Shown here: one piece after another, positions 1 to 64,000 of the stretch
Layout of the letters: each line of letters opens with the position of its first letter
Position numbering within the stretch: the stretch's first letter is position 1
Origin: an uncultured Clostridium sp.
GTDB taxonomy: Bacteria; Bacillota; Clostridia; TANB77; CAG-465
Length of the DNA stretch: 64,000 nt
Direction: 5' to 3'
NCBI GenBank assembly: GCA_948470565.1
Contig: CAOKPF010000003.1
Span: 21 to 64,020 of the forward strand
Position numbers and translations under genes: made by a program
The notes under the pieces: generated by a model
The model's database searches: none
What the model saw: only the letters and a program-made list of their open reading frames with translations
Told to the model about the DNA's origin: nothing

Positions 1-379
1 TTTTTCTGTACTTTTATTTTATCATAAACATATATTTTTATTACACAAAATAATCATTAATATTCTTACTAAATATAACACTATCACTAAATCTAAAAGC
101 ATTTTTATCATATTTAAATTATTAAAAGTACAGAAATATGTATATTTTTATTTTTCCGCTTTTTCTATACCTTTATTTTATTATAAATACAATATGCACA
201 AAACTTATTTTCATATTTTCATTTATTTATGTTTAACCAAATTATCCGCATAACTTTTCTTTTTTTAATTATTTTTAGATAATTTTGACAAAAAAAGAGA
301 ATAGAACCTTAATGAAAAATAAACGAATTTCACTTCAAATTCTCTCTCTTTTTAAACTAATATCTTCATATTTTAAAAC

Positions 380-628
380 TTAATTTTCAATTATTTTCTC
401 CAATGCCTTAGCTAATTGATCAGGACAAGAAGTATTTTTTCCTTTACACGGAATTCCCTTTAATTTTTTTATTACATCTTTTATGTTCATTCCCTCTATC
501 ATATTACAAAGACCAACTGTATTGCCAGGGCAACCACCTTCAAATCTTACATTTTTTATAACATCGCCATCAACATCTACTGTAATTTTCCTTGAACAGA
601 CATTTTGTGGCACAAATTCATACCTCAT
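380..628 (-). CDS. small TSCPD-motif protein (TIGR03905-like)
   Basis: 82-aa ORF with GGCPGN and C-terminal NTSCPD motifs; lies 12 nt downstream of fba. Confidence 0.65.
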   Translation of the reverse strand: MRYEFVPQNVCSRKITVDVDGDVIKNVRFEGGCPGNTVGLCNMIEGMNIKDVIKKLKGIPCKGKNTSCPDQLAKALEKIIEN

Positions 629-640
629 AAATTTTTCCTC

Positions 641-1588
641 CTATGCCTTATCATTACTTCCTAATACATTAATTATTTTATGTTTAACCATATCTTTTAC
701 CGCAATTCTTGCCTGACCTAAGTATATTCTAGGATCAAATACTTCTGGACTTTTTGAAAAACATTCACGAATATTAGCAGTCATTGCCAAACGAATATCA
801 CTATCTATATTAATTTTACAAACAGACATTTTTGCAGCCTTTGCAAGAAGTTCTTCAGTAACGCCTTTTGCTCCTGGTATATTTCCACCATATTCATTAC
901 ACATATTAACGAATTCTTGTGGTACAGAAGATGCGCCATGCAAAACAATCGGATAACCATCTGGTAGACCTGCTGACACTTTTTCTAATATGTCAAATCT
1001 AAGCTTTGGTTCACCTTTAAATTTATATGCACCATGACTAGTACCTATTGCAATTGCAAGCGAATCACAACCAGTTCTTTTTACAAATTCTATTGCTTGA
1101 TCTGGATCTGTATACATAGCATCATCATCAGATACATTAACATCATCTTCAACACCTGCAAGTTTTCCAAGTTCTGCCTCAACAGTTATACCTCTAGGAT
1201 GCGCATATTCTACTACCTTTTTAGTTAATGCTACATTTTCCTCAAAATCATATTTAGAACCATCAATCATTACTGAAGTAAAACCATTATCAATACAATC
1301 CTTACAAATTTCAAAATCTGCACCATGATCTAAATGTAGTGCTATTGGTATATCCTTGCCCGCCTCTTTATTGCACTCAATAGCAGCTTCCACTAATTTT
1401 TTCAAATAAATTGGATTAGCATACTTTCTAGCACCTGCTGAAACTTGTAAAATAACAGGTGAATTTGTCTCACTTGCAGCCTCTACAATTCCTTGTATAA
1501 TTTCCATATTATTTACATTAAATGCACCTATTGCGTATCCTCCCTTTGCAGCTTTTTCAAACATTTCCTTTGTTGTTGTTAAACTCAT
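641..1588 (-). CDS. fba: class II fructose-1,6-bisphosphate aldolase
   Basis: 315 aa; N-terminal GYAIGAFNVNN, LHLDHG and GTSHGAYKF motifs typical of class II FBA. Confidence 0.93.
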   Translation of the reverse strand: MSLTTTKEMFEKAAKGGYAIGAFNVNNMEIIQGIVEAASETNSPVILQVSAGARKYANPIYLKKLVEAAIECNKEAGKDIPIALHLDHGADFEICKDCIDNGFTSVMIDGSKYDFEENVALTKKVVEYAHPRGITVEAELGKLAGVEDDVNVSDDDAMYTDPDQAIEFVKRTGCDSLAIAIGTSHGAYKFKGEPKLRFDILEKVSAGLPDGYPIVLHGASSVPQEFVNMCNEYGGNIPGAKGVTEELLAKAAKMSVCKINIDSDIRLAMTANIRECFSKSPEVFDPRIYLGQARIAVKDMVKHKIINVLGSNDKA

Positions 1589-1603
1589 ATTATCTCCCCT
1601 TTT

Positions 1604-3067
1604 CTATCTTATCTTATCATACTCACTTCTTTTTTGGCTTATATTTTCCCTTACCTGTGCAGCTTGTGATTTTAATTCGTTTACATCGATATTTAAAATT
1701 TCATCTTCGCTTTTTACAGCTCTTACACATTCAGCTTGCACGCTAAAAGCAGAAAATTTATCATCATTACTAGATTTTTTTTCATCTACTTCATCATGAT
1801 TACCTTTTTTACTACTAAGCTTTATATCTTCATCACTATTTTCCATATTAGTAAGTTGTTTTGCACTTTGCAATATCTCAGCAGCCTTTACAGCATCTTT
1901 ATCGACAATTTCATCAAACTCATTCATAAGTGCATCTGCTACATCTAAATTAGTCTTTACATTGTCATGATAATTTTCATGTACGCTATCTCTTACCTTA
2001 TCTTCTACCTTTTCACTATTCTTTTCAATAGCTACTCCTCTAGCATTTCCTGTTTTTCTATCTTGAATTTTGTCATAGTATGAAACTCCACTAACATCTC
2101 TTGCTCTATCTAAATTTTCAGCCTGAGTTATTTCATCATGCATTTGTTTTAAACTTGGTGATATACTATCAAGCTCAATAGATTTATCAGTATACTGCTG
2201 TTGCAAGGAATCCATTTTTTTGTCAAATTCTTGAGTATCATAATTCTTAGCATTTTGACTCATAAATGCCATATTTTCTGCTATTTCTTCAATAGCCTCC
2301 TTTAATTCATTAATTCTTGCCATATTTTCATTTGCCTTAGTATTTACAATATTTTGTGCTTTTGCACCTCTTAATTCAAGATTATTTTCAACTTCTTTTA
2401 CATCTTCATTATCCTGTCCAATAAAGCAACCGTTTTTTGCCCTATAATTTACATCAAGTTTCCTTAAATACTTCTCATATAACAATAGTTTATTTCCTGC
2501 TCTATCGCCAACAGCAAAACTTCCACTTTTTATCTGACCATCATGTCCATAATATAAATCTTGTCTTAATTTATGATATTCTTTAAGAGTTGCTTCATAA
2601 ACTATAGCTCTTATATCTTTATCCACTTGTTCTTCATCAATTTCTCCATTTTCATCACGATCAGTTTCTAATTTTTCTTTTATCTCTCGTTTTTTACCTT
2701 CATCGACATGAGTTCCCTCTTTATTTAGCTCAGATACTTTTTCCTCAACTTTTTCATCTAATTGTTTCTCTTCACCATCTAAAGAAGTATCATTCTTACG
2801 TTTATCAGCATTATTTTGTTCCTGCTCCTTTAATTTCTTATCCAACTTTTCTATAAATGATGGTTTTATACTCTCAATTAGCTCTGCTTGAAAATTACCT
2901 TTTTCATTATACTTTGCGAGTATTTCGTCTGTTGCTATCTCTTGATAAAAGAGTTTTTTAGATATTTCATTTTTACTAGGTGTATCCTGTAACTCTTCAT
3001 TCAAGTATTTTTTCATTATTTCTTCTTCATTTATTTTTTTAGTTTCTAAATACTCTTTTAATCCCAT
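1604..3067 (-). CDS. hypothetical Glu/Lys/Asp-rich coiled-coil protein
   Basis: 487-aa uninterrupted ORF, highly charged, no recognisable catalytic motif. Confidence 0.55.
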   Translation of the reverse strand: MGLKEYLETKKINEEEIMKKYLNEELQDTPSKNEISKKLFYQEIATDEILAKYNEKGNFQAELIESIKPSFIEKLDKKLKEQEQNNADKRKNDTSLDGEEKQLDEKVEEKVSELNKEGTHVDEGKKREIKEKLETDRDENGEIDEEQVDKDIRAIVYEATLKEYHKLRQDLYYGHDGQIKSGSFAVGDRAGNKLLLYEKYLRKLDVNYRAKNGCFIGQDNEDVKEVENNLELRGAKAQNIVNTKANENMARINELKEAIEEIAENMAFMSQNAKNYDTQEFDKKMDSLQQQYTDKSIELDSISPSLKQMHDEITQAENLDRARDVSGVSYYDKIQDRKTGNARGVAIEKNSEKVEDKVRDSVHENYHDNVKTNLDVADALMNEFDEIVDKDAVKAAEILQSAKQLTNMENSDEDIKLSSKKGNHDEVDEKKSSNDDKFSAFSVQAECVRAVKSEDEILNIDVNELKSQAAQVRENISQKRSEYDKIR

Positions 3068-3235
3068 AAATTATTTTTCCCCCTTTTGATACTATTTTAC
3101 TACATATTTTTAAGCATTGCAAGCATTTTTATACGTAAAACAAATCAAAATAATAACATGAAAAAACTACACAATGAAAAAACATAGTTTTAGCTATAAA
3201 TTTCGTTAAATAAATCAATAATTCCATTATAAAGT

Positions 3236-3457
3236 TTATTTTTGTTTTTGGTTTATTTCCTCTTTTAACATTTCGTAAACATATGCAGGTGACTCATAAT
3301 ACAAGTGCGTTCCTAAATCACAAAGTAAATCAAATGTTTGAGAATTATATACTATATCCAATGCATCTTCTATAGTTATATTATTATCTTCAATTAAATA
3401 CCTTACTATTTCTTGAGTACTTCTTGTTACTAAATAATTTAATCCATCTAAAATCAT
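3236..3457 (-). CDS. DUF3791-like small protein
   Basis: 73-aa ORF, helical, resembles DUF3791 family; downstream of DUF3990-like gene. Confidence 0.65.
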   Translation of the reverse strand: MILDGLNYLVTRSTQEIVRYLIEDNNITIEDALDIVYNSQTFDLLCDLGTHLYYESPAYVYEMLKEEINQKQK

Positions 3458-3461
3458 ATCT

Positions 3462-3963
3462 CTACACTCTCCTTAAATATCTTAATGCTCTTTCTGTATG
3501 AAATGAGTACTGGTCAGTTAATTCTTTAAATTTAAGTTTATTCACAATCTCTGATACTGTAGATAATGAATCATTTACTTGCCACAGCAACGCAACAATA
3601 TCATCATCTGCAACAGGACCTATTACAACATCATATTTATTATCAATATTACATTCTAAATTATCTATATATTTAAACTTTCTATTTCTATTATTTAAAA
3701 TAAACTGTGCCCATTCTTCTGATGGCATACTTTTAAATTTTTTTATTCTAATATCACTATCTTTAAATATATTTTCATCTAATTCAAAGACATTAACAAA
3801 CGGTTTTCCTGTTCTTAATCTTCTTGTTGTTCTTACTGACATAAACTCAGCTTGTTGTCTAATTGTAGTGCAATAAAAGCCTTGTTCGAAAATCCTTAAA
3901 CTTTTTACACTTGTTTAAATCCACTTTATCTATTTTTACATTTGAGCCATGATATAAAATCAT
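3462..3963 (-). pseudogene. DUF3990-like gene interrupted by a 1-nt frameshift
   Basis: ATG at 3963 (ATGA overlap with upstream stop) gives MILYHGSNVKIDKVDLNKCKKFKDF, then stops. The other frame continues EQGFYCTTIRQQAEF into the 126-aa ORF 3462..3842. Frames differ by 1 nt near 3886-3891. Confidence 0.6.
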
Positions 3964-4184
3964 TGTATAATACCTCCATTTCCCTTGCATATTTGTATTA
4001 AATCTTCAATTGCATCATTTAAACTAACCGTATGCTCTGCCTCATAGCATTCATTTAAAAATTCTAATCCTTTATATTTCTTTAAATAATTGTATGCCTC
4101 ACTTCTCTTTATATCTTTTTGCTTTGCAAATTCATCAATACAAATAATTATATAATTTAATATTTTTATTTCTTTCTCTAACAT
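3960..4184 (-). CDS. DUF3791-like small protein
   Basis: 74-aa ORF; FAKQKDIKRSEAYNYLKKYKGLEFL...HT pattern typical of DUF3791. Confidence 0.7.
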   Translation of the reverse strand: MLEKEIKILNYIIICIDEFAKQKDIKRSEAYNYLKKYKGLEFLNECYEAEHTVSLNDAIEDLIQICKGNGGIIQ

Positions 4185-4301
4185 AATTATCTCCTTTTAT
4201 AATTAGTATAAGTATAGCACATTATATTTTACTTTTCTACTAATTTTTAATTTTTTATTTACAATTTTAATAATTGCAATAAATTTAATTTACTAAATAT
4301 T

Positions 4302-5507
4302 CTAAAAATTATCATCTAGCAAAAAGTCTATTAAATTAACATGCTTTATACCATTATATTCATAATCCAACTTATCTAATGTAATTACATATTTAGGATA
4401 ATTATCATTTATCACATCATATGCTCCAAATTCTCTATTTTTAGTACTTTCATTTGAAATGCAAAAAGCTACTTGAACATATATTTTTTTATTAGGTTTT
4501 GTAGCAACAAAATCAATTTCACCTTTTTTAGTTTTACCTGTATATACGTCATATCCTTTTATAATAAGTTCATTATATACAATATTTTCAATAACATATG
4601 ATTTATTCATTTCTATTTTATTATTTTTTATCTGTGCAATTCCCAAATCTGTAACATAATATTTATTTAATGTTTTTAAAATTGCTCTACCATGTATATC
4701 ATACCTATATACTTTTCTAATTAACAACGCTTTACAAAGCGCATCTATATATGAATATATAGTAAGTGTAGAAACCTCTCTTCCCTCATTTTTTAAAAAA
4801 TTGATAATATTTTCTGCCGAAAACTCTCTTCCAATTGTATCTATTATATATTGCAAAATTAAATTAAATAAAATAGTATCTCTTATTTTTAATCTTTCAA
4901 CAACATCTCTTAATATAATAGAATCAAAAACACCATAAAGATAATTTTTTATTGATTCTTCCTTTTTAAATTCAAATCTATTAGGAAGCCCGCCCCATTT
5001 CATATAATTTTCAAACATTTCCTCTGTTGATTCTTTACTTCCTTGCAAACTCAATACTTCTTTATATGATAGCGGATTTATCTTAAAACTTACATATCTT
5101 CCTGACAGTATAGTAGATAATTCCTCTGACAACAAGCGACTATTCGAACCTGTAATAAATATACTTACCTTTTTAGATGCCCTTAAGGAATTTATAACCT
5201 TTTCAAAATTTTCTACATTTTGAATTTCATCAAAAAATAAATAATATAGATTTCCATCTTGCATTCTACTCTTTACATACTTGTTTAATTCTTGATATTT
5301 AGTTAAACTTTCAAATTCAATAAATTCAAAATTTACATATATAATATGTTTTTCATCTACTCCTCTATTTTTCAATTCATCAATAATTTGTTCTAAAATT
5401 ACTGACTTTCCACATCTTCGTATTCCTACTAAAATTTTTACTAAATCACTATCATAAAACTCACGTATTTTTTCTAAATATAATTCTCTTTTTAACACTT
5501 TTATCAC
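4302..5507 (-). CDS. P-loop ATPase, AAA_14 + DUF4143 architecture (COG1373-like)
   Basis: 401 aa; Walker A GIRRCGKS, Walker B LFFDEIQ, C-terminal DUF4143-like region. Confidence 0.85.
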   Translation of the reverse strand: MIKVLKRELYLEKIREFYDSDLVKILVGIRRCGKSVILEQIIDELKNRGVDEKHIIYVNFEFIEFESLTKYQELNKYVKSRMQDGNLYYLFFDEIQNVENFEKVINSLRASKKVSIFITGSNSRLLSEELSTILSGRYVSFKINPLSYKEVLSLQGSKESTEEMFENYMKWGGLPNRFEFKKEESIKNYLYGVFDSIILRDVVERLKIRDTILFNLILQYIIDTIGREFSAENIINFLKNEGREVSTLTIYSYIDALCKALLIRKVYRYDIHGRAILKTLNKYYVTDLGIAQIKNNKIEMNKSYVIENIVYNELIIKGYDVYTGKTKKGEIDFVATKPNKKIYVQVAFCISNESTKNREFGAYDVINDNYPKYVITLDKLDYEYNGIKHVNLIDFLLDDNF

Positions 5508-5700
5508 CGTTTATATTATATAATTATTATACACACTTGTCAAGTTATTTTTATATAAAAAAATAACTCATTTTTTTAACACTTTATTTTTATATATAAA
5601 AATTATTATAATATTTTTCGCTTTTTTTAAAATAAACGACAAGGTAATACATAAAAATTATAATTTAAAATATAATGTAACAAGTAAAAAAGGTGATTTT

Positions 5701-6963
5701 ATGTTAAAAATTTTTTTTAAAAGAAAATACGTAGTAGCAGTGCTATATTTAATTTCTTTAACATTCATATACACTAGTATATATGCTAGCAGTTATATAT
5801 TTTATCCTGGTAAAGAGGACTCAAATTCCATAATATCTAATTCAACAGATAAAACAGATGAGTCAAGTATATCCGCAATTGCAACACCCGAATTCTCCTT
5901 TCAATCAGAAGCACAAATACTAATGGAAGCTTCAACTGGAACAGTTATATATGCTAATAACGAAAACGAAAAACTATTACCAGCCTCTGTTACAAAAGTA
6001 ATGACTTTACTTATACTAATGGAACATATTGATAGTGGAAATATCGCATACACAGACAAAGTAACTTGCAGTGCAAATGCATCACAAATGGGTGGATCTC
6101 AAATTTGGTTTAAGGAAGGTGAAACTCTTACTATTGACGAAGCTCTAAAAGCAATTTGTGTCGTTAGTGCAAACGATGTAACAGTAGCTATTGCAGAAAT
6201 GATTGGTGGATCCGAGAGTAATTTTGTAAGCATGATGAATGAAAAAGCAAAAGAGCTTGGAATGGAAAATACACATTTTATGAATTCACATGGAATTGAT
6301 GAAGATAATCATTATACAACTGCAAAAGATATAGCAATAATGTCACGTGAACTTATACTAAAACATCCTGATATTTTAAAATATACATCAATCTGGATGG
6401 ATACACTAAGAAATGGTACTTTTGCATTATCAAGTACAAATAAATTAATAAGGTATTATGAGGGTGCTACTGGTCTAAAAACAGGTTCTACTTCCCTTGC
6501 ACTGTTTAACTTATCAGCCACAGCAACTAGAAACAACACAACATTTATATCTGTTATAATGAAAGCACCATCATCAGATATTAGATTACAGGAAACTAGA
6601 CAGCTACTAGACTATGCATTTGCAAACTATGAAACAAAAAGCCTATGTGAAAAAGGTACAATTATAGAAAATATAAAAGTAAATAAAAATGTAAATACTA
6701 GTACAAATATAGTTGTTGAAAATAATATAACAGCACTATTACAAAAAGGTACAAACGTTGATGTTACACAAAACGTATACTATAATCAAGATTTAATAGC
6801 GCCTATTACAAAAAATCAAGTTGTAGGCACAATAGATATTATAAATAAGGCTACTGGAGAAACGATTGGCTCTAGCAATCTTGTAATAGAACAGGAGATT
6901 CCAAAATCCTCTATATTAGATTATTTGAAAAAAATGTTTAATGTATATATAATAAATGTATAA
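5701..6963 (+). CDS. D-alanyl-D-alanine carboxypeptidase (S11 low-MW PBP)
   Basis: 420 aa; signal/TM N-terminus, SVTK (SxxK), SAN, KTGST motifs; SD aaaggtg upstream. Confidence 0.9.
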   Translation: MLKIFFKRKYVVAVLYLISLTFIYTSIYASSYIFYPGKEDSNSIISNSTDKTDESSISAIATPEFSFQSEAQILMEASTGTVIYANNENEKLLPASVTKVMTLLILMEHIDSGNIAYTDKVTCSANASQMGGSQIWFKEGETLTIDEALKAICVVSANDVTVAIAEMIGGSESNFVSMMNEKAKELGMENTHFMNSHGIDEDNHYTTAKDIAIMSRELILKHPDILKYTSIWMDTLRNGTFALSSTNKLIRYYEGATGLKTGSTSLALFNLSATATRNNTTFISVIMKAPSSDIRLQETRQLLDYAFANYETKSLCEKGTIIENIKVNKNVNTSTNIVVENNITALLQKGTNVDVTQNVYYNQDLIAPITKNQVVGTIDIINKATGETIGSSNLVIEQEIPKSSILDYLKKMFNVYIINV

Positions 6964-7012
6964 AAAGCAGCTAGTGCTGTAAAAAAGTCATACTATTGTA
7001 AATTATAAGGAT

Positions 7013-7060
7013 AAAAATCATTGAAAATACATATGTAAATTCAATGATTTTTTACTTTTT
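7013..7060. terminator. bidirectional rho-independent terminator
   Basis: aaaaatcattgaa (7013-7025) pairs with ttcaatgattttt (7040-7052); A-run before and T-run after. Confidence 0.6.
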
Positions 7061-7102
7061 TACAGACCCAACTATTTTTCAGTTTATGATATTGTATTTC
7101 CT

Positions 7103-7219
7103 TCATATTTTTTGCAGTTCATACGCTACCAAAAAAATATATTTAGATAGTTTTAGTGCAAGAAATGAAATTATAACTATTGCTATAATTGACATAATTA
7201 ATTTTAAAATTGTCTTCAT
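7103..7219 (-). CDS. possible 38-aa membrane peptide
   Basis: Hand-translated MKTILKLIMSIIAIVIISFLALKLSKYIFLVAYELQKI with GGAG 7 nt upstream; below ORF-track cutoff. Confidence 0.3.
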   Translation of the reverse strand: MKTILKLIMSIIAIVIISFLALKLSKYIFLVAYELQKI

Positions 7220-7429
7220 ATAATTACTCCTTTTTTGTATATTATCTTACTTTAAAATTAAATACCTCAAATATTACTACCTTTTTATTAAACCAAATAA
7301 CATTTTTATATATTAATATTATAACAAATAGTATAAATAAAATCAATAATTATGTAAATATTAATATATAACATTATATAATAAACAACAATTTAGTATT
7401 TTTTATAAAATTATACTATAACTAAATAC

Positions 7430-7456
7430 AAAAAAAACGGATATTATTCCGTCTTT
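7430..7456 (-). terminator. rho-independent terminator after nrdR
   Basis: Minus strand: aaaagACGGAataataTCCGTtttttttt about 60 nt after the nrdR stop. Confidence 0.55.
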
Positions 7457-7514
7457 TAACAACATTTTTTACTCTATATTTTTTGTAATAATTAATAATA
7501 TAAACCTAAAAGCT

Positions 7515-7970
7515 TTACTTAGCATTTAAAAGTTTATTTAATTCGGACTTAAACTCATTAATATCCTTAAATTGCCTATACACTGAAGCAAATCTGACAT
7601 AGGCTATTTCATCTAATTTTTTTATTTTTTCTATAACCATATCTCCTATTTTTTGCGCCTCAATTTCCTTATTCATAGAATTATTTACTTCCATCTCAAT
7701 ATCATTAACGGCTTTTTGAATATCGTCCATCGAAACTGGTCTTTTTTCACAAGCTTTTATAATACCATTTAAAACTTTTTCTCTATCAAACTGCTCTCTA
7801 AGCCCATTTTTCTTTATTACGACCACTGGCACATATTCAATTTTCTCATAAGTCGTAAATCTATTTTTGCAATTTATACATTCTCTTCTTCTTCTAATTG
7901 CATTACCATCTTCAATAGCTCTAGAATCTACAACTTTGCTTTCCTCACAACCACATTTTATACAATGCAT
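7515..7970 (-). CDS. nrdR: transcriptional repressor NrdR
   Basis: 151 aa; N-terminal zinc ribbon CIKCG...CINC followed by an ATP-cone. Confidence 0.95.
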
Positions 7971-7985
7971 ATACTACCCCTCAAT

Positions 7986-8495
7986 TTAAAATTCATATAA
8001 TATGACTTCCTGCTGCTTTAAACTCTTTTTTACATCTATTGCCCTTTGATTAGAACTTCCCCTAAATGGAATTAAATCATCTTTTAAATTCATATCAAAC
8101 TTTCCATCAATTAATATATCTGTTACTTCCAAAAGTTCCATAAATCTGTTATTTTCATTAGCGCTAGAAATTAGTTTTTCATAAGTATATCCAGTATATA
8201 CCATAACATCATATTTATTAGTATCAATTTTTGATATAAGATTTGCAACCTGTTTTGCTTGAACAAAAGGCTCTCCTCCACTAATAGTAATGCCTCTTAA
8301 TAGTGGATCTTTTCCAAAATCTTCTATAATTTTATCTATATTTACAATCTTGCCACTATTAAAATCATGCGTTTGAGGATTATGACAGCCCTCACAATTA
8401 TGAGGGCAACCTTGTGTAAAAACTACGTATCTAAGTCCTGGTCCATCGACAATAGATTCTTTTACAACTCCTGCTATTCTAATAGAATCTTCCAA
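7986..8495 (-). CDS. nrdG: anaerobic ribonucleotide reductase activating protein (radical SAM)
   Basis: 169 aa; ESIVDGPGLRYVVFTQGCPHNCEGC cluster motif; located in the nrd operon. Confidence 0.9.
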   Translation of the reverse strand: MEDSIRIAGVVKESIVDGPGLRYVVFTQGCPHNCEGCHNPQTHDFNSGKIVNIDKIIEDFGKDPLLRGITISGGEPFVQAKQVANLISKIDTNKYDVMVYTGYTYEKLISSANENNRFMELLEVTDILIDGKFDMNLKDDLIPFRGSSNQRAIDVKKSLKQQEVILYEF

Positions 8496-8508
8496 AATTT
8501 TTCATCTC

Positions 8509-8793
8509 CTAAAAGTCACAGCTACAACATTCTATTCCATGTTTTACTCTGTCATGTTCTTCAGCTCTTTTTCCATCGTTAAATCTATCAACTGTACCAA
8601 CTAAATATCCTGTTATTCTTCTAATTCTTTCAAATGGTTCTGATTCAAATGTATAGTTCATATCAACATATCCACCATCTACTTTTAAATCTAAAGTACT
8701 AATTTCTTTATTAGGAAATTTTTCACCAATATATTTTACATAGCTTCCTATTTCCTCATTACTCATTTCTCCACCAATTACATTTACTTTCAT
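8509..8793 (-). CDS. stand-alone NrdD C-terminal glycyl-radical module (94 aa)
   Basis: RRITGYLVGTVDRFNDGKRAEEHDRVKH matches the NrdD C-terminus (E. coli RVCGYLG...FNAGKQEEVKRRVKH); own AGGAGGG SD. Confidence 0.75.
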   Translation of the reverse strand: MKVNVIGGEMSNEEIGSYVKYIGEKFPNKEISTLDLKVDGGYVDMNYTFESEPFERIRRITGYLVGTVDRFNDGKRAEEHDRVKHGIECCSCDF

Positions 8794-8852
8794 AATATAC
8801 CCTCCTAAATTACATATACATATATGTATAATTATATTTTATCTCTAACTTA

Positions 8853-11102
8853 TTAATTTTTTGTTATTCTTTTTATTCTTTCAAACAAAACTTGTGATTC
8901 TTGATGTTCACGTCTTCCACACTGAGGACATACTCCATCAATTACTCCTGTATATCCACAAACTGGATCTCTATCTACTGGATGGTTAACAGAACCATAA
9001 CCAATACCAGATTCTTTCATACATCTTACAATCTGTTCAAATGCTTCTAAATTTTGAGTAGGATCACCATCTAATTCAACATAACTAATATGACCTCCAT
9101 TAGTAAGATTATGATATGGAGCCTCTCTCTTTATCTTTTCAAAAGCATTTATATTGTAATATACTGGCACATGGAAAGAATTTGTATAATAATATCTATC
9201 TGTTACTCCTTCAATTTTTCCAAATTTCTTTCTATCCATTTTTACAAATCTTCCAGATAATCCCTCTGCTGGTGTTGCAATTAAAGAAAAATTAAGTCCT
9301 GTTTTTTTACTTGCCTCATCTACTCTATCTCTCATATGTCCAATTATTTTTAAGCCTAGTTCCTGCGCTCTTTTGCTTTCACCATGATGCTCACCAATAA
9401 GAACTTTCAAAGTTTCTGCAAGCCCAATGAAACCAACTGTTAAAGTACCATGTTTTAACACTTCTCTTACTTCATCATTAGGTTTTAATTTCTCTGAATC
9501 TAACCATACACCTTGTTGCATTAAAAATGGATAATTCATTGCTTTTTTACGAGATTGGATTTCTAACCTATCAAGTAATTGTTCTTCTACTAAATCAATT
9601 TTTTCATCTAAGAGTTCAAAGAATTTATCAATATCATTATGTGCTAATATACCAAGTCTTGGTAAATTAATAGATGTAAAGCTCAAATTTCCTCTACCAC
9701 TTGTAATTTCTCTTGTCTTATCATAATTATTTGCCATAACTCTAGTTCTACAACCCATATATGAAATTTCAGAATTATAGTCACCAGGTCTATAATATTG
9801 CAAATTAAAAGGTGCATCTATAAATGAGAAATTAGGAAATAATCTTTTAGCAGAAACTCTACATGCAAGTTTAAAAATATCATAATTTGGATCTCCTACA
9901 TTATAGTTAATTCCCTCTTTTATTTTAAGTATTTGAATTGGGAAAATTGGAGTTTCACCATTTCCAAGTCCTGCCTCAGTAGCATATAACAACTCTTCCA
10001 TAACCATTCTACCCTCAGGAGTAGTATCTAAACCATAATTTATACTACTAAATGGTACTTGTGCACCAGCACGAGAATGCATAGTATTTAGATTATGTAT
10101 AAAGCCTTCCATTGCTTGGTATGTAGCTTTTCTTGTTTCTTCCTCTGTGTGCTTTCTTACAAATTCTTGAATTTTATTTACAGTCTTTTCATCATAATCT
10201 TTTAATAATTCACGTCTCTCTTCTCTTAAATAATTGTTAGTATCTTTTAATGTAGCATCTAAATCTTTGTTATATTTTATACCATAAACAATATTTTTAG
10301 CATAGCTTTGGGCATCTTTCCTATCTACAAGAAGTTCTAATGCTTTTATCAAATTATTTAAATGCTCTCTTCTATATGTTTTTCTAACTCCAAGCGACAT
10401 AGCATATTCAAAATTAGGAATACTTTGACCACCATGTTGATCATTTTGATTTGACTGAATTGCAATCGCAGCTAAAGCTGCATAGCTTCCTATTGACTGT
10501 GGTTCTCTTAAATGTCCCTCACCAGTACAAAAGCCACCTTTAAATAATTTTATCAAGTCAATTTGACAACAAGTTGTAGTAAGTGTTAAAAAGTCCAAAT
10601 CATGTATATGTATATCACCATTTAAATGAGCTTCAGAATGCTCTTTTTTTAATACAAACATCTGATAAAATTTCTTTGCACCCTCACTACCATATTTTAG
10701 CATTGTTCCCATTGCAGTATCAGCATTTACATTTGCATTTTCTCTTTTAATATTGCTATCTTTAGAATCTGAAAATGTAAGTTGTTCAAAAGTTTTCATA
10801 ATCTCAGAATTCATATCTCTATGCCTTGTTCTATCAGCTCTATACAGTATGTATGCTTTAGCAGTAGATGCTTTTCCCTCTTCTATTAGTACGTGTTCAA
10901 CTGCATCTTGAACCTGTTCAACAGTAGGATAATCTATTTTCATATTCTCCTCTACATATTGGCAAACTTTTTCAGCAAGTAATGTTGCCTCTTCATAGTT
11001 TTTTCCACCAATAGATTTTGCAGCTCTGTAAATTGCTTTTGCAATTTTTTCTACATTAAATGGAACTTTTCTTCCATCTCTTTTTACTATCATCGTAATC
11101 AA
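8853..11102 (-). CDS. nrdD: anaerobic ribonucleoside-triphosphate reductase large chain, lacking the glycyl-radical end
   Basis: ATP-cone start MIVKRDGRKVPF, class III RNR body, zinc-ribbon CPQCG, ends ...FERIKRITKN then TAA TAA. Start is ambiguous: TTG 11102 has the best SD spacing; alternatives are ATG 11093 and GTG 11126. Confidence 0.9.
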   Translation of the reverse strand: MITMIVKRDGRKVPFNVEKIAKAIYRAAKSIGGKNYEEATLLAEKVCQYVEENMKIDYPTVEQVQDAVEHVLIEEGKASTAKAYILYRADRTRHRDMNSEIMKTFEQLTFSDSKDSNIKRENANVNADTAMGTMLKYGSEGAKKFYQMFVLKKEHSEAHLNGDIHIHDLDFLTLTTTCCQIDLIKLFKGGFCTGEGHLREPQSIGSYAALAAIAIQSNQNDQHGGQSIPNFEYAMSLGVRKTYRREHLNNLIKALELLVDRKDAQSYAKNIVYGIKYNKDLDATLKDTNNYLREERRELLKDYDEKTVNKIQEFVRKHTEEETRKATYQAMEGFIHNLNTMHSRAGAQVPFSSINYGLDTTPEGRMVMEELLYATEAGLGNGETPIFPIQILKIKEGINYNVGDPNYDIFKLACRVSAKRLFPNFSFIDAPFNLQYYRPGDYNSEISYMGCRTRVMANNYDKTREITSGRGNLSFTSINLPRLGILAHNDIDKFFELLDEKIDLVEEQLLDRLEIQSRKKAMNYPFLMQQGVWLDSEKLKPNDEVREVLKHGTLTVGFIGLAETLKVLIGEHHGESKRAQELGLKIIGHMRDRVDEASKKTGLNFSLIATPAEGLSGRFVKMDRKKFGKIEGVTDRYYYTNSFHVPVYYNINAFEKIKREAPYHNLTNGGHISYVELDGDPTQNLEAFEQIVRCMKESGIGYGSVNHPVDRDPVCGYTGVIDGVCPQCGRREHQESQVLFERIKRITKN

Positions 11103-11138
11103 AACGATACCACCCCTTGTATTCACTCATCTAGCAAA

Positions 11139-11154
11139 ACACAATATATTGTGT
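11139..11154. promoter_or_regulatory. NrdR box
   Basis: Perfect 16-bp palindrome acacaatatattgtgt just downstream of the nrdD -10 element. Confidence 0.8.
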
Positions 11155-11167
11155 TTCAACAATTGCT

Positions 11168-11196
11168 ATTATACCATTACCAAAAATTAATGTCAA
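11168..11196 (-). promoter_or_regulatory. sigma-A type promoter of the nrd operon
   Basis: Minus strand TTGACA, 17 nt, TATAAT (tgtcaa 11191-11196, attata 11168-11173). Confidence 0.65.
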
Positions 11197-11369
11197 TACT
11201 TTTCGACAAAAAAAATCAATAAAAAATATGGCAAATTTTTACATATTTTAAGCCATATTTTTACAATGTTTTGCACCATAACAGATCCAAAATTTTAATA
11301 CTACATAAATGTTTTACATATATATTTTACATATATAATTATAAAATGATTTTTTCCAAAAATTACATT

Positions 11370-12539
11370 TTATAGTGTACTTCTTTCTTTAAACATATTT
11401 AAAAGTCCCTCTTTTATGTAATCATATACTGTCTTTTTGTAAATGTCCTCTTCTAATAAGACTTCTTTTTCATAAATTATTTCTTCATCAATATACACTT
11501 TTATATCACCAATTTTTGTTCCCTTTTGCATTGGTGGTTCTATATTTTCTATAATATCCTGTTTTATATATATACTATCATATTCTTCTTGGGTAAGTGG
11601 CAATACTAATGTATCAGACATCTTTCTTTCATAATATTTAATATTTCCTTTATACACAGGTATTTTTATATAAAAGTTTAAATACTTAGATATATCCATA
11701 TAATTATATTTTGCAAAACACGCCTCTAATAATTCTTTAGCCTCACCAAATCTTAACTGTGTAGTTTCTGCTCCAAGTATTACAGAGATAAATCTTTTAT
11801 CAGATTTTGTAGCAGATGCAATTAAGCACCTATTAGCACCATTTGTAAAACCTGTTTTTACTCCATCTGCATAATCATAAGTTCTAAGCAAGGCATTAGT
11901 ATTTTTAAGAAGTTTAGAAAATGAACCAAAATTAATAGTAGCCGTATTGGTATTTACAGCCTCATTAATATATTTATTATTTAGAGCATATCTAGCAATT
12001 AGTGCCATGTCTTTAGCAGTTGAGTAATGCTCTTCATTATCAAGTCCATGTGGATTAGCAAATTTGGTATTTAATGCCCCTATACTTCTTGCTTTATTTG
12101 TCATCATTACTGCAAAATTTTCTATACTCCCACCAATATGAAAACCTACTGTATATGCACAATCATTTCCAGATGGGAGCAACATTCCATAAAGTAAGCT
12201 TTTTGCAGTTACCATATCACCTTTTTTTAATCCAACTGTTGACCCACCTATCCAAGTTGCATCTGCTGGTACTTCTATTTGTTCAGACATATCACAACTT
12301 TCTACAAGCATAATTGATGTCATAACTTTAGTAAGAGATGCTATTTTTCTTTGTTCATCTGCATTTTTATCATATAACACTCTACCTGTATTATAATCTA
12401 TTACTACTGCTGCTAGAGATGATATATCTAAAAAATTCTTATCCTCGGCTGCAAACACTCCTACATTAAGTATACATATTTCTATAAAGTACAAAATTAA
12501 AATATTACTAACTATAATTTTAAAATATTTATTCCTCAT
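11370..12539 (-). CDS. D-alanyl-D-alanine carboxypeptidase (S11 low-MW PBP), second copy
   Basis: 389 aa; SLTK, SGND, KTGFT motifs, N-terminal TM segment. Confidence 0.9.
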   Translation of the reverse strand: MRNKYFKIIVSNILILYFIEICILNVGVFAAEDKNFLDISSLAAVVIDYNTGRVLYDKNADEQRKIASLTKVMTSIMLVESCDMSEQIEVPADATWIGGSTVGLKKGDMVTAKSLLYGMLLPSGNDCAYTVGFHIGGSIENFAVMMTNKARSIGALNTKFANPHGLDNEEHYSTAKDMALIARYALNNKYINEAVNTNTATINFGSFSKLLKNTNALLRTYDYADGVKTGFTNGANRCLIASATKSDKRFISVILGAETTQLRFGEAKELLEACFAKYNYMDISKYLNFYIKIPVYKGNIKYYERKMSDTLVLPLTQEEYDSIYIKQDIIENIEPPMQKGTKIGDIKVYIDEEIIYEKEVLLEEDIYKKTVYDYIKEGLLNMFKERSTL

Positions 12540-12661
12540 ATAAACTACCTCATAAAATTATATGTAAAATTTTCATTTTGTATGAGATTAAATGAGAAAA
12601 ATGCAGATACTATTTCTAATATTTGCATTTATTATATACTCAAATTTTATAAATTAAAAAG

Positions 12662-14062
12662 TCAATATGGTATAAAATATATGTCACCCTCTTTTTTATA
12701 AATATCTTTTGTAATAATAATACCATATTTTGTTTTACCAATCTTATTATCTTTATTACTTTCAACAAATTTTTTTATAACAGCTACATCAGACTTTTCT
12801 ATTTTGTTTGTGTATTTTACTTCTATTGGAATAATATCTATTTTTCTATCTAATATTATATCTATTTCCTCTTTTTTAGAATTTCTATAATAATATTCAT
12901 TATAGTTTTCTCTCTCACATATAAGGCGTATATCAAAATCAACCATAGATTCTATAATATGACCTGCTTCATTAGAATTAATTTCTTTTTTCTTTAAAAG
13001 ACTATTACAAATTCCATTATCCAATATACTTAATTTTTTGTTTGATCTTATTATTTTGCCAATATTGGTAGAATAATTTTCTAATACATTTATTAAAAAA
13101 GCCTGCTTTAAATAACCTATATAACTTATTAATGTTACAGTATCTATACCAAAATTTTTAGTCATTCCACTATATGAAAATGTTTGAGAATTATTATCTG
13201 CAATATAGTACATTAGATTTTCTAAAATTTTAGGACTTTTTATATTATACATTATTAGTATATCTTTATAAATTCCTCTTGTAATAATATCATCTGCTAA
13301 GTGTCTTTGCCAGATGCTAAGATTTTTTTCTTCAAAATATTCTGTATATCCACCTACCAATATGTACTTATTTAATATATCTTGAACTATTAATTTTAAC
13401 TCTTCGTTGTAATATATATATTCTAAATTTTTAAAACTTATTTCTGGACTATCAATATCAAATTTAGGTAAAATAATATCTTCCTTTTTTGAAGAATATG
13501 TCATATAAAAATTTAAAAACTGGTTAAATGTTAATGGCAGTACATATATATTTTCAATTCTTCCAAGTAATGATTCATTTGCATCTTTGAATAGATGAAT
13601 AAATGATGAACCTGTTACTATAAATTTGATATTATATTTTCTGTCAAAACAAATCTTCAAATAATTTTGCCAGTTTTTTATAAAATGAATCTCATCAATG
13701 AAAATATATACTTTTGAATGTAAGTTTGGCATACTTTCCATTAAAATTTCTTTAAAATATAATTCTATTATATCTGATAATTTATTGCTTTCATCAAAAA
13801 ACAAACTAGGATCATCGCCACTAAAAAATAATATTCTTTTACTATCTATATTTTTTACTTCTAACAAATAATTTATTACTTGGAAAATCAAAGTTGATTT
13901 TCCAACTCCACTAGATCCAATAATACTTAAAATTCTTTTTTCTTCTATTTTATCTATAATACTATAAAATTCTTCCCTCTTTCTTGATTGTAAAAATTGA
14001 TCGCTTATTTTTTCACTATTCCACCATATATTATTTGAAATTAAACTTTGCTTTATATCCAT
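12662..14062 (-). CDS. P-loop ATPase, AAA_14 + DUF4143 architecture
   Basis: 466 aa; Walker A GSSGVGKST, Walker B IFIDEIH, C-terminal EIDIILD...PIEVK nuclease-like core. Confidence 0.85.
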   Translation of the reverse strand: MDIKQSLISNNIWWNSEKISDQFLQSRKREEFYSIIDKIEEKRILSIIGSSGVGKSTLIFQVINYLLEVKNIDSKRILFFSGDDPSLFFDESNKLSDIIELYFKEILMESMPNLHSKVYIFIDEIHFIKNWQNYLKICFDRKYNIKFIVTGSSFIHLFKDANESLLGRIENIYVLPLTFNQFLNFYMTYSSKKEDIILPKFDIDSPEISFKNLEYIYYNEELKLIVQDILNKYILVGGYTEYFEEKNLSIWQRHLADDIITRGIYKDILIMYNIKSPKILENLMYYIADNNSQTFSYSGMTKNFGIDTVTLISYIGYLKQAFLINVLENYSTNIGKIIRSNKKLSILDNGICNSLLKKKEINSNEAGHIIESMVDFDIRLICERENYNEYYYRNSKKEEIDIILDRKIDIIPIEVKYTNKIEKSDVAVIKKFVESNKDNKIGKTKYGIIITKDIYKKEGDIYFIPY

Positions 14063-14207
14063 TTTTTACTCCTTCTTAATACATTTCTATTTATATTACA
14101 TTATTTTAACAACAACATTCAAGAAAAATATACAATAGTGTAAATTTTAGTATTTTTATGGTCAGGGGAAATTCATGAAATTTTCCCTGTTTTATGGTAA
14201 ACTAATA

Positions 14208-14236
14208 TTGACAAATAAAAATAAGTATTGTATAAT
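14208..14236 (+). promoter_or_regulatory. consensus sigma-A promoter driving a small non-coding transcript
   Basis: TTGACA (14208-14213), 17 nt, TATAAT (14231-14236); no ORF follows. Confidence 0.6.
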
Positions 14237-14242
14237 GTAAAT

Positions 14243-14360
14243 AACAAATAGGAAGTAAGTTACTTTGTATTTTTTTCTTCTATTTGTATTGAGTTAAAAT
14301 TATAATGTTATACATTGATAATCGAGGAGATAAAAGGCGAATTTTATCTTCTCATTTTTA
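14243..14360 (+). ncRNA. candidate ~118-nt sRNA (putative type I antitoxin)
   Basis: Bounded by the consensus promoter and a 12-bp-stem terminator (gaggagataaaa/ttttatcttctc + T-run, 14324-14360). Nt 14294-14323 are complementary to the start region of the adjacent peptide mRNA. Confidence 0.45.
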
Positions 14361-14392
14361 TGTATAAGATATAAGAAAATGAATAAAATAAT

Positions 14393-14420
14393 AATGACCC
14401 GTGGGCGAACACAGGTCATT
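14393..14420 (-). terminator. hairpin terminator after the small peptide ORF
   Basis: aatgacc c gtg ggcgaa cac a ggtcatt stem-loop 4 nt after the TAG, followed on the minus strand by a U-rich stretch. Confidence 0.5.
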
Positions 14421-14424
14421 AGAG

Positions 14425-14493
14425 CTAGTTGTCTTTACGTAATTCTTTTATAAGAATAATTAAAACAACTATAAAAATTATAACGTCATACAA
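14425..14493 (-). CDS. candidate 22-aa hydrophobic type I toxin-like peptide
   Basis: TTG start 6 nt after GGAGGTGA. Peptide MYDVIIFIVVLIILIKELRKDN has a TM helix plus a charged tail. Own promoter, SD-sequestering hairpin and terminator. Confidence 0.45.
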   Translation of the reverse strand: MYDVIIFIVVLIILIKELRKDN

Positions 14494-14497
14494 TGAT

Positions 14498-14520
14498 ATC
14501 ACCTCCTTTCGGATGGTGAT
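14498..14520 (-). promoter_or_regulatory. SD-sequestering 5' UTR hairpin
   Basis: Minus strand AUCACCAUCC-GAAA-GGAGGUGAU: 9-bp stem (one bulged A) with GAAA tetraloop enclosing the whole SD. Confidence 0.55.
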
Positions 14521-14523
14521 TTT

Positions 14524-14552
14524 ATTATACCAAATAAATTAATAAAAAACAA
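14524..14552 (-). promoter_or_regulatory. promoter of the small peptide mRNA
   Basis: Minus strand TTGTTT, 17 nt, TATAAT (attata 14524-14529). Confidence 0.5.
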
Positions 14553-14619
14553 TAGAGTTGAACAATAGTGGAGATAAGCTTTGTCGAATTAAATATATAA
14601 AATTACAACACAAATACTA

Positions 14620-15450
14620 TTATTTATTTTTAAAAGCTTCATATAATATAATTCCAGTAGCTACACCTACATTTAATGATTCTGCTGTATTAGACATTGG
14701 TATTTTTACAATCTCATCACACATTTCTAATATCTCATTACTTACACCATTTGCCTCATTTCCAACAACAAAAGCATACTTTCCATTTAAATCTATTTCA
14801 TTTATATATCTATTTGTATCTAAAGATGTGCCTATTACTTTCTTTCCACTTTTTTTTATAGTCTCAAATACAGGTTCTATATTATTTCCAGCCACATAAA
14901 CTATTTTCTGCCTTAATATAGCTGCCATAGTAGCTCTTAATACTTTTGGTGAATATACGTCTGCTGTTCCATTAATACATATAATTGTATTAACTAAAAA
15001 AGCGTTTGCACTTCTAATTATAGTACCTATATTTCCTAAATCTTGTACTTTATCAAGTATCAAAATATTAGAACTTTTATTATCTATAATCACATCTTCT
15101 ACTTCATATTTAGGTATTTTTAACACTGCAAGTATTCCTTGTGGTGTAATTGTATCTGTTACATATTCTAATACTTTATCTGATAACTCTACAAATTCTA
15201 TGTTGGTATTTTTATCATTTCTAAACTTATCTATTCTATCTAATATTTGTCTACCACCATTCAAATTTTCTAGTATAGTTTTAGAATAAGCGATAAACAC
15301 AATGTCTATCGCTTCTTTTAAATCTAAAATTTCATTTACAACTTTTATCCCCTCTAAATAATATGAATTATATTTTAATCTATTCTTTTTTTCATTAAGG
15401 GATTTTATATATTTAACTTTTGGATTAGTTTTACTAACTATAATATCCAT
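14620..15450 (-). CDS. TrmH/SpoU family RNA 2'-O-methyltransferase
   Basis: 276 aa; LDKVQDLGNIGTIIRSANAF and C-terminal SLNVGVATGI SPOUT motifs. Confidence 0.85.
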   Translation of the reverse strand: MDIIVSKTNPKVKYIKSLNEKKNRLKYNSYYLEGIKVVNEILDLKEAIDIVFIAYSKTILENLNGGRQILDRIDKFRNDKNTNIEFVELSDKVLEYVTDTITPQGILAVLKIPKYEVEDVIIDNKSSNILILDKVQDLGNIGTIIRSANAFLVNTIICINGTADVYSPKVLRATMAAILRQKIVYVAGNNIEPVFETIKKSGKKVIGTSLDTNRYINEIDLNGKYAFVVGNEANGVSNEILEMCDEIVKIPMSNTAESLNVGVATGIILYEAFKNK

Positions 15451-15452
15451 TA

Positions 15453-16607
15453 TTACTCACCAGCTGTTGTACCTTGATCTGAATTTTGTTCTGTTGAAGT
15501 ATTATCAGTAGATGTTTCACCATTATTTTCTGTATTATCCTCAGTTTTATTTTCATCACTGTTTTGTTCATCATCTTTTTCTATTGCTTTTCCTGTAATT
15601 TGTTCTACAATTTTTGAAAGTCCATCTTCATCTACATTAACATTATATTCATTTGCCATATCATTAATTTTATCATTTACAAAATCTTCAACTTCTGATG
15701 AATTTTTAGATCTTCCATTTTCTACAATATTATTTAATTTTATTATATGGTAACCTGCAGATGATTCAACAAGTGTTGGATGAATTTGTCCTACACTTAA
15801 AGTTGCTACTGCTGAAGAATACTCAGTAAACGTATTTCCATCCATATACATTGTATATTGACCACCGTTACTAGCAGTACCATCTTCAGAATTTTCCTTT
15901 GCTAATGTAGCAAAATCCTCACCAGCTAAAGCCCTTTGTAAAATACCTTGTGCTTTTTCATATACTGCTGCTTTTTGTTCATCTGTCATAGCTGAATTTG
16001 TTGAGCTATCAGTAGTTTTAAACAAGATATGACTAGTATCATATTCGTTATAATCAGCGTCTTCACCATATATATTTTTAATATACGCTAAAACTTCGTC
16101 AGAATTTGCTTCTTCTTTCATTTTATTAATATATGCTTCTATTGTATAATCATTATAATATAACTGTTTCATTTTACTTATGTCTATACCTTCTTTTACA
16201 TAAGTTTCAACTGTTTCCTCATTTTGGAATATTTCATCAACTGATTTTTTGTCTTCATCAGATAAAGTAACACCTGACTCATTAGCTTTCATTAATAGTA
16301 TTTTATCAAGTGCTGCTTTATTTGCTATTTGTTCTGGTATTATAGATTCTGGATATCCATAATATTGTAACATTGGAGCAAACACTTTATAATATATAGT
16401 AAATTCAGAATTAGTAACTTTTCCACCATCAAATGTTATTGCACTTTTTAGATTTGTATTATAATAAAATACACCAAATAAAGTTCCTGCTAAAATAATA
16501 ACTACTGCTATGATAGAAATAATAATTATTTTGTCACTACCAGGTTTTCTCATCTTTTTTGCAACATCTTTTTCAATTATTGCCTCATTTTTTTGTTCCA
16601 TTTCCAT
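15453..16607 (-). CDS. PrsA/SurA-like parvulin peptidyl-prolyl isomerase, membrane anchored
   Basis: TM segment, SHILFK...GYHIIKL parvulin motifs. Start moved to ATG 16607 behind the GGAAAAGGGG SD; the ORF track extends to 16691. Confidence 0.8.
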   Translation of the reverse strand: MEMEQKNEAIIEKDVAKKMRKPGSDKIIIISIIAVVIILAGTLFGVFYYNTNLKSAITFDGGKVTNSEFTIYYKVFAPMLQYYGYPESIIPEQIANKAALDKILLMKANESGVTLSDEDKKSVDEIFQNEETVETYVKEGIDISKMKQLYYNDYTIEAYINKMKEEANSDEVLAYIKNIYGEDADYNEYDTSHILFKTTDSSTNSAMTDEQKAAVYEKAQGILQRALAGEDFATLAKENSEDGTASNGGQYTMYMDGNTFTEYSSAVATLSVGQIHPTLVESSAGYHIIKLNNIVENGRSKNSSEVEDFVNDKINDMANEYNVNVDEDGLSKIVEQITGKAIEKDDEQNSDENKTEDNTENNGETSTDNTSTEQNSDQGTTAGE

Positions 16608-16968
16608 TCCCCTTTTCCTCTCTAAATATTTGAAATAATTAAAATTCCAATTGTACGCTATAAGTATATCATTATTGGGTTTGTTTGTCAATGATAAAAT
16701 TAGTTAAAATTACCGTTTTTTCATCAAAAATATTAAATTACTTAACGCAAAGTATTTTTTATCCCAAAAATTTTTAATATCTATTATCTATCATATTCAA
16801 AATTCCAAAGCCAAGGTTTCACATTTATATATATGTATTTTACTATGATAGAACTAACCTATTACAAAAAAGGAGATTATTTTGTTCCTGACATACAATA
16901 ACACTATGATATATATTTATACAAATATAATTCTATCTTAGTACATTTTATACAAAATTCACATTATC

Positions 16969-17574
16969 TTAGATTTTTTTTATAATATAATTAGACCATA
17001 TTGTTCCATTAGTACCTGGTCGATTTGTACTTGGTAATGTTTCAAAATAATCAATTATATCTACATTTAAATTTAATTTATTCAATATTTCTTCCAATTC
17101 TTCTTTTGTTATATAATTATAATATTTCCCTTCTTTAATTTCATATCCACTGCCCTTTTTAAAACAAGTATATATAATTCCATTCTTTTTTAACGCACCA
17201 ACCATTTTTACAATTATATTAGGTAAATTTTCTTTTTCTATATGCAAAATCGATGAACAAGCCCATATTCCCTCATATATTTCTATATCTTTCAAATCTT
17301 CAAATAGCATACATTCAACATCTTGATTTATATAATCAGATGCTATTTTACACATTTCATAAGCTCCATCGATAGCCTTAACCTTATATCCATGTTCAAG
17401 AAAATATTTACTATCTCTACCAGAACCACAGCCAAAATCTAATATGTACGAATTCTTTGGGATTTTACTTAAAAATCTTTCATAATTTTCTTCAAGGTTT
17501 CCTACTCTTGTCTGTTCAAAATATAATTTTGCATTATTATTATAAAATTCTAAATTATCATATTCTTTTTTCAT
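16969..17574 (-). CDS. class I SAM-dependent methyltransferase
   Basis: 201 aa; ILDFGCGSGRD motif I. Confidence 0.8.
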   Translation of the reverse strand: MKKEYDNLEFYNNNAKLYFEQTRVGNLEENYERFLSKIPKNSYILDFGCGSGRDSKYFLEHGYKVKAIDGAYEMCKIASDYINQDVECMLFEDLKDIEIYEGIWACSSILHIEKENLPNIIVKMVGALKKNGIIYTCFKKGSGYEIKEGKYYNYITKEELEEILNKLNLNVDIIDYFETLPSTNRPGTNGTIWSNYIIKKI

Positions 17575-17645
17575 CTAATATTCCTCCAATTTTACTTTTC
17601 ATACTAAAAATTTTATTCTTACAATATTTTAAATTTCTATTATTT

Positions 17646-18380
17646 TTAATATCCTCCATCAATTTTTATTACTTCACCATTTATATATGTGCATTCATCG
17701 CTTGCTAAAAAAGCGACTAAATTTGCTATTTCTATAGGCTCAGCAAATCGTTTTAAATATATTTTTTTAGTTTCTTCATCTACCAATTCCTTTGGCAAAT
17801 CTTTATTCATATCTGTATTTACCCAGCCTGGTGCAATAGAATTTACCATTACATAAGGAGAATATTCTAATGCAAAATTATGTGTTAGCGAAATCACTGC
17901 TGCTTTTGAAGCATCATAGTCAATACTGGTTGGAAAAAAAGAATTTATCCCATTAGTAGATGATATATTTATTATCTTACCTGTCTTATTATTAAACATT
18001 TCTCTTCCAATATATTTTGACATAAGATAAGTTGAATTAATATTATTCTTTATTGTATTATTAAAAATTTCAATTGTCCTCTCCTCTATTTCTAAATCCT
18101 CAACAATAGCTGCATTATTAACTAATAAATCTACCTTCTCAAACTTTTTATTAACTTCATCTAATAACCTTTTTACATCAGCTTCTTCAGAAACATCAGC
18201 CATTATTGAAGTTGAATCTACTCCATATTCTTTTCTTATATAACTTGCAACTGCATTAGCCCTATCTTCATCTTCTCTATCATTTATTACTATATCCCAA
18301 CCATTTTGTGCAAGCTTTTTTGCTATATTTTCTCCTATTCCCCTTCTAGAGCCTGTAACTATTGCAACTTTTCTATTCAT
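17646..18380 (-). CDS. SDR family oxidoreductase (FabG-like)
   Basis: 244 aa; TGSRRGIG cofactor motif, NNAA, YxxxK (YDASK). Confidence 0.85.
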   Translation of the reverse strand: MNRKVAIVTGSRRGIGENIAKKLAQNGWDIVINDREDEDRANAVASYIRKEYGVDSTSIMADVSEEADVKRLLDEVNKKFEKVDLLVNNAAIVEDLEIEERTIEIFNNTIKNNINSTYLMSKYIGREMFNNKTGKIINISSTNGINSFFPTSIDYDASKAAVISLTHNFALEYSPYVMVNSIAPGWVNTDMNKDLPKELVDEETKKIYLKRFAEPIEIANLVAFLASDECTYINGEVIKIDGGY

Positions 18381-18459
18381 AATTTCACCTTCCTATTTAA
18401 TCCACATTTTTTATTACTATTTAATTTGATAATAAATACACTGTTTTTATAAAGCTTAA

Positions 18460-19956
18460 CTAATTTTTGGGAATTAAGCTATCAACAGGACAATAATCAT
18501 CTGTTAATGTAATTTCATCTGCTTTTATTTCTAAATTATATACATTTTCAAAACTAATATTATCATCTGTTGCAATTACCATATTATTAATAACTTTATT
18601 CTTATCATCTGCCAAATTACATGGTACTACATATACATTTTTAAAAACTTTTTTTATTGTATTTACTTCAGCTCTTAAGAATTTTGAATTCTCTCCTTCT
18701 AATGCAGATATTACATTAGTTAAATATAATCCATTATTATTTAATGACTTTTTTATATTTCTTATAGTCTCAATTGTAGTTAATGTCTTTGCTGGCGAGT
18801 TACCAGAAAATGCATCATTTAATATAGCATCATATTTTTTTACATTATTGTTCAAATAAGTTCTTCCATCATCTGTAATTAAATTTAACCTATGGTTTTG
18901 TTCAATACCATACTCATCTATTAAATCTTGTAAATAAAAATATTTCTTTGCTATTTGTGTAATTTCTCCATCTATTTCAACGACGTCCATTTTCTTATCT
19001 AAATAATGACTTATATAGTATTTTGGATATGAATAACCTGCCCCACCAATAAGCAATACTTCATTAATATTATTTTTTGAATTAAACATCAGGTCATACC
19101 CTTTAGTATATTCAAATACAAGTTCATTTTTCTTCTCATTATTTGTAAATGTTGCAGATTCATAACCACTATCTATATTTAAAATTCTTACATCTTCATC
19201 ATTTAATTTTGAATTATAAATTATTACTCTTCCATACAAAGTATCATAACTTGTATATTCTGTACTATTTCCATTTAATATATCTTCACCAATTCTGCTA
19301 TTTTCATCAACTGAAAATTTCATTAAAATAATCGAAATAATTATCATTATCACAATGAAAATTGTACTTTTTATTTCAAATTTAAAATCCGATATTGGAA
19401 TTAAGCATAAAATTATAATTGTAAGCACAAATAATATATATACACTACCAAAAGTTGGAACTAAGAAAAATCCACCTAAAAATGTACCAAATATTCCTCC
19501 AATTGTAGCTATTGCATTGATTTTTCCTGATACTTTACCAACTGTACTTAAATCATTCATTTTTAATTTTACAATAATTGGACTTAACAACCCCATAAAA
19601 AGTGATGGTATGAAAAATAGTAATAAGGTTGCAAGAACTGCTCCAAGTTTTATATTAGAAGTTATCTCTATTATTCTATTTATAACATTTTCTTGAAATA
19701 TCGGTATAAAAAATACAAAAATTGCGGAACATATTAATATTTTTTTTAAATTTATTTCTACATTTTCCTTATCTGCCATTATTCCACCTATATAATTACC
19801 AATACTACTACTAAGAAGTATAATCCCTATAACACTTGTCCACACTATATTAGAATTTCCAAAATATGGTGATAATACTCTTGAGGCAACAAGTTCTAAA
19901 ATCATACAAATTGCATCTGCAATAAATATAATTATCTCATATCTATACTTTCTCAT
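18460..19956 (-). CDS. fused membrane domain / spermidine synthase-like protein
   Basis: 498 aa; about 200-aa multi-TM N-terminus, then LIGGAGYS and DAFSG aminopropyltransferase-like motifs. Confidence 0.75.
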   Translation of the reverse strand: MRKYRYEIIIFIADAICMILELVASRVLSPYFGNSNIVWTSVIGIILLSSSIGNYIGGIMADKENVEINLKKILICSAIFVFFIPIFQENVINRIIEITSNIKLGAVLATLLLFFIPSLFMGLLSPIIVKLKMNDLSTVGKVSGKINAIATIGGIFGTFLGGFFLVPTFGSVYILFVLTIIILCLIPISDFKFEIKSTIFIVIMIIISIILMKFSVDENSRIGEDILNGNSTEYTSYDTLYGRVIIYNSKLNDEDVRILNIDSGYESATFTNNEKKNELVFEYTKGYDLMFNSKNNINEVLLIGGAGYSYPKYYISHYLDKKMDVVEIDGEITQIAKKYFYLQDLIDEYGIEQNHRLNLITDDGRTYLNNNVKKYDAILNDAFSGNSPAKTLTTIETIRNIKKSLNNNGLYLTNVISALEGENSKFLRAEVNTIKKVFKNVYVVPCNLADDKNKVINNMVIATDDNISFENVYNLEIKADEITLTDDYCPVDSLIPKN

Positions 19957-20534
19957 ACATCACCCTCATTTTTCATATACCAATTTGCAAACTCATTTAA
20001 TGCCTCTACTGAAAAGTCTTTATTCCTTCTCTCTTCTCTTTGTTTTGCATCCATCTGAGCTAGTGTAATATCAAAATTCTTAGGTTTAAATACATACCAC
20101 AAATCTGACCACTTTTCTTCTCTGTCTATCCCTTGCAATTCCGTAGATAAGTTCCCTAAATGCTTACCATAAAAATAATGTATATTTTTTCCATCATGAT
20201 ATGCTAAACATTCTTCAAACCTACACTTTCTGTTTGTCTTTCCCTCCATTAGTTTTAAAATACCATTTACTCCAATAGTTTCTAAGGTAAAATTTACAAA
20301 TGCTCTTGGAAAACCATTTAATTCATCAATAAAGAAACCTGTATCTAATGCTATACATGGCTTTTTTACAATTGAATATGCTTGATTAACTTTAGCTGTA
20401 ACAATCTCTTTTATATCATCACTTCTAGGTTCGTCCAATTCAAAATCATATGTACTAAATTTTATGTTTTGAAAGTACTTTTCTGCTGATTTGGCTTTTC
20501 CTCTATTATGTGTTACAAAAATAATTTCTCTCAT
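19953..20534 (-). CDS. Ham1/ITPase-like non-canonical NTP pyrophosphatase (tentative)
   Basis: IIFVTHNRGKAKSAE and ALDTGFFIDELNGFPRAF resemble Ham1 motifs; start set at MREII behind a GAGGGA SD. Confidence 0.5.
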   Translation of the reverse strand: MREIIFVTHNRGKAKSAEKYFQNIKFSTYDFELDEPRSDDIKEIVTAKVNQAYSIVKKPCIALDTGFFIDELNGFPRAFVNFTLETIGVNGILKLMEGKTNRKCRFEECLAYHDGKNIHYFYGKHLGNLSTELQGIDREEKWSDLWYVFKPKNFDITLAQMDAKQREERRNKDFSVEALNEFANWYMKNEGDV

Positions 20535-20593
20535 TCTATATCCCTCACAAAAATCCAAATATTATATTTATTAATCTTATAATTACATATCTA

Positions 20594-21148
20594 TTATATT
20601 TTTAACTCTTCATCTAAAATTCCAAAATACTTATTACAAAAGCTATCAAGTTTATCTTTATTTTTAAGAAGCTCTAACATTATTTTATTTGCTGTATTAT
20701 ACGCAAATTCATATTGTTCTTTTTTAATTACATTTTCTTTTAACGCTTGTTTTAATTCATCTTCATCTAATAAAATTATAGTTCCATCTTTTAACATTAC
20801 AATATCCAAAAATAAATCATAATAATATGGTGTATTTTCTTCATATAGTACATTTTTAAGTGTAATATCTATATAATACTGAACTAAATCTTTATTTTCA
20901 TCATACATTGCTGTAATCCAATAATTTTTATTTTCAACTGCTACTTGTAACCAATAATACCCGTTATCTACAATTTTTACAGATATGCTATTACCATAAT
21001 TTTTTACTAAACTTTCAGTTAATTCATCAATAATAAGCAAGCTTACAATCGCTTTTTCTCCATTTTCTACTATACTTTTTTCTTTATATCTTCTTTTTGT
21101 TATTCTTGTCCAATTTTCTTTTGACATATATTTTTTCTTTACTTGCAA
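20594..21148 (-). CDS. DUF402-like protein
   Basis: 184 aa; YYDLFLDIVMLKDGTIILLDEDEL matches the DUF402 signature. Confidence 0.6.
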   Translation of the reverse strand: MQVKKKYMSKENWTRITKRRYKEKSIVENGEKAIVSLLIIDELTESLVKNYGNSISVKIVDNGYYWLQVAVENKNYWITAMYDENKDLVQYYIDITLKNVLYEENTPYYYDLFLDIVMLKDGTIILLDEDELKQALKENVIKKEQYEFAYNTANKIMLELLKNKDKLDSFCNKYFGILDEELKI

Positions 21149-21167
21149 TTAAATTCCTCCTATTATT

Positions 21168-22493
21168 TTAAAATGGCTCTTTTATTTCAACTTCAATTGG
21201 CTCTTGTAATAATAATTCTATTTGCTCATTAGATAAATATTTTTTATCTATAACAATACCTAAAACAAACTCATCAAAAAAATTATCATTCATTATATAA
21301 CAACCATTTAATTTTTCTTTATCCCCATAACTATCTTCTACTTTCCATCTTTGTGTTTTACCATCTATAATATTAACTCCTGTAATTGTCATTGCATGTT
21401 CTGCACTTATATCATATAAATTTAAAGCCTCTTCTTTTGACATTTTTTCCAAATTCAAAGTTTTATCATAATTATACAATCTATTATCTAAAATTCCAGT
21501 ATTTTTATCAACAAACTTAGACATATTTGAATATATATATACTGAGTTATTATTCTTTAATTGACGAATTGCTAATTCTTTCAAATCACATATTGGTAAG
21601 TTTAGGTATCTAACACTACTTTTTCCATATACATTTCCTAAATATTTTTTCTCATACACCTTATAATATTCTTTGTTATACATAGGAATATTTCCAATTG
21701 CTACAAAATTTTCTATATCGAGTGCTAAAAATTTATTCTTAAATTCTAGTGGTGTAATATTTTCATATTTTTTATATTCGTCATTCTTATTTTTATATTC
21801 ATAATCAAATTTTGATATAGGTTCTCCTAATATTTTTGACAATAATATGTAATTTTCTTGTAAATATCTATTTTTTGTTTCCCTTAATTTAGTAAAACAA
21901 ACTGCTTGTCTTTTTAATTCTAATAACTCTATTACATCCTTTTTTACCTTTTCTTTATATATACTTGTAATTTTCTCATAATCATAATTCTCAAAAGCAC
22001 TTTTCATATATGTACTAGGTACTATTCCATATTTATTAATAATAGCTACAAACCACTCCCAATATCCACCTTCTGAAACACAAAATTCCATAATATACTC
22101 TTTATGTATATTACTAAAATTGATATTATTTAAATTTATTATATTTTCATAAGTGTTATTAGATTTTTCTAATTTATCAAAAAATTCTATATAATTACTA
22201 GATAAACTAAACTCAGATACATCTATGTTTAAATTTCTAGAAATATCATATTTTATCACATTAAACCCTGCATATACCCAACATAGTCCACTATTTTTTT
22301 GATCATATCTTTTACTTTCTGGAAGTTCTATATTAAATATTGGTTGATTTTGTATTATTATTTCTCTATCAATACATGCACTTTCGAGTCCACATTCAGT
22401 TATGGAATTTTCTATTAGTTTATTAGTACTATCTAAATTATATATTTTACTAAATTCTTTAATTTGTTTTATTGATATCTGTGTTTCTTCCAT
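21168..22493 (-). CDS. pepC: aminopeptidase C / bleomycin hydrolase (C1 peptidase)
   Basis: 441 aa; QKNSGLCWVYAG active-site Cys motif, C-terminal HAMTITG. Confidence 0.85.
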   Translation of the reverse strand: MEETQISIKQIKEFSKIYNLDSTNKLIENSITECGLESACIDREIIIQNQPIFNIELPESKRYDQKNSGLCWVYAGFNVIKYDISRNLNIDVSEFSLSSNYIEFFDKLEKSNNTYENIINLNNINFSNIHKEYIMEFCVSEGGYWEWFVAIINKYGIVPSTYMKSAFENYDYEKITSIYKEKVKKDVIELLELKRQAVCFTKLRETKNRYLQENYILLSKILGEPISKFDYEYKNKNDEYKKYENITPLEFKNKFLALDIENFVAIGNIPMYNKEYYKVYEKKYLGNVYGKSSVRYLNLPICDLKELAIRQLKNNNSVYIYSNMSKFVDKNTGILDNRLYNYDKTLNLEKMSKEEALNLYDISAEHAMTITGVNIIDGKTQRWKVEDSYGDKEKLNGCYIMNDNFFDEFVLGIVIDKKYLSNEQIELLLQEPIEVEIKEPF

Positions 22494-22542
22494 ACAATAT
22501 TCCTCCTAATTATATTGTATATGTATTTTCTAACTGTCATAC

Positions 22543-22870
22543 TACATTTGATAACTCGTATTAATTTCATTATATATCTTAAATCCAACCTTTTCGTATA
22601 ATTTTTTTGCCGGTTTGTCTTTAAAACCTGCAAAATTGTCATTATACCATCCTTTTTATTTTATTATAATTGTGCACTTAAAATCTTGCTCCCAATCCCT
22701 TCATTTTGATATTCTTTTACATACTTATTTCATTTATGAAAAAGTCATAATTTTTTGTTATATGATAGATATACACTGGCTAGTTTACCATTACAAATTA
22801 TAATTTTTTTATGCTTAAGTGTTCAATCATATCTTGCATTAATCTATCAATCTATTCTTTGCCCATACAG
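22543..22870 (-). pseudogene. degraded GNAT acetyltransferase relic
   Basis: Minus-strand fragments EYQNEGIGSKILSAQL** and GWYNDNFAGFKDKPAKKLYEKVGFKIYNEINTSYQM* are separated by stops and frame changes. Confidence 0.5.
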
Positions 22871-23001
22871 TCCTATATTTTATCACATAACACATAAAAT
22901 TTTATTTTTTAAAATTCCATAGGAAATCAAAATCCTACATTGTACAAGCTCTAAAATTATATTCCATTTTACTTCCAACTAATACAAACAATTACTATTA
23001 T

Positions 23002-23553
23002 TTATAGATAACTTACTATATCTTCAAAAGTATCATATCCACTTTCAGCATTTATATGACCACCATTTGGAATAAGTACTTGCTCAGTTGCAATAAGATC
23101 TGCAAATTCTTTTTCTGCTTCATAACTTACATATGGATCATTATCTGAATAAAAGCATATAATATTATCTGCATATTGTTTTACTTCTTCTAAATTTTCA
23201 AAATACATTGTTTTATTAACAGTATCATATTCATCATTTATTCCAAAATAGTTATTAAATCCACATACAAATATTAACTTTTTTACTTTTAATTTATTTT
23301 CTACTAAAAATTTTGATACAAAAACAGGAGCTATACTATGTGCTATTATTGTTGTATTTTCAGTTATTAATCCAAAATCTATGTAATTTTTTAATAATTT
23401 TGACCAATTATCATAATTTTGATAATTTACTCCTATTGGAAAATCAGGCACATACACCTGCTTTCCATCAGATGTTATAAAATCATAAGTCCATGCAAAC
23501 CAATTTGAATATGGGCTACTAAATGAGCCATGAATTAGAAAATAATTTTCCAT
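23002..23553 (-). CDS. YdeN/RBBP9-type alpha/beta serine hydrolase
   Basis: 183 aa; FLIHGSFSSPYSNWF and AHSIAP nucleophile elbow. Confidence 0.65.
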   Translation of the reverse strand: MENYFLIHGSFSSPYSNWFAWTYDFITSDGKQVYVPDFPIGVNYQNYDNWSKLLKNYIDFGLITENTTIIAHSIAPVFVSKFLVENKLKVKKLIFVCGFNNYFGINDEYDTVNKTMYFENLEEVKQYADNIICFYSDNDPYVSYEAEKEFADLIATEQVLIPNGGHINAESGYDTFEDIVSYL

Positions 23554-23574
23554 CTTTATACCTCCAATTATAAT

Positions 23575-24159
23575 TTAAACTATTATACTTTTTATAGTAT
23601 TTCTTACTTCAATAATTCTTTTTTCCATAAATTCTTTGTGATCCTTTAACCATTTTTTATTTAAAGGAGATGGGTGTGGGAGAACAATTGCAGTTTTTCC
23701 ATTGAAAATATTGTCTTTAAAAACCAAATTTTCAAACTTTTCATCAGGAAAAAACATATTTGCTGCTTTTGCACCTATCAGTATATATATTTCATTATCA
23801 ATAATTTCTAACTCTTTTTTTATCCATTTTTCAAAACAGCATTTTGGTGGCTTTCTATCATTTCCATTTTTATCTTTACCAGGATAACAATGTGCTAATG
23901 CGCCCAGAAAAAAGTTAGTTTTATTATAAAATTTCTCATCTGTTATTTGATACCATTCATATTTTAATGTTTTCCCACTCATATCTGTAAATGGCTTCAT
24001 TGTACTGTGTACATTATTTGATGGTGCTTGACTTATTTGAACAATTTTAGAATTCTGATTTCCCCAAAAAACTGGATGTGGTTCAAATCCAAATTTTTCT
24101 TTACAATACTTACATTTTTCAACTTCCATTTTTAAATTTTCAAACACTCTCAAATTCAC
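23575..24159 (-). CDS. uracil-DNA glycosylase superfamily protein
   Basis: 194 aa; ISQAPS and LPHPSPLN motifs. Confidence 0.7.
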   Translation of the reverse strand: MNLRVFENLKMEVEKCKYCKEKFGFEPHPVFWGNQNSKIVQISQAPSNNVHSTMKPFTDMSGKTLKYEWYQITDEKFYNKTNFFLGALAHCYPGKDKNGNDRKPPKCCFEKWIKKELEIIDNEIYILIGAKAANMFFPDEKFENLVFKDNIFNGKTAIVLPHPSPLNKKWLKDHKEFMEKRIIEVRNTIKSIIV

Positions 24160-24361
24160 CTACCTTCAATACTACGTGATTACAAAATTTAGCAAAAATA
24201 ACATACCACAGTTTTTATTTTATAATAAACAACTATCAATATTTCTTTAATAAATTCCATAAATAATCTAATGTAATTTGATTTATAGCAATTATCAAAT
24301 ATACTAATATTTTATTTTTATGATAATTATATTTTAAAATTTAAATTAAAGTATTTCACTT

Positions 24362-26056
24362 CTACATTTCATAAATATAGTATTTTTCAAATCCTTCAAA
24401 CACTATTACAAATTTTTTTAAGTTTTGCCTTTTTTCAAGTCTTTTATCTTTTATATATCTATTCATCTGCTCTATTCCATTTTCCTTTAATTTTTCTATA
24501 TTTACTACTTTTGCTTTTTCTTTACTTAGATATTTTAGTTCTATTACAGCTTCATACTTTGCATTACTTGATGCAGACTTTTCAATAAATATATCAGCAA
24601 AGCCTTGAAGCGCTGGAAATTCTCCATATACATAATACTGACTACTTAAACTAAAGAAAAGTGAATACACATATTTTAATGTTTTTTCGCTAAAGTTTTC
24701 TTTATCTCTTATACTTTGATGAGATAGAAAACTACATATAACTTTAGTCATCTCTTCTATATTTCCATTATCGCCAAACTGTATTATTCCATTGTTGATA
24801 TCCCTTGTATCTATGTTGTATTCCTTACTTGTAGCTATCATTTTTTGAAAATAACTTGCATACAACGCTTCTGATACATAATTTGGAATACAAAATGTAA
24901 TAGTAATCCCTACATCTTTTATTGTTATATATCCTTGATAATATAACAATGAAAGAAAACTATCCTCATTAAATACATTATCATTTAATTCAAACTGCCT
25001 TACTATATTTCCCTTAACTTCTCCATTAGTTATTAGTTCTATTAGTTTTTCATAATTTTTCTTAGGATTAATCAAATTTACAAAGCTTTCTATTTTATTT
25101 CCTGATGTTGCCAAATTATTATCTACTATATCACGTGGTGCTTTTCCAGAATTTATATACTTTATAAGATAATACATTACTAGAGTTGTATTAAATATAT
25201 GTTCTTCATTATCCAAACTAAACCTATATCCATCATAATTTTTCTTTAACTCTTCATATACATTATTTTTTAAGCCAGACTTTTTAACCAAATTTCTTAC
25301 TTCATCTTCTGTAAAACCACACATTCCAACAAATTCAGCATCTGATGAAATGTTTGTAGCTATATTAAATCCTGATGTTAAACTATCTAACATTAGTGGT
25401 GCTATTCCTGTTGCAAAAAATCTGTCTACTACGCTATTAGTACCTTCTGTATATTCCTTTATTACCTCATAAAATGCTCTTACAAATCCTCCTTGCCCTA
25501 ATGATTTTACAAAACCTGATACATTTCCATCTAGCATTCCATTTGTAAAATGGTCATATTCATCTATTACTATATATATTTTATTATTCTTATTCAATCT
25601 TTCAAACTTTGATAGTAGTTCAAAAAGTATCATTGATGCTGGCTTATTCTCTCTCAACTTTATATTAAGTTTATACTTTTCTATAAACTTATTACAATAT
25701 CCTCTTACTTTATCATTGAAGTTTTCTTCAATTTCTCTTTCTGTCTTACTACTACTTACATTCATTCCTGAAAAATTGAATTTTAAAATGTAATAACTAT
25801 TCTTCTTTTCTGTAGGTTTATCGTATATGTATAATCCTTTAAATAGTTTTTCATAATTATCTTTTTCATATATATCGTAATAATATGAAATCATGCTTGT
25901 AAATAAACTTTTTCCAAATCTGCGAGGGCGAACATATATTGCATTAATATATTGTTCTAGTTTTTCTATATACATTGTTTTATCTACATATTCATATTTT
26001 TCTTCTCTAAGCACTGCAAAATCAGATTTTCCATAAGGTATTTTTATTTTATCCAC
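24362..26056 (-). CDS. AAA-ATPase-like + PDDEXK_9 nuclease-family protein
   Basis: 564 aa; IPYGKSDFAVLREEKYEYVDKT start, PRRFGKS P-loop, C-terminal D...IELK nuclease-like core. Confidence 0.8.
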   Translation of the reverse strand: MDKIKIPYGKSDFAVLREEKYEYVDKTMYIEKLEQYINAIYVRPRRFGKSLFTSMISYYYDIYEKDNYEKLFKGLYIYDKPTEKKNSYYILKFNFSGMNVSSSKTEREIEENFNDKVRGYCNKFIEKYKLNIKLRENKPASMILFELLSKFERLNKNNKIYIVIDEYDHFTNGMLDGNVSGFVKSLGQGGFVRAFYEVIKEYTEGTNSVVDRFFATGIAPLMLDSLTSGFNIATNISSDAEFVGMCGFTEDEVRNLVKKSGLKNNVYEELKKNYDGYRFSLDNEEHIFNTTLVMYYLIKYINSGKAPRDIVDNNLATSGNKIESFVNLINPKKNYEKLIELITNGEVKGNIVRQFELNDNVFNEDSFLSLLYYQGYITIKDVGITITFCIPNYVSEALYASYFQKMIATSKEYNIDTRDINNGIIQFGDNGNIEEMTKVICSFLSHQSIRDKENFSEKTLKYVYSLFFSLSSQYYVYGEFPALQGFADIFIEKSASSNAKYEAVIELKYLSKEKAKVVNIEKLKENGIEQMNRYIKDKRLEKRQNLKKFVIVFEGFEKYYIYEM

Positions 26057-26566
26057 ATTATCACTTCTCCTACTTATACTATATCATACAAATATATATT
26101 TTACAATAATTTGAATATATTTTACATGATTTTCATAAATTGTGTATTAAGCTTAGTAAAAAAGCATAAAAACAGAGACTAAAAATATCATTTTTTTAGC
26201 CTATTGTAATTTAAGAAAGTTGAAAACTCCTTTTTATTTACTAATAGTTATCAGTGTCATTAATAATCTAAAACAATTTGAAACTTTAATCTTACTTTTA
26301 TATATATAACTCCACGATAACTCCGTATTATGATAAATTATATTATAGAACATTTACATATTTTTAAGTATTAACTATATATCAAATTATCTTTTAATAA
26401 TTATTCTATCCCTCAATAAAATTTATTTAGTTTTCAATATTGCAAATATTAACATTAATCTGTAGTAAGTATTAGCGTAACAAGTTTACTCGTATGCTCT
26501 ATTTATATAAGCACTATATATTAATTTAATAACATTATAATTTTTTTGCTTTTTTCAATTTCTTTA

Positions 26567-27757
26567 TTATTTACATTTTAAGTATTTCTCTGTTTTAGTT
26601 AAATAAACTGACGATACTATCAAGAAAAACATTAATATAGCTACTGATACTGACAATATATTTACATCATAAAAATAATTATATAATATATATACAACTA
26701 CATAACTTATAACCTGCCCTATAACCATATAAATATTAAATGCAATTATATGTTCCTTTTTATACGAAATTAAATTATCAACACGTATTGCAGAATATAC
26801 TACACTACAAGATTCTGACTCTATTATCTTTCCTAATGTCTCCATAAAAATATAATAAATAAGTAATGTAGTAAAACTTGAATTATATATTAATATTACC
26901 GAAGATACAAATATAACACCAGCTAAAATTGGATAAAAATTCTTAAAAACATTTTTCCTATTTACTAATTTTAATATTTGCAATGAAATGATTGATAATA
27001 CAGCAAATAACGAATTATATGTACCCAAACTAATTTCAGTTCCAAGTCTTAAAAATAGTATTATTGGCAAAAGTTCTTTTATTGCACCTTGTGATGATAT
27101 TCTTCTATAAAACATACATTTATATATATCTTGTATATATTCTTTATCCCTTATAATTCCAAAATATTTTTTCAGTTCTAGCTTTTTATCACTAACAGTA
27201 AAATCTTTAATATTAAAAGATATCATTATAATAACTAATACTTCTATTATTAGTATTACAAATAATACATAATATGAGAACTTTTGTATTATAAAGCCCG
27301 AGAAAAATGGTGTTAGTATTGTTGCTATACTAGATAATATATTTAAATTTGCAATATAGCTACTCATAGTATTATTAGTATTAGAACCAATTACTATTAG
27401 CTCATAAGGTACCGAATAGGCTACTGTTGAAAGCCTTTCTAAAAATTTGAAAATATATATATAATTTACTATGCTCTCCTTAAATACTAGAAGTATTAAA
27501 ATATTTAATATTAAAAGTATGAAACTTAATCTATAAATATGTTTGGCATTTTTAGAATTTATATATTTTAAAATTACATAACATATCAAAAAATCAGATA
27601 TCGCACCAAACAAAGAATATTTTATGACAAGATTTAAATCATCTCCAACTATTTTTAGTATATATATATTAAAAAATAGCGAGAAAAATACACTTACAAA
27701 CTTTTTAAAAAAAGATATTATAGCTATATATTTTCTATTATCATATTCCATAATCAA
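26567..27757 (-). CDS. multi-pass membrane protein (MFS-like transporter)
   Basis: 396 aa, about 10-12 hydrophobic segments; resembles 54825..56081. Confidence 0.6.
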   Translation of the reverse strand: MIMEYDNRKYIAIISFFKKFVSVFFSLFFNIYILKIVGDDLNLVIKYSLFGAISDFLICYVILKYINSKNAKHIYRLSFILLILNILILLVFKESIVNYIYIFKFLERLSTVAYSVPYELIVIGSNTNNTMSSYIANLNILSSIATILTPFFSGFIIQKFSYYVLFVILIIEVLVIIMISFNIKDFTVSDKKLELKKYFGIIRDKEYIQDIYKCMFYRRISSQGAIKELLPIILFLRLGTEISLGTYNSLFAVLSIISLQILKLVNRKNVFKNFYPILAGVIFVSSVILIYNSSFTTLLIYYIFMETLGKIIESESCSVVYSAIRVDNLISYKKEHIIAFNIYMVIGQVISYVVVYILYNYFYDVNILSVSVAILMFFLIVSSVYLTKTEKYLKCK

Positions 27758-27920
27758 CCTCTCATTTAATTTTTTCTTTTTTATTTAGTAAAATTATAAT
27801 ATATATACAATGTAAAATCAATACTATAAAAAGCAATAATTATATAATATTCTTATATAAATTATTTTTATATAATATAAATTTGGAAAAAGTTGGGTTA
27901 TATATTTTAATAAAAGCTAT

Positions 27921-27960
27921 AAAAAGCAGTATAACCAATTAAAATTATACTGCTTTTTTG
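27921..27960. terminator. bidirectional terminator after the kinase gene
   Basis: aagcagtata (27924-27933) pairs with tatactgctt (27946-27955); A-run before and T-run after. Confidence 0.6.
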
Positions 27961-27991
27961 CAAACAAAAAATATAATTATAACATACTTTT

Positions 27992-29755
27992 TTAGCCAAA
28001 CCTATAAATTGCTTTATCTGTTAATATATCAAATCCACCATTTTCAAAATTTAGTGTAGCATCTTCATTGACAACATGACAATCAAAGTTTTTAACTCTA
28101 TTTTCCAAGTAGTTAATTCCAACAATCTTGCCATGTGAAGGTGAAAATATTGTATTATTTGCAAAGCAAATTGAATTAAGTGAAGTTGCACTATAACGAT
28201 AAACTTCTTTATCAAAAATAATTTCGCCCTTTAATGAAATTACTACTGTTCTATGAGTTCCTGTACTTGTTTCATATATAAACAACCAGTTTTTACTAAT
28301 TTTATCATATTTTATTGCATATTCTGTAATTTTATTTTTGTAATTTAAGAAAACACTAAATTTCTTAGACGTTATAAGCATTTTTTTATCATAAAGTAAA
28401 ATTGCTAAATAATCATCATTAGTAACCAAATATATCGTATTTACATATACAGAGGCTAATTCTTCAAAAAACAACATTCCATTTTTGATCTCATTTTTTG
28501 AAAGCCTAAATGAGTCATCAATATAGCAAATACATTTTCCACTAATACTTACCGCTGATTTATATGACTTTTGCATATGGCATACTCTATTATTTGTATC
28601 TGTATCATACACTACAATCTCATTATCATATATTTCAAATACATACTTTCCATCTTCTGAAAATTCTACTCTGTAATCATTAGAAGCACCCCATGTCTTA
28701 CCTGTTCTTACATGAACAAATTTTGAATCGTAATTTAAATACTTATCAAAATCAAAGAAATAATTTACCTCTTTTGATGCAAAAATAGTCTTAATGCTAA
28801 TGCCACTAGGAGTAACTGCTTTTGTCACACTTGGCATTACGCTTACATCAGCCTTTTCATTACATATTGGACATTCTGTATATTTTGAATAATAATAGAC
28901 TTTATGTTTATTACAATACTTTAAATTGTTGTATAAATCTCTAAGATCTTCTGTAATATATTTTCTTTCACCTTTTTCAAATATTGCAAGGAAACTGTCC
29001 AAAAGCCTAGGCGACATCCAATTCCATGAGTCAATCATTGGTGGAATACCTATATTATGATTACCAAGCACTGAAAGCTTTGCTTTTATTCTGTTTTCTG
29101 TACTCATATCAACATCTTTGTCGTATTTACCATTAAATGGATGCATACGTGTTAATATTTTAAAACAAAGAAGTGCAAAAGCATACATATCAGTCTTTAC
29201 ACTAAGTTCTACTTTTACCAAATTACCTTTATTGTATATATATGCTTCTGGATCGACGTAATTTTCCGTCCAAGCATCTGCAGGATGCGAGTCAATTCCG
29301 AAACTATCAGCATCAATAAAATATAAATCCTTACCTTTAACTAAAACATTTCTTTCATTTATATCACCAATATACTTTCCATCTTTATGAATCTGTTCTA
29401 ATTTGTCAGAATAGTCAATCATAATTTCAAGTATATCTTTGTTAGTAAAACCTGTAAGTTTTAAATGTTTCTTTTTAGCTAAAGCTCCAATTTGCTCAGA
29501 GTTCGTAACTTTTCTCATTATATAGCCCGCAAATCGATTAGCAATTATTACATTATTCAATGGAGCAATTACAAAAAATAATCTGTGAGGTTTAAGCCAA
29601 GCTAATACTTTTTTTTCCTTTAAATCAAATATTACATTTGTTTTAAATATTTTCATAACTTCATATTTAGTATATTCATAAATCTCTGCTTCACCACCAC
29701 TTGCCATTAAATTATATACTTTTCCAAGTTCATTTTGTTTAATATTAATAGCCAT
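27992..29755 (-). CDS. Ser/Thr protein kinase-like protein with zinc ribbon and beta-rich C-terminal domain
   Basis: GGEAEIY G-loop, VMKIF Lys, GDINERNVL catalytic loop, DADSFG, DPE; CNKH...CPIC ribbon. Start at ATG 29755 behind an AGGAGGG SD. Confidence 0.75.
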   Translation of the reverse strand: MAINIKQNELGKVYNLMASGGEAEIYEYTKYEVMKIFKTNVIFDLKEKKVLAWLKPHRLFFVIAPLNNVIIANRFAGYIMRKVTNSEQIGALAKKKHLKLTGFTNKDILEIMIDYSDKLEQIHKDGKYIGDINERNVLVKGKDLYFIDADSFGIDSHPADAWTENYVDPEAYIYNKGNLVKVELSVKTDMYAFALLCFKILTRMHPFNGKYDKDVDMSTENRIKAKLSVLGNHNIGIPPMIDSWNWMSPRLLDSFLAIFEKGERKYITEDLRDLYNNLKYCNKHKVYYYSKYTECPICNEKADVSVMPSVTKAVTPSGISIKTIFASKEVNYFFDFDKYLNYDSKFVHVRTGKTWGASNDYRVEFSEDGKYVFEIYDNEIVVYDTDTNNRVCHMQKSYKSAVSISGKCICYIDDSFRLSKNEIKNGMLFFEELASVYVNTIYLVTNDDYLAILLYDKKMLITSKKFSVFLNYKNKITEYAIKYDKISKNWLFIYETSTGTHRTVVISLKGEIIFDKEVYRYSATSLNSICFANNTIFSPSHGKIVGINYLENRVKNFDCHVVNEDATLNFENGGFDILTDKAIYRFG

Positions 29756-29775
29756 ACTTTTCCCTCCTAAACATA

Positions 29776-30477
29776 TTAATAACAAATTGTAATGTCATCT
29801 TTTATACTTTCACTATTTCTTGCAATTTGTAAACGAATTTTTCCTGCTTTATCAGCCTTAAGATTATCTTCAAATTTTCGTTTTACCTCAAAACCTAAAT
29901 TAAGAAGATACTTTAAACCATCTGTTGCAACTCCAACATTGGCAAATTCCTCTTTAGAAAATTCTCTTGTCTTAAAGGTAACACCATTTGAATATAACTC
30001 TGTTTGAATATAGTTGTATATATAGTACTTGGGACAACCATCATTACATTCTTCTTCAAGTGAAATGTACTCAAAATCATCTTCAGTAGCCAAGACTTCT
30101 TTCTTCCTTGTAATTATATATCCATCTCCGCAATACTTTACTACAAATTTATCCTCTAACTCATATACTACAAGAATTGTAAAACAAAAATTTTGTGTTA
30201 TAAAACGTGTATCTACTGCAAGAGATAATAATTTATCAAATACTGTTTTAGTACAATCTTCTATTCTTTCAGGAGCACACCTCATATCCTGTGGCAATCT
30301 TTCAAATAATTGTGCAAAAAGGCTTACACCAATCTCAGAGGTTAACCAATTCCCATTTATGTCGCTAGAACATCCATCAAGTGCCATCTTTATATTATCA
30401 ATTGCAAGCAAATTATCTTGTTTAGCTATTCCTTCAAATTCATGTAATGAACCAATTTTACTAACTAATATTGACAT
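29776..30477 (-). CDS. PP2C-like protein phosphatase
   Basis: 233 aa; LDGCSS, CGDGYII and VATDGL resemble the PP2C DGxGG / GDS / SDG motifs; lies between the vWA and kinase genes. Confidence 0.6.
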   Translation of the reverse strand: MSILVSKIGSLHEFEGIAKQDNLLAIDNIKMALDGCSSDINGNWLTSEIGVSLFAQLFERLPQDMRCAPERIEDCTKTVFDKLLSLAVDTRFITQNFCFTILVVYELEDKFVVKYCGDGYIITRKKEVLATEDDFEYISLEEECNDGCPKYYIYNYIQTELYSNGVTFKTREFSKEEFANVGVATDGLKYLLNLGFEVKRKFEDNLKADKAGKIRLQIARNSESIKDDITICY

Positions 30478-30499
30478 ATTAATTCCTCCTTAAAAACAA

Positions 30500-30519
30500 G
30501 GGAGGGTATACACCCTCCC
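30500..30519 (-). terminator. GC-rich hairpin between vWA and PP2C genes (terminator/attenuator)
   Basis: gggagggt-atac-accctccc, followed on the minus strand by cttgttttt and then the PP2C SD. Confidence 0.5.
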
Positions 30520-30558
30520 ATGCTAATATTAAAAAATTACAACTACAAAGTTACAAAA

Positions 30559-31251
30559 TTACACCTGAAAGAATGTACCAGCAGTCGGATTAACAGCACT
30601 CTTGCTTGCAGAATTTATAGACTTTGAAAGAATGTCAAATATTACTCTAAGCTTCTTTGCATTTGCCTCCTTTTCATTTAAGCAATTTGCAAACCCGAGC
30701 TGTTCTCCTATACCACAAGCCTCTTTGCCAAAGCCGATGTATACAGTAATAACTTCCTTCTTGTTAAGAAACTCCACTGCCTTCCTGGCATCACTTGCAC
30801 TAAACGTTGAACTTGTATCCTCACCATCACTAAGAATAACAAATATGCCTCTGGCTTTAACTTTGCCTTTCCTTAACATATCAATGTATCCTTTTTTGTC
30901 ATCTGTCATAAGAGATAACTGAGCTCCTACAATAGCATCATACAGTGATGTAAGTCCTCCCGCTTTGTAACTGTTATCAATATCAGCCACATTTTTGTAG
31001 CCAGAGCGTTTAACATTCTCATTAAAATGTGTAACACTGATAAGAAATTCATCTTCGCTTTTACTCTGCTTGATTGAATCTGTTATAATGTCAATGCAAC
31101 CTGGCACTACAGTCTCATGAGATTTCATAGAACCTGAGCTATCAATATACAAGGCTACTACTGTTTGCCGCTCACTCTCAAGCTCATCGATTTCCACATT
31201 ATTGCCTAAATCATAATCGTCTCCACCAAAAATTTCTGTAACATCACTCAT
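30559..31251 (-). CDS. vWA domain protein (TerY-like)
   Basis: 230 aa; MIDAS DSSGSM, later LSDGEDT; size and context match TerY. Confidence 0.8.
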   Translation of the reverse strand: MSDVTEIFGGDDYDLGNNVEIDELESERQTVVALYIDSSGSMKSHETVVPGCIDIITDSIKQSKSEDEFLISVTHFNENVKRSGYKNVADIDNSYKAGGLTSLYDAIVGAQLSLMTDDKKGYIDMLRKGKVKARGIFVILSDGEDTSSTFSASDARKAVEFLNKKEVITVYIGFGKEACGIGEQLGFANCLNEKEANAKKLRVIFDILSKSINSASKSAVNPTAGTFFQV

Positions 31252-31288
31252 AGTAATTCTCCTTTCATATTTAACTGTTTTAATTTAA

Positions 31289-32302
31289 TTAAAGTTGCAA
31301 ATCTGTTGAATTAACCAGATTAATGTTATATTGTTTCTTCAAAGCTTCAAGCTCAGCCATTGTTTCAGCCTCTGTTCCAGGAATACAAGAGCAGCAATCC
31401 ATAAGGAAATATACCTTGCTTGTAATCTCTGGACGGTCAGAATAAACAGCCAAAAATTGTTTTAAGGACTCAAGTACACAGTGAGATTTTGCCTCTCCTG
31501 CAATGATTATCATATCATATCCTGCAACAGCGTCAGTAAGTTTTGTGTTTACCTTATAAACACCATCTTTTGGATATTCCTCTGCAAAGATACCATACAT
31601 TTCAGAAAATGGGCTTTTGCCTTTTTCAACCCAAAGCGGACGTATCTTTCTTGCAGCCTCATGAAAATAAATAAGCTTTACAAGTTCCTGCTCTGGAAGC
31701 CACCCCTTAGTACTTTCCAAGCAATGCTGTGTCCAAATCATAAGTTTTTTCTTACTTTGCTTATCAAGACCAGTTAAATAATCCCGATAAATCTTCGGAT
31801 ACATTACAGGGGTATATTTTCCATCATCGCAATCTTCTTTAAGAATTTGTGTATATGGTTTTACATAATTGCCGTCTTCATCAATCCAGCAGCATTCAGA
31901 GAACACATGAAAGAACATATGGGTGTCTAAAGAACACATAACCCTTGTAATCTTATCCAAGTTCTTATACAAGAATCTCGTAAGTCTTTTGCAATCCTCA
32001 ATTGCTCCTGGTACTGCCAAAGTACCATTATCTTCAAAATCGAACTGCTGATCAATGACCATCAGTAATGTTTTCTTGATGTCCCTTTCGGCAGGCTCTA
32101 CATCTTCCTGAAGCCCCATATGCAAAATATCAGTAAAGTTAACTTCTTTTTCTTTGTCAACCATATCCAATATTTCCATAATGTCTTTATCCGGATTTTT
32201 TGCAGCCAGCTCCTTTATTCTCCGCATATACCATTCTTTGTCGGAAAGCCCGATCCTTTCTTCGCATACAATAGTTTCATAAGCTGTTTTTAAATTTGCC
32301 AT
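31289..32302 (-). CDS. nicotinamidase/isochorismatase-family hydrolase with ~75-aa N-terminal extension
   Basis: VIDQQFDF, SLDTHMFFH, WTQHC, EKGKSPFSEMYGIF and AGEAKSHCV parallel PncA motifs (DxQxDF, DWHxxxH, KG..DSYSAF, ATDYCV). Confidence 0.7.
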   Translation of the reverse strand: MANLKTAYETIVCEERIGLSDKEWYMRRIKELAAKNPDKDIMEILDMVDKEKEVNFTDILHMGLQEDVEPAERDIKKTLLMVIDQQFDFEDNGTLAVPGAIEDCKRLTRFLYKNLDKITRVMCSLDTHMFFHVFSECCWIDEDGNYVKPYTQILKEDCDDGKYTPVMYPKIYRDYLTGLDKQSKKKLMIWTQHCLESTKGWLPEQELVKLIYFHEAARKIRPLWVEKGKSPFSEMYGIFAEEYPKDGVYKVNTKLTDAVAGYDMIIIAGEAKSHCVLESLKQFLAVYSDRPEITSKVYFLMDCCSCIPGTEAETMAELEALKKQYNINLVNSTDLQL

Positions 32303-32423
32303 AATTTTTTCCTCTCTTTCCTTTTAATGCAAAACTTACCATTTATATGTTATGTAAAATTTGTCAAAAGAAACTTTACTAGCCACCATATTCAGGTAAG
32401 CCTTATTGATTGATTACGCCGTT

Positions 32424-32452
32424 ATTATATCATACCGTTTTTATTATGTCAA
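32424..32452 (-). promoter_or_regulatory. strong promoter of the nicotinamidase-like/vWA unit
   Basis: Minus strand TTGACA, 17 nt, TGaTATAAT (extended -10); about 115-nt leader. Confidence 0.6.
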
Positions 32453-32554
32453 TACTTTTTTAAAAAATGTTATTATTTTTTTGTTAAAAACATAAATATA
32501 ATATTAGGAAACAACTAAAATCCATACTAAATATGTAATTTAAAATAGCTACAT

Positions 32555-33628
32555 TTATTGAAATTTAGTAACATCACTAATTTTTCCCGCAAAATATGGT
32601 TTGGATTTTCCCTTTTCCACTAAAAATATTGCAAACGTATCATCTACAAAAAATCTCCTAGGTTTCTCTGGCTCTAAGATAGCAGTTGCTTTATTCATAA
32701 TTCCTGCCTCACTTTTAATTTTTCCACCTTCTTTATCTAACTCAAACTTAATTGTCTGAACTGCTTTATCTATTGTATAAATATCGCCATTTGAAAATTC
32801 ATATGGAATACCTTGTATCTGTGTAAACTCATTTTTTTCATTAATTTTTATATTAGGTACTTTAAAAAACTCACTATCTTTTAAATATTTATTACCATCA
32901 TATTTACTTTCCTGTTTCATTATACTATCATAGATTTCATTGAAAGTATTTCCCCTAGGACTTTTACAAAAAATTACCTCATCATCTCCCTTGGTATCAA
33001 GTTTTATAGCAAAACTATCTTCAGAGTTATAATACAATACGTTCACTTGTTGTCTTAACTCATCTTTATCTTCTGATTTTATTCCAAAATATTCTACATT
33101 ATTGTAATTACCAAATTTTGATTTTTCTAATTCTTCAAATGCCTTTTCAAATTTAAATTCTTTCTTTAACATTACGTATAAAAAGTAATCTTTTGGATTT
33201 CCACTATTAAAATCAAAATCATCTAATATATCACTAGTTTCATTAAATTTATCTTTTATTCCCTTTTCTATTTCTTTTTTTAATGCAATAGATGGTGTAC
33301 CTATCTTTTTGTAATAATAACTATCTGATATATCATTAGTATTAAATGTTTCTTTATTTAAGTTTTCAACTACCTCTAATTGAGGATTAAATATTATATC
33401 TTGTTTTGCAAGATCATTTTTCAAATCATTCCATATAAGTTGAAATGTACCACACCAAATTGTATCAGTTTGTATTTTATCCTCTAAAGTTAATACTGTT
33501 GTTATTCCATCTGTACTTGAAGGTCTAAGTGAAGTTACACCATTACCATCAAGTATTTTTTTACCAAATATACATACTATAACTAGTATAATTATTATAC
33601 CAATGATTATTATTATTTTTTTATTCAT
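32555..33628 (-). CDS. membrane-anchored serpin-like protein
   Basis: N-terminal TM. The C-terminal half follows the serpin pattern: KAVQTIKFELDKEGGKIKSEAG...RRFFVDDTFAIFLVE...PYFAGKISD. ATG 33628 behind a GGAG SD. Confidence 0.5.
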   Translation of the reverse strand: MNKKIIIIIGIIIILVIVCIFGKKILDGNGVTSLRPSSTDGITTVLTLEDKIQTDTIWCGTFQLIWNDLKNDLAKQDIIFNPQLEVVENLNKETFNTNDISDSYYYKKIGTPSIALKKEIEKGIKDKFNETSDILDDFDFNSGNPKDYFLYVMLKKEFKFEKAFEELEKSKFGNYNNVEYFGIKSEDKDELRQQVNVLYYNSEDSFAIKLDTKGDDEVIFCKSPRGNTFNEIYDSIMKQESKYDGNKYLKDSEFFKVPNIKINEKNEFTQIQGIPYEFSNGDIYTIDKAVQTIKFELDKEGGKIKSEAGIMNKATAILEPEKPRRFFVDDTFAIFLVEKGKSKPYFAGKISDVTKFQ

Positions 33629-33643
33629 CAAACTATCTCCAAA

Positions 33644-34621
33644 TTAATTTTTACTATAACTTAATACCAAAATTTCATTCAAATCTCCCTCTAATGCATT
33701 CTTTAAGTAAATTTCTTTTCTACTATCAGTATCCTCAATATCTATTTTTGAAAATCTAAAATATCTGTATATTCTATCCTCACTACTTGAAAATTTATCC
33801 CTAGTACTATCAAGACATACTCTAAAACTATTATTTCCTTCAAAAGTTACATCAGTAATTATCATATCTCCCTCGATTGTAAAACTAATACATCTAATAA
33901 AGTCAGGTTGATTACTATTTACATTATCTAAAAATCTATTTAACTCATCAATATTTTTTATTTCTCCACCTGTTTTGGTTACTACACAATTATCTGATAT
34001 TGCTTGTTCTACTGTATAATTACTTGGCAATTTTTCTATTTTAGTTTTATAATCAGTTTCAGTTTGAATTTTTATAACATCTATTTGTACAGGATATGTT
34101 TCCATTACATAACCTGTATATGTAATTAATAACTCTTGTCCAATACTATACAAAATATCATTATTATCACCTAAATTTATTACTATTTTATCTGATAATA
34201 ATTTTAGATCATTTTCTTCAATAGGTTTTACTTCTATTTTATTAATATCAGAGTAAGTAACAATTGCTCTAAACTTAGCATCATTATCACTCTCATTTGT
34301 TTGAGTATTATTATCATTTGTAACAACTTCATTGGTATAGAATTTTTCAGAATCTGTAATACTTCTTGCTATACAAGTATTGCCCACAAACATTTCAACT
34401 TTTTCAAAATCATCTAAACACTTAGTATTCATATCAAAAACTGCTTCAACCCTATATCCAACACATAAATATTTTATTAATCCTTCATCATTAGATACAT
34501 GTACTGCAAATATTGGTCTTTTTAAATTCAAACATCTATTATAGTCTGTCAAAAACACTATCCCCCATAAAACTATAATAATTCCTACAATAATTAATAT
34601 TATTTTTAATTTTTTATTCAT
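33644..34621 (-). CDS. membrane-anchored DUF4362-like protein
   Basis: C-terminal NCVVTKTGGEIKNIDELNRFLDNV...FTIEGDMIITDVTFEGN...DSTRDKF matches DUF4362. Confidence 0.55.
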   Translation of the reverse strand: MNKKLKIILIIVGIIIVLWGIVFLTDYNRCLNLKRPIFAVHVSNDEGLIKYLCVGYRVEAVFDMNTKCLDDFEKVEMFVGNTCIARSITDSEKFYTNEVVTNDNNTQTNESDNDAKFRAIVTYSDINKIEVKPIEENDLKLLSDKIVINLGDNNDILYSIGQELLITYTGYVMETYPVQIDVIKIQTETDYKTKIEKLPSNYTVEQAISDNCVVTKTGGEIKNIDELNRFLDNVNSNQPDFIRCISFTIEGDMIITDVTFEGNNSFRVCLDSTRDKFSSSEDRIYRYFRFSKIDIEDTDSRKEIYLKNALEGDLNEILVLSYSKN

Positions 34622-34639
34622 ATCTACCATTCCTTTCTA

Positions 34640-35524
34640 TTATTTAGACGTTTTTTTTATAGACTTTAGTTGGTATTTTATGAAAAAAATTATAAAAATA
34701 ATAAAAAAAGATAAAAATATTGCTGATATCGTAAGAAATCCTACTCCATAATAATTTATATCAAAATCACTACTTTCAACTAATATTTCTTGATTTTCTT
34801 TATCAGTAAGTTCTTTATCCGTACTAGTGATCTCACTAGTAATATCCTCAGTTTTTGCCTCTTCTTTTGAGGTATTTCCTGTGTTTTGCTCTTTATTTTC
34901 ATCTTCTTTTACTATTTCTTGTTCTTCAAAATTGAGATTTTTTTTCTTAAATAAGCTTTTTAGTCCAATAACAAACGTTATAACAAACATACCTAAATTT
35001 CCAAGTAATATTTTTAATGTATGTAAGGACTTGTAATATCTCCACTTTATAGTACTTGTAGGCTCGTTTAATAACTTGGCTATTTCATCGAATGATAAAT
35101 CTGCAAGTAGTTTTAGTGAAACAATCTCTTTTTCCTTATCGCTTAATTTTGCTATTAATGTATAATAACTATATTTATCAATTACATTAATAAGTTGACT
35201 ATCCTCTGCTTTTATATCATATATATTGTCTAAACTAATTGTACTATCTTTTTTCCTTAACAAAGATATCGCCTCATTTTTTGTTATACTATAAACCCAA
35301 CTTACTTGATTTTTTGTTGGTAATTTTTCTTTACTAAGATTATATATTTTTATAAAAACTATCTGCATTACATCTTCTGAATCTTCTTTGTTCTTTAATA
35401 TGCTAAATGCAATTAAATATACTAATTGATTGTATTTTTCATATAATTTTTGAAAATCTGATATATTACCAGATTTAAAACTTTCAAATAGCTCTTTTAT
35501 TTCTTCTTTGTTTATCCTATTCAT
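34640..35524 (-). CDS. sigma-70/ECF-type sigma factor fused to two TM segments
   Basis: Region 2 (DSEDVMQIVFIKIY) and region 4 (LSFDEIAKLLNEPTSTIKWRYYKSL), followed by a TM, an acidic linker and a second TM. Confidence 0.75.
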   Translation of the reverse strand: MNRINKEEIKELFESFKSGNISDFQKLYEKYNQLVYLIAFSILKNKEDSEDVMQIVFIKIYNLSKEKLPTKNQVSWVYSITKNEAISLLRKKDSTISLDNIYDIKAEDSQLINVIDKYSYYTLIAKLSDKEKEIVSLKLLADLSFDEIAKLLNEPTSTIKWRYYKSLHTLKILLGNLGMFVITFVIGLKSLFKKKNLNFEEQEIVKEDENKEQNTGNTSKEEAKTEDITSEITSTDKELTDKENQEILVESSDFDINYYGVGFLTISAIFLSFFIIFIIFFIKYQLKSIKKTSK

Positions 35525-35699
35525 AATTTTAACTTTCCTTTTTATTTATATATTTATATCACATTTTAAAAAAAATCTCCACTATTATACAAATATATAT
35601 TATTTATATAGCTATGTTTTAATATATGAAGTTTTTTATTGAATCTAAATATCTTTTAAATTTTTAAGCATACTAATAATGAGAAAAAAGAGGTGTAAT

Positions 35700-37217
35700 A
35701 TGATAAGAAATAATTCATTTTGGCTAAACTCATTTAAAAAAGATAGTTATAACAAATTAGATACTAATGTTTCAGTAGATATATGTATAGTTGGTGGTGG
35801 TTTAACTGGTATTACTACTGCATATTATTTAAGTAAATATGGTTACAAAATAGCGCTACTAGAAAAAAATACACTACTTTCAAAGACATCTGGACACACA
35901 ACTGCAAAAGTGACTAGTCAACATGGTCTGATATATAATTATTTGGAAAATTCAAATGGGTTAGATTTTGCAAAAAATTATTTACAAGCAAATGAAACGG
36001 CAATAGGTAATATAAAAAAAATAATCGAGCTTGAAAATATAGACTGTGATTTTGAAAGGAAAAATGCATATGTTTTTACTGAAAATAAAGAAAATGAGAT
36101 AAAAATCATAGATGAATTTAATACTGTTAAGAAACTAGAAATTGTAGATTGTAACTTAATTAATAATGTAAATTTAAATCTAAATATAACCAGTACTTTA
36201 GTTTTTAAAAATCAGGCACAATTTAATCCAATTAAGTATGGTAATGCACTTGCAAAATGTGCAAATGACAATAATTGTTTAATATTTGAAAATACAAAAT
36301 TTGAAGACTACAAAAAAGAGGGAAATAATTTCAAAATTTTTACAAACACACATAACTGTATAAGTTCAAATTATTTAATACTTGCAACTAGGTACCCTAT
36401 TATAAATTTTCCTGGATATTATTTTGTAAAAATGTATCAAGAAATATCCTATGTTATAGCAATAAAACCAAAAAGTAACTTTTCACTTGATGGAATGTAT
36501 ATAAGCTGTGATACTCCAAATATATCTATAAAAACTGCTAATTACAAAGGCGAAAATATCATATTTGTTGGTGGTCATACATACAAAACTGGCATTGATC
36601 CAGATTTAAATTACAAATACGATTTTTTGAAAAGAAAGGCTTTTGAAATTTTTGGTGAGTTTGACTTGCTTTATGAATGGAATACTCAAGATTGTATTAG
36701 TCTTGACAAAATACCATATATTGGTGAGTTTTCAGCTTTTACTAATAACTTATTCTTAGCTACAGGTTTTAATAAATGGGGAATGACAACATCTAATATA
36801 GCAGCTAGTATAATTTCAGATAAAATTAATAAAGTACCAAATAAATATGAATTTTTATTTAAATCAACTAGATTACACCCTATTAAAAACAGAAAAGAAC
36901 TTAATAATATGGCAGTACAGACTTTTAAATCTCTTGTACTAGATAGACTGAAAAAATCAAAACTTACTATTGATAGTATTAATAATGACGAAGGGAAAAT
37001 AGTAACATTGGATAATAAAAAAATCGGTGTTTATAAAGATAATGATGGAAAAGTTTATGCTGTAAAACCTATATGCACTCATTTGGGTTGTCAATTAAAC
37101 TGGAACAATCTAAATAAAACTTGGGATTGTCCTTGCCATGGAAGTAGATTTGACTATATGGGAAATAATATATATTCCCCTGGTATAAATAATTTAGAAT
37201 GTTATAGTTTCAAATAA
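35700..37217 (+). CDS. FAD-dependent oxidoreductase with C-terminal Rieske 2Fe-2S domain
   Basis: VGGGLTGI dinucleotide motif; CTHLGC...CPCHGS Rieske motif; start at MIRNN behind an AGAGGTG SD. Confidence 0.8.
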   Translation: MIRNNSFWLNSFKKDSYNKLDTNVSVDICIVGGGLTGITTAYYLSKYGYKIALLEKNTLLSKTSGHTTAKVTSQHGLIYNYLENSNGLDFAKNYLQANETAIGNIKKIIELENIDCDFERKNAYVFTENKENEIKIIDEFNTVKKLEIVDCNLINNVNLNLNITSTLVFKNQAQFNPIKYGNALAKCANDNNCLIFENTKFEDYKKEGNNFKIFTNTHNCISSNYLILATRYPIINFPGYYFVKMYQEISYVIAIKPKSNFSLDGMYISCDTPNISIKTANYKGENIIFVGGHTYKTGIDPDLNYKYDFLKRKAFEIFGEFDLLYEWNTQDCISLDKIPYIGEFSAFTNNLFLATGFNKWGMTTSNIAASIISDKINKVPNKYEFLFKSTRLHPIKNRKELNNMAVQTFKSLVLDRLKKSKLTIDSINNDEGKIVTLDNKKIGVYKDNDGKVYAVKPICTHLGCQLNWNNLNKTWDCPCHGSRFDYMGNNIYSPGINNLECYSFK

Positions 37218-37337
37218 TTATACAACATATAAAAAAACAAAATAACATTATAAATCTCATATATTATTCAAATATCTTTTATAATTTATATTGAAAAGAA
37301 TATTTTTTTATAATATAATTTATACAAATATCAAAAT

Positions 37338-37900
37338 AAACTACCCCGCCGCAAGCAACGGGGTATTCGCCTGTATGTCCTACTCAAATAATGTAATCTG
37401 TCCATTATACATCTTATTATAACACTTTCCCTGATTCTTTACGTAGTTTTCTACTTGTTTCTCACTACCATTTTTTCCGACTGTTCCAACGAAATAACCG
37501 TCCACTCCTAAAATTTCCTCCCCAAAGTTTCGTCTTTACTTCAGGGCATCTTTTAAATATCTCTCTTGCTGTTACACCTTTTACTATATTGGCTATTTGG
37601 GAAGACGAAATTTTTGGTACTGATTGTATCAAAAAATGTACATGGTCTCTATCTTCTCCTATCTCTATAAAATTTATTTCATACTGGACGCTTATTTCTT
37701 TACATGCTCCTATCAATGCATCTTTTACATTTTCTGAATCGAAAACTACTCTTCTATACTTTGTAGGACATACATAGTGGTATAATAATACTGATACATT
37801 ATTCGATTTATGTATATATTCACTCATTTTATCATTCCACACCTTTCATCAGTATTATTATACCACTTAGCTTGTTACGACGCAAGCGTCGGGGAATTAA
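37338..37900 (-). mobile_element. IS200/IS605-family insertion sequence (tnpA only)
   Basis: Y1 transposase ORF flanked by related subterminal hairpins: taccccgccgcaagcaacggggta at 37342-37365 and cgacgcaagcgtcg at 37877-37890. Confidence 0.7.
37380..37842 (-). pseudogene. tnpA: IS200-type Y1 transposase TnpA with 1-nt frameshift before the catalytic Tyr
   Basis: LLYHYVCPTKYRR and HVHFLIQ (HUH) are intact. After LWGGNF the frame slips. The next frame reads DGYFVGTVGKNGSEKQVENYVKNQGK... to a TAG at 37380. Confidence 0.75.
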
Positions 37901-39069
37901 ACTCGAAGAGATTAAAGTATATTACAAAACTAGAAAATAAAAATATAAATTCTGTTTCTCTAGATGACATTACTGAAAGAATTATAGCACAATCAGATCC
38001 AGAATTATTTATCCGAACTCACCCTACACCACTTATTATTGATGAATTTCAATATGCTCCAAACTTATTGTCATATATAAAAATAAAAATAGATGAAGCA
38101 AGAGAAAATGAATTATTTGGTAATGGGAAAAAAGTAGGTACATTATATTATCTTACTGGTTCACAGGTTTTTGAAACTATGGAAAATGTTTCTGAATCTT
38201 TGGCAGGAAGGGTGGGTATAATTCATTTGCACCCTCTATCTACTAGAGAAATTAATAAATGTAATGAAGAAATATTTATTCCAGATATTAATATTTTAAG
38301 AAATAAGCAGACTGTTAAAAAGGAATATATTCCTGATTTATTTGAAAGGATATTTCGTGGAAGCTATCCTGAAATTTATAAAAATACAGATATAGACCTG
38401 GAAGCATACTTTTCGTCCTATATAAGAACCTATATAGAAAGAGATGTAAGAAAAATTATAAATATTCAAAATGAAACAAAATTTATGAAATTTATTTCTT
38501 CAATGGCTGCAAGAACAGGGCAAGAATATAATGCTTCAGATATAGCAAAAGACGTAGAAGTAGACGAAGAAACAATTAAAAAATGGACATCTTTATTAAC
38601 TAATACATATATTATATTTTTGTTACAACCCCATATGAATAATAATGTGGGAAGAATTATTAAAAGACCTAAAATATATTTTATGGATACTGGACTTGCT
38701 TGTTATTTAGCTGGATATGTAAGTAGTAAAACTTTAGAAAAAAGTGCTTACAGTAGACAAATTTTTGAAACTTATGTAATATCTGAAATAGTAAAAAGTT
38801 ATACAAATAATCAAAAAGATCCTCGTAAACATCTATATTATTATAGAGATAATAATAAAAGAGAAATAGACTTACTAATTATTAATGAAAACTCTATCTA
38901 CCCCGTTGAAATAAAAAAGAGTGCTAATCCTAGTAATGAGGCAATAAAGAATTTTGAAATAGTAGATAAATTTGAAATGAACTCTCCAAATGGAATTGTA
39001 ATATGTTTAACTGAAAATATTCATCCAATAAATGAAAAAAATTATTTAATACCGATTGAATATATATAA
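37894..39069 (+). pseudogene. 5'-truncated AAA_14 + DUF4143 ATPase (P-loop lost at the IS200 junction)
   Basis: Homology starts at ...VSLDDITERIIAQSDPELF...LIIDEFQYAP (Walker B); no Walker A; the first ~28 codons of the tracked ORF read through the IS end. Confidence 0.7.
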
Positions 39070-39082
39070 CAGATTTTGACTT

Positions 39083-39120
39083 ATGTACTGCAATATTATT
39101 TTTGCAGTACATATTTTTTA
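39083..39120. terminator. bidirectional terminator
   Basis: atgtactgca (39083-39092) pairs with tgcagtacat (39103-39112), followed by a T-run. Confidence 0.65.
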
Positions 39121-39171
39121 TTAATTATTAACTTTTTAATTCTTTTTTTGGATAATTTTAAAATAGTTTTA

Positions 39172-40059
39172 TTATGTGCTAAAAAAGTCAAGTTGTTCAA
39201 ATCTTCTATCTTTTTTATATGCTCTAATTATATCTTCCATTTTATACAACAATCCATATTTTTTGCATTCATTTTTAAATGTAACCCCTAGATTACTATT
39301 CTTAGACCTGCAAATATAACTATCTCCATAAGTCTTAATATATCTTTCCTTTAAATTTGGAAAATGCTTATCTAATTTACTAAAGAAATACTCTCTTTGA
39401 TTTCCTCTTAATGTTATACAGCCCATTGAAAATACAAATCTTGCACCATTTTTTGCAGACAATCTTATTATTTCTTTTATATTTTCATCTGTATCTGTTA
39501 TAAATGGAATAATTGGTGTAAGTAAAGTTCCAACAAAAATTCCCTCATCTGCTAACATTTTCATAGCTTTAAATCTTTGTGAACTTGTACACACACAAGG
39601 CTCTATTATTCTTGATAATGTATCATCTGACGTAGTTATAGTAAATTTTAAAATTACATCTGATTTTAAGTTAATTTTTTTGAACAAATCTATATCCCTT
39701 GTAATAAGGTTACTTTTTGTTTCCATAGATACACCAAAATTATAATATGACATAAGTTTTAGTGCACTTCTTGTAATTTCATATTTTCTCTCAAGTGGAT
39801 TATAGGTATCAGACATTGCACCAATACCTATAATACCTTTATTTCTTTTGCATTTTAATTCACTATTTAAAATACTAATAGCATCTTTTTTAAGCTTTAC
39901 TTCATCAAAATTTTCTATTTTATAACAATCACTCCTACTGTCACAATAAATACATTTATGCGAGCAACCTTTATATAAATTCATATTATAATCTATTCCA
40001 AACCAATCATTTCCATACTTTGCTTTTTGTAATATAGTCTTAGCATTTATATATTTCAT
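39172..40059 (-). CDS. radical SAM protein (SPL / COG1533-like)
   Basis: 295 aa; CSHKCIYCDS CxxxCxxC motif near the N-terminus. Confidence 0.75.
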   Translation of the reverse strand: MKYINAKTILQKAKYGNDWFGIDYNMNLYKGCSHKCIYCDSRSDCYKIENFDEVKLKKDAISILNSELKCKRNKGIIGIGAMSDTYNPLERKYEITRSALKLMSYYNFGVSMETKSNLITRDIDLFKKINLKSDVILKFTITTSDDTLSRIIEPCVCTSSQRFKAMKMLADEGIFVGTLLTPIIPFITDTDENIKEIIRLSAKNGARFVFSMGCITLRGNQREYFFSKLDKHFPNLKERYIKTYGDSYICRSKNSNLGVTFKNECKKYGLLYKMEDIIRAYKKDRRFEQLDFFST

Positions 40060-40717
40060 TGCATTTCTTTCTTTTTACAGGTATTCTTATTACAGTTTTC
40101 AAATTCTTTACTTGAGTTTTTCTAGGATCAGATAAATATATTTCATGATGTCTTCTTAAAATTCCATTTTGAGTTATATCTCCAATATCATTTTTTAAAT
40201 TACTACTTTCTATATAATTTTCTATTTGTTCTATTGTTTTACTTTCCTCATCATATGAACCAATATGTAACATCTGAACACATAGACCCTCTTTAAAATT
40301 ACAAAACTTTGCCCCAGTTGTATCTATTCCCTTTTTATCACGCAATTTTTTACAGGCAGACTTAAATACCTCATCTGTTACAAATTCTGGTTGTCTTATC
40401 ATGGCAATCCATTCAAACTTATCTTTATTACTAAAATCTATTTTATTATCCTCTTCATTCCACCATAATCCTTCTAATGGAGGTACTACGTACTCAAAAT
40501 ATCCATCTATTTTTTCTTTTTCCATTTTACTAAATTTTATCGTATAAGATAATCCATAAAGTAGTGATAAAGCCTCTTTATATTCTCCATTTTCATCATT
40601 AGGATTGCCCTTTCCTCTAACCATTATGTAATTTATATCTGGTACTTCTATTATCATCGGCGTTTGCTTTGGCACATACAGATCTTTATATTCTTTTTTA
40701 TAGTCAAATTTTTCCAT
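40040..40717 (-). CDS. GyrI-like small-molecule binding domain protein
   Basis: 225 aa; KEYKDLYVPKQTPMIIEVPDINYIMVRGKGNP start typical of the GyrI-like family. Confidence 0.6.
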   Translation of the reverse strand: MEKFDYKKEYKDLYVPKQTPMIIEVPDINYIMVRGKGNPNDENGEYKEALSLLYGLSYTIKFSKMEKEKIDGYFEYVVPPLEGLWWNEEDNKIDFSNKDKFEWIAMIRQPEFVTDEVFKSACKKLRDKKGIDTTGAKFCNFKEGLCVQMLHIGSYDEESKTIEQIENYIESSNLKNDIGDITQNGILRRHHEIYLSDPRKTQVKNLKTVIRIPVKRKKCNEIYKC

Positions 40718-40734
40718 TACTCTTACTCCCTTGT

Positions 40735-41205
40735 TTAATCTTCTAATGCTATATAAATATGTATTTCTTGATTTTGCATATCATCTGAGTTATTTTGATA
40801 CTCTTCAAAATCACAAGTATATTTTCTTTTTAGATCTAAATTCCATATCTTACCCCAAGCAGCGCCAACTGTTTTTTGAACATCTCCAACAACTACAAAC
40901 TTGGCATATTTTCCCTTTGGAATTACCTTTACAACAGTATCTTTCATATTAACACTATTATTGCTTTTATTTACTTCTGCTCCTGCAATAAAGTAATAAG
41001 GTTTAGTATAATCTCCCTCATAGTCTGTATAAAGCCCAATGGTTTTATTATTTACTTTTCCATCAATGCTCTCGTATACATTATTTGCAAAAAGACTTTG
41101 CCATACCTTGGCTATATCTTCTACTGCCTTTCCATTTTCATTCGTAGTCCTTACACCTATCCCCTCTACTACTTTTTCTTCTAAATTAACAATTTCAAAA
41201 TCCAT
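40735..41205 (-). CDS. GyrI-like / AraC effector-binding domain protein
   Basis: 156 aa; VVEGIGVRTTNENGKAVEDIAKVWQSLF pattern. Confidence 0.6.
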   Translation of the reverse strand: MDFEIVNLEEKVVEGIGVRTTNENGKAVEDIAKVWQSLFANNVYESIDGKVNNKTIGLYTDYEGDYTKPYYFIAGAEVNKSNNSVNMKDTVVKVIPKGKYAKFVVVGDVQKTVGAAWGKIWNLDLKRKYTCDFEEYQNNSDDMQNQEIHIYIALED

Positions 41206-41261
41206 AACTTTCTCCTCCTAATATAATTATACATCTTATTTACTGACAACTATATGTCATA

Positions 41262-42158
41262 TTATAAAAAATTCTTTAGAGATTTTTCTAATTTTTCTCT
41301 AATAATATTTTTTACATATTCAGGAGAATTAACTCTTATATATTCACCAAAAGACATGATATATCCATATATCCAATCTGTTTTAGGGAATTCGACCTTT
41401 ACAATAAAATCACCATCTTTATTTTTACTTACACTTTCTTTTTCAAATTCATCATATACTCTATATGACATAGTCTTTGATATTACAAGTTCTAATGTTA
41501 CAGTTTCAAAATTTATATTTCCTTTTTGTTCTTTTAAATAAATTCTATCAAAATTTTCATCTAAAATTTTTGCTTCCTCTATTCTTGAAATTTTAAATAT
41601 TCTATAATCAGACTTTAACCTACAATATGCTTTTACATACCATGACTTATCCTTAAAGCAAACTTGCAAGGGCTCTATTTTTCTTTTTGTATCCTCTCCA
41701 TTAGAATTAAAATACGTAATTTCTATAACTCTTTTATTTAGTATTGCCTCCTTTATTATATTAAAAGTATAATTTTTACTGCTATTATTATCCCAATTTG
41801 AAAAATCAACTTCTATCCAATTTACTGTATTTTTATTAAATATATTACTTATTTTTTCAAGTACCCTATTATTTCCACTATTCCCATTTATTTTTTCCAA
41901 GCTTTGAAGCGCAAACAAAATTTGGTTTTGATCCTCTTCTGATAATAATGATTTATCTAACACAAAATTATCTAGTAAACTTATTCCTCCACCTTTTCCC
42001 TTATTTGTATAAATTGGAATATTAGAAGTACTTAATATATCAATATCCCTGTATATAGTTCTAATTGATACTCCAAAATAACTGGCTAATTCATTTGCTG
42101 TAACTACCTTTTTTTCAAGTAATATATATACTATTTCAAATAATCTATTTATCTTCAT
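41262..42158 (-). CDS. YafY-family regulator (HTH + WYL)
   Basis: MKINRLFEIVYILLEKKVVTANELASYFGVSIRTIYRDIDIL HTH; SWYVKAYC WYL-type core. Confidence 0.8.
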   Translation of the reverse strand: MKINRLFEIVYILLEKKVVTANELASYFGVSIRTIYRDIDILSTSNIPIYTNKGKGGGISLLDNFVLDKSLLSEEDQNQILFALQSLEKINGNSGNNRVLEKISNIFNKNTVNWIEVDFSNWDNNSSKNYTFNIIKEAILNKRVIEITYFNSNGEDTKRKIEPLQVCFKDKSWYVKAYCRLKSDYRIFKISRIEEAKILDENFDRIYLKEQKGNINFETVTLELVISKTMSYRVYDEFEKESVSKNKDGDFIVKVEFPKTDWIYGYIMSFGEYIRVNSPEYVKNIIREKLEKSLKNFL

Positions 42159-42368
42159 ATTACCACCAAGCAATTATATCTTCTACTATTTCTTCTTTTA
42201 TCACGATATGTATAATATATTTTGTGCAATTTCATACTTTATAGCTCGCTTTATATTTTTATTATACCAAACTTTTGTTCCTTTGTAAACAATTTTTCAT
42301 TACTTTTTCAAACTTTCGTTAGCAAATTTCGACACTTTCTCACTATATTATAAATGTTTCAAACATTA

Positions 42369-43154
42369 CTATCCACCAATTTTAACATCACCACAATCTG
42401 CCTTAATTTTTAAAACTACATCAGAATATCTATTTGTATTATTTATTTTAGTATCTCCAAAACTTACTTTAGCATCAACATAAATATCATTAGTCTCCTT
42501 TATTTTTATATCTCCATAATCTGAGCTTATTGAAGAGTTTTCTTTTAAACTAACTTTTTCTATTTTCAAATTTCCACAATTTGCTTCAATATCACATTTA
42601 TTTAAAACTTCTGATATACTAATATCTCCAAAATCACATTTTACTGAAATATTTTTTACTCTGCCTAAATTTACATCACCACAATTTTCTTTAATATTTA
42701 TAGTTGCATTTTCTAAATTAATCATTTTACATGAACCATAATCATTACGAATATTAATTTCATTTGAATAATTTGTAGGTATATATACAATAATATTATT
42801 TGGGAAATTACCAAAAAACATCCAGTTATTAGTATATTTTGTATAATCTATTAACAGTTTATTTTCAATAATATTAACATCTATATCAGTATTATTCTTA
42901 CCATAAGCAATAACTCTTATATTTTCATCAACACTTTCCTCGAATTTTATATCTCCTGATTTTGACAATAATTCTATATTATTAATTCCATTTATGCTAT
43001 ACACATGATCAAATATTACATTATTATTTTTTCCTCCTATTCCCACAAAAAAATTAAATTTTTTAATAAGACACATACTTAAAAACCAGACCAATACGAT
43101 TACTAAAATTGCATTTAAAATTATTAATGTTATTGTAGTATTTCTATTTTTCAT
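42369..43154 (-). CDS. DUF4097-like beta-repeat protein, membrane anchored
   Basis: 261 aa; N-terminal TM, repeated GD(I/V)K(I/L) beta-strand motifs. Confidence 0.55.
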   Translation of the reverse strand: MKNRNTTITLIILNAILVIVLVWFLSMCLIKKFNFFVGIGGKNNNVIFDHVYSINGINNIELLSKSGDIKFEESVDENIRVIAYGKNNTDIDVNIIENKLLIDYTKYTNNWMFFGNFPNNIIVYIPTNYSNEINIRNDYGSCKMINLENATINIKENCGDVNLGRVKNISVKCDFGDISISEVLNKCDIEANCGNLKIEKVSLKENSSISSDYGDIKIKETNDIYVDAKVSFGDTKINNTNRYSDVVLKIKADCGDVKIGG

Positions 43155-43800
43155 TTGATTTATCCTCCTTTAACATAAATAATAATTTTATAATTTGATT
43201 TATTAATCCATTAATTATAAATATTATCCAAGTTACATGCCAAGCCATTGTAGCAAAACTTATAATAAAATATACAATTGTGCAAATTATACCAACAATT
43301 CCATTAATTTGCCTTATCATTTCACGTTCTGTTTTCTCTTCAGCCGTTTTGTCAAATTTTGGCAATGCCATATAATTTTTTATAATTCTTGCAGTAGCCC
43401 ATGCTACTATAACTAAAAATAATGAAGTTACTATAATTGGATTTACCTCAAATACTGATATTGCTACAATTAGGAATGCAACGGCAACTATATAAGTAAA
43501 TACTGATGTGCTTACAACTTCCGCAGATTTTATTTTTGCCTCTTCTTTTGTAATAGTTTTCTTTTCTATAATTTGATTTACATCTGGTACATTAACCTCT
43601 GGCTTCTTTCCTGTCAACAATTCTTCTGTACTTATTTGAAATAAATCACATAAGGGTAATATTTTATCAAAATCGGGAGTACTCTGATTAGTCTCCCACT
43701 TTGATACTGTCTGTCTAGTTACATTTAACTTTTCTGCCACCTCTTCTTGGGATAAATTTTTAGCTTTTCTTAATTCATATAATTTTTCACCTATATTCAT
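43144..43800 (-). CDS. XRE-family HTH protein with C-terminal TM segments
   Basis: LRKAKNLSQEEVAEKLNVTRQTVSKWETNQSTP HTH; overlaps the downstream gene by 11 nt. Confidence 0.8.
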   Translation of the reverse strand: MNIGEKLYELRKAKNLSQEEVAEKLNVTRQTVSKWETNQSTPDFDKILPLCDLFQISTEELLTGKKPEVNVPDVNQIIEKKTITKEEAKIKSAEVVSTSVFTYIVAVAFLIVAISVFEVNPIIVTSLFLVIVAWATARIIKNYMALPKFDKTAEEKTEREMIRQINGIVGIICTIVYFIISFATMAWHVTWIIFIINGLINQIIKLLFMLKEDKSNEK

Positions 43801-44025
43801 TTTTCTCACTTTTCCTTTCTATAAAAATTATACTGTTTTTTTTAGTTGCATTCTACCAATTTCAATTGGAAATTTGTCAACTGAAATTAACATACTATAT
43901 TTTTAGGGATTTTTTAATATAATTTATATTTTATATATGTTAATAAAAAACAGAATAATTTTCACTACTCTGTTTTTTTACCACATAAATGTAATTTTAT
44001 ATTCTTTCAAAAATATAAGATAAAA

Positions 44026-44706
44026 CTACATTATATTAATATTATCATAATTCTTTACTCTATATTTTGCAAAAAGCATATCATCTATATGCATTAAAAA
44101 TATTATTACTCCACTTGCTGCCAATTGTTCTAATTTTTCAATTATATCATCAAATTTTATATGAATTCTACCATATTTCATACTTATATCTACATATAAA
44201 TTTGTACCTTTTGTAATATAATTTTCAAATGGCTCTAATGTAGATGTATCTCCTGTGTATACTATATGAGTATTATTTTCATATAACTCATATCCAAAAC
44301 ATTTATCTTTAATTAAAGTGTCAGAATGCTTAGTTTTTATTGATCTAACTAAAAAGTCCAGCTTAACTTCTTCAGTAGAAAAAATTGAATAACTCTCTGG
44401 CACAACATCACCAATATTTAGTATTGTTACCAAATCTTTTTTTACTTCAATTGATGGCGCTATAACATTTACTTTCTTACTTAAAACATAGTATACATAT
44501 TGTATAAAAATAGGTAAACCACCTATATGATCAAAATGTGTATGAGTTATTAATACATAAATATTTTGATATTTATCTAAGTTCATTTTCATAAGCTTAG
44601 ACTTAGCCGTTTCGCCCATGTCAATAATTACAATTGAGTCACGATGTTCAAAATACACTGCTGTATACTCCTCTGAAAAACCTGAACCATTACCTAAAGA
44701 TTTCAT
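44026..44706 (-). CDS. MBL-fold metallo-hydrolase
   Basis: 226 aa; ITHTHFDHIGG (HxHxDH). Confidence 0.8.
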   Translation of the reverse strand: MKSLGNGSGFSEEYTAVYFEHRDSIVIIDMGETAKSKLMKMNLDKYQNIYVLITHTHFDHIGGLPIFIQYVYYVLSKKVNVIAPSIEVKKDLVTILNIGDVVPESYSIFSTEEVKLDFLVRSIKTKHSDTLIKDKCFGYELYENNTHIVYTGDTSTLEPFENYITKGTNLYVDISMKYGRIHIKFDDIIEKLEQLAASGVIIFLMHIDDMLFAKYRVKNYDNINIM

Positions 44707-44798
44707 AATATTACCTCCTAAATTATAATTATATAATAGATTATTAATTTTATTGTTGTATATTGTATCATAATATTATTAATCTGTCAAACATGTAA

Positions 44799-44838
44799 TT
44801 TAGCAAAAAGTTAACATAATATTTGACTTTTTGCTAAA
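44799..44838. promoter_or_regulatory. 13-bp perfect inverted repeat (operator-like) overlapping the -35
   Basis: tttagcaaaaagt (44799-44811) and actttttgctaaa (44826-44838) separated by a 14-nt spacer. Confidence 0.5.
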
Positions 44839-44851
44839 AATTTTATATAAT
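44823..44851 (+). promoter_or_regulatory. promoter of the MTTase-like gene
   Basis: TTGACT (44823-44828), 17 nt, TATAAT (44846-44851). Confidence 0.6.
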
Positions 44852-44904
44852 AATAAAGGTATATAATAGTATTAAAATTTAAATAAATTTAAGGAGGAAT
44901 TATT

Positions 44905-45960
44905 ATGACTTTAGTAACAAACAGATTCGGAACAAATGAAATGTATGAAATCGAGGACGTCCGCTATCCTATTTATTGTGAATCAGCAGCTTGTTTATCT
45001 GTATATACAGATTTTTTAAGTTGGTTAAGTAAAAATATTGAAAAAGATATTTGTACGCTTGATCCACAGAAAGCAAAATCCATTATTATTTTAGGTTGCC
45101 AAGTTACAGATTTGGCAATCCTAAATGATATTCAGATTGCAGAGAAACTAAGAAAACAAAATCCTAAAGCAGACATTTATATGTCAGGTTGTTTGGCACA
45201 AAGATTTGATATAGAATTACCAAGATTTATTAAAAGATTAAATGTAGTTCGAGTATTAAATCAGCCAATCCTTGAAGAAGCAAGGAACTCTACAATATAC
45301 GCTAAACCATTTTGGGTAAATAATATTGATACAAAAAATGAGTATGCACAGGGAAACTTATTTAGACAATATTATTGGCTAAAAATTGGTGCTGGTTGTC
45401 ATGGAAAATGCAAATATTGTACAATAAGAGATACAAGAGGCAAAGGATTTGAAGCTATTCCTTCAGAACAAATAGATGAATTTTTGCAACATGAAAATGT
45501 TGTAATTGTTTCAGATAGTCCTACTGTTAATCAAGTAAAAGAATGGTGTTCCATTGCAATTAAATTTAACAAAGATATCTCTATAAGGAACATCGAACCA
45601 CAAACAGCAAATGCCTGCAAAAATGAACTTATGTCAGTCGCAAAAAGTTATCTGTTAAAAAATTTCCACTGTCCAATACAGAGTATGGAAGAACAGATTC
45701 TTATTGCAATGAACCGTTCTGTATCTCAAACTAAAAATGCTATTGAACTTATGCAAGAAATGAGACAGTTTGGTACAAAGGTTGCAACTAATATAATTAT
45801 AGACTATGTAGTTGATGGGACATATTATAAAAATATGCCTACACAAGAACTAAATAAACTATTTGACTACTGGTCTTGGAATCCTTACTTTGATGGTAAA
45901 TGGGACAGGGGTTTGGCAGAAAAAAGATTTAAAAAATACATTATAGATAAAGATTTTTAA
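44905..45960 (+). CDS. radical SAM methylthiotransferase-like protein without TRAM domain
   Basis: 351 aa; N-terminal Cys triad context (YCESAAC, LGCQVT, SGCLAQ) and GAGCHGKCKYCTIRDTRG radical SAM motif; AGGAGG SD. Confidence 0.65.
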   Translation: MTLVTNRFGTNEMYEIEDVRYPIYCESAACLSVYTDFLSWLSKNIEKDICTLDPQKAKSIIILGCQVTDLAILNDIQIAEKLRKQNPKADIYMSGCLAQRFDIELPRFIKRLNVVRVLNQPILEEARNSTIYAKPFWVNNIDTKNEYAQGNLFRQYYWLKIGAGCHGKCKYCTIRDTRGKGFEAIPSEQIDEFLQHENVVIVSDSPTVNQVKEWCSIAIKFNKDISIRNIEPQTANACKNELMSVAKSYLLKNFHCPIQSMEEQILIAMNRSVSQTKNAIELMQEMRQFGTKVATNIIIDYVVDGTYYKNMPTQELNKLFDYWSWNPYFDGKWDRGLAEKRFKKYIIDKDF

Positions 45961-45984
45961 TCTCACTTTGAAAAAAAATAAAAA

Positions 45985-46027
45985 ATCATTGAATTTACAT
46001 ACAATATGTAGGTTCAGTGATTTTTTT
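45985..46027. terminator. bidirectional terminator
   Basis: atcattgaa (45985-45993) pairs with ttcagtgat (46013-46021, one G-U), inner tacata/tatgta pairing, followed by a T-run. Confidence 0.6.
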
Positions 46028-46051
46028 AATGTTTCCTATATATTTGCTATT

Positions 46052-48157
46052 TTATATAACAATTTTATTTTTGATTTTATTGCAAATTTGTTTTACTTTT
46101 TCTCTATCACTACTTTTACTTAAATCATCTACGTCATTTTTTATTTTATTAAGAGCCTTATTTATCAAATAATCATTCCTATTGTATACAGTTTCAAATC
46201 TTTTGCAAACCATACTAGGATTGCATTTATTTTGTATTAAAAGTCTATCACACTCAATTGCTATTGCTATAACATTTAGGGTTGAATCTTGCATTTTATC
46301 ACATATACTTATTGCCTTATCGAAGTAATATTTAGCATTATTATTATCTTTTGACTTCATATACTTTCCTAGATTCCAATATATAAGTTCAAATGGATGG
46401 GCAATTAAATTTTCTTCAAGTATTATTTTTTCACCATTATATTCATTTATAATTTTTCCATCATCTTTTAAGTATTCTTTATATAAATTACTATTCTGAC
46501 AAAATGCATTATATAATTTATCAGCTAATTCCAAATTTTCATTTTCCATAGCACATACCATTATTTGAAAATATGCAAGTACAGAAAAATGCTTTGAAAA
46601 AGCTTGTATCTTTGCTATTTCTTTTAATATTTCAGAATAATTTACTTCATTTTGCTTTACACTTCTTGCTAAATACACTAATGCTTCATCGTATTTTCCC
46701 ATTCTGCATTCAATATCTCCCCTATATAAACATTGTCTTGATAAATCATTATCCGATGTAAATTGTTCCATTGCTTTATTTGAGTCATTTACTGCTAATT
46801 CATAATAATTCTTATCTTCAGGAATTAATCTACTATATGCTTGAAGTCTAGTGCCAAGTGATTTTCCAAGTGTATCTAATTTTAAATTTGAAAACTCAGG
46901 TATACATTTTATAACCTCTATTATACTATCTGCTTTTTCTACAATCCCCTCCAGTAAATCAGATGCCTCTTTATATAACAAAGCATTTGTATACATTACA
47001 GCTTCTCTTATTTTTATTATGAAATAGTAATTTAGAAAATCCCAACTACCATCTATCTTCTTTAGTAATTCATTACTTATATCTACCTGTTTTTTTGACT
47101 TAAAACTATTACCTTGATGTGTATATATTGTTAATAAATAAGATGATACATCAAGTTCTAATTTGGAAATTGAAAAACTTTTTTTACTCAAATTTGGTAA
47201 TATATCATTTTGCATAGTATTTAATATTCTTTCTGCAAGTTCTAAATTTCCATAAATATTCAAAATTGTTCTTACTTTTAAAGATAATAACTCAATTTGT
47301 ATATTTAACTCTTCCATTTCCATTTTATTAATATGTGTTACAATGCTTAAGCATAATTTATTATAATCATCTTCAATTTTTAACTCACATAACTTTAATA
47401 TTGCGTCTGCAATATTATTTTGACTAATACTTTTCTCAATTTCTTTTTGTATATTAGTTTTAAATACACTAAATATATATGGACTTGCTTTAAAGAATTC
47501 TTTTAAAGTTTTTCTATCTTCCTTAGAAAATTTACTGCTTTCAATTGTAAGTCTAGTATTACAAACTACATCTGATATCATAAGCCTTGTATCTTTATTT
47601 GCAGATGCGAGTTTAAATTCAATATTATACTTGTTATACGCTAATCTATCCTTTTCCAGTAATCGTACATATATTTTCTCTAAAATTCTTTTATTGTATT
47701 CTTCAGCATTTATCATAGTTCTTTTTTCATATCCAAGTTTAAAATCTTTTCTAACTGCTGCTGTTACACAAAGCTTTATTTCCTCCCCTGTAAGTGATAC
47801 TAATTCATCAATCAAATTTACAACTCCCTCAGCCATCATATTTAAATATAGTAAATCTCTATCTTTTAATACATTAATTCTCTCAAAATTTTGAAATATA
47901 ACTACTTTTCCTCCTATATCGGTAATTTTTTGAAGTATTGCTATTGGATCTGTTTTATCTAAACTATTAGTAGTTCTACTTTCCTCACACATATGTACAT
48001 AGCTTTTTCCAAGTATTATTTCTGCTTTTTCTTTTGACATTTTCCCAACTTCTATTAAATAACCGCCTATTAAAGATGGTTTCTTTTTCTTACTCTTCTC
48101 CTCTATTCCCTCTAAAAAATCTCCACTTTCATCTAAAAATAATTCATAACATTTCAT
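46052..48157 (-). CDS. large DUF3800-like N-terminal domain + helical/TPR-like repeat protein
   Basis: Start MKCYELFLDESGDF (DESG motif) and later MISDVVCN resemble DUF3800. The C-terminal ~480 aa are helical with TPR-like GKYDEALVYLARSV and AKYYFDKAISI. Start at ATG 48157 behind an AAAGGA SD. Confidence 0.6.
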   Translation of the reverse strand: MKCYELFLDESGDFLEGIEEKSKKKKPSLIGGYLIEVGKMSKEKAEIILGKSYVHMCEESRTTNSLDKTDPIAILQKITDIGGKVVIFQNFERINVLKDRDLLYLNMMAEGVVNLIDELVSLTGEEIKLCVTAAVRKDFKLGYEKRTMINAEEYNKRILEKIYVRLLEKDRLAYNKYNIEFKLASANKDTRLMISDVVCNTRLTIESSKFSKEDRKTLKEFFKASPYIFSVFKTNIQKEIEKSISQNNIADAILKLCELKIEDDYNKLCLSIVTHINKMEMEELNIQIELLSLKVRTILNIYGNLELAERILNTMQNDILPNLSKKSFSISKLELDVSSYLLTIYTHQGNSFKSKKQVDISNELLKKIDGSWDFLNYYFIIKIREAVMYTNALLYKEASDLLEGIVEKADSIIEVIKCIPEFSNLKLDTLGKSLGTRLQAYSRLIPEDKNYYELAVNDSNKAMEQFTSDNDLSRQCLYRGDIECRMGKYDEALVYLARSVKQNEVNYSEILKEIAKIQAFSKHFSVLAYFQIMVCAMENENLELADKLYNAFCQNSNLYKEYLKDDGKIINEYNGEKIILEENLIAHPFELIYWNLGKYMKSKDNNNAKYYFDKAISICDKMQDSTLNVIAIAIECDRLLIQNKCNPSMVCKRFETVYNRNDYLINKALNKIKNDVDDLSKSSDREKVKQICNKIKNKIVI

Positions 48158-48199
48158 ATGTAATTTTCCTTTCATTTCTATACTACTTGACTACCTATA

Positions 48200-48355
48200 C
48201 TATAATTTTTGTTCTAGGTAGTCATTTACTAAATCATCTATTGCCTTTGCTAAAGATACCATCTTTTGCTCTCTATTTACTTTATCAATTCTTACTTGTT
48301 CTAATTTTTCTTTTGTTTGTTCCCAAATTCTAATAGTTATAAAATTTTGTTGCAT
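48200..48355 (-). CDS. small ribbon-helix-helix-like protein (51 aa)
   Basis: MQQNFITIRIWEQTKEKLEQV...SLAKAIDDLVNDYLEQKL has a beta-alpha-alpha pattern. The ATG lies 1 nt after the upstream stop, behind a GGAGGTGG SD. Confidence 0.5.
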   Translation of the reverse strand: MQQNFITIRIWEQTKEKLEQVRIDKVNREQKMVSLAKAIDDLVNDYLEQKL

Positions 48356-48356
48356 T

Positions 48357-56735: not shown

Positions 56736-57191
56736 TCAATCTTCTGTTTGACCTTCTGCACACATATTTAAAAATTTTATTCCTCTATTTAGTAAATCTA
56801 ATATTTTTCTATACAATCCTTCTAATAACAAGCTTAATACTAGTCTATCATTTCTATACTTGCTATCAATTGCAATTGCTGAAAATAACAAATAATATGA
56901 CTGATTAGGGATATAATCTAACAAAGTATCTTTATTTATCTCTGTATCTTGCAATTTATTTTTTATAAATCTATCAAATTGAAATTTTGATAGTGGTAAC
57001 AGTGTAATTTCACCTACTATTTTGTCTTTTTCTGTGTCTCTTACAAATATATGTATGTCACTATTTTTGTTATCCCATTCAATTACTTGTTCTACACTTG
57101 AGATTGTAGATGGTTCTAAATATTCTTGTTCTATTTTAAAAATTTCATCAAAATCTTTTTTAGTATGTTTATACTCAATTCTATACTTCAT
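56736..57191 (-). CDS. GNAT-like acetyltransferase fragment (151 aa)
   Basis: VGEITLLP...SAIAIDSKYRNDRLVLSLLLEGL resembles the GNAT core; ends ...CAEGQTED at a TGA. Confidence 0.55.
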   Translation of the reverse strand: MKYRIEYKHTKKDFDEIFKIEQEYLEPSTISSVEQVIEWDNKNSDIHIFVRDTEKDKIVGEITLLPLSKFQFDRFIKNKLQDTEINKDTLLDYIPNQSYYLLFSAIAIDSKYRNDRLVLSLLLEGLYRKILDLLNRGIKFLNMCAEGQTED

Positions 57192-57292
57192 TTTTCACAT
57201 ATCCTTTAATAATTATAAATTACATATTTTTTAACTTTTTATTTCTCGTTACCTTGAATAATTGTCCTTAAAATGTAAATATATTAAAAATC

Positions 57293-57326
57293 TATAGGTC
57301 AAATTTTTCGATTTTTTTGACCTATA
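57293..57326 (-). terminator. hairpin terminator downstream of rlmD
   Basis: tataggtcaaa (57293-57303) pairs with tttgacctata (57316-57326). Confidence 0.5.
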
Positions 57327-57445
57327 AATTTATTTAAAAATAAGTATGCATATTTTTTAAATGCAAAAATTTATTATTATAATATACTATATCTCAATTT
57401 TATTTCAATACAATATTATTATTTTTATCTGAAACAAACTCTCAA

Positions 57446-58804
57446 TTATTTCCTTTCAAGAATAGCTACACATTCAATAGCACTTGTATAAGGAAACATA
57501 TCAACAGGTGTTATTCTATTTACTATATAGTCTTTTTCAAAAGATTTTAAATCTCTAGCTAATGTTGCTGGATTACAACTAACATATCCAATCTTCTCAG
57601 ATTTAAAATCTAATATATATTTTATACTATTTTCATCTAATCCACGTCTTGGTGGATCAACAACAATAACATTAGGTTTAATATTTCTATTTTTAAATTC
57701 TACAATTCTATCACTTACACTACCTACAATATATTCAGCATTCTTTACCTCATTATTTACTATATTTATATTCGCCATATCTACCGCACTTTTTTCTATT
57801 TCAATTCCATATACATATTTTACGCTATCACTTAAAAATATACCTATTGCCCCTACACCGCTATATAAATCAAATAACGTTTCATCACCTTTTAAATTAA
57901 GTCCATCTTTTAAAGTATTATATAATATTTCAGTTTGTACAGTATTAACTTGGAAAAATGATTTTGGACTAATTACATATTTATACACTCCAATATAATC
58001 AGTTATATAATCCTCTCCATATATTTTTATAGTTTCCTCTCCTAATATTTCATTTGTATTACTCGAATTAATATTTACAAATATACCTTTTATACTGTCA
58101 TCTATTTTTGTAATTTCCTTTACAACTATATTAATATCATCTTTTCTAGAAGTAATATCATTATTTGCAACAATGACTACCATAATTTCTCCAGTATAAT
58201 AACCCATTCTAATTAATATATGCCTTATATCTCCGCTTCCGTCATCTTCATTATAACCACTAAATTTTAATTTTGTTAATATATCAAATATATCTTTAGC
58301 TAGTATATCAATTACTAAGTTTTGAATATAGCAAGTATCATTTTCAACAATATTATGACTTCTTTTTGAATAAAATCCAAGCTTTGTATTACCATTCCTA
58401 TCACATCTTACTGGATATTGCACTTTATTTCTGTAATAATATGGTCTTCCCATACCTACTGTATTTTCTAAAACTTTATATTCTATTTTTTGTTTGTCTA
58501 AGACATTTCTTACCATATTTTGCTTTAATAAAAGCTGCATATCATAATCTATATGTTGGGCACTACATCCACCACATTTATGTGCAACTTCACACATAGG
58601 TTCACATCTATGCTCACTTTTATTTACAATCTCTTCCAATCTACCTATACAATAGTTTTTATTTAACTTTATTACTTTAGCATCTACTGTTTCACCAATA
58701 ACAGTATTGGGAATAAACATTACTTTATTTTCAAGTTTTGCAATGCCTTCAAAATTTACGCCATTGTCTACAATATCCACTCTAACTATTTTATTCTTAT
58801 CCAT
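57446..58804 (-). CDS. rlmD: 23S rRNA (uracil-C5)-methyltransferase, RlmD/RumA family
   Basis: 452 aa; N-terminal TRAM, Fe-S Cys cluster CEPMCEVAHKCGGC, DLYSGVGAIG SAM motif, VDPPRRG, SCNP. Confidence 0.9.
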   Translation of the reverse strand: MDKNKIVRVDIVDNGVNFEGIAKLENKVMFIPNTVIGETVDAKVIKLNKNYCIGRLEEIVNKSEHRCEPMCEVAHKCGGCSAQHIDYDMQLLLKQNMVRNVLDKQKIEYKVLENTVGMGRPYYYRNKVQYPVRCDRNGNTKLGFYSKRSHNIVENDTCYIQNLVIDILAKDIFDILTKLKFSGYNEDDGSGDIRHILIRMGYYTGEIMVVIVANNDITSRKDDINIVVKEITKIDDSIKGIFVNINSSNTNEILGEETIKIYGEDYITDYIGVYKYVISPKSFFQVNTVQTEILYNTLKDGLNLKGDETLFDLYSGVGAIGIFLSDSVKYVYGIEIEKSAVDMANINIVNNEVKNAEYIVGSVSDRIVEFKNRNIKPNVIVVDPPRRGLDENSIKYILDFKSEKIGYVSCNPATLARDLKSFEKDYIVNRITPVDMFPYTSAIECVAILERK

Positions 58805-58919
58805 AACGCTCCTTTTACAATTTTATACAATTATACCATCTTTTTTAGATTTAGTAAATACACATATTGCTATTTTTCTCTGTTTTGTGTATAATTATAT
58901 TGGGAGGAAATATTAACAT

Positions 58920-59612
58920 ATGAAAATAATAAAAAGATTAGTGATATTTATTGTAATAATAGGTATTATTGTCTGTGGATATATTACATATAACGGTTAC
59001 AAATTATATTCGTCTGTTACAACAAAGACAAGTATAGAAGATAAAGTTGAGGAAATTAGAAGCAAAAAAAATTACACTACAATTGATAAAATCCCAAAAG
59101 ATTTCTGTAATGCTGTTATTGCCATAGAAGATCATAGATTTAGGAAACATGGGGCAATTGATATAAGATCTATTGGAAGAGCTGTAATAACAAATATAAA
59201 AAATATGAAACTTATAGAAGGTGGAAGTACTATAACTCAACAGTTGGCAAAAAACATGTACTTTTCACAATCTAAAAAGTTTACTAGAAAAATTGCAGAA
59301 GTACTAGTAGCTGATGATTTAGAAAAAAACTATACAAAAGATGAAATACTTGAACTATATTTAAATGTTATATATTTTGGAGATGGTTATACAGGTATAT
59401 ACAGTGCTTCTATGGGATATTACAAAAAAATTCCTAGTGAACTTAATTTAGATGAAATTACAATGCTTGCTGGACTACCTAACGCCCCTAGTGTATATGC
59501 ATTAAGCAACAATCCTAAACTAGCAAAAGAAAGACAAGAAGAAGTTATAAAAGCTATGTATTTATATAATTATATTTCTGCAGATGATATGGTAAAATTA
59601 AACAATAATTAG
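58920..59612 (+). CDS. monofunctional peptidoglycan glycosyltransferase (GT51)
   Basis: 230 aa; N-terminal TM, AIEDHRFRKHGAID, GGSTITQQLAKN, RKIAE motifs. Confidence 0.85.
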   Translation: MKIIKRLVIFIVIIGIIVCGYITYNGYKLYSSVTTKTSIEDKVEEIRSKKNYTTIDKIPKDFCNAVIAIEDHRFRKHGAIDIRSIGRAVITNIKNMKLIEGGSTITQQLAKNMYFSQSKKFTRKIAEVLVADDLEKNYTKDEILELYLNVIYFGDGYTGIYSASMGYYKKIPSELNLDEITMLAGLPNAPSVYALSNNPKLAKERQEEVIKAMYLYNYISADDMVKLNNN

Positions 59613-59618
59613 AGAAAA

Positions 59619-59648
59619 AATAATCAAGATTAAAAAATCTTGATTATT
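59619..59648. terminator. bidirectional terminator
   Basis: aataatcaagatt (59619-59631) pairs with aatcttgattatt (59636-59648): 13-bp perfect stem, 4-nt loop, followed by a T-run. Confidence 0.7.
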
Positions 59649-59658
59649 TTTGATATTA

Positions 59659-60882
59659 TTATTTTCTTATTGTTATATCATTAACAAATGGGGTTTCATA
59701 ATATTCTCTACCATATTTATCAGTAACTTTTACTCTTAATCTTACACTATATTGGTCTTCAGTATATTCAGAAAGGCTAATAACTCTTGAAATTTCAGCA
59801 GATGTTTTATTACCTGAAATATTCAAATTTGAGCTACTTAATTCTTGCCAATTTGAACCTTCATCACCAAATGTAAAAGAATATTCCATCTTTACAATAT
59901 CTGCACTATCTACAAATATATTACAACTTATTGTATTTCCTACAACTGCCATAGTTGCAAAATCTCTTTTTGGAGTAACTGTACAATAAGATGAAGCTGT
60001 TATACTAGGTGAAGCTGGTATAAACATATTAAACATATTTGAAACAGTACTTACTATTTTTCCACTTTTTCCTGTTGCTACAACATATATATATACTGGT
60101 GATGCACTATCTGTAATTGATATAGTTTGATTATTTGCACAATTTTTCAAATTAGTTGCATCAGACCCATCAGCATTTTTACAAATAGCATACTTTATTG
60201 AACCATCTACATAGTCTCCTGTAACACTAATTGATGTTGAATTAGTATAACTTAAATTATTATCACCATTTTTACTAAATGATATAACTGGATCAACATA
60301 AGTAGGTGTTACTGGCACGTCTGGTTCAACTGGTTTTGGATCAACTGGAGTAACTGGTTCATCTGGCTTAGGTGCTGGATTTGTTGTTGAACCTGTGTTA
60401 CCAGGATTTGTACTTGGATTTGTTGTATTATTATTGGTTTGATATGTCTGTTGTGGCTTAGTTGCTACAACTACTTTATTATTACCACCATTTCCATTTT
60501 TATTAGCAAGTACCCCTGTTATAAGTCCAAAAGCATTTTCAGGTGCTTTTTGCTCCTCATTATTTTCTGTTTTTTCTTCTTCTGTATTTTTTTCTTCTTC
60601 TGTTTTTTCAGTTTCATCATCTTTAGTTTGATTATTACTTTGATTATCATCATTATTAGTAATATCTTTTAAATTGTCAAATTCCTCAATAACAGTTTTA
60701 TTCTTATCATTATTATTTTTAGCATATTCTTTACTTCTAATTTTGTTACCTGATATAAGCACATATGCCCAAACACTTAAACAAATAAGTGAAATGACTA
60801 TACATACTGTTATTATTTTATTCCTATCTTTAAAATTCTTCCTTTCCACGATTTTTCCTCCATATCTTTTTTCATATATCAC
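59659..60882 (-). CDS. membrane-anchored protein with acidic and Pro-rich linkers and beta-rich C-terminus
   Basis: 407 aa; one TM, EEEKNTEEEK low-complexity stretch, PKPDEPVTPVDPKPVEPDVPVTP linker. Confidence 0.55.
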   Translation of the reverse strand: MIYEKRYGGKIVERKNFKDRNKIITVCIVISLICLSVWAYVLISGNKIRSKEYAKNNNDKNKTVIEEFDNLKDITNNDDNQSNNQTKDDETEKTEEEKNTEEEKTENNEEQKAPENAFGLITGVLANKNGNGGNNKVVVATKPQQTYQTNNNTTNPSTNPGNTGSTTNPAPKPDEPVTPVDPKPVEPDVPVTPTYVDPVISFSKNGDNNLSYTNSTSISVTGDYVDGSIKYAICKNADGSDATNLKNCANNQTISITDSASPVYIYVVATGKSGKIVSTVSNMFNMFIPASPSITASSYCTVTPKRDFATMAVVGNTISCNIFVDSADIVKMEYSFTFGDEGSNWQELSSSNLNISGNKTSAEISRVISLSEYTEDQYSVRLRVKVTDKYGREYYETPFVNDITIRK

Positions 60883-61030
60883 ATTATATAAATAATAATG
60901 TAATAATATTATATCAAATATAAAAATTCATGTCAACACTTTTTTGCTTCTTCATATTAAATTTACATAAAACTATGATAGTTATTTTGGGAATATTTAA
61001 TATCAAAGTAATTTAGCAACAGCTAAGTTA

Positions 61031-62623
61031 CTAAATTACTATATCTTCAACTTCTGGTAATTCCATTTCACTATTATTTTTAGCTATGTCCTTATCTGCT
61101 ATATCTGAACTATTATTTACTTGTTGAGCTAAAGATTCTTGTAAACTTCTTGTAGTATCATTTAATTTTTCAGCATTTTTCTTCAATTCATCTAATTTAC
61201 TATCTATTTTTTCGCTTGCTTCCATAGCTGCTCTTTCTTTACGTGCATCTATTTTTTTACAAATAAATCCACCTATTTTTGAAGCTCTAAACTTTTCAGC
61301 TAATTTTGCAAATATACCTTTTCTCTTTGTGCTTTCAAAATCAAATTCTAACATATTATCTTCTTCATCATTTATTTGATAATTTGAATTTACATTTTCT
61401 TGTTTAGAAATTATTACTAAGTCATCTTCTATTCTTATCTTTTTCATTTTCTCAGGAGATGATATTTTTACACCTAATTCTTTTGCTCTATCACCACACT
61501 GTTTATTTATTTTTTCAACATTATTTGTATACTCTTCTTGTGCTTTTAACTTTTGATCTGTTAAAAATCTAAATTTCTCCTCCTCTTTTTCTTGTATATC
61601 CTTCTGAATTTCTTTTTTCTCTTCAATTTCAGCTTTTAACTTTTCTATTTCTTCTTTTGCTTGCATTTTATATTTATTTTTAATTTCAACTTTTAAAGTA
61701 TCAACTGTAAATTGTTCAAAATCTTCTAAGTTTACATCTCCATTCATTATAGCATCTTTTATCTTATTAGCAAATTCTTCTCTTTCTTTAGGAGTTGTTA
61801 ATGTCTCTTTTATATTCCATTTATCTTTTTTAAAGTTTGGATCTTTTTTATGTTCCTCTTCAAAAGCTCTATATTCAGCTTCATATCTCATAATAATTTC
61901 TTTTTCTTTTTCTTCAAGTTCTTTATCTAATCTTATAATTTCATTTTCTGCAGCTTTATATTTTTGCTGTGGTTCTATTATATATGAATTGATTTTTGCA
62001 ACTTTTGCTCTATAATATGCCTCTTCTTGTTTAGTTCTAATTGTTCTTTTTGATTCAATTTCATCACAATAATATCTTTTGTTAACATCTCTAACTTTAT
62101 CGTTTAAATCTTCTTGTTGAGCTTGAGAAAATCTATCAATATTATCCATTATAGAATTTTGTTGTTTTTCTAATTCTGAAATCATTGATTTATATTCTTT
62201 TATTTTCTTTTCAAATCTATTTGTTTGCCTTGCTCTTTGTATTTTATCTACTGTATTTTTTATCTCCATTGTAACTCTTTGTAACTCTGAATTATATTTA
62301 CTAAGGATATCTGAATATTCCATATTAACATTTGTCTTAACTCTATCTTCTTCAGTCTTTCTTGTTGTTTTGTTAAAATTACTTCTAGATTCTATTTGAG
62401 CCTCAAATTTTTCTTTAATTGATGCTTCGTCAATGTCTAAGTTCATATAATCGAATGTTGTGTTATTTGTTTCTTCATTATTTTGAATTGTTTGGTTGTT
62501 ATTAACTTCTTCTTGATCTACGTTTAAATTTTCATCTACTTGTACATTTTGTTCTACTTGTTCTTTATTTTCTTTGTTATTTTTTAATTTAAAAAATCTC
62601 TTTCTACTTTTATTTTTACTCAT
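61031..62623 (-). CDS. hypothetical charged coiled-coil protein
   Basis: 530-aa ORF, Glu/Lys-rich heptad-like sequence. Confidence 0.55.
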   Translation of the reverse strand: MSKNKSRKRFFKLKNNKENKEQVEQNVQVDENLNVDQEEVNNNQTIQNNEETNNTTFDYMNLDIDEASIKEKFEAQIESRSNFNKTTRKTEEDRVKTNVNMEYSDILSKYNSELQRVTMEIKNTVDKIQRARQTNRFEKKIKEYKSMISELEKQQNSIMDNIDRFSQAQQEDLNDKVRDVNKRYYCDEIESKRTIRTKQEEAYYRAKVAKINSYIIEPQQKYKAAENEIIRLDKELEEKEKEIIMRYEAEYRAFEEEHKKDPNFKKDKWNIKETLTTPKEREEFANKIKDAIMNGDVNLEDFEQFTVDTLKVEIKNKYKMQAKEEIEKLKAEIEEKKEIQKDIQEKEEEKFRFLTDQKLKAQEEYTNNVEKINKQCGDRAKELGVKISSPEKMKKIRIEDDLVIISKQENVNSNYQINDEEDNMLEFDFESTKRKGIFAKLAEKFRASKIGGFICKKIDARKERAAMEASEKIDSKLDELKKNAEKLNDTTRSLQESLAQQVNNSSDIADKDIAKNNSEMELPEVEDIVI

Positions 62624-62670
62624 AATTTACCACCTTTTTTACCCTTTCTATTTCTACATTTTTTCCAAAT

Positions 62671-62793
62671 TTAACAATTTTTTAATTCTTCTAATGCTTC
62701 TTCCATTTTCTTTAAAGCATATTTCATTTCGTATAGAAACTGCATATTATTAGCAATTTCAAATAACTTATCCATTGAACTATATTCATACAT
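62671..62793 (-). CDS. possible 40-aa helical peptide
   Basis: GGAGGA SD 6 nt before the ATG; MYEYSSMDKLFEIANNMQFLYEMKYALKKMEEALEELKNC. Confidence 0.3.
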   Translation of the reverse strand: MYEYSSMDKLFEIANNMQFLYEMKYALKKMEEALEELKNC

Positions 62794-62954
62794 ATTTCTA
62801 TCCTCCTATCCTTAGTTTACATAAATTACATTTTCAATTATAACATCTTTTATGTTGTATGTCAATAAATTTTACATAATTTTGTAATATTTATTCAAAT
62901 TTTGTATTTTTTTCGTCATTTTTTACATAAATAATAAACTCATATTAAGATTTT

Positions 62955-63338
62955 AGGGACGTTCCATAAATAAATGTTGCAATTTTTATGTAAAGTTTTT
63001 TACTTAGTAATAAAACGAAATAAATTTCAATGTCATTAACTTAAGCTTTAATGCTTGTAAATAGTATGTTGAAAGTACTGTTTACCTTAACACTTCACAG
63101 AATAATTTAAAATATTATATTGTAAAAAAGTAAATTTGATTTTTATACAATTAAGCATGTAAAATCAATGTGCTCTTAAGTTAATGAATTGATTATAATG
63201 TGCTGTTTTGTCATGCTATTTAATATAAACTTTTTTACATATTCAAAATTCACCACTAAATAAATGAATTTAAAATTTATTTAACGGAAAATTTTAAGTC
63301 TACATAAAAATTGTAAAATTTATTTATGGAACGTCCCT
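62955..63338. repeat. 384-bp element bounded by 38-bp terminal inverted repeats (inverton or MITE candidate)
   Basis: agggacgttccataaataaatgttgcaatttttatgta (62955-62992) versus its reverse complement at 63301-63338, 36/38 matched; nested 13-bp IR at 63033-63045 and 63175-63187. Confidence 0.7.
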
Positions 63339-63656
63339 TATATACTCTATATAACTTGTATTCAAAAATAACTTTTATAATAAGATACTTATAATTTTTT
63401 GTTATTTAATAATATTATAATTAATAAATTAATAATGTTCTTCACATTTTTTCTAAATAAAAAATTTATAAATATATTTTTCAATATATTTTTTAATTAA
63501 TTTAAAAACGAAAAAATTGTTAAAATATGTATTATTTCGTCGCTTTATGTATTTTATTATACCAGATACCATTTCAATTTCTTTATTATCAAGAGACACT
63601 TCATTTTGAACAGTTACCATTTTTTCACATATTTTTTATTTTTTCATATCTGAATG

Positions 63657-63685
63657 TTGACATAATGTAAAAAATATGATAAAAT
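63657..63685 (+). promoter_or_regulatory. promoter of the downstream secreted-protein gene
   Basis: TTGACA (63657-63662), 17 nt, TGaTAAAAT extended -10 (63680-63685). Confidence 0.55.
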
Positions 63686-63743
63686 AACTTCTGATTATAT
63701 TAGTAAACTTTAATTTTTAATAAATATTGAAGGAGGAAAAAAT

Positions 63744-64000
63744 ATGAAAAAAAATAGTAAACTAAAATTTTTGTCGCTTGTAATCTTAGCATCCAGCTGC
63801 TTCATGGTAGGAAATGTGGCAAAAGCGTATATTTGCAAATATTATACGCTAAGAGCAACATTAAATGGAGCAAGGCACATTGAAGAATGTGATGAAGTTC
63901 TTGCTAATATAGAAACTTCTATACAAACTCTTCAATCTATTCAAGAGCAAAAAATACTTGCAGCTATTGCTTTAGAAGAAGAAGAAAAAAAGAAATTAGA
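63744..64000 (+). CDS. secreted/lipid-anchored hypothetical protein, 5' part (runs off the window)
   Basis: GAAGGAGG SD; MKKNSKLKFLSLVILASSCFMVGNVAKA signal-like N-terminus. Confidence 0.6.
   Translation, partial: MKKNSKLKFLSLVILASSCFMVGNVAKAYICKYYTLRATLNGARHIEECDEVLANIETSIQTLQSIQEQKILAAIALEEEEKKKL

Follow-up and report, generated by a model that had tools for sequence, protein, structure and literature searches.

A class III ribonucleotide reductase with its radical glycine on a separate small protein: a candidate two-polypeptide enzyme, probably derived from a spare part

Can a class III ribonucleotide reductase (RNR) carry its radical glycine on a second polypeptide? According to textbooks, the glycyl-radical domain of class III RNR belongs to the catalytic chain, and for many strict anaerobes this enzyme is the only de novo source of dNTPs. 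Recent family-wide analyses likewise count the C-terminal radical domain among the features of the catalytic chain that define the class (PMC9669993). The question is raised by an nrd operon in the window, by which we mean the whole 64-kb stretch of DNA that was analysed. In this operon, the NrdD chain stops just short of the position of the radical glycine. We propose that the product of this locus is a class III RNR made of two polypeptides, in which a spare-part protein has become the obligate radical subunit, and give this sequence-based reading a probability of about 0.75. It draws on gene anatomy, conservation, phylogenetic pattern, purifying selection and regulatory signals, all of which the sequence analysis shows.

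In this window from the gut Clostridia, four genes (nrdD, the small gene, nrdG and nrdR) form one transcript under NrdR control, with a promoter, an NrdR box and a terminator that each occur once. All features described here lie on the minus strand. The sigma-70 promoter (TTGACA-17-TATAAT with a TG extension; 11168..11196) matches the consensus at 12/12 positions and is the best of the region. It is followed by the NrdR box ACACAATATATTGTGT (11139..11154), which lies between the promoter and nrdD and shows 0 mismatches to the consensus ACACWATATATWGTGT reportedly given by Rodionov and Gelfand in 2005. The ORF of the large chain, which is without the glycyl-radical loop, comprises 757 aa (8853..11126); the true start of nrdD is probably the ATG at 11093 (MIVKRDG). 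The ORF ends in tandem stops, TAA (8855-8853) and TAA (8852-8850), which are separated from the codons for RIT by those for Lys-Asn (stops at 8850..8855); at this place, the NrdDs of relatives go on with the radical Gly. The spacer (8794..8849) contains an AT-rich palindrome, TATACATATATGTATA (8815-8830), and a Shine-Dalgarno sequence (SD), AGGAGGG (8800-8806), and a terminator is absent from it; the distance from nrdD to the small ORF is 59 nt. The small ORF of 94 aa starts with the ATG at 8793 (8509..8793) and has the AGGAGGG as its own SD. Directly 3' of it lies nrdG, which encodes the cognate radical-SAM activase (7986..8495; TIGR02491, 152.3 bits, cut-off 126.1; Fer4_12, E-value 2.4e-39), followed by the repressor gene nrdR (7515..7970; TIGR00244, 206.7 bits). 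The operon ends with an intrinsic terminator (7432..7457), the sole terminator-like site within 7300-11500. We found no second nrdD and saw no tRNAs in the 64-kb window, and the Rfam search detected no intron, riboswitch or other RNA within 7000-12000 at E<=1 or in the whole window at the gathering score.

By its whole-protein score, its ATP-cone and its NRDD barrel, the large chain is a member of the NrdD class. It aligns to positions 2-719 of NF005497 (746 positions) with 1104.6 bits (cut-off 764), and it matches TIGR02487 (600.8 bits, cut-off 326) and PF13597 (E-value 3.4e-196). In Pfam, the ATP-cone (PF03477) covers aa 12-100 and NRDD covers aa 129-755, corresponding to model positions 1-540/562. 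A motif search located the finger-loop motif MGCRT at aa 457-461. Cys459 (codon at 9750..9752) is presumed to be the thiyl-radical cysteine because of the MGCR finger-loop motif, as defined in PMC9669993, and by analogy to Cys416 of Prevotella copri NrdD (PMC11226230). The C-terminus reads ...QESQVLFERIKRITKN, that is, the chain ends in ...FERIKRITKN followed by TAA TAA. NF005497 positions 720-746 are missing and no radical glycine in an RxxG[FWY] motif is found on this chain; the motif RITG62Y is encoded on the next ORF. An earlier note on this DNA had located the end of NrdD at the two stops, where the radical glycine would be expected, and had placed the glycine on a separate 94-aa ORF. Both statements hold, and the 94-aa ORF lies between nrdD and nrdG. 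Related NrdDs often carry inteins at other sites; none occurs at the junction between the two ORFs.

The zinc ribbon of the large chain (D720-P-V-C723 ... C733-P-Q-C736; 8919..8969) was aligned to PDB 8p23 and 1h78. It has the pattern DxxC...CxxC, compared to CxxC...CxxC in the T4 and P. copri NrdD structures, with Asp720 replacing the first cysteine, and so contains three cysteines, as the earlier note had counted. The note had further speculated that the CCSC tail of the small protein might compensate for the fourth. However, DxxC...CxxC is a trait of the clade that is also present in full-length NrdDs, and we reject compensation as a general mechanism. The tail of the small protein contains at least two cysteines in 80/118 relatives and none in 20/118. 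In the abundant P0327 lineage, cysteines are absent after RVKH in both chains, as NrdD ends in ...RVKHM and the small protein in ...RVKHMSFQNV.

The small ORF reads ...TFESEPFERIRRITGYLVGTVDRFNDGKRAEEHDRVKHGIECCSCDF, with FERIRRIT followed by G62 and YLVGT...DRVKH, and it can be divided into three parts. Codons 1-50 (8644..8793) encode an N-terminal orphan domain of the type beta-alpha-beta-beta that is conserved across the family. Codons 51-86 (8536..8643) encode the glycyl-radical loop and tail, SEPFERIRRITGYLVGTVDRFNDGKRAEEHDRVKH, in which the codon of Gly62 (8608-8610) adjoins a repeat copy at 8611-8634 that we discuss below. The last part (8509..8535) is a variable Cys-rich tail, GIECCSCDF, with the stop codon; this tail is not conserved. 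Residues 48-86 cover NF005497 positions 706-744 and Pfam NRDD positions 531-562/562. The coverage of the profile by the two ORFs is complementary (2-719 and 706-744), with an overlap of 14 positions.

The loop is a glycyl-radical loop of the NrdD type. It matches P. copri NrdD 706-738, around Gly711, in a PDB sequence search, and hhalign aligns it to NrdD C-termini with a probability of 99.8%, compared to only 0.4% for the N-domain against NrdD C-terminal regions. When the small protein was searched against Pfam and NCBIfam, only NrdD models were found, with neither a GrcA model nor PFL-type PF01228 among them; in the PDB sequence search it hit only NrdD, through the loop part. The N-domain has no consistent Pfam family, and its motif was found in no long protein of the retrieved sets that would represent a fused Rosetta-stone form. 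Modelled by itself with AF2, the small protein reaches a mediocre mean pLDDT of 64, with about 77 for the N-domain and <50 for the loop. Foldseek against the PDB returned nothing significant, the best match being an HPF/YfiA-type beta-alpha-beta-beta fold (E 0.03, TM ~0.35). Both parts of the protein are constrained and contain invariant residues, which in the N-domain are M1, E14, I15, Y18, G40, V43, Y47 and F49 (in A1), and dN/dS is 0.2-0.5 for the N-domain and 0.07-0.2 for the loop.

Relatives of the small protein are 82-98 aa long and fall into >100 clusters with an identity of 66-99%. Members of the family are carried by at least 80 species genomes and by at least 80 viral contigs. The match totals of 597 and 581 take in loop-only matches that are possibly ordinary NrdD C-termini, and the family counts rest only on the 80 genome and 80 viral loci in which the N-domain is covered. 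In all of these loci, the match starts at about residues 1-11 and extends as far as about residues 85-94. In 79/80 listed genome copies the gene stands alone, away from nrdD. The density of NrdR-like boxes is 2.13/kb within 200 nt upstream of these copies compared to 0.013/kb elsewhere, and such boxes were found at 30/76 loci. In the clade of the window, the small gene lies between nrdD and nrdG, with or without the radical domain of NrdD itself. The operons with small gene and nrdG have an intact nrdD in L001 and L177/178, and a domain-less one in the window, L081-88, L179/180 and 14 viral loci. A dedicated family for the small protein was not found in PHROGs, and among GenBank phages the full small protein was seen only on unannotated fecal phage fragments. 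From its conservation we conclude that the small ORF is a real, old and conserved protein family.

The loss of the radical domain from NrdD is not restricted to the window. The domain is missing in 40/120 of the closest NrdD clusters, whose tails have decayed in differing ways, and Fitch parsimony on an NJ tree gives a rough estimate of about 10 state changes. A remnant strand of the cis radical domain, [FST]ER[IL][KR]R, is kept in 40/40 domain-less NrdD clusters; in the window it is FERIKRIT (8862..8885). In P0398 and P0401 the domain was lost internally, and the far C-terminal tail that is common to the intact P0395 and P0400 was kept. The architecture of the window is fixed in gut species that are abundant; P0008 alone accounts for 329 blocks of the collection, with contigs of up to 1.4 Mb. 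More distant domain-less NrdDs (L169, L170, L171) have canonical mini radical-loop ORFs of 47-75 aa near nrdG at the same locus. For the domain-less nrdD of Selenomonas sp. KH1T6, neither a loop gene nor nrdG was found within 5 kb. The dN/dS of domain-less nrdD genes is 0.12-0.23 overall. The nrdD of the window gives 0.12-0.21 against its relatives, and domain-less genes give 0.125-0.23, with the same range in comparisons to intact relatives. Judging from these substitution rates, we thus conclude that the domain-less nrdD genes are under purifying selection and functional.

How did the glycine come to lie on a second ORF? The codons for FERI(K/R)RIT occur twice, at 8862-8885 and 8611-8634. 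Our re-count agrees with the earlier note that 22/24 nt are identical, and gives a spacing of 251 nt. The note explained this direct repeat by about 250 bp of inserted sequence, comprising stop, spacer, SD and new N-terminus, that split a continuous nrdD and duplicated the 24-nt junction, which would make the small ORF a young by-product specific to this lineage. The position of the repeat exactly at the junction, its spacing and the fact that both ORFs jointly rebuild the NrdD profile with a short overlap agree with such an event. Nevertheless, we consider it very improbable given the distribution of the family, since the protein with N-domain and loop is widespread in genomes and viral contigs, mostly far from nrdD, and the small gene is also found 3' of full-length NrdD (L001, L177). 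In the alignment to L001, homology to the nrdD of the window stops after AGAATAACA; the window lost the domain right after the RIT codons, and the alignment shows loss of the cis domain with no insertion. Furthermore, L001 has both motif copies without a split, and its two FERIRRIT copies are 24/24 identical, whereas 9 synonymous sites differ in the remainder of its two radical domains. The 24-nt repeat is present because NrdD retained the ER[IL][KR]R strand remnant, and it is so similar because the same 8-residue motif is written in the same preferred AT-rich codons. On this comparison, the repeat is neither a chance match nor a duplication scar. It is also next to impossible that the stop codons are a sequencing or assembly artefact. 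L176, an independent metagenome assembly from ENA, shares 99.95% identity with the window over 1979 nt and shows an identical nrdD end and spacer, which confirms the split junction. In addition, the NrdDs of dozens of related species and phages end at the same place with different tails. The junction is no assembly artefact.

The small ORF of L176 is frameshifted, which would fit a different explanation, namely that nrdD is decaying or non-catalytic and that dNTPs come from another RNR outside the window, the small protein being a spare part left behind or serving another role. Such a view would account for an NrdD without its defining radical glycine, and as the visible genome comprises 64 kb, another RNR (class I, class II or a second nrdD) could lie outside. 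However, the frameshift is probably an error at the 3.9x coverage of L176, and the 757-codon frame of nrdD in the window is intact and exceeds the NrdD equivalog cut-off by a wide margin. Neither nrdG nor nrdR is disrupted, promoter and NrdR box match perfectly, and the dN/dS of domain-less genes (0.125-0.23) equals that of intact genes. Decay also fits poorly with an architecture that is fixed in abundant gut species and has originated repeatedly, and we thus regard it as unlikely, though less so than the insertion. Lastly, a full-length NrdD might be produced by recoding, with ribosomes bypassing from the first to the second FERI(K/R)RIT, or by protein or RNA splicing. Ribosomal bypassing with matching take-off and landing sequences is known from T4 gene 60, which the matching 24-nt sequences of the window superficially resemble. 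Yet the small ORF is equipped with a strong SD and an ATG of its own, and the N-domain, which a bypass would skip, is under purifying selection. The remnant has diverged in related domain-less operons (SERLKRFV, ERIKRIRNY), and therefore matching bypass sites do not exist there. As for splicing, Rfam detected no intron, and Pfam detected neither an intein nor any other family in the N-domain. We thus give recoding or splicing practically no chance.

For the two-polypeptide enzyme that we favour, we propose the following mechanism. The NrdD product retains ATP-cone, catalytic barrel and zinc ribbon as well as the presumed thiyl-radical cysteine. NrdG would abstract the hydrogen of Gly62 of the small protein, and the loop would then enter the NrdD barrel beside Cys459, like the covalent domain does in ordinary NrdD. 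The N-domain probably ties both ends of the loop or docks it, and would thereby replace the lost covalent link. Activation of the small protein by NrdG, formation of the complex and catalytic activity are what we infer from the genes. Oxygen cleaves glycyl-radical proteins at the glycine; after such damage, only the 10-kDa subunit would need to be replaced. The proposal is in line with the observations that the radical domain of P. copri NrdD is a mobile unit that exits and re-enters the barrel (PMC11226230) and that YfiD restores pyruvate formate-lyase (PFL) in trans and overlaps with the strand kept by cleaved PFL (PMC13450708).

With regard to its origin, the small protein may have started out as a spare part of the GrcA kind that served an intact NrdD, and such an arrangement persists in relatives. 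Later, repeated decay of the cis domain would have made the spare part obligatory. That the small gene predates the truncation follows from its occurrence beside full-length NrdD and, alone, in nearly all of the listed genome copies. The 94-aa protein is apparently the first spare-part glycyl-radical protein outside PFL. On a broader scale, and with somewhat less confidence than for the locus itself, we think it probable that many gut Clostridia and phages have an obligate two-subunit class III RNR. In these, the labile radical would reside on a replaceable subunit of about 10 kDa or on a mini-peptide of about 50 aa, and the enzyme's own domain would have been lost many times independently; this would be the first trans radical domain outside PFL.

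A June 2026 review names formate lyases as the only glycyl-radical enzymes with known spare parts and poses the others as an open question (PMC13450708). The locus and its relatives offer a cloneable candidate, the three-gene set of domain-less nrdD, small gene and nrdG. Natural controls are at hand in the form of sister operons with intact NrdD and the small protein, stand-alone genes under NrdR control, and phage versions. Current annotation leaves the small proteins unnamed or calls them NrdD, and calls the truncated NrdDs complete enzymes; if our proposal is true, the annotation of anaerobic RNR changes. It would also be relevant to how gut anaerobes tolerate oxygen and carry out repair, provide a minimal substrate to study how NrdG recognizes its glycine, and be a natural case of a repair or backup part that turned into an essential subunit.

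When comparing the locus to single-chain class III RNRs (E. coli, phage T4, P. copri; PDB 1h7a, 8p23), we find that the ATP-cone, barrel, MGCR finger loop, zinc ribbon, NrdG activase and NrdR control are shared, and that the loop RITGYLVGT...DRVKH is close to P. copri NrdD 706-738. In the window, however, the loop lies on a second polypeptide, and Asp takes the place of Cys as the first ligand of the zinc. Class I RNR (NrdA/NrdB) resembles the proposed pair in having a catalytic large chain and a separate radical-bearing small subunit. NrdB is unrelated to the small protein, being a ferritin-like di-metal protein that works by radical transfer over a long range, whereas the proposed pair, once activated by a radical-SAM enzyme, would place a backbone glycyl radical straight into the barrel. 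RNR genes are also known to be split by mobile elements, as in the nrdA of Aeromonas phage Aeh1 (homing endonuclease), the nrdD of T4 (group I intron) and intein-containing NrdDs. As in the window, the coding sequence of an RNR is broken up into pieces that have to act together. The earlier note had named Aeh1 as a precedent of a different kind, and a split of the Aeh1 type is not supported. The junction has no endonuclease, intron or intein, Rfam gave no match, the spacer is short and the N-domain has no Pfam match; the second piece belongs to an independent family with an added conserved domain.

The closest parallel is GrcA/YfiD (IPR011140), the autonomous glycyl-radical cofactor of PFL, together with Y06I of phage T4, and here the analogy drawn in the earlier note is apt. 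Like the small protein, these are small free-standing proteins with a C-terminal copy of the radical loop of a large glycyl-radical enzyme and an N-terminal part unrelated to that enzyme. Their genes are often unlinked to the enzyme gene, phage-encoded versions exist, and they overlap with a strand kept by the truncated enzyme (PMC13450708; PMC8683613). The small protein differs in that it is homologous to NrdD (PF13597) and not to PFL (PF01228), and in that its N-domain is predicted to be folded, whereas the N-terminal part of GrcA/YfiD is disordered. Furthermore, the strand overlap lies on the N-terminal side of the glycine in the small protein and on its C-terminal side in GrcA/YfiD. Lastly, GrcA/YfiD is a repair part, whereas in the window and many relatives the enzyme is genetically truncated, and the small protein would thus be obligatory.

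The nrd operon consists of four consecutive ORFs on the minus strand, in the order nrdD (757-aa ORF, 8853..11126), the small ORF (94 aa, 8509..8793), nrdG (169-aa ORF, 7986..8495) and nrdR (151-aa ORF, 7515..7970). Profile searches identified nrdD, nrdG and nrdR, and the small ORF matches NrdD models over their last ~40 positions only. A sigma-70 promoter (12/12, 11196-11168, minus strand) and a perfect NrdR box (11154-11139, minus strand) lie directly upstream of ATG 11093, which is preceded by AAGGGGTGG and opens the ATP-cone (MIVKRDG). This ATG is the likely start of nrdD, and the mechanically called start, GTG 11126, is probably wrong. A terminator follows nrdR (7457-7432, minus strand), with none earlier in the operon, and no second nrdD was found within the 64-kb window. 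The ORFs flanking the operon (5701-6963, plus strand, and 11370-12539, minus strand) carry the SxxK-type motifs ASVTKVMT and ASLTKVMT and, judged from motifs in their translations alone, look like putative secreted D-alanyl-D-alanine carboxypeptidases.

Of the 746 positions of NCBIfam NF005497, the large ORF spans 2-719 and residues 48-86 of the small ORF span 706-744. The large ORF ends with FERIKRIT-K-N, followed by TAA TAA; the small ORF, with the Shine-Dalgarno sequence AGGAGGG seven bases upstream of its ATG, reads FERIRRIT-G62-YLVGTVDRFNDGKRAEEHDRVKH and then GIECCSCDF. The two FERI(K/R)RIT codon runs (8862-8885 and 8611-8634) are 251 nt apart and 22/24 identical. The ORF, profile and repeat checks confirm every detail that the earlier note had described here (the nrdD stop, the separate radical glycine, the Shine-Dalgarno sequence and the repeat), and the complementary NF005497 coverage bears out an exact split of the radical glycine from the NrdD chain. 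The junction is not an assembly artefact, because an independent metagenome assembly (L176, 99.95% identity over 1979 nt) has the same nrdD end and spacer. The spacer, 59 nt long from nrdD to the small gene, carries a perfect 16-nt AT-rich palindrome, TATACATATATGTATA (8815-8830), which is distinct from an NrdR box and identical in L176. In L176 (ENA ERZ14865208, from the window's species), the small ORF (599-847) has a 1-nt deletion that changes GAAGAACATG to GAAGACATG and shortens it to 82 aa (ending GKRAEDMTE-stop); at a contig coverage of 3.9x, this may be either an error or a real variant.

The small ORF belongs to an old protein family, of which a database search with the 94-residue sequence retrieved more than 100 clusters (82-98 aa, 66-99% identity). 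Across 24 aligned clusters, M1, E14, I15, Y18, G40, V43, Y47 and F49 are invariant in the N-terminal part and the loop FERIRRITGYLVGT..RFN..KRAEE.DRVKH is essentially so; the Cys-rich tail shows no conservation. The whole small protein, N-terminal domain included, is matched from residues ~1-10 to ~85-94 in at least 80 genome loci (one genome per species) and at least 80 further loci in IMG/VR; the unfiltered counts, 597 and 581 respectively, may include ordinary NrdD C-termini and were not used. Genome hosts among the matches listed are Ruminococcus, Oscillospiraceae, Christensenellales, Lachnospiraceae, Erysipelotrichaceae and even Eggerthellaceae. Pairwise comparisons with five relatives gave a dN/dS of 0.2-0.5 over codons 1-50 and of 0.07-0.2 over codons 51-86; because of these values in both ranges, the whole small ORF appears to be translated and under selection.

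Searching the 80 genome loci by tblastn with the NrdD, NrdG and NrdR of the window, we found the small gene alone in 79 of the matches listed, with no nrdD, nrdG or nrdR within 4 kb. NrdR-box-like 16-mers (up to three mismatches to the consensus) occur upstream of the small gene in 30 of the 76 loci assessed, at a density of 2.13/kb in the 200 nt upstream compared to 0.013/kb elsewhere in the same loci. The stand-alone small genes thus remain tied to ribonucleotide reduction.

To explain the repeat, the earlier note had proposed that about 250 bp were inserted into a continuous nrdD, with duplication of the junction. The genomic context and the comparison with L001 contradict this. L001 is the closest relative and, among the matches listed, the sole genome locus with the same gene order (NrdD 82% identical, small protein 76%). 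Its NrdD is full-length, ending with FERIRRITGYLVGTVDRFNNGKRAEEHDRVKHFMSECNCD, and the small gene comes next. In the DNA alignment, homology extends up to and including the RIT codons and ends there, the remainder of the cis radical domain being absent from the window. The small gene is older than the NrdD truncation, because it stands alone in most loci and adjoins a full-length NrdD in L001. The 24-nt repeat is the first strand of the lost domain, which was retained and shares its preferred codons with its paralogue. The repeat copies of L001 are 24/24 identical, although 9 synonymous differences separate the two domains over their other 72 nt.

Close NrdDs include both intact and domain-less forms. 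The radical domain is intact in L001 and in P0327 (relatives named Clostridium sp. CAG:1219; nrdD, a further ORF, small gene, nrdG, nrdR). It is lost in P0003 and P0008 (both nrdD, small gene, nrdG, nrdR) and in P0402 (nrdD, small gene, nrdG). P0008, from the human gut, appears in 329 blocks of the collection, with contigs of up to 1.4 Mb. In the abundant CAG:1219-related lineage, the ORF between nrdD and the small gene is 217-244 aa long (L177 6333-6986, L178 6333-7067) and has no Pfam match.

Among the closest NrdD clusters (66-83% identity), the canonical radical domain is present in 80/120 and absent in 40/120. All 40 domain-less clusters keep the remnant [FST]ER[IL][KR]R and diverge beyond it (for instance SERILRIRR-stop, FERIRRISCASC, ERIKRIRNYTYKD and SERLKRFVTHGEC), and in P0398 and P0401 the domain was lost internally, with the extreme C-terminal tail of their intact siblings kept. 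Parsimony on a rough neighbour-joining tree of the core region, which carries no support values, gave about 10 state changes. The dN/dS of domain-less nrdD genes (0.125-0.23) is indistinguishable from that of comparisons with intact genes (0.12-0.14), and they are therefore not pseudogenes. Loss of the cis domain is recurrent and tolerated. Furthermore, 14 viral loci have an nrdD without ATP-cone and radical domain, followed by the small gene and nrdG.

A role of the CCSC tail in completing a three-Cys zinc ribbon, also suggested earlier, is not general, because intact NrdDs of the clade share the DxxC...CxxC site of the large chain and some small proteins have Cys-free tails. At least two Cys occur in 80/118 tails and none in 20/118, and both chains of the P0327 lineage lack Cys beyond the RVKH motif. 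A Cys-rich tail after this motif is rare in intact NrdDs (11/80); the tails of domain-less NrdDs are often Cys-rich too. A redox or metal role is possible for such tails.

Separate radical loops reach beyond the small-protein family. When the 50%-identity representatives were searched exhaustively with the large ORF, 81 NrdDs were assessable by motif, and 45 of these have no canonical RxxG[YFW] beyond the zinc ribbon. In each of the three loci inspected, a canonical mini radical loop is encoded by an ORF of its own, a few genes upstream of nrdG in that locus (L169 6492-6635, 47 aa; L170 11027-11194, 55 aa; the phage-like L171 10787-11014, 75 aa). These proteins lack the N-terminal domain and constitute a second architecture of separate radical-loop genes. 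The nrdD of L171 is in two ORFs (5186-6514 and 8001-10145) with three small ORFs between them; the first piece (442 aa) ends inside the barrel and has intein-splicing matches, so that this may be a split-intein arrangement. Many domain-less NrdDs (L169 2631-5453, L171 8001-10145, P0122, P0124, P0126, P0165, P0417-P0425) share a conserved pseudo radical domain tail, GEPMTxEMWxKIKGYAxxGNxxxxGxxGxPxEExDRxxN, in which the Gly-Tyr and EExDR elements are kept and the arginines lost. They are mostly intein-bearing, still have a separate canonical mini radical-loop ORF nearby, and are probably phage-derived. Among cultured examples, no partner genes were found within 5 kb of the domain-less nrdD of Selenomonas sp. 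KH1T6. Eggerthella phage EL753P1 (L181, OP172808.1) combines a domain-less NrdD (952 aa) with a frameshifted mini-loop ORF: the annotated hypothetical ORF 00009 (L181 3870-4075) ends with GVGFERIRRI-stop, and the sequence continues as TGYLTGSADRWNDAKKAELRDRVKHGK in a different frame, beyond what looks like a surplus TGACC; the shift falls precisely on the radical glycine. A frameshift mutation, a sequencing error or recoding could each account for it.

The loop segment of the small protein aligns with residues 706-738 of P. copri NrdD, around radical Gly711. The radical domain of P. copri NrdD (residues 676-739) comprises a zinc site, a buried glycine loop and a surface tail; it is mobile and able to exit the barrel entirely (PMC11226230), which makes trans delivery of the loop physically plausible. 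In the window, the large chain retains the zinc ribbon, and the loop and tail alone have moved. AF2, whose output comprised secondary structure and confidence only (mean pLDDT 64), predicted that residues 1-49 fold into a beta-alpha-beta-beta N-domain (pLDDT about 77), that residues 53-75 are a disordered loop and, at low confidence, that residues 78-84 form a final strand (pLDDT about 50-60); packing of this strand against the N-domain is a guess. The N-domain probably ties both loop ends together or docks the loop. No relatives of it were found by Pfam, hhalign or Foldseek.

The best-supported explanation, to which we assign a probability of roughly 0.75, is that the locus encodes a two-subunit class III ribonucleotide reductase whose radical subunit descended from a spare-part protein. 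In the literature searched, we found neither a spare part of the NrdD type nor a split radical domain described. In a 2022 survey of ribonucleotide reductase extensions, the C-terminal radical domain is treated as belonging to the class III catalytic chain (PMC9669993), and a June 2026 review reports spare parts for formate lyases only, leaving the matter undetermined for other glycyl-radical enzymes (PMC13450708). The earlier comparison with GrcA/YfiD is apt, and this protein is the closest functional analogue: it replaces the oxygen-cleaved radical domain of PFL and overlaps the strand that cleaved PFL keeps and needs (PMC13450708; PMC8683613). The two do not belong to the same family; the small protein matches NrdD models only.

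Follow-up and report, generated by a model that had tools for sequence, protein, structure and literature searches.

A candidate type I toxin-antitoxin-like module with a convergent small RNA predicted to pair over the toxin start codon, from uncultured gut Clostridia and phages

Introduction

In the par locus of pAD1 the two promoters converge, and direct repeats in the DNA, which are transcribed in opposite directions, cover the initiation site of the toxin (PMC7472228). A 5′ stem-loop holds the Shine-Dalgarno (SD) sequence until the antitoxin RNA binds (PMC7472228). The interaction sites vary between the systems of this group, par-like loci, so that the antitoxins are specific for their toxins (PMC7472228). 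Fst/Ldr peptides have a signature of two elements (PMC7472228): a Trp conserved where the helix passes into the charged tail and, inside the helix, a P/D/S/T-xxx-G(C) motif.

Type I systems of clostridia are known essentially from Clostridioides difficile only, because homology searches fail on peptides so short, as stated in a 2019 review (PMC6563280). The type I modules found in C. difficile prophages contribute to the maintenance of the prophage (PMC6563280, PMC7699646). In Bacillus subtilis, the antitoxin RNA SR4 overlaps the 3′ end of bsrG, promotes its decay and remodels the SD helix at a distance (PMC3834814, PMC4152353).

The DNA analysed here is a stretch of 64 kb (64,000 nucleotides), referred to as the window, in which positions are counted from the first letter. 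It comes from a Clostridia lineage with sparse sampling and has a GC content of ~26%. A preliminary description of the window had drawn attention to a candidate type I toxin-antitoxin module, called the cassette below, located between two genes coding for an ATPase and a methyltransferase.

Results

The intergenic region was described as a densely structured gap of 560 bp. The recount gave a length of 557 bp (Table 1), and the dense structure stood: all the sequence features that had been listed were found where they had been placed, and above chance. The TrmH protein encoded next to the cassette occurs in a single other contig, which is identical. The next TrmH homologues are 63% identical, and the closest TrmH relative outside the identical contig has no module downstream.

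Table 1. Positions of the cassette features and flanking genes in the window
Feature	Position or length	Strand	Basis
AAA_14/DUF4143 gene	12662-14062	minus	
Gap between AAA_14/DUF4143 ATPase and SpoU/TrmH-like methyltransferase genes	557 bp		
sRNA promoter, perfect TTGACA-17-TATAAT	14208-14236	plus	sequence; same place in all six versions
Predicted antitoxin-like sRNA, ~117 nt: 5′ hairpin (14244-14287), pairing box, terminator	14243-14361	plus	ends inferred from promoter and terminator
Pairing box, direct repeat (diverged) of the toxin start region	14291-14323	plus	repeat, cofold
sRNA terminator GAGGAGAUA...UAUCUUCUC, then AUUUUU	14324-14361	plus	sequence
Intrinsic terminator of the peptide mRNA, 12-bp stem 14421-14392, then U-run	14382-14421	minus	sequence
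22-codon ORF, TTG start, MYDVIIFIVVLIILIKELRKDN, stop TAG 14427-14425	14425-14493	minus	sequence and homologous ORFs
mRNA target site, 3′ edge of SD through TTG to codon 7	14472-14500	minus	repeat, cofold
5′ hairpin AUCACC-A-UCC GAAA GGA-GGUGAU	14498-14520	minus	predicted fold
Toxin-side promoter TTGTTT (14552-14547), 17 nt, TATAAT (14529-14524)	14524-14552	minus	read from sequence
SpoU/TrmH-like methyltransferase gene	14620-15450	minus	

The minus-strand promoter is present as it had been given. In addition, its -10 hexamer is preceded by TGg, which makes it an extended -10 (TGgTATAAT), a feature absent from the earlier description. In the 5′ hairpin predicted to follow, 9 bp with one bulged A pair the whole SD (GGAGG at 14506-14502), with an anti-SD mimic opposite. 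The claim that the entire SD is buried was therefore upheld as far as the pairing of GGAGG is concerned, and the figure of 9 bp depends on a transcription start that is unmapped. If the +7 start-site rule is applied, the 5′ end of the mRNA is A14517 and the stem has 6 bp instead of 9. The mRNA may start nearer the -10 than this rule gives, because the additional pairs of the longer stem, AUC/GAU, are replaced by covarying AAC/GUU in another allele.

The start codon and the 22-codon ORF proposed for this strand were corroborated by five other versions of the cassette (see below), in which homologous ORFs begin at this position too. The TTG, located 8 nt past GGAGG, is supported as the start codon used in the window because it is aligned with ATG in all the other versions. 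The peptide is of the membrane type, hydrophobic with a charged tail, rich in Ile, Val and Leu, and lacks Trp, Gly, Cys and Pro. Its longest unbroken hydrophobic stretch has 12 residues, which is short for a membrane span. Searches of Pfam and NCBIfam with the peptide produced no match at E values up to 10, and no curated toxin family was matched. The terminator reported behind the ORF (at 14393-14420) was found as a 12-bp stem and a T-run, and starts 3 nt past the stop codon. The minus-strand transcript delimited by the inferred ends (138 nt) has a fold of -42.9 kcal/mol (z = -6.3), and none of 200 shuffled sequences was as stable.

The facing plus-strand promoter is, as had been stated, a perfect TTGACA-17-TATAAT without an ORF. 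Perfect consensus promoters are found 6 times in the 64-kb window against 0.09 expected, which argues that these signals are under selection. Of the 6, only this promoter lies on the plus strand, and it has no ORF behind it. The 5′ hairpin and the terminator with a 12-bp stem attributed to the sRNA were both located, and the predicted length came to ~117 nt, close to the ~118 nt of the preliminary description. The predicted sRNA has a fold z of -3.2. Its terminator consists of a 12-bp stem (14324-14353) and ATTTTT, and ~20 nt separate the 3′ ends of the two terminators of the window (14421-14392 on the minus strand, 14324-14353 on the plus strand). There is no conserved ORF within the predicted sRNA; the mechanical ORFs in this region occupy different frames in different alleles. 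Comparison with Rfam gave nothing at the gathering score in the window and nothing at E values up to 1 across 14100-14650.

The pairing box of the sRNA is a direct repeat of the toxin start region, and since it is transcribed from the strand opposite to that of the toxin mRNA, the RNA is complementary to this mRNA. Our recount of the repeat agrees with the earlier one: 14294-14323 and 14472-14500 share 25 matches, with 4 mismatches and 1 gap, and 2 of the mismatches become G-U pairs in the RNA. The ungapped core, 14296-14320 compared to 14474-14498, is identical at 22/25 positions. When both strands of the 64 kb were searched with up to 3 mismatches allowed, no match besides this one was found, and the frequency of such repeats in shuffled sequences was 0.00. 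The box also had the highest local alignment score to the start region, 17.5, compared to a maximum of 14.5 among 1268 control segments. According to the earlier proposal, the sRNA can pair with the mRNA over a stretch that runs from the 3′ edge of the SD via the start codon to about codon 7. The predicted cofold places the duplex over this stretch of the start region, with intermolecular pairs beginning at -7 relative to the start codon and a gain of -21.6 to -23.8 kcal/mol. RNAduplex, applied to the whole transcripts or to a 45-nt start region, was discarded: its unlimited interior loops generate multi-helix artefacts, and some unrelated segments of the window score equally well. The statistics used in its place were the uniqueness of the repeat and a matrix of cofold values for cognate and non-cognate combinations.

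Relatives of the cassette were searched for using several patterns. The peptide-class pattern required twelve NTN codons followed by a fixed-length charged tail and a stop. A relaxed form of this pattern identified 109 loci in the representative-genome collection, which was scanned without the source MAG, and L094 alone among them combines an SD and a 22-aa ORF with a repeat of its own start region close by. L094 belongs to the uncultured Clostridia MAG MGBC120553 from mouse gut and has the strain variants L115-L119. A pattern that combined promoter, anti-SD and SD led to L120, located in an IMG/VR phage contig with PHROG matches to a RuvC-like resolvase, NinB and a late regulator. Homologues of the regulator gene that neighbours L120 led to L153, L168 (equal to L171, from IMG/VR) and L169. 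In total, five other versions were found: L094 and four alleles (L120, L153, L168 and L169) that occupy one hot spot of related phages. All counts below refer to six versions, four of which are from related phages.

The first peptide-class pattern found none in viral contigs, and its single match in JGI metagenomes was an out-of-frame chance match and not a family member. Viral scans with the first sRNA-terminator pattern and with a combined IKEL-plus-terminator pattern had no match. A broader terminator pattern identified 29 loci in viral contigs, of which L120 is the sole family member, and the last peptide/SD pattern identified 17 loci in the viral scan without a new member. Further copies of the module, a question raised by the preliminary description, were sought with nhmmer profiles in the window and in every retrieved locus, and no extra copy was found there. 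BLAST comparison of the module with plasmid and phage records produced short chance matches only, as did Rfam with L120, where the matches were below threshold.

The three genomic contexts in which the cassette was found, those of the window, L094 and the phages, are unrelated. The phage hot spot is a moron site between the late regulator and terminase genes. This site is empty in L162, L164 and L167 and holds a decayed remnant in L158, and the comparison of L153 with L149 revealed a clean indel of ~510 bp that corresponds exactly to the module. The L094 module lies in a small island beside a truncated dehydrogenase gene fragment. This island is missing from those relatives of L094 whose adjacent permease is 75-92% identical. 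Neither L094 nor the phage alleles have a co-oriented gene downstream of the module, which is therefore a self-contained unit. As judged from these comparisons, the cassette behaves as a discrete mobile unit that is present or absent in phages and in a genomic island.

The six versions share a common design. The toxin side has TATAAT in all of them, usually as TGnTATAAT, with an imperfect -35; TTGCTA, TTGTAT, TTGATA or TTGACT precede TGnTATAAT in the other alleles. In contrast, the sRNA promoter is a perfect TTGACA-17-TATAAT in 6/6 versions, and the toxin promoters are weaker at the -35. A 5′ hairpin that buries the SD is predicted in 7/7 alleles, with -6.3 to -7.3 kcal/mol when calculated from the +7 start. 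This hairpin shows a compensatory change, GGAGG opposite U being replaced by GGUGG opposite A in L168 and L169. A terminator is found shortly 3′ of the stop codon in all versions; that of the window is homologous to those of L120, L153 and L168, with a compensatory change from C-G to U-A in L120. The sRNA gene is composed of a variable 5′ domain, the box and the terminator, and the box lies directly 5′ of the terminator in each version. The sRNA length ranges from 74 to 164 nt across versions. The arms GAGAAGATA and TATCTTCTC of the sRNA terminator are kept in L094 and L120, and the other alleles also have separate rather than shared terminators.

The peptides have 20-29 aa and form one family with the consensus MxExIxxxVVLxILIKELxK (window, MYDVIIFIVVLIILIKELRKDN; L120, MVENIILIVVLIFFIRELKH; L169, MWETIIMTVVLVVLVQELKKH; L168, MAEAILFTVVLTILAKVLLK; L094, MTELILILFLMIIFIKELNNKK; L153, MEDVTTLLNAVAYVLCSLAILIKAIKKRY). 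The substitutions preserve an acidic residue, the hydrophobic run and the basic tail. In L115-L119 the stop codon is lost and the product has 27 aa, which indicates that the tail is not tightly constrained. No allele has a Trp at the junction between helix and tail, and a PxxxG-type motif is absent from most of them; the Fst/Ldr signature was not found in the six versions.

Box and start region vary together. Each box is 86-88% identical to its own start region, compared to 52-60% between versions, a value close to the background of AT-rich DNA. A 7 x 7 cofold matrix gave cognate gains of -17.8 to -30.9 kcal/mol and non-cognate gains of -2 to -14 kcal/mol. Restricted to the six independent versions, the cognate mean was -24.6 kcal/mol and the non-cognate mean -5.4 ± 2.3 kcal/mol, and the correct assignment of sRNAs to toxins was the single best among 720 permutations. 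The complementarity that had been noticed between the two RNAs therefore exceeds chance, as judged from these means and from the uniqueness of the repeat. The predicted cognate duplexes, which bear allele-specific bulges, all begin between -10 and -5, counted from the start codon, and reach +15 or beyond. A count of covariation based on alignment columns was dropped because of these bulges and because MAFFT placed the hairpin arms out of register. In the four phage alleles, the sRNA promoter and 5′ domain are nearly identical, and downstream of them the toxin gene changes from allele to allele along with the box and both terminators. These alleles amount to a natural cassette swap in which the predicted specificity moves with the toxin. 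Gene conversion, and not selection for pairing, could in principle keep box and start region similar.

Discussion

We consider that the cassette is probably, with a likelihood of about 0.7, a type I toxin-antitoxin-like module of an undescribed family, in which both the toxicity of the peptide and its repression are deduced from sequence. The preliminary description had reached a similar reading from the buried SD and a convergent, non-overlapping sRNA complementary to the start codon region. It is reinforced by the six versions, which have the same architecture and boxes that track their own start regions, by the cognate specificity of the predicted pairing and by the mobility of the cassette. 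Our confidence is high that this is a small-peptide module under predicted repression by an sRNA, and moderate that the peptide is a genuine toxin with a presumed action on the membrane.

The mechanism that we propose is modelled on the logic of par of pAD1. The minus strand would be transcribed into an mRNA of ~135 nt coding for the hydrophobic 22-residue peptide with its charged tail, and an anti-SD mimic folded over the Shine-Dalgarno sequence at its 5′ end would damp translation. The plus strand would produce the ~117-nt sRNA, which its consensus promoter would keep in excess. The box of the sRNA would pair imperfectly with the mRNA over ~28 bp, starting at the 3′ edge of the SD, passing the start codon and ending at about codon 7 (codon 5-8). 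Ribosomes would thereby be kept from binding, and the duplex may in addition provide a substrate for RNase III. When the sRNA is lost or no longer made, the structured mRNA would be translated, and the peptide would enter the membrane, so that the cell would be arrested or killed.

The RNA pair could be real and the peptide non-toxic, an alternative that we regard as unlikely but not negligible. The peptide would then be a small membrane protein, a moron of the phage or island whose synthesis is tuned by the sRNA; it might, for example, modulate a membrane protein, exclude superinfection or time lysis. All the evidence for the RNA-RNA pair fits this alternative equally well, and the short hydrophobic run, the fact that no known toxin family is matched and the location at a phage moron site between late regulator and terminase genes are in its favor. 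However, the cassette has a double safeguard, namely the buried SD and an sRNA predicted to cover the start codon, together with a perfect-consensus sRNA promoter facing a toxin promoter with a weaker -35, allele-matched specificity and mobility as a unit that is either present or absent. Safeguards, promoter imbalance, specificity and mobility are typical of type I toxin-antitoxin modules (PMC7472228, PMC6563280), and such a combination would be unusual for a harmless small protein.

Two other explanations were examined. The box could be the dead second copy of the toxin 5′ end left by a decayed tandem duplication, with a fortuitous promoter and terminator on the plus strand. In the DNA it does repeat the start region in direct orientation, and read on the toxin strand it looks like a broken copy (ATG TAT AAC ATT ... 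stop). Nonetheless, the box and its own start region are 86-88% identical whereas the lineages differ from each other by 40-48%, which a neutral relic would not maintain, a perfect promoter and a conserved terminator flank the box in six of six versions, and shuffling yields such repeats at a frequency of 0.00. This origin was rejected as very improbable in view of the match between box and own start region in every lineage and the flanking signals that are kept. The last explanation is a leader-peptide attenuator of the AAA_14 gene, formed by the ORF and its terminator, or a plus-strand RNA that acts as a cis-acting leader. In favor of this, the ORF has a high content of Ile, Val and Leu and a terminator immediately behind it, and the AAA_14 gene is located ~330 nt downstream on the same strand. 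Against this stand the convergent promoter and terminator that lie between the ORF and the AAA_14 gene, a fold with no evident alternative anti-terminator structure, and the unrelated contexts of L094 and all phage alleles. A leader function was rejected as extremely improbable because L094 and the phages have no co-oriented gene downstream.

If the cassette is a type I module, its role is likely to be the stabilization of the carrier phage or island, or phage exclusion. In related phages, toxin and matching box appear to be exchanged as a set while the sRNA promoter and 5′ domain in front of them stay constant, at a hot spot that is empty in other relatives. On this basis it could be proposed, as a rather doubtful reading, that the cassette is an allele-specific weapon in conflicts between phages or between phage and host and not a plain addiction module. 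Should this be true, the sRNA of a resident prophage would neutralize its own toxin allele only, and a superinfecting relative with another allele, or a host copy like that of the window, would trigger or escape killing. The modules would then constitute a diversifying RNA-based system of immunity and exclusion.

The family adds some of the shortest candidate toxins (20-22 aa), from uncultured gut Clostridia and phages. Its natural allelic series, in which box and start region co-vary, is a ready-made compensatory-mutation experiment on the specificity of RNA-RNA recognition. It also presents a direct repeat of the par type, read from both sides and predicted to pair, here without a shared terminator. 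The six sequences can be turned into a profile for the annotation of modules in gut metagenomes and phage genomes, and the pairs of toxin and antitoxin RNA, which are predicted to be orthogonal, are candidate genetic tools.

Regarding the known type I systems, the cassette had been assigned the architecture of tisB/istR, shoB/ohsC and zor/orz. This comparison did not stand: the genes of those systems are divergent, and par/Fst-RNA II of pAD1 is closer. The systems tisB/istR-1, shoB/ohsC and zor/orz have an adjacent, non-overlapping sRNA with ~20-30 nt of complementarity and hydrophobic toxins of 26-29 aa. They are proteobacterial, and their sRNAs act on long processed 5′ UTRs, with a standby site in tisB. 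In the cassette, in contrast, the genes converge, the predicted 5′ UTR of the toxin mRNA is ~24-36 nt, and the duplex would lie on the start codon itself. To our knowledge, these enterobacterial systems have no sequence similarity to the cassette. The Ibs toxins of E. coli, with 18-19 aa and an almost purely hydrophobic composition, are comparable in size to the 20-22-aa peptides of the cassette family. The Sib RNAs, however, are transcribed opposite the ibs genes as cis-antisense RNAs with full complementarity, without a direct-repeat arrangement.

The antitoxins of the prophage and CRISPR-associated type I modules of C. difficile are cis-antisense RNAs that overlap the toxin gene, whereas the sRNA gene of the cassette is non-overlapping and its product would pair through the repeat. 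The C. difficile modules CD0956.2-RCd10 and CD0977.1-RCd11 resemble the cassette in their Clostridia host and prophage location, and their toxins, like the cassette peptides, have a hydrophobic N-terminus and a charged C-terminus (PMC6563280, PMC7699646). As differences from the cassette, the C. difficile toxins have 34-59 aa and are listed with antisense RNAs that take their names from the toxin gene, the 'AS' entries (PMC6563280). The bsrG/SR4 module of the B. subtilis prophage SPbeta is also prophage-borne and Gram-positive and includes SD sequestration in its control (PMC3834814, PMC4152353), but the sRNA of the cassette would cover the start codon directly.

The closest known logic appears to be that of par/Fst-RNA II of pAD1 from Enterococcus faecalis. 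Both have convergent promoters and a 5′ stem-loop, predicted in the cassette, that sequesters the SD, and they are alike in part in the complementarity on the initiation site, which comes from direct-repeat DNA read in opposite directions (PMC7472228, PMC8167048). Fst is also similar to the cassette peptide in its charged N-terminal residue, hydrophobic helix and charged tail, and par-like loci share with the cassette the poorly conserved interaction sites, the cognate specificity and the location on mobile elements, including phage. The differences are several. While par has a shared bidirectional terminator, the cassette has two separate terminators and non-overlapping 3′ ends. There are two repeats in par, DRa and DRb, compared to one repeat of 25-30 nt and no second in every allele of the cassette. 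The repeat is at the 5′ end of the par RNA and beside the 3′ terminator in the cassette sRNA. The antitoxin RNA has ~40 nt in par and 74-164 nt in the cassette family, and the toxins have ~33 aa in Fst and 20-29 aa in the cassette family. The separate terminators, the single repeat that adjoins a terminator, the lack of the Fst/Ldr signature and the lack of a profile match place the cassette, as far as its sequence tells, outside the Fst/par family. No known RNA or protein family in Rfam, Pfam or NCBIfam was matched by the cassette. The parts of a type I toxin-antitoxin system that can be read from DNA are all in place: a small hydrophobic peptide gene that has translation signals of its own, next to it a predicted RNA gene with promoter and terminator but no conserved ORF, and complementarity beyond chance between the two predicted transcripts. 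The kind of system is already known; what is new is a peptide/sRNA family undescribed before, which uses a par-like pairing principle with separate terminators.

Genomic Sites of the Module in Other Lineages

Between their DUF722-like late regulator gene and their terminase genes, the phages have a hot spot whose content differs from phage to phage; some carry intact module alleles there, and in others the site is empty. In the phage locus L158 the hot spot contains a decayed remnant of the module, consisting of a 9-codon open reading frame and what is left of the sRNA 5′ domain, and in another phage locus, L159, it is occupied by an insert of about 1 kb that is unrelated to the module.

The L094 lineage of mouse-gut Clostridia has the module inside a small island, bounded by the genes for an ABC-2 permease and a Ppx-GppA protein. 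The island also includes a DUF6652 gene and a fragment (53-104 aa) of a truncated short-chain dehydrogenase. Where the permease of a relative is 75-92% identical, a DUF6019 gene or other genes take the place of this island.

Coordinates of the features discussed
Feature	Locus and position	Strand	Remark
Phage hot-spot loci	L158 1772-3016; L159 2436-3413; L149, L162, L164, L167		downstream of regulator gene
Island region, mouse-gut Clostridia lineage	L094 41-1232; L115 4093-5273
Module in L115	3686-4026		downstream of ABC-2 permease gene
AAA_14 + DUF4143 ATPase gene	window 12662-14062	-	adjoins module
Terminator-like hairpin	window 14163-14189	+	CAGGGGAAATTCATGAAATTTTCCCTG then TTTTATGG
Perfect TTGACA-17-TATAAT promoter	window 14208	+
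Perfect TTGACA-17-TATAAT promoters	window 5515, 11168, 32424, 60908, 62837	-

Surroundings of the Module in the Window

The AAA_14 + DUF4143 ATPase shows weak similarities to STAND-NTPase. The set of genes downstream of trmH in L170, the closest TrmH relative, differs from that of the window; the variable region that holds the module may therefore include the ATPase gene as well.

The terminator-like hairpin is located immediately 5′ of the sRNA promoter and is preceded by no plus-strand gene. In its 3′ arm and tail it is similar to the tail of the sRNA terminator (repeat D2, 76%). This hairpin may act as an insulator or mark a cassette boundary; alternatively, an antisense RNA coming from the AAA_14 5′ region may end here.

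The 64-kb window contains six perfect consensus promoters, whereas shuffles give an expectation of 0.09. Those on the minus strand, five in all, presumably serve highly expressed genes or more small RNAs. The GC content of the segment 30001-32000 is 35%, compared with about 25% in the remainder of the window; several strong but spurious RNAduplex matches were located in this segment.

Variation among Module Alleles

In L115-L119, which are strain variants of the L094 allele, the module follows the ABC-2 permease gene. A 1-nt deletion removed their stop codon, and the resulting 27-aa peptide (…NNKKSKTKL) ends within the terminator stem. This peptide also has the changes L4F and I12T, and the TG of the extended -10 is gone.

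In the window, the complementarity of the SD hairpin (14498-14523) reaches 3 nt upstream of the transcription start placed 7 nt past the -10. These additional pairs covary among alleles, being AUC/GAU in the window and in the phage allele L120 and AAC/GUU in L094, which suggests that the actual start may be unusually near the -10. The 5′ arm of this hairpin, AUCACC-A-UCC, is a mimic of the 16S rRNA 3′ end.

What the first reader, a model, noticed from the sequence alone, without database searches (positions are those of the whole stretch)
30500..32452. Nicotinamidase-like gene as a fourth, leading component, on a compositionally foreign block
A 337-aa protein is co-directional with the vWA gene, directly upstream of it (37-nt gap), behind a very strong promoter (TTGACA-17-TGaTATAAT). 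Its core carries the PncA/isochorismatase signature set: VIDQQFDF, SLDTHMFFH metal site, WTQHC, EKGKSPFSEMYG, AGEAKSHCV catalytic Cys. It also has a ~75-aa N-terminal extension with no obvious family. The block from about 30.5 to 32.35 kb is visibly GC-richer than its surroundings. Hand counts of single 60-nt lines give 25/60 G+C at 31381-31440, 19/60 at 28501-28560 (kinase) and 13/60 at 21181-21240 (background). The nicotinamidase-like and vWA genes therefore look recently acquired or swapped in. I do not know of a nicotinamide-deamidating enzyme wired to a TerY-P triad. NAD depletion and NAD salvage are central to several phage-defence and counter-defence mechanisms, so a defence-linked nicotinamidase is a testable idea. 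One possibility is blocking nicotinamide recycling. Another is processing an NAD-derived signal.
Basis: partly seen in the sequence, partly recalled or inferred. Interest (0 to 1): 0.7.

Follow-up and report, generated by a model that had tools for sequence, protein, structure and literature searches.

The report
Nicotinamidase wired to a kinase-phosphatase switch
A gene for an enzyme that recycles nicotinamide, a vitamin B3 breakdown product of NAD, sits in a fixed four-gene unit with a binding protein, a phosphatase and a protein kinase; the same unit recurs in many bacteria and phage genomes, so it looks like an undescribed switchable NAD-recycling module.

Summary
A 337-aa ORF lies on the minus strand at 31289-32302. 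It follows a perfect TTGACA-17-TGaTATAAT promoter and sits 37 nt upstream of a vWA gene. The 30.3-32.3 kb stretch is the GC-richest 2 kb of the window.

The protein gets no Pfam hit. Profile search, AlphaFold/Foldseek and six invariant catalytic and metal residues still place it with PncA-type nicotinamidases. Solitary family members sit in NrtR-pncB-nadE salvage operons.

The nicotinamidase-vWA-PP2C-kinase unit occurs in about 90 distinct cassettes and in three circularly permuted gene orders. It is found in bacterial chromosomes, sometimes next to nadV, nadE or NrtR. It is also found in at least 66 viral contigs, next to RNA-repair, anti-RecBCD and NAD-dependent ligase genes. Nicotinamidase-vWA pairs also exist without the kinase.

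The "recently acquired foreign block" reading fails. The same GC3 excess of nicotinamidase and vWA over PP2C and kinase occurs in 87 of 90 cassettes. Identity to the closest relative is uniform across the four genes.

Best reading: a strongly expressed nicotinamidase-vWA pair gated by a PP2C/kinase switch that controls nicotinamide salvage. Whether it serves defence or counter-defence is open. It appears to be a new variant of TerY-P-like triads.

The parts
32424..32452 (-). Consensus sigma-70 promoter, TTGACA-17 nt-TGaTATAAT, driving the cassette.
   Evidence: It is the only 12/12 match in the region and has an extended -10 TG. Near-consensus promoters lie upstream of the homologous gene in 30 of 79 distinct cassettes, against 2.8% of control windows.
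32303..32423 (-). A 5' leader of about 120 nt, with a purine-rich ribosome-binding site (AAAGGAAAGAGAGG) before the ATG.
   Evidence: Read directly from the sequence. No Rfam family matches it, even at E<=1.
31289..32302 (-). A 337-aa PncA-type nicotinamidase of a long, divergent subfamily. The catalytic residues are D84, K227 and C275. The metal site is D126, H128 and H193.
   Evidence: No Pfam or NCBIfam hit. The profile of 42 homologs matches PDB nicotinamidases first, led by Pnc1 at 3e-16. The AF2 model has pLDDT 95.5, and Foldseek's top hits are nicotinamidases with TM up to 0.82. All six residues are invariant in 31 cassette and 63 solitary members. Family members sit next to pncB, nadE and NrtR.
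30559..31251 (-). A 230-aa vWA-domain protein with a complete MIDAS motif (D37-x-S-x-S41, T101, D142). It also has an invariant Ser-rich C-terminal tail (S209, S211, S216).
   Evidence: MIDAS residues are invariant across 22 orthologs. Database matches are weak: Pfam CobT_C VWA, and PDB ITIH4 vWA at 0.003. It matches phrog_7371 at 2e-11. It is adjacent to the nicotinamidase in all but the vWA-PP2C-kinase-nicotinamidase gene order (L171) and pairs with it even where no kinase is present.
30490..30519 (-). A GC-rich hairpin, GGGAGGGTGTATACCCTCCC, followed by a T-run. It lies between vWA and PP2C and is probably an internal attenuator or terminator.
   Evidence: Found by the terminator scan. The spacer folds at -26 kcal/mol. 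Stable hairpins (dG <= -13) occupy the same spacer in about 31 of 84 distinct cassettes, each with a different sequence. Only 3 cassettes have one in the nicotinamidase-vWA spacer.
29776..30477 (-). A 233-aa PP2C-type phosphatase.
   Evidence: Pfam PP2C_2 at 1e-3 for this protein and 1.6e-12 for orthologs. The metal-binding Asp motifs are invariant: D21, D34-G35, G117-D118-G119, D186, D227-D228.
27992..29755 (-). A 587-aa Ser/Thr kinase with three parts: kinase domain, zinc ribbon (C-x-x-H...C-P-x-C) and a C-terminal beta-propeller. The open frame extends to a TTG at 29785, but the database protein starts at the ATG at 29755.
   Evidence: Weak Pfam Pkinase hit. The profile matches PDB Ser/Thr kinases. 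Catalytic Lys, Asp, Asn and DxD residues and the zinc-ribbon Cys residues are invariant. The AF2 model has pLDDT 86. Foldseek matches IRAK4-type kinases for the N-terminal half and BamB/WD40 propellers for the C-terminal half. The start is taken from P0070.
27921..27958 (-). A terminator-like hairpin 34 nt after the kinase stop codon, marking the likely end of the operon.
   Evidence: Found by the terminator scan: 16-pair stem followed by a T-rich tail.

Best explanation
The 337-aa gene encodes a genuine metal-dependent nicotinamidase that converts nicotinamide to nicotinate and ammonia. It belongs to a long, divergent PncA subfamily. It is the first gene of a self-contained four-gene module: nicotinamidase, a dedicated vWA/MIDAS partner, a PP2C phosphatase, and a Ser/Thr kinase with a zinc ribbon and a beta-propeller.

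Shown here: the enzyme family assignment, the conservation of the module, and its genomic contexts.

Inferred mechanism:
1. The nicotinamidase and its vWA partner form the working core. They are made in excess from a consensus promoter.
2. An internal hairpin lets less transcript through to the phosphatase and kinase.
3. The kinase senses a protein or nucleic-acid cue through its propeller and zinc ribbon.
4. Kinase and PP2C together set the phosphorylation state of the vWA protein or of the enzyme. The invariant Ser-rich tail of vWA is a candidate target.
5. This switches nicotinamide-to-nicotinate flux on or off.
6. That flux controls re-entry of nicotinamide into NAD synthesis via the PncB/NadD/NadE (Preiss-Handler) route, and clearance of nicotinamide, which inhibits NAD-consuming enzymes.

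Bacteria carry the module as an accessory NAD-salvage control unit. Phages carry it in early regions, plausibly to rebuild NAD when host NADases cleave it.

The higher GC of the first two genes is a conserved property of these genes, not a trace of recent transfer.
For: Enzyme identity:
- The profile of 42 homologs hits only nicotinamidases at the top of the PDB search: 2h0r 3e-16, 1ilw 1e-10, 3pl1 4e-9.
- The AF2 model has pLDDT 95.5, and its best Foldseek matches are nicotinamidases with E ~1e-12 and target TM 0.8.
- D84, K227, C275 and D126, H128, H193 are invariant in 94 family members.

Salvage role of the family:
- Solitary members lie in (NrtR)-nicotinamidase-pncB-nadE operons in Bacilli.
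- In Chloroflexota they lie next to an archaeal-type NAPRTase and NrtR.

Module conservation:
- The full cassette is in 20 of 84 non-redundant genome loci.
- A reciprocal search from the kinase found it in 57 of 60 evaluable metagenome loci and 66 of 69 viral contigs.
- The three gene orders are circular permutations of one another.

Link of the whole module to NAD:
- NrtR lies directly upstream in L036, L082 and L087, and L036 also has a Nudix gene and nadE.
- L240 reads nadE | prs-nadV-nicotinamidase-vWA-PP2C-kinase.

Core pair:
- Variovorax megaplasmids have NrtR | nicotinamidase-vWA with no kinase, next to Nudix, macro-domain and NAD kinase genes.
- L069 has nicotinamidase-vWA only.

All four proteins keep their catalytic or MIDAS residues.

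Expression architecture:
- Consensus promoters occur in 30 of 79 cassettes against 2.8% of controls.
- Internal hairpins occur in about 31 of 84 cassettes.

GC bias is gene-specific: 87 of 90 cassettes show it, and identity to L001 is uniform across the four genes.
Against: - No biochemical data exist. The protein itself gets no Pfam, NCBIfam or PADLOC hit.
- It carries a ~45-residue insert near the active site and a Ser-His-Cys motif instead of the usual x-Tyr-Cys. Its substrate could therefore differ from nicotinamide.
- Nothing here shows that the kinase or phosphatase acts on the enzyme or on vWA. That step is inferred from gene linkage only.
- The window's own copy has no NAD gene nearby. 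Its flanks are an MFS transporter, a serpin-like protein, a sigma factor and ordinary housekeeping genes.
- Related vWA/PP2C/kinase triads (TerY-P) are reported as stand-alone anti-phage systems (PMC11090510). A defence role is not excluded.
- The cause of the GC3 excess is not established. Both C-ending and G-ending codons are raised, so it is not simple tRNA adaptation.
Confidence: 0.55

Rival explanations
1. Anti-phage defence system. A TerY-P-like vWA/PP2C/kinase sensor triggers or licenses the nicotinamidase during infection. The enzyme destroys nicotinamide so that phage NAD-reconstitution pathways, which need nicotinamide, cannot rebuild NAD. Alternatively it processes an NAD-derived signal.
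For: - TerY-P-like triads are reported as stand-alone anti-phage systems and as add-ons to restriction systems (PMC11090510, read).
- The cassette is an autonomous unit found in unrelated flanks.
- Phages also carry it, and phages are known to carry defence systems.
- The kinase domain weakly matches defence kinase models: PD-T4-6, MAD6, MkoA, Stk2.
- One solitary homolog in B. cereus lies beside OLD/TOPRIM ATPase and UvrD-helicase genes (Gabija-like by my reading) and an integrase.
Against: - None of 27 vWA, PP2C or kinase proteins from 9 diverse cassettes matches a TerY model in PADLOC. Only generic kinase models hit.
- The kinase ends in a beta-propeller, not the OB fold of the tested TerY-P system.
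- Several bacterial cassettes are embedded in NAD biosynthesis or salvage clusters, with NrtR, nadV, prs or nadE.
- Phage copies lie beside counter-defence-type genes: gp5.9-like RecBCD inhibitor, RtcB, RNA ligase.
- The window's flanks are not a defence island.
- Nicotinamide deamidation is not in itself toxic and normally feeds NAD synthesis.
Confidence: 0.2
2. Phage-derived counter-defence module that has become stranded in the chromosome. The module evolved in phages to restore NAD after host NADase defences release nicotinamide. The enzyme hands nicotinate to the host PncB/NadD/NadE route, and the kinase switch times it to infection. The window's copy would be a transferred or domesticated version.
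For: - At least 66 viral contigs of 40-165 kb, from at least 8 compositionally distinct groups, carry the full cassette.
- Their flanks contain terminase, portal, NAD-dependent DNA ligase, RNA ligase, RtcB, Ro60-like DUF2828/vWA and gp5.9-like RecBCD inhibitor genes.
- Homing-endonuclease-like genes and a ThyX-like gene (identified by reading the sequences, not by a family search) are inserted inside some metagenome cassettes.
- Consensus host-type promoters fit early phage expression.
- vWA and kinase match PHROG families of unknown function.
- A survey of viral NAD systems lists only NadV, NadM and NadR as phage NAD-synthesis enzymes, so this would be a new route (PMC9503650).
Against: - The window is not a prophage. 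Its flanks are ordinary chromosomal genes.
- Cassettes also sit in stable chromosomal NAD operons of Chloroflexota, Myxococcota and candidate-phyla bacteria.
- The direction of transfer is unknown.
- No pncB or nadE was detected within 10 kb in any viral locus, so a benefit to the phage depends on host enzymes.
- This rival overlaps the best explanation in biochemistry and differs only in who benefits.
Confidence: 0.3
3. The two GC-rich genes are a recently acquired or swapped-in foreign block.
For: - GC3 of the two genes is 3.6-4.2 sd above the window's genes, while PP2C and kinase look native.
- Both C-ending and G-ending codons are raised, as expected from a compositional rather than a tRNA-driven shift.
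- The block is bounded by its own promoter and a terminator-like hairpin.
Against: - The same direction of GC3 difference is found in 87 of 90 distinct cassettes. These span hosts of 24-73% GC and all three gene orders.
- The closest full relative, L001, shows an even larger asymmetry: 0.45/0.33 against 0.17/0.17.
- L001 is equally diverged in all four proteins, at 72/69/70/66%. The state therefore predates their split and has been maintained.
- No high-GC host shows the opposite sign that exchange between donors of mixed GC would predict.
Confidence: 0.07
4. The enzyme has the nicotinamidase fold but acts on a different amide. Candidates are NMN, nicotinamide riboside, NAD itself or a protein side chain. 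The module's output would then not be nicotinate.
For: - Sequence models for the family fail on this protein.
- There is a large insert between the metal ligands, at residues 129-192.
- An N-terminal helical extension packs on the core.
- An invariant Ser-His precedes the catalytic Cys, where canonical enzymes have x-Tyr.
Against: - The metal site that binds the pyridine nitrogen in known nicotinamidases is intact. That role rests on established knowledge of PncA structures.
- Family members are placed immediately upstream of nicotinate phosphoribosyltransferase, which needs free nicotinate.
- Some phage cassette members have reverted to the canonical Asp-Tyr-Cys motif.
Confidence: 0.12

Closest known systems
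PncA / Pnc1 nicotinamidases (isochorismatase-like hydrolases, Pfam PF00857)
   Same: The alpha/beta fold is the same. So are the Asp-Lys-Cys catalytic triad and the Asp-His-His metal site. Family members have the same genomic partnership with nicotinate phosphoribosyltransferase, NAD synthase and the NrtR regulator.
   Different: This protein has 300-337 residues instead of 180-235. It carries an N-terminal helical extension and a ~45-residue insert between the metal ligands. It has Ser-His-Cys instead of x-Tyr-Cys. The window's protein is invisible to Pfam and NCBIfam. About a quarter of sampled members are locked to vWA/PP2C/kinase genes.
TerY-P triad (TerY-like vWA + PP2C phosphatase + Ser/Thr kinase with zinc ribbon; Anantharaman et al. 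2012, as summarised in PMC11090510) and the TerY-P anti-phage system of Gao et al. 2020
   Same: The three protein types are the same, including the zinc ribbon right after the kinase domain. The unit is compact and co-directional. The triad has the same habit of attaching to different partner systems.
   Different: The partner is a nicotinamidase, which I did not find reported. The kinase ends in a beta-propeller rather than ending at the zinc ribbon or in an OB fold. No PADLOC TerY model matches. The vWA protein pairs with the enzyme even without the kinase.
Phage NAD reconstitution and salvage genes (NARP1, NARP2; NadV/NadM/NadR of large phages)
   Same: These are also phage-borne enzymes that take nicotinamide as input and bear on NAD supply during infection. 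They also occur in early or auxiliary regions of large phages.
   Different: The chemistry differs: deamidation to nicotinate rather than phosphoribosyl or ADP-ribosyl transfer. The module would need host PncB, NadD and NadE. It comes with a kinase/phosphatase switch. It is not listed among phage NAD enzymes in the 2022 survey.
vWA/MIDAS partner proteins of metalloenzymes (CobT/ChlD chelatase subunits, NorD, CbbO with MoxR ATPases). Cited from general knowledge.
   Same: A small vWA protein with an intact MIDAS site is encoded next to a metal-dependent enzyme. The window's vWA protein's only Pfam hit is the CobT vWA domain.
   Different: No AAA+ ATPase partner is present. A kinase and a phosphatase stand in its place. 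No evidence here shows metal delivery or remodelling.

Membership tests
Nicotinamidase (PncA/Pnc1) | Isochorismatase-like alpha/beta fold | tested here: met
   The AF2 model has pLDDT 95.5. The Foldseek top 14 PDB hits are all nicotinamidases, with E down to 2.7e-12 and target TM 0.74-0.82.
Nicotinamidase (PncA/Pnc1) | Catalytic triad Asp-Lys-Cys | tested here: met
   D84, K227 and C275 align with the catalytic residues of yeast Pnc1 in the profile alignment. They are invariant in 94 family members.
Nicotinamidase (PncA/Pnc1) | Metal site Asp-x-His plus a distal His. This site distinguishes nicotinamidases from other isochorismatase-like hydrolases. | tested here: met
   D126, H128 and H193 are invariant. 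They align to DxH and W-P-x-H-C of P. horikoshii PncA and yeast Pnc1.
Nicotinamidase (PncA/Pnc1) | Match to the curated family model (Pfam PF00857 Isochorismatase) above threshold | tested here: not met
   No Pfam or NCBIfam family is reported, even at E<=10. Some homologs of 40-49% identity carry precomputed PF00857 hits.
Nicotinamidase (PncA/Pnc1) | Genomic linkage to the Preiss-Handler route (pncB, nadE) or to NAD regulators | tested here: met
   Met for the family. It is adjacent to pncB/nadE in 7 Bacilli loci, to an archaeal-type NAPRTase in 11 Chloroflexota loci and to NrtR in 11 loci. It lies next to nadV, prs and nadE in L240. Not met for the window's own copy.
Nicotinamidase (PncA/Pnc1) | Hydrolysis of nicotinamide to nicotinate | not testable with these tools
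   An enzyme assay is needed.
TerY-P triad | vWA-domain protein with a MIDAS site | tested here: met
   D37-x-S-x-S41, T101 and D142 are invariant in 22 orthologs. Matches to vWA models are weak.
TerY-P triad | PP2C-type phosphatase | tested here: met
   PP2C_2 scores 1e-3 for the window protein, which is below the Pfam cut-off. Orthologs score 1.6e-12 to 4e-10. The Asp motifs are invariant.
TerY-P triad | Ser/Thr kinase fused C-terminally to a zinc ribbon | tested here: met
   The kinase fold and catalytic residues are present. The invariant C291...C305-P-x-C308 motif follows directly after the kinase domain. A beta-propeller follows the ribbon, which is an addition.
TerY-P anti-phage system (Gao 2020 / PADLOC) | Match to the system's protein models | tested here: not met
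   No TerY model is hit by the window's three proteins or by 27 proteins from 9 cassettes. Only PD-T4-6, MAD6, MkoA, Stk2 and PglW kinase models hit.
TerY-P anti-phage system (Gao 2020 / PADLOC) | Kinase fused to an OB fold (as described in PMC11090510) | tested here: not met
   The C-terminal domain is an all-beta propeller with BamB/WD40 matches.
TerY-P anti-phage system (Gao 2020 / PADLOC) | Protection against phage | not testable with these tools
   A phage challenge is needed.

The most novel reading that the evidence does not exclude
The four-gene unit is a previously unrecognised NAD-conflict module used on both sides of the phage-bacterium arms race. It would be a phosphorylation-gated nicotinamidase. 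Phages would deploy it early to route nicotinamide released by host NADases back into NAD, giving a third NAD-reconstitution strategy that depends on the host Preiss-Handler enzymes. Bacteria would deploy it to control, or to deny to phage pathways, the same nicotinamide pool. The vWA protein would be an obligate MIDAS-type partner of the enzyme. That would make it the first nicotinamidase known to be regulated by a Ser/Thr kinase and PP2C pair.
Probability: 0.35. Interest if true: 0.85.

Novelty: new variant of a known kind. Interest (0 to 1): 0.66.

Why it matters
NAD depletion and NAD rebuilding are now central themes in phage-bacterium conflict. The known phage routes use NadV-, NadM/NadR- or NARP1-type enzymes.

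This finding adds a widespread, unreported module of about 90 distinct cassettes, found in Firmicutes, Chloroflexota, Myxococcota, candidate-phyla bacteria and at least eight groups of large phages. The module couples the first enzyme of the other salvage branch, nicotinamide to nicotinate, to a eukaryote-like kinase/phosphatase switch and a vWA partner.

If the inferred mechanism holds, several things follow:
- It would be the first case of post-translational, signal-gated control of bacterial nicotinamide salvage.
- It would give a concrete enzymatic output for a TerY-P-type triad, whose mechanism is still unknown.
- It would be a candidate phage counter-defence or host defence that is easy to test.

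It also defines a long PncA subfamily that standard family models miss. That matters for reconstructing NAD metabolism in gut Clostridia and Chloroflexota.

Tried and rejected
Searches that gave nothing for the 337-aa protein:
- Direct family searches (Pfam, NCBIfam, PADLOC) found no hit, even at E<=10. Single-sequence PDB search gave only E=1.2 to a PncA. The profile and the structure model were needed.
- Exact look-up of the 337-aa protein's contig failed. Look-up of the vWA protein returned only a 1.5-kb fragment. The source organism remains unidentified.

Literature:
- The original TerY-P paper (PMC4104200) is not held. Its content is cited only through PMC11090510.
- Searches combining nicotinamidase or PncA with anti-phage, vWA, PP2C, TerY-P or NARP found no paper describing this linkage.

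Window-level checks:
- No Rfam family matches the leader or the spacers. A weak L20-leader match over the hairpin (E=0.5, 23 bits against a threshold of 58.7) is taken as chance.
- No pncB, nadE, NrtR or NAPRTase homolog occurs anywhere in the 64-kb window.

Technical failures and fixes:
- The 21-sequence kinase alignment was too diverse to seed a collection scan. The 12-sequence version worked.
- A crude U-tail count for terminators was unreliable, so I report folding energies instead.

Ideas tested and rejected:
- I looked for residues specific to cassette-linked enzymes compared with solitary ones. None was found at the 80% vs 30% criterion.
- GC3 excess as pure translational selection is rejected as the sole cause. 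G-ending purine codons rise as much as C-ending pyrimidine codons.
- Hairpin presence does not explain the size of the GC3 asymmetry.
- GenBank phage genomes hold almost no copies: one 6.5-kb fragment and weak hits in three huge phages. The phage evidence therefore rests on uncultured viral contigs.


Full report
**What is in the window**

All four genes lie on the minus strand:
- a 337-aa ORF at 31289-32302;
- after a 37-nt spacer, a 230-aa ORF at 30559-31251;
- after 81 nt, a 233-aa ORF at 29776-30477;
- a kinase ORF ending at 27992.

The kinase frame is open from a TTG at 29785. The identical database protein (P0070, 587 aa) starts at the ATG at 29755.

Upstream lies the only perfect sigma-70 match of the region, TTGACA-17 nt-TATAAT with a TG extension, at 32452-32424. 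A ~120-nt leader follows it and matches no Rfam family. A terminator-like hairpin sits 34 nt after the kinase stop.

The region 30.3-32.3 kb is the GC-richest 2 kb of the 64 kb, at 0.363 against a mean of 0.259 and sd of 0.027.

**Identity of the 337-aa protein**

Standard family models do not see it. Pfam and NCBIfam give no hit even at E<=10, and PADLOC none at E<=0.01. A single-sequence search of the PDB gives only E=1.2 to Pyrococcus PncA.

A search of 5.8 billion proteins found 65 relatives. Some carry precomputed PF00857 hits or the source name "nicotinamidase-related amidase".

A profile of 42 of these relatives hits nicotinamidases first in the PDB: yeast Pnc1 at 3e-16, P. horikoshii PncA at 1e-10 and M. 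tuberculosis PncA at 4e-9. An AlphaFold model built on that alignment is very confident, with pLDDT 95.5. Its best Foldseek matches are again nicotinamidases, with E ~1e-12 and target TM about 0.8.

The catalytic residues D84, K227, C275 and the metal ligands D126, H128, H193 are invariant in the alignment. They are also invariant in a larger set of 31 cassette-linked and 63 solitary members. From established knowledge of these enzymes, the Asp-His-His metal site sets nicotinamidases apart from other isochorismatase-like hydrolases.

The family differs from textbook PncA in four ways:
- an N-terminal helical extension;
- a ~45-residue insert between the metal ligands;
- a C-terminal extension;
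- a Ser-His-Cys motif.

Only a ~30-45-residue two-helix insert is peculiar to the window's own clade.

**Genomic context gives independent support for the enzyme's function**

A scan of one genome per species found at least 597 loci, of which the best 80 were kept. I clustered the neighbouring ORFs and annotated the clusters. Three findings:
- In seven Bacilli loci the gene is followed by nicotinate phosphoribosyltransferase, and in several also by NAD synthase.
- In eleven Chloroflexota loci it lies near an archaeal-type nicotinate phosphoribosyltransferase (PDB 2i14 at 4e-10; 1ytd).
- In eleven loci it lies next to NrtR, the Nudix-type regulator of NAD genes.

This is the classical nicotinamide-to-nicotinate-to-NAD salvage arrangement. 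The family's normal job is therefore very probably that of PncA.

**Is it a true fourth component?**

Yes, and robustly.
- *Forward test.* The window's four proteins or their profiles find the same four-gene unit in 20 of 84 non-redundant genome loci. One further locus, L038, has nicotinamidase, vWA and kinase but no detectable PP2C. Hosts include Clostridia, Lachnospiraceae, a Prevotella-labelled MAG, Chloroflexota, Polyangiaceae, Pseudomonadales-labelled MAGs and a Collierbacteria genome.
- *Reverse test.* Starting from the kinase, 57 of 80 metagenome loci hold all four genes. Twenty of the rest are cut by a contig end. Three have other DNA upstream.
- *Viral contigs.* 66 of 69 hold all four genes.

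After removing near-identical copies, about 90 distinct cassettes remain.

Three gene orders occur, and they are circular permutations of one cycle:
- nicotinamidase-vWA-PP2C-kinase;
- PP2C-kinase-nicotinamidase-vWA;
- vWA-PP2C-kinase-nicotinamidase.

In a rough neighbour-joining tree, cassette-linked enzymes are interspersed with salvage-operon enzymes. No residue distinguishes the two groups. The cassette therefore uses an ordinary member of this nicotinamidase family.

**The other three proteins**

- *vWA protein.* It keeps a complete MIDAS motif and an invariant serine-rich C-terminal tail.
- *Phosphatase.* It keeps all PP2C aspartate motifs, and orthologs hit PP2C_2 at 1e-12.
- *Kinase.* It keeps the catalytic residues, followed by an invariant zinc ribbon. 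Its AlphaFold model (pLDDT 86) shows an IRAK4-like kinase domain and a C-terminal beta-propeller that matches BamB and WD40 folds.

This fits the published description of the TerY-P triad: TerY-like vWA, PP2C, and a kinase with a zinc ribbon (PMC11090510). The propeller is an addition.

None of 27 proteins from nine diverse cassettes matches a TerY model in PADLOC. Only generic kinase models hit. I therefore call the triad TerY-P-like, not a member of the tested defence system.

**Which genes form the core?**

The nicotinamidase and vWA genes are adjacent in every gene order except the single permuted locus L171, where the kinase precedes the nicotinamidase. They also occur as a pair without kinase or phosphatase:
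- in a Chloroflexota locus, L069;
- on Variovorax megaplasmids, where the pair is divergently transcribed from NrtR and sits among two Nudix genes, a macro-domain gene and an NAD kinase.

It looks like an enzyme-vWA pair to which a PP2C-kinase pair is often added.

**The whole cassette is tied to NAD metabolism in several bacteria**

- NrtR lies directly upstream of the PP2C-kinase-nicotinamidase-vWA unit in L036, L082 and L087. L036 continues with a Nudix gene and NAD synthase.
- In L240 the order is nadE (divergent), a PRPP-synthetase-like gene, nadV (NAMPT), a small ORF, then the four genes. A sister genome, L243, has the same flanks without the NAD genes.
- The window's own copy has no NAD gene anywhere in the 64 kb.

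The window's flanks hold ordinary chromosomal genes:
- an MFS transporter;
- an AAA-ATPase/PD-(D/E)XK protein;
- a serpin-like protein;
- a DUF4362 protein;
- a sigma factor;
- PepC, UDG and an oxidoreductase.

An IS200-type transposase lies 5 kb away. This is neither a prophage nor an evident defence island.

**Phage carriage**

The viral contigs are 40-165 kb and their loci have GC from 0.24 to 0.51. Their genes are almost all co-directional. Flank proteins of eight representative contigs match the following:
- terminase and SPP1-type portal;
- NAD-dependent DNA ligase;
- RNA ligase and RtcB;
- Ro60-like DUF2828/vWA proteins;
- SSB, helicase/primase and endonuclease VII;
- many HNH endonucleases;
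- directly upstream in L170, a T7 gp5.9-like RecBCD inhibitor domain.

Some metagenome cassettes from the kinase scan (L095, L099, L152) are interrupted by genes that I read as homing endonucleases or ThyX from their sequences. These are real phages.

In them the cassette sits in regions typical of early, host-takeover and repair functions. No pncB or nadE was detected within 10 kb. A 2022 survey of viral NAD systems lists only NadV, NadM and NadR as phage NAD-synthesis enzymes (PMC9503650). My literature searches found no paper linking a nicotinamidase to such a triad or to phage conflict.

**The GC step**

The step is real and lies at synonymous sites. GC3 is 0.335 and 0.309 for the first two genes, against a window mean of 0.155 with sd 0.043. 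PP2C and kinase are at 0.167 and 0.179.

It is not a sign of recent acquisition, for two reasons.
1. The closest full relative, L001, shows the same asymmetry (0.45/0.33 against 0.17/0.17). It is equally diverged in all four proteins, at 72, 69, 70 and 66%.
2. Across 90 distinct cassettes, GC3 of nicotinamidase plus vWA exceeds that of PP2C plus kinase in 87. The mean difference is +0.052, and +0.15 in the window. This includes the permuted gene orders and hosts up to 73% GC. Relatedness among cassettes inflates any p-value, but the breadth of hosts argues for a maintained, gene-specific bias.

The cause is open. Both C-ending and G-ending codons are enriched, so simple tRNA adaptation does not explain it. 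Selection linked to higher expression is plausible but not shown.

**Expression architecture**

A consensus or near-consensus promoter, always with a perfect TTGACA, lies within 300 nt upstream of the nicotinamidase gene in 30 of 79 distinct cassettes. Only 2.8% of random windows from the same loci have one.

Between vWA and PP2C the window has a GC-rich hairpin with a T-run at 30519-30500. Hairpins of -13 to -27 kcal/mol, each with a different sequence, occupy the same spacer in about 31 of 84 distinct cassettes. Only three cassettes have one in the nicotinamidase-vWA spacer.

I infer that the enzyme and its vWA partner are made in excess over the kinase and phosphatase. This needs transcript data.

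**Mechanism**

Shown:
- the nicotinamidase-type enzyme;
- the conserved four-gene unit;
- intact catalytic sites in all four proteins;
- NAD-gene and phage contexts.

Inferred:
1. The vWA protein binds or matures the metal-dependent enzyme through its MIDAS site.
2. The kinase propeller and zinc ribbon sense a cue.
3. Kinase and PP2C toggle the phosphorylation of vWA or of the enzyme.
4. This gates nicotinamide deamidation, and with it NAD resynthesis and nicotinamide clearance.

Who benefits depends on the carrier. The defence reading (confidence about 0.2) and the phage counter-defence reading (about 0.3, overlapping the main one) both remain open. The foreign-block reading is largely refuted.

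**Verdict**

I rate this a new variant of a known kind: a TerY-P-like switch with a nicotinamidase-vWA core. It is widespread, apparently unreported and directly testable.

Noticed in passing
window 30490-30519 (-): A GC-rich hairpin with a T-run lies between the vWA and PP2C genes. The position is conserved in about 31 of 84 distinct cassettes, but the sequence is not. It may be an internal attenuator that sets the ratio of enzyme and vWA to kinase and phosphatase.
   Followed up: partly
window 29755-29785 (-): The kinase ORF is listed from a TTG at 29785 (597 aa). The identical database protein starts at the ATG at 29755 (587 aa, MAINIK...). That start leaves a 20-nt spacer after the PP2C stop instead of an overlap.
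   Followed up: partly
window 32440-32480 (-) and L004 about 200 nt upstream of its nicotinamidase gene: The A/T-rich stretch and -35 region (TTTTTTAAAAAAGTATTGACAtAATAAA) are nearly identical between the window and L004. Their proteins are only 48% identical. This hints at a conserved UP-element and promoter.
   Followed up: no
L095, L099, L125, L130 (between the nicotinamidase and vWA genes); L152; L113; L100-L105: Some cassettes on metagenome contigs, probably phage-derived, are interrupted by extra genes. The extras are an HNH/AP2-like homing endonuclease, a ThyX-like gene with an AbrB-like gene, a radical-SAM gene, and a 321-aa coiled-coil protein between PP2C and kinase. I identified them by reading the sequences, not by family searches.
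   Followed up: partly
L171 (viral contig, GC 0.51): This contig has a third gene order, vWA-PP2C-kinase-nicotinamidase. All three orders seen are circular permutations of one cycle.
   Followed up: partly
window 37465-37842 (-) and 37810-39069 (+): An IS200-type Y1 transposase ORF overlaps the start of an AAA_14/DUF4143 ATPase gene, about 5 kb from the cassette. It may be a mobile-element scar.
   Followed up: no
window 24362-26056 (-): A 564-aa protein with a predicted AAA-ATPase domain and a PD-(D/E)XK nuclease domain (PF09820 + PF08011) lies two genes downstream of the kinase. Its function is unknown and it is not conserved next to other cassettes.
   Followed up: no
window 32555-35524 (-): Upstream of the cassette are three genes: a secreted serpin-like protein (weak Serpin hit), a DUF4362 protein, and a sigma-70-family protein with a long C-terminal extension that ends in a hydrophobic segment. 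They may form an extracytoplasmic-function unit unrelated to the cassette.
   Followed up: no
L247 (Variovorax sp. WDL1 megaplasmid, NZ_LR594690.1 651567-666313): A dense NAD/ADP-ribose neighbourhood surrounds the nicotinamidase-vWA pair. It holds NrtR, a second Nudix gene, a macro-domain protein, a nucleoside 2-deoxyribosyltransferase and an NAD kinase, next to AlkB, RNase HII and RecX.
   Followed up: partly
L246 (Vibrio vulnificus megaplasmid NZ_CP015514.1): A distant solitary homolog of the nicotinamidase lies next to an RNA ligase family gene and about 4 kb from an 850-aa TerD family protein.
   Followed up: no
L184, L173, L223 (viral contigs): A ~500-aa DUF2828 + DUF7788 protein lies 0.05-2.3 kb upstream of the cassette in three different phage groups; the L184 copy also scores VWA_2. 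It matches the PHROG family 'RNA-binding protein' and is Ro60-like. These phages therefore carry two unrelated vWA proteins side by side.
   Followed up: no
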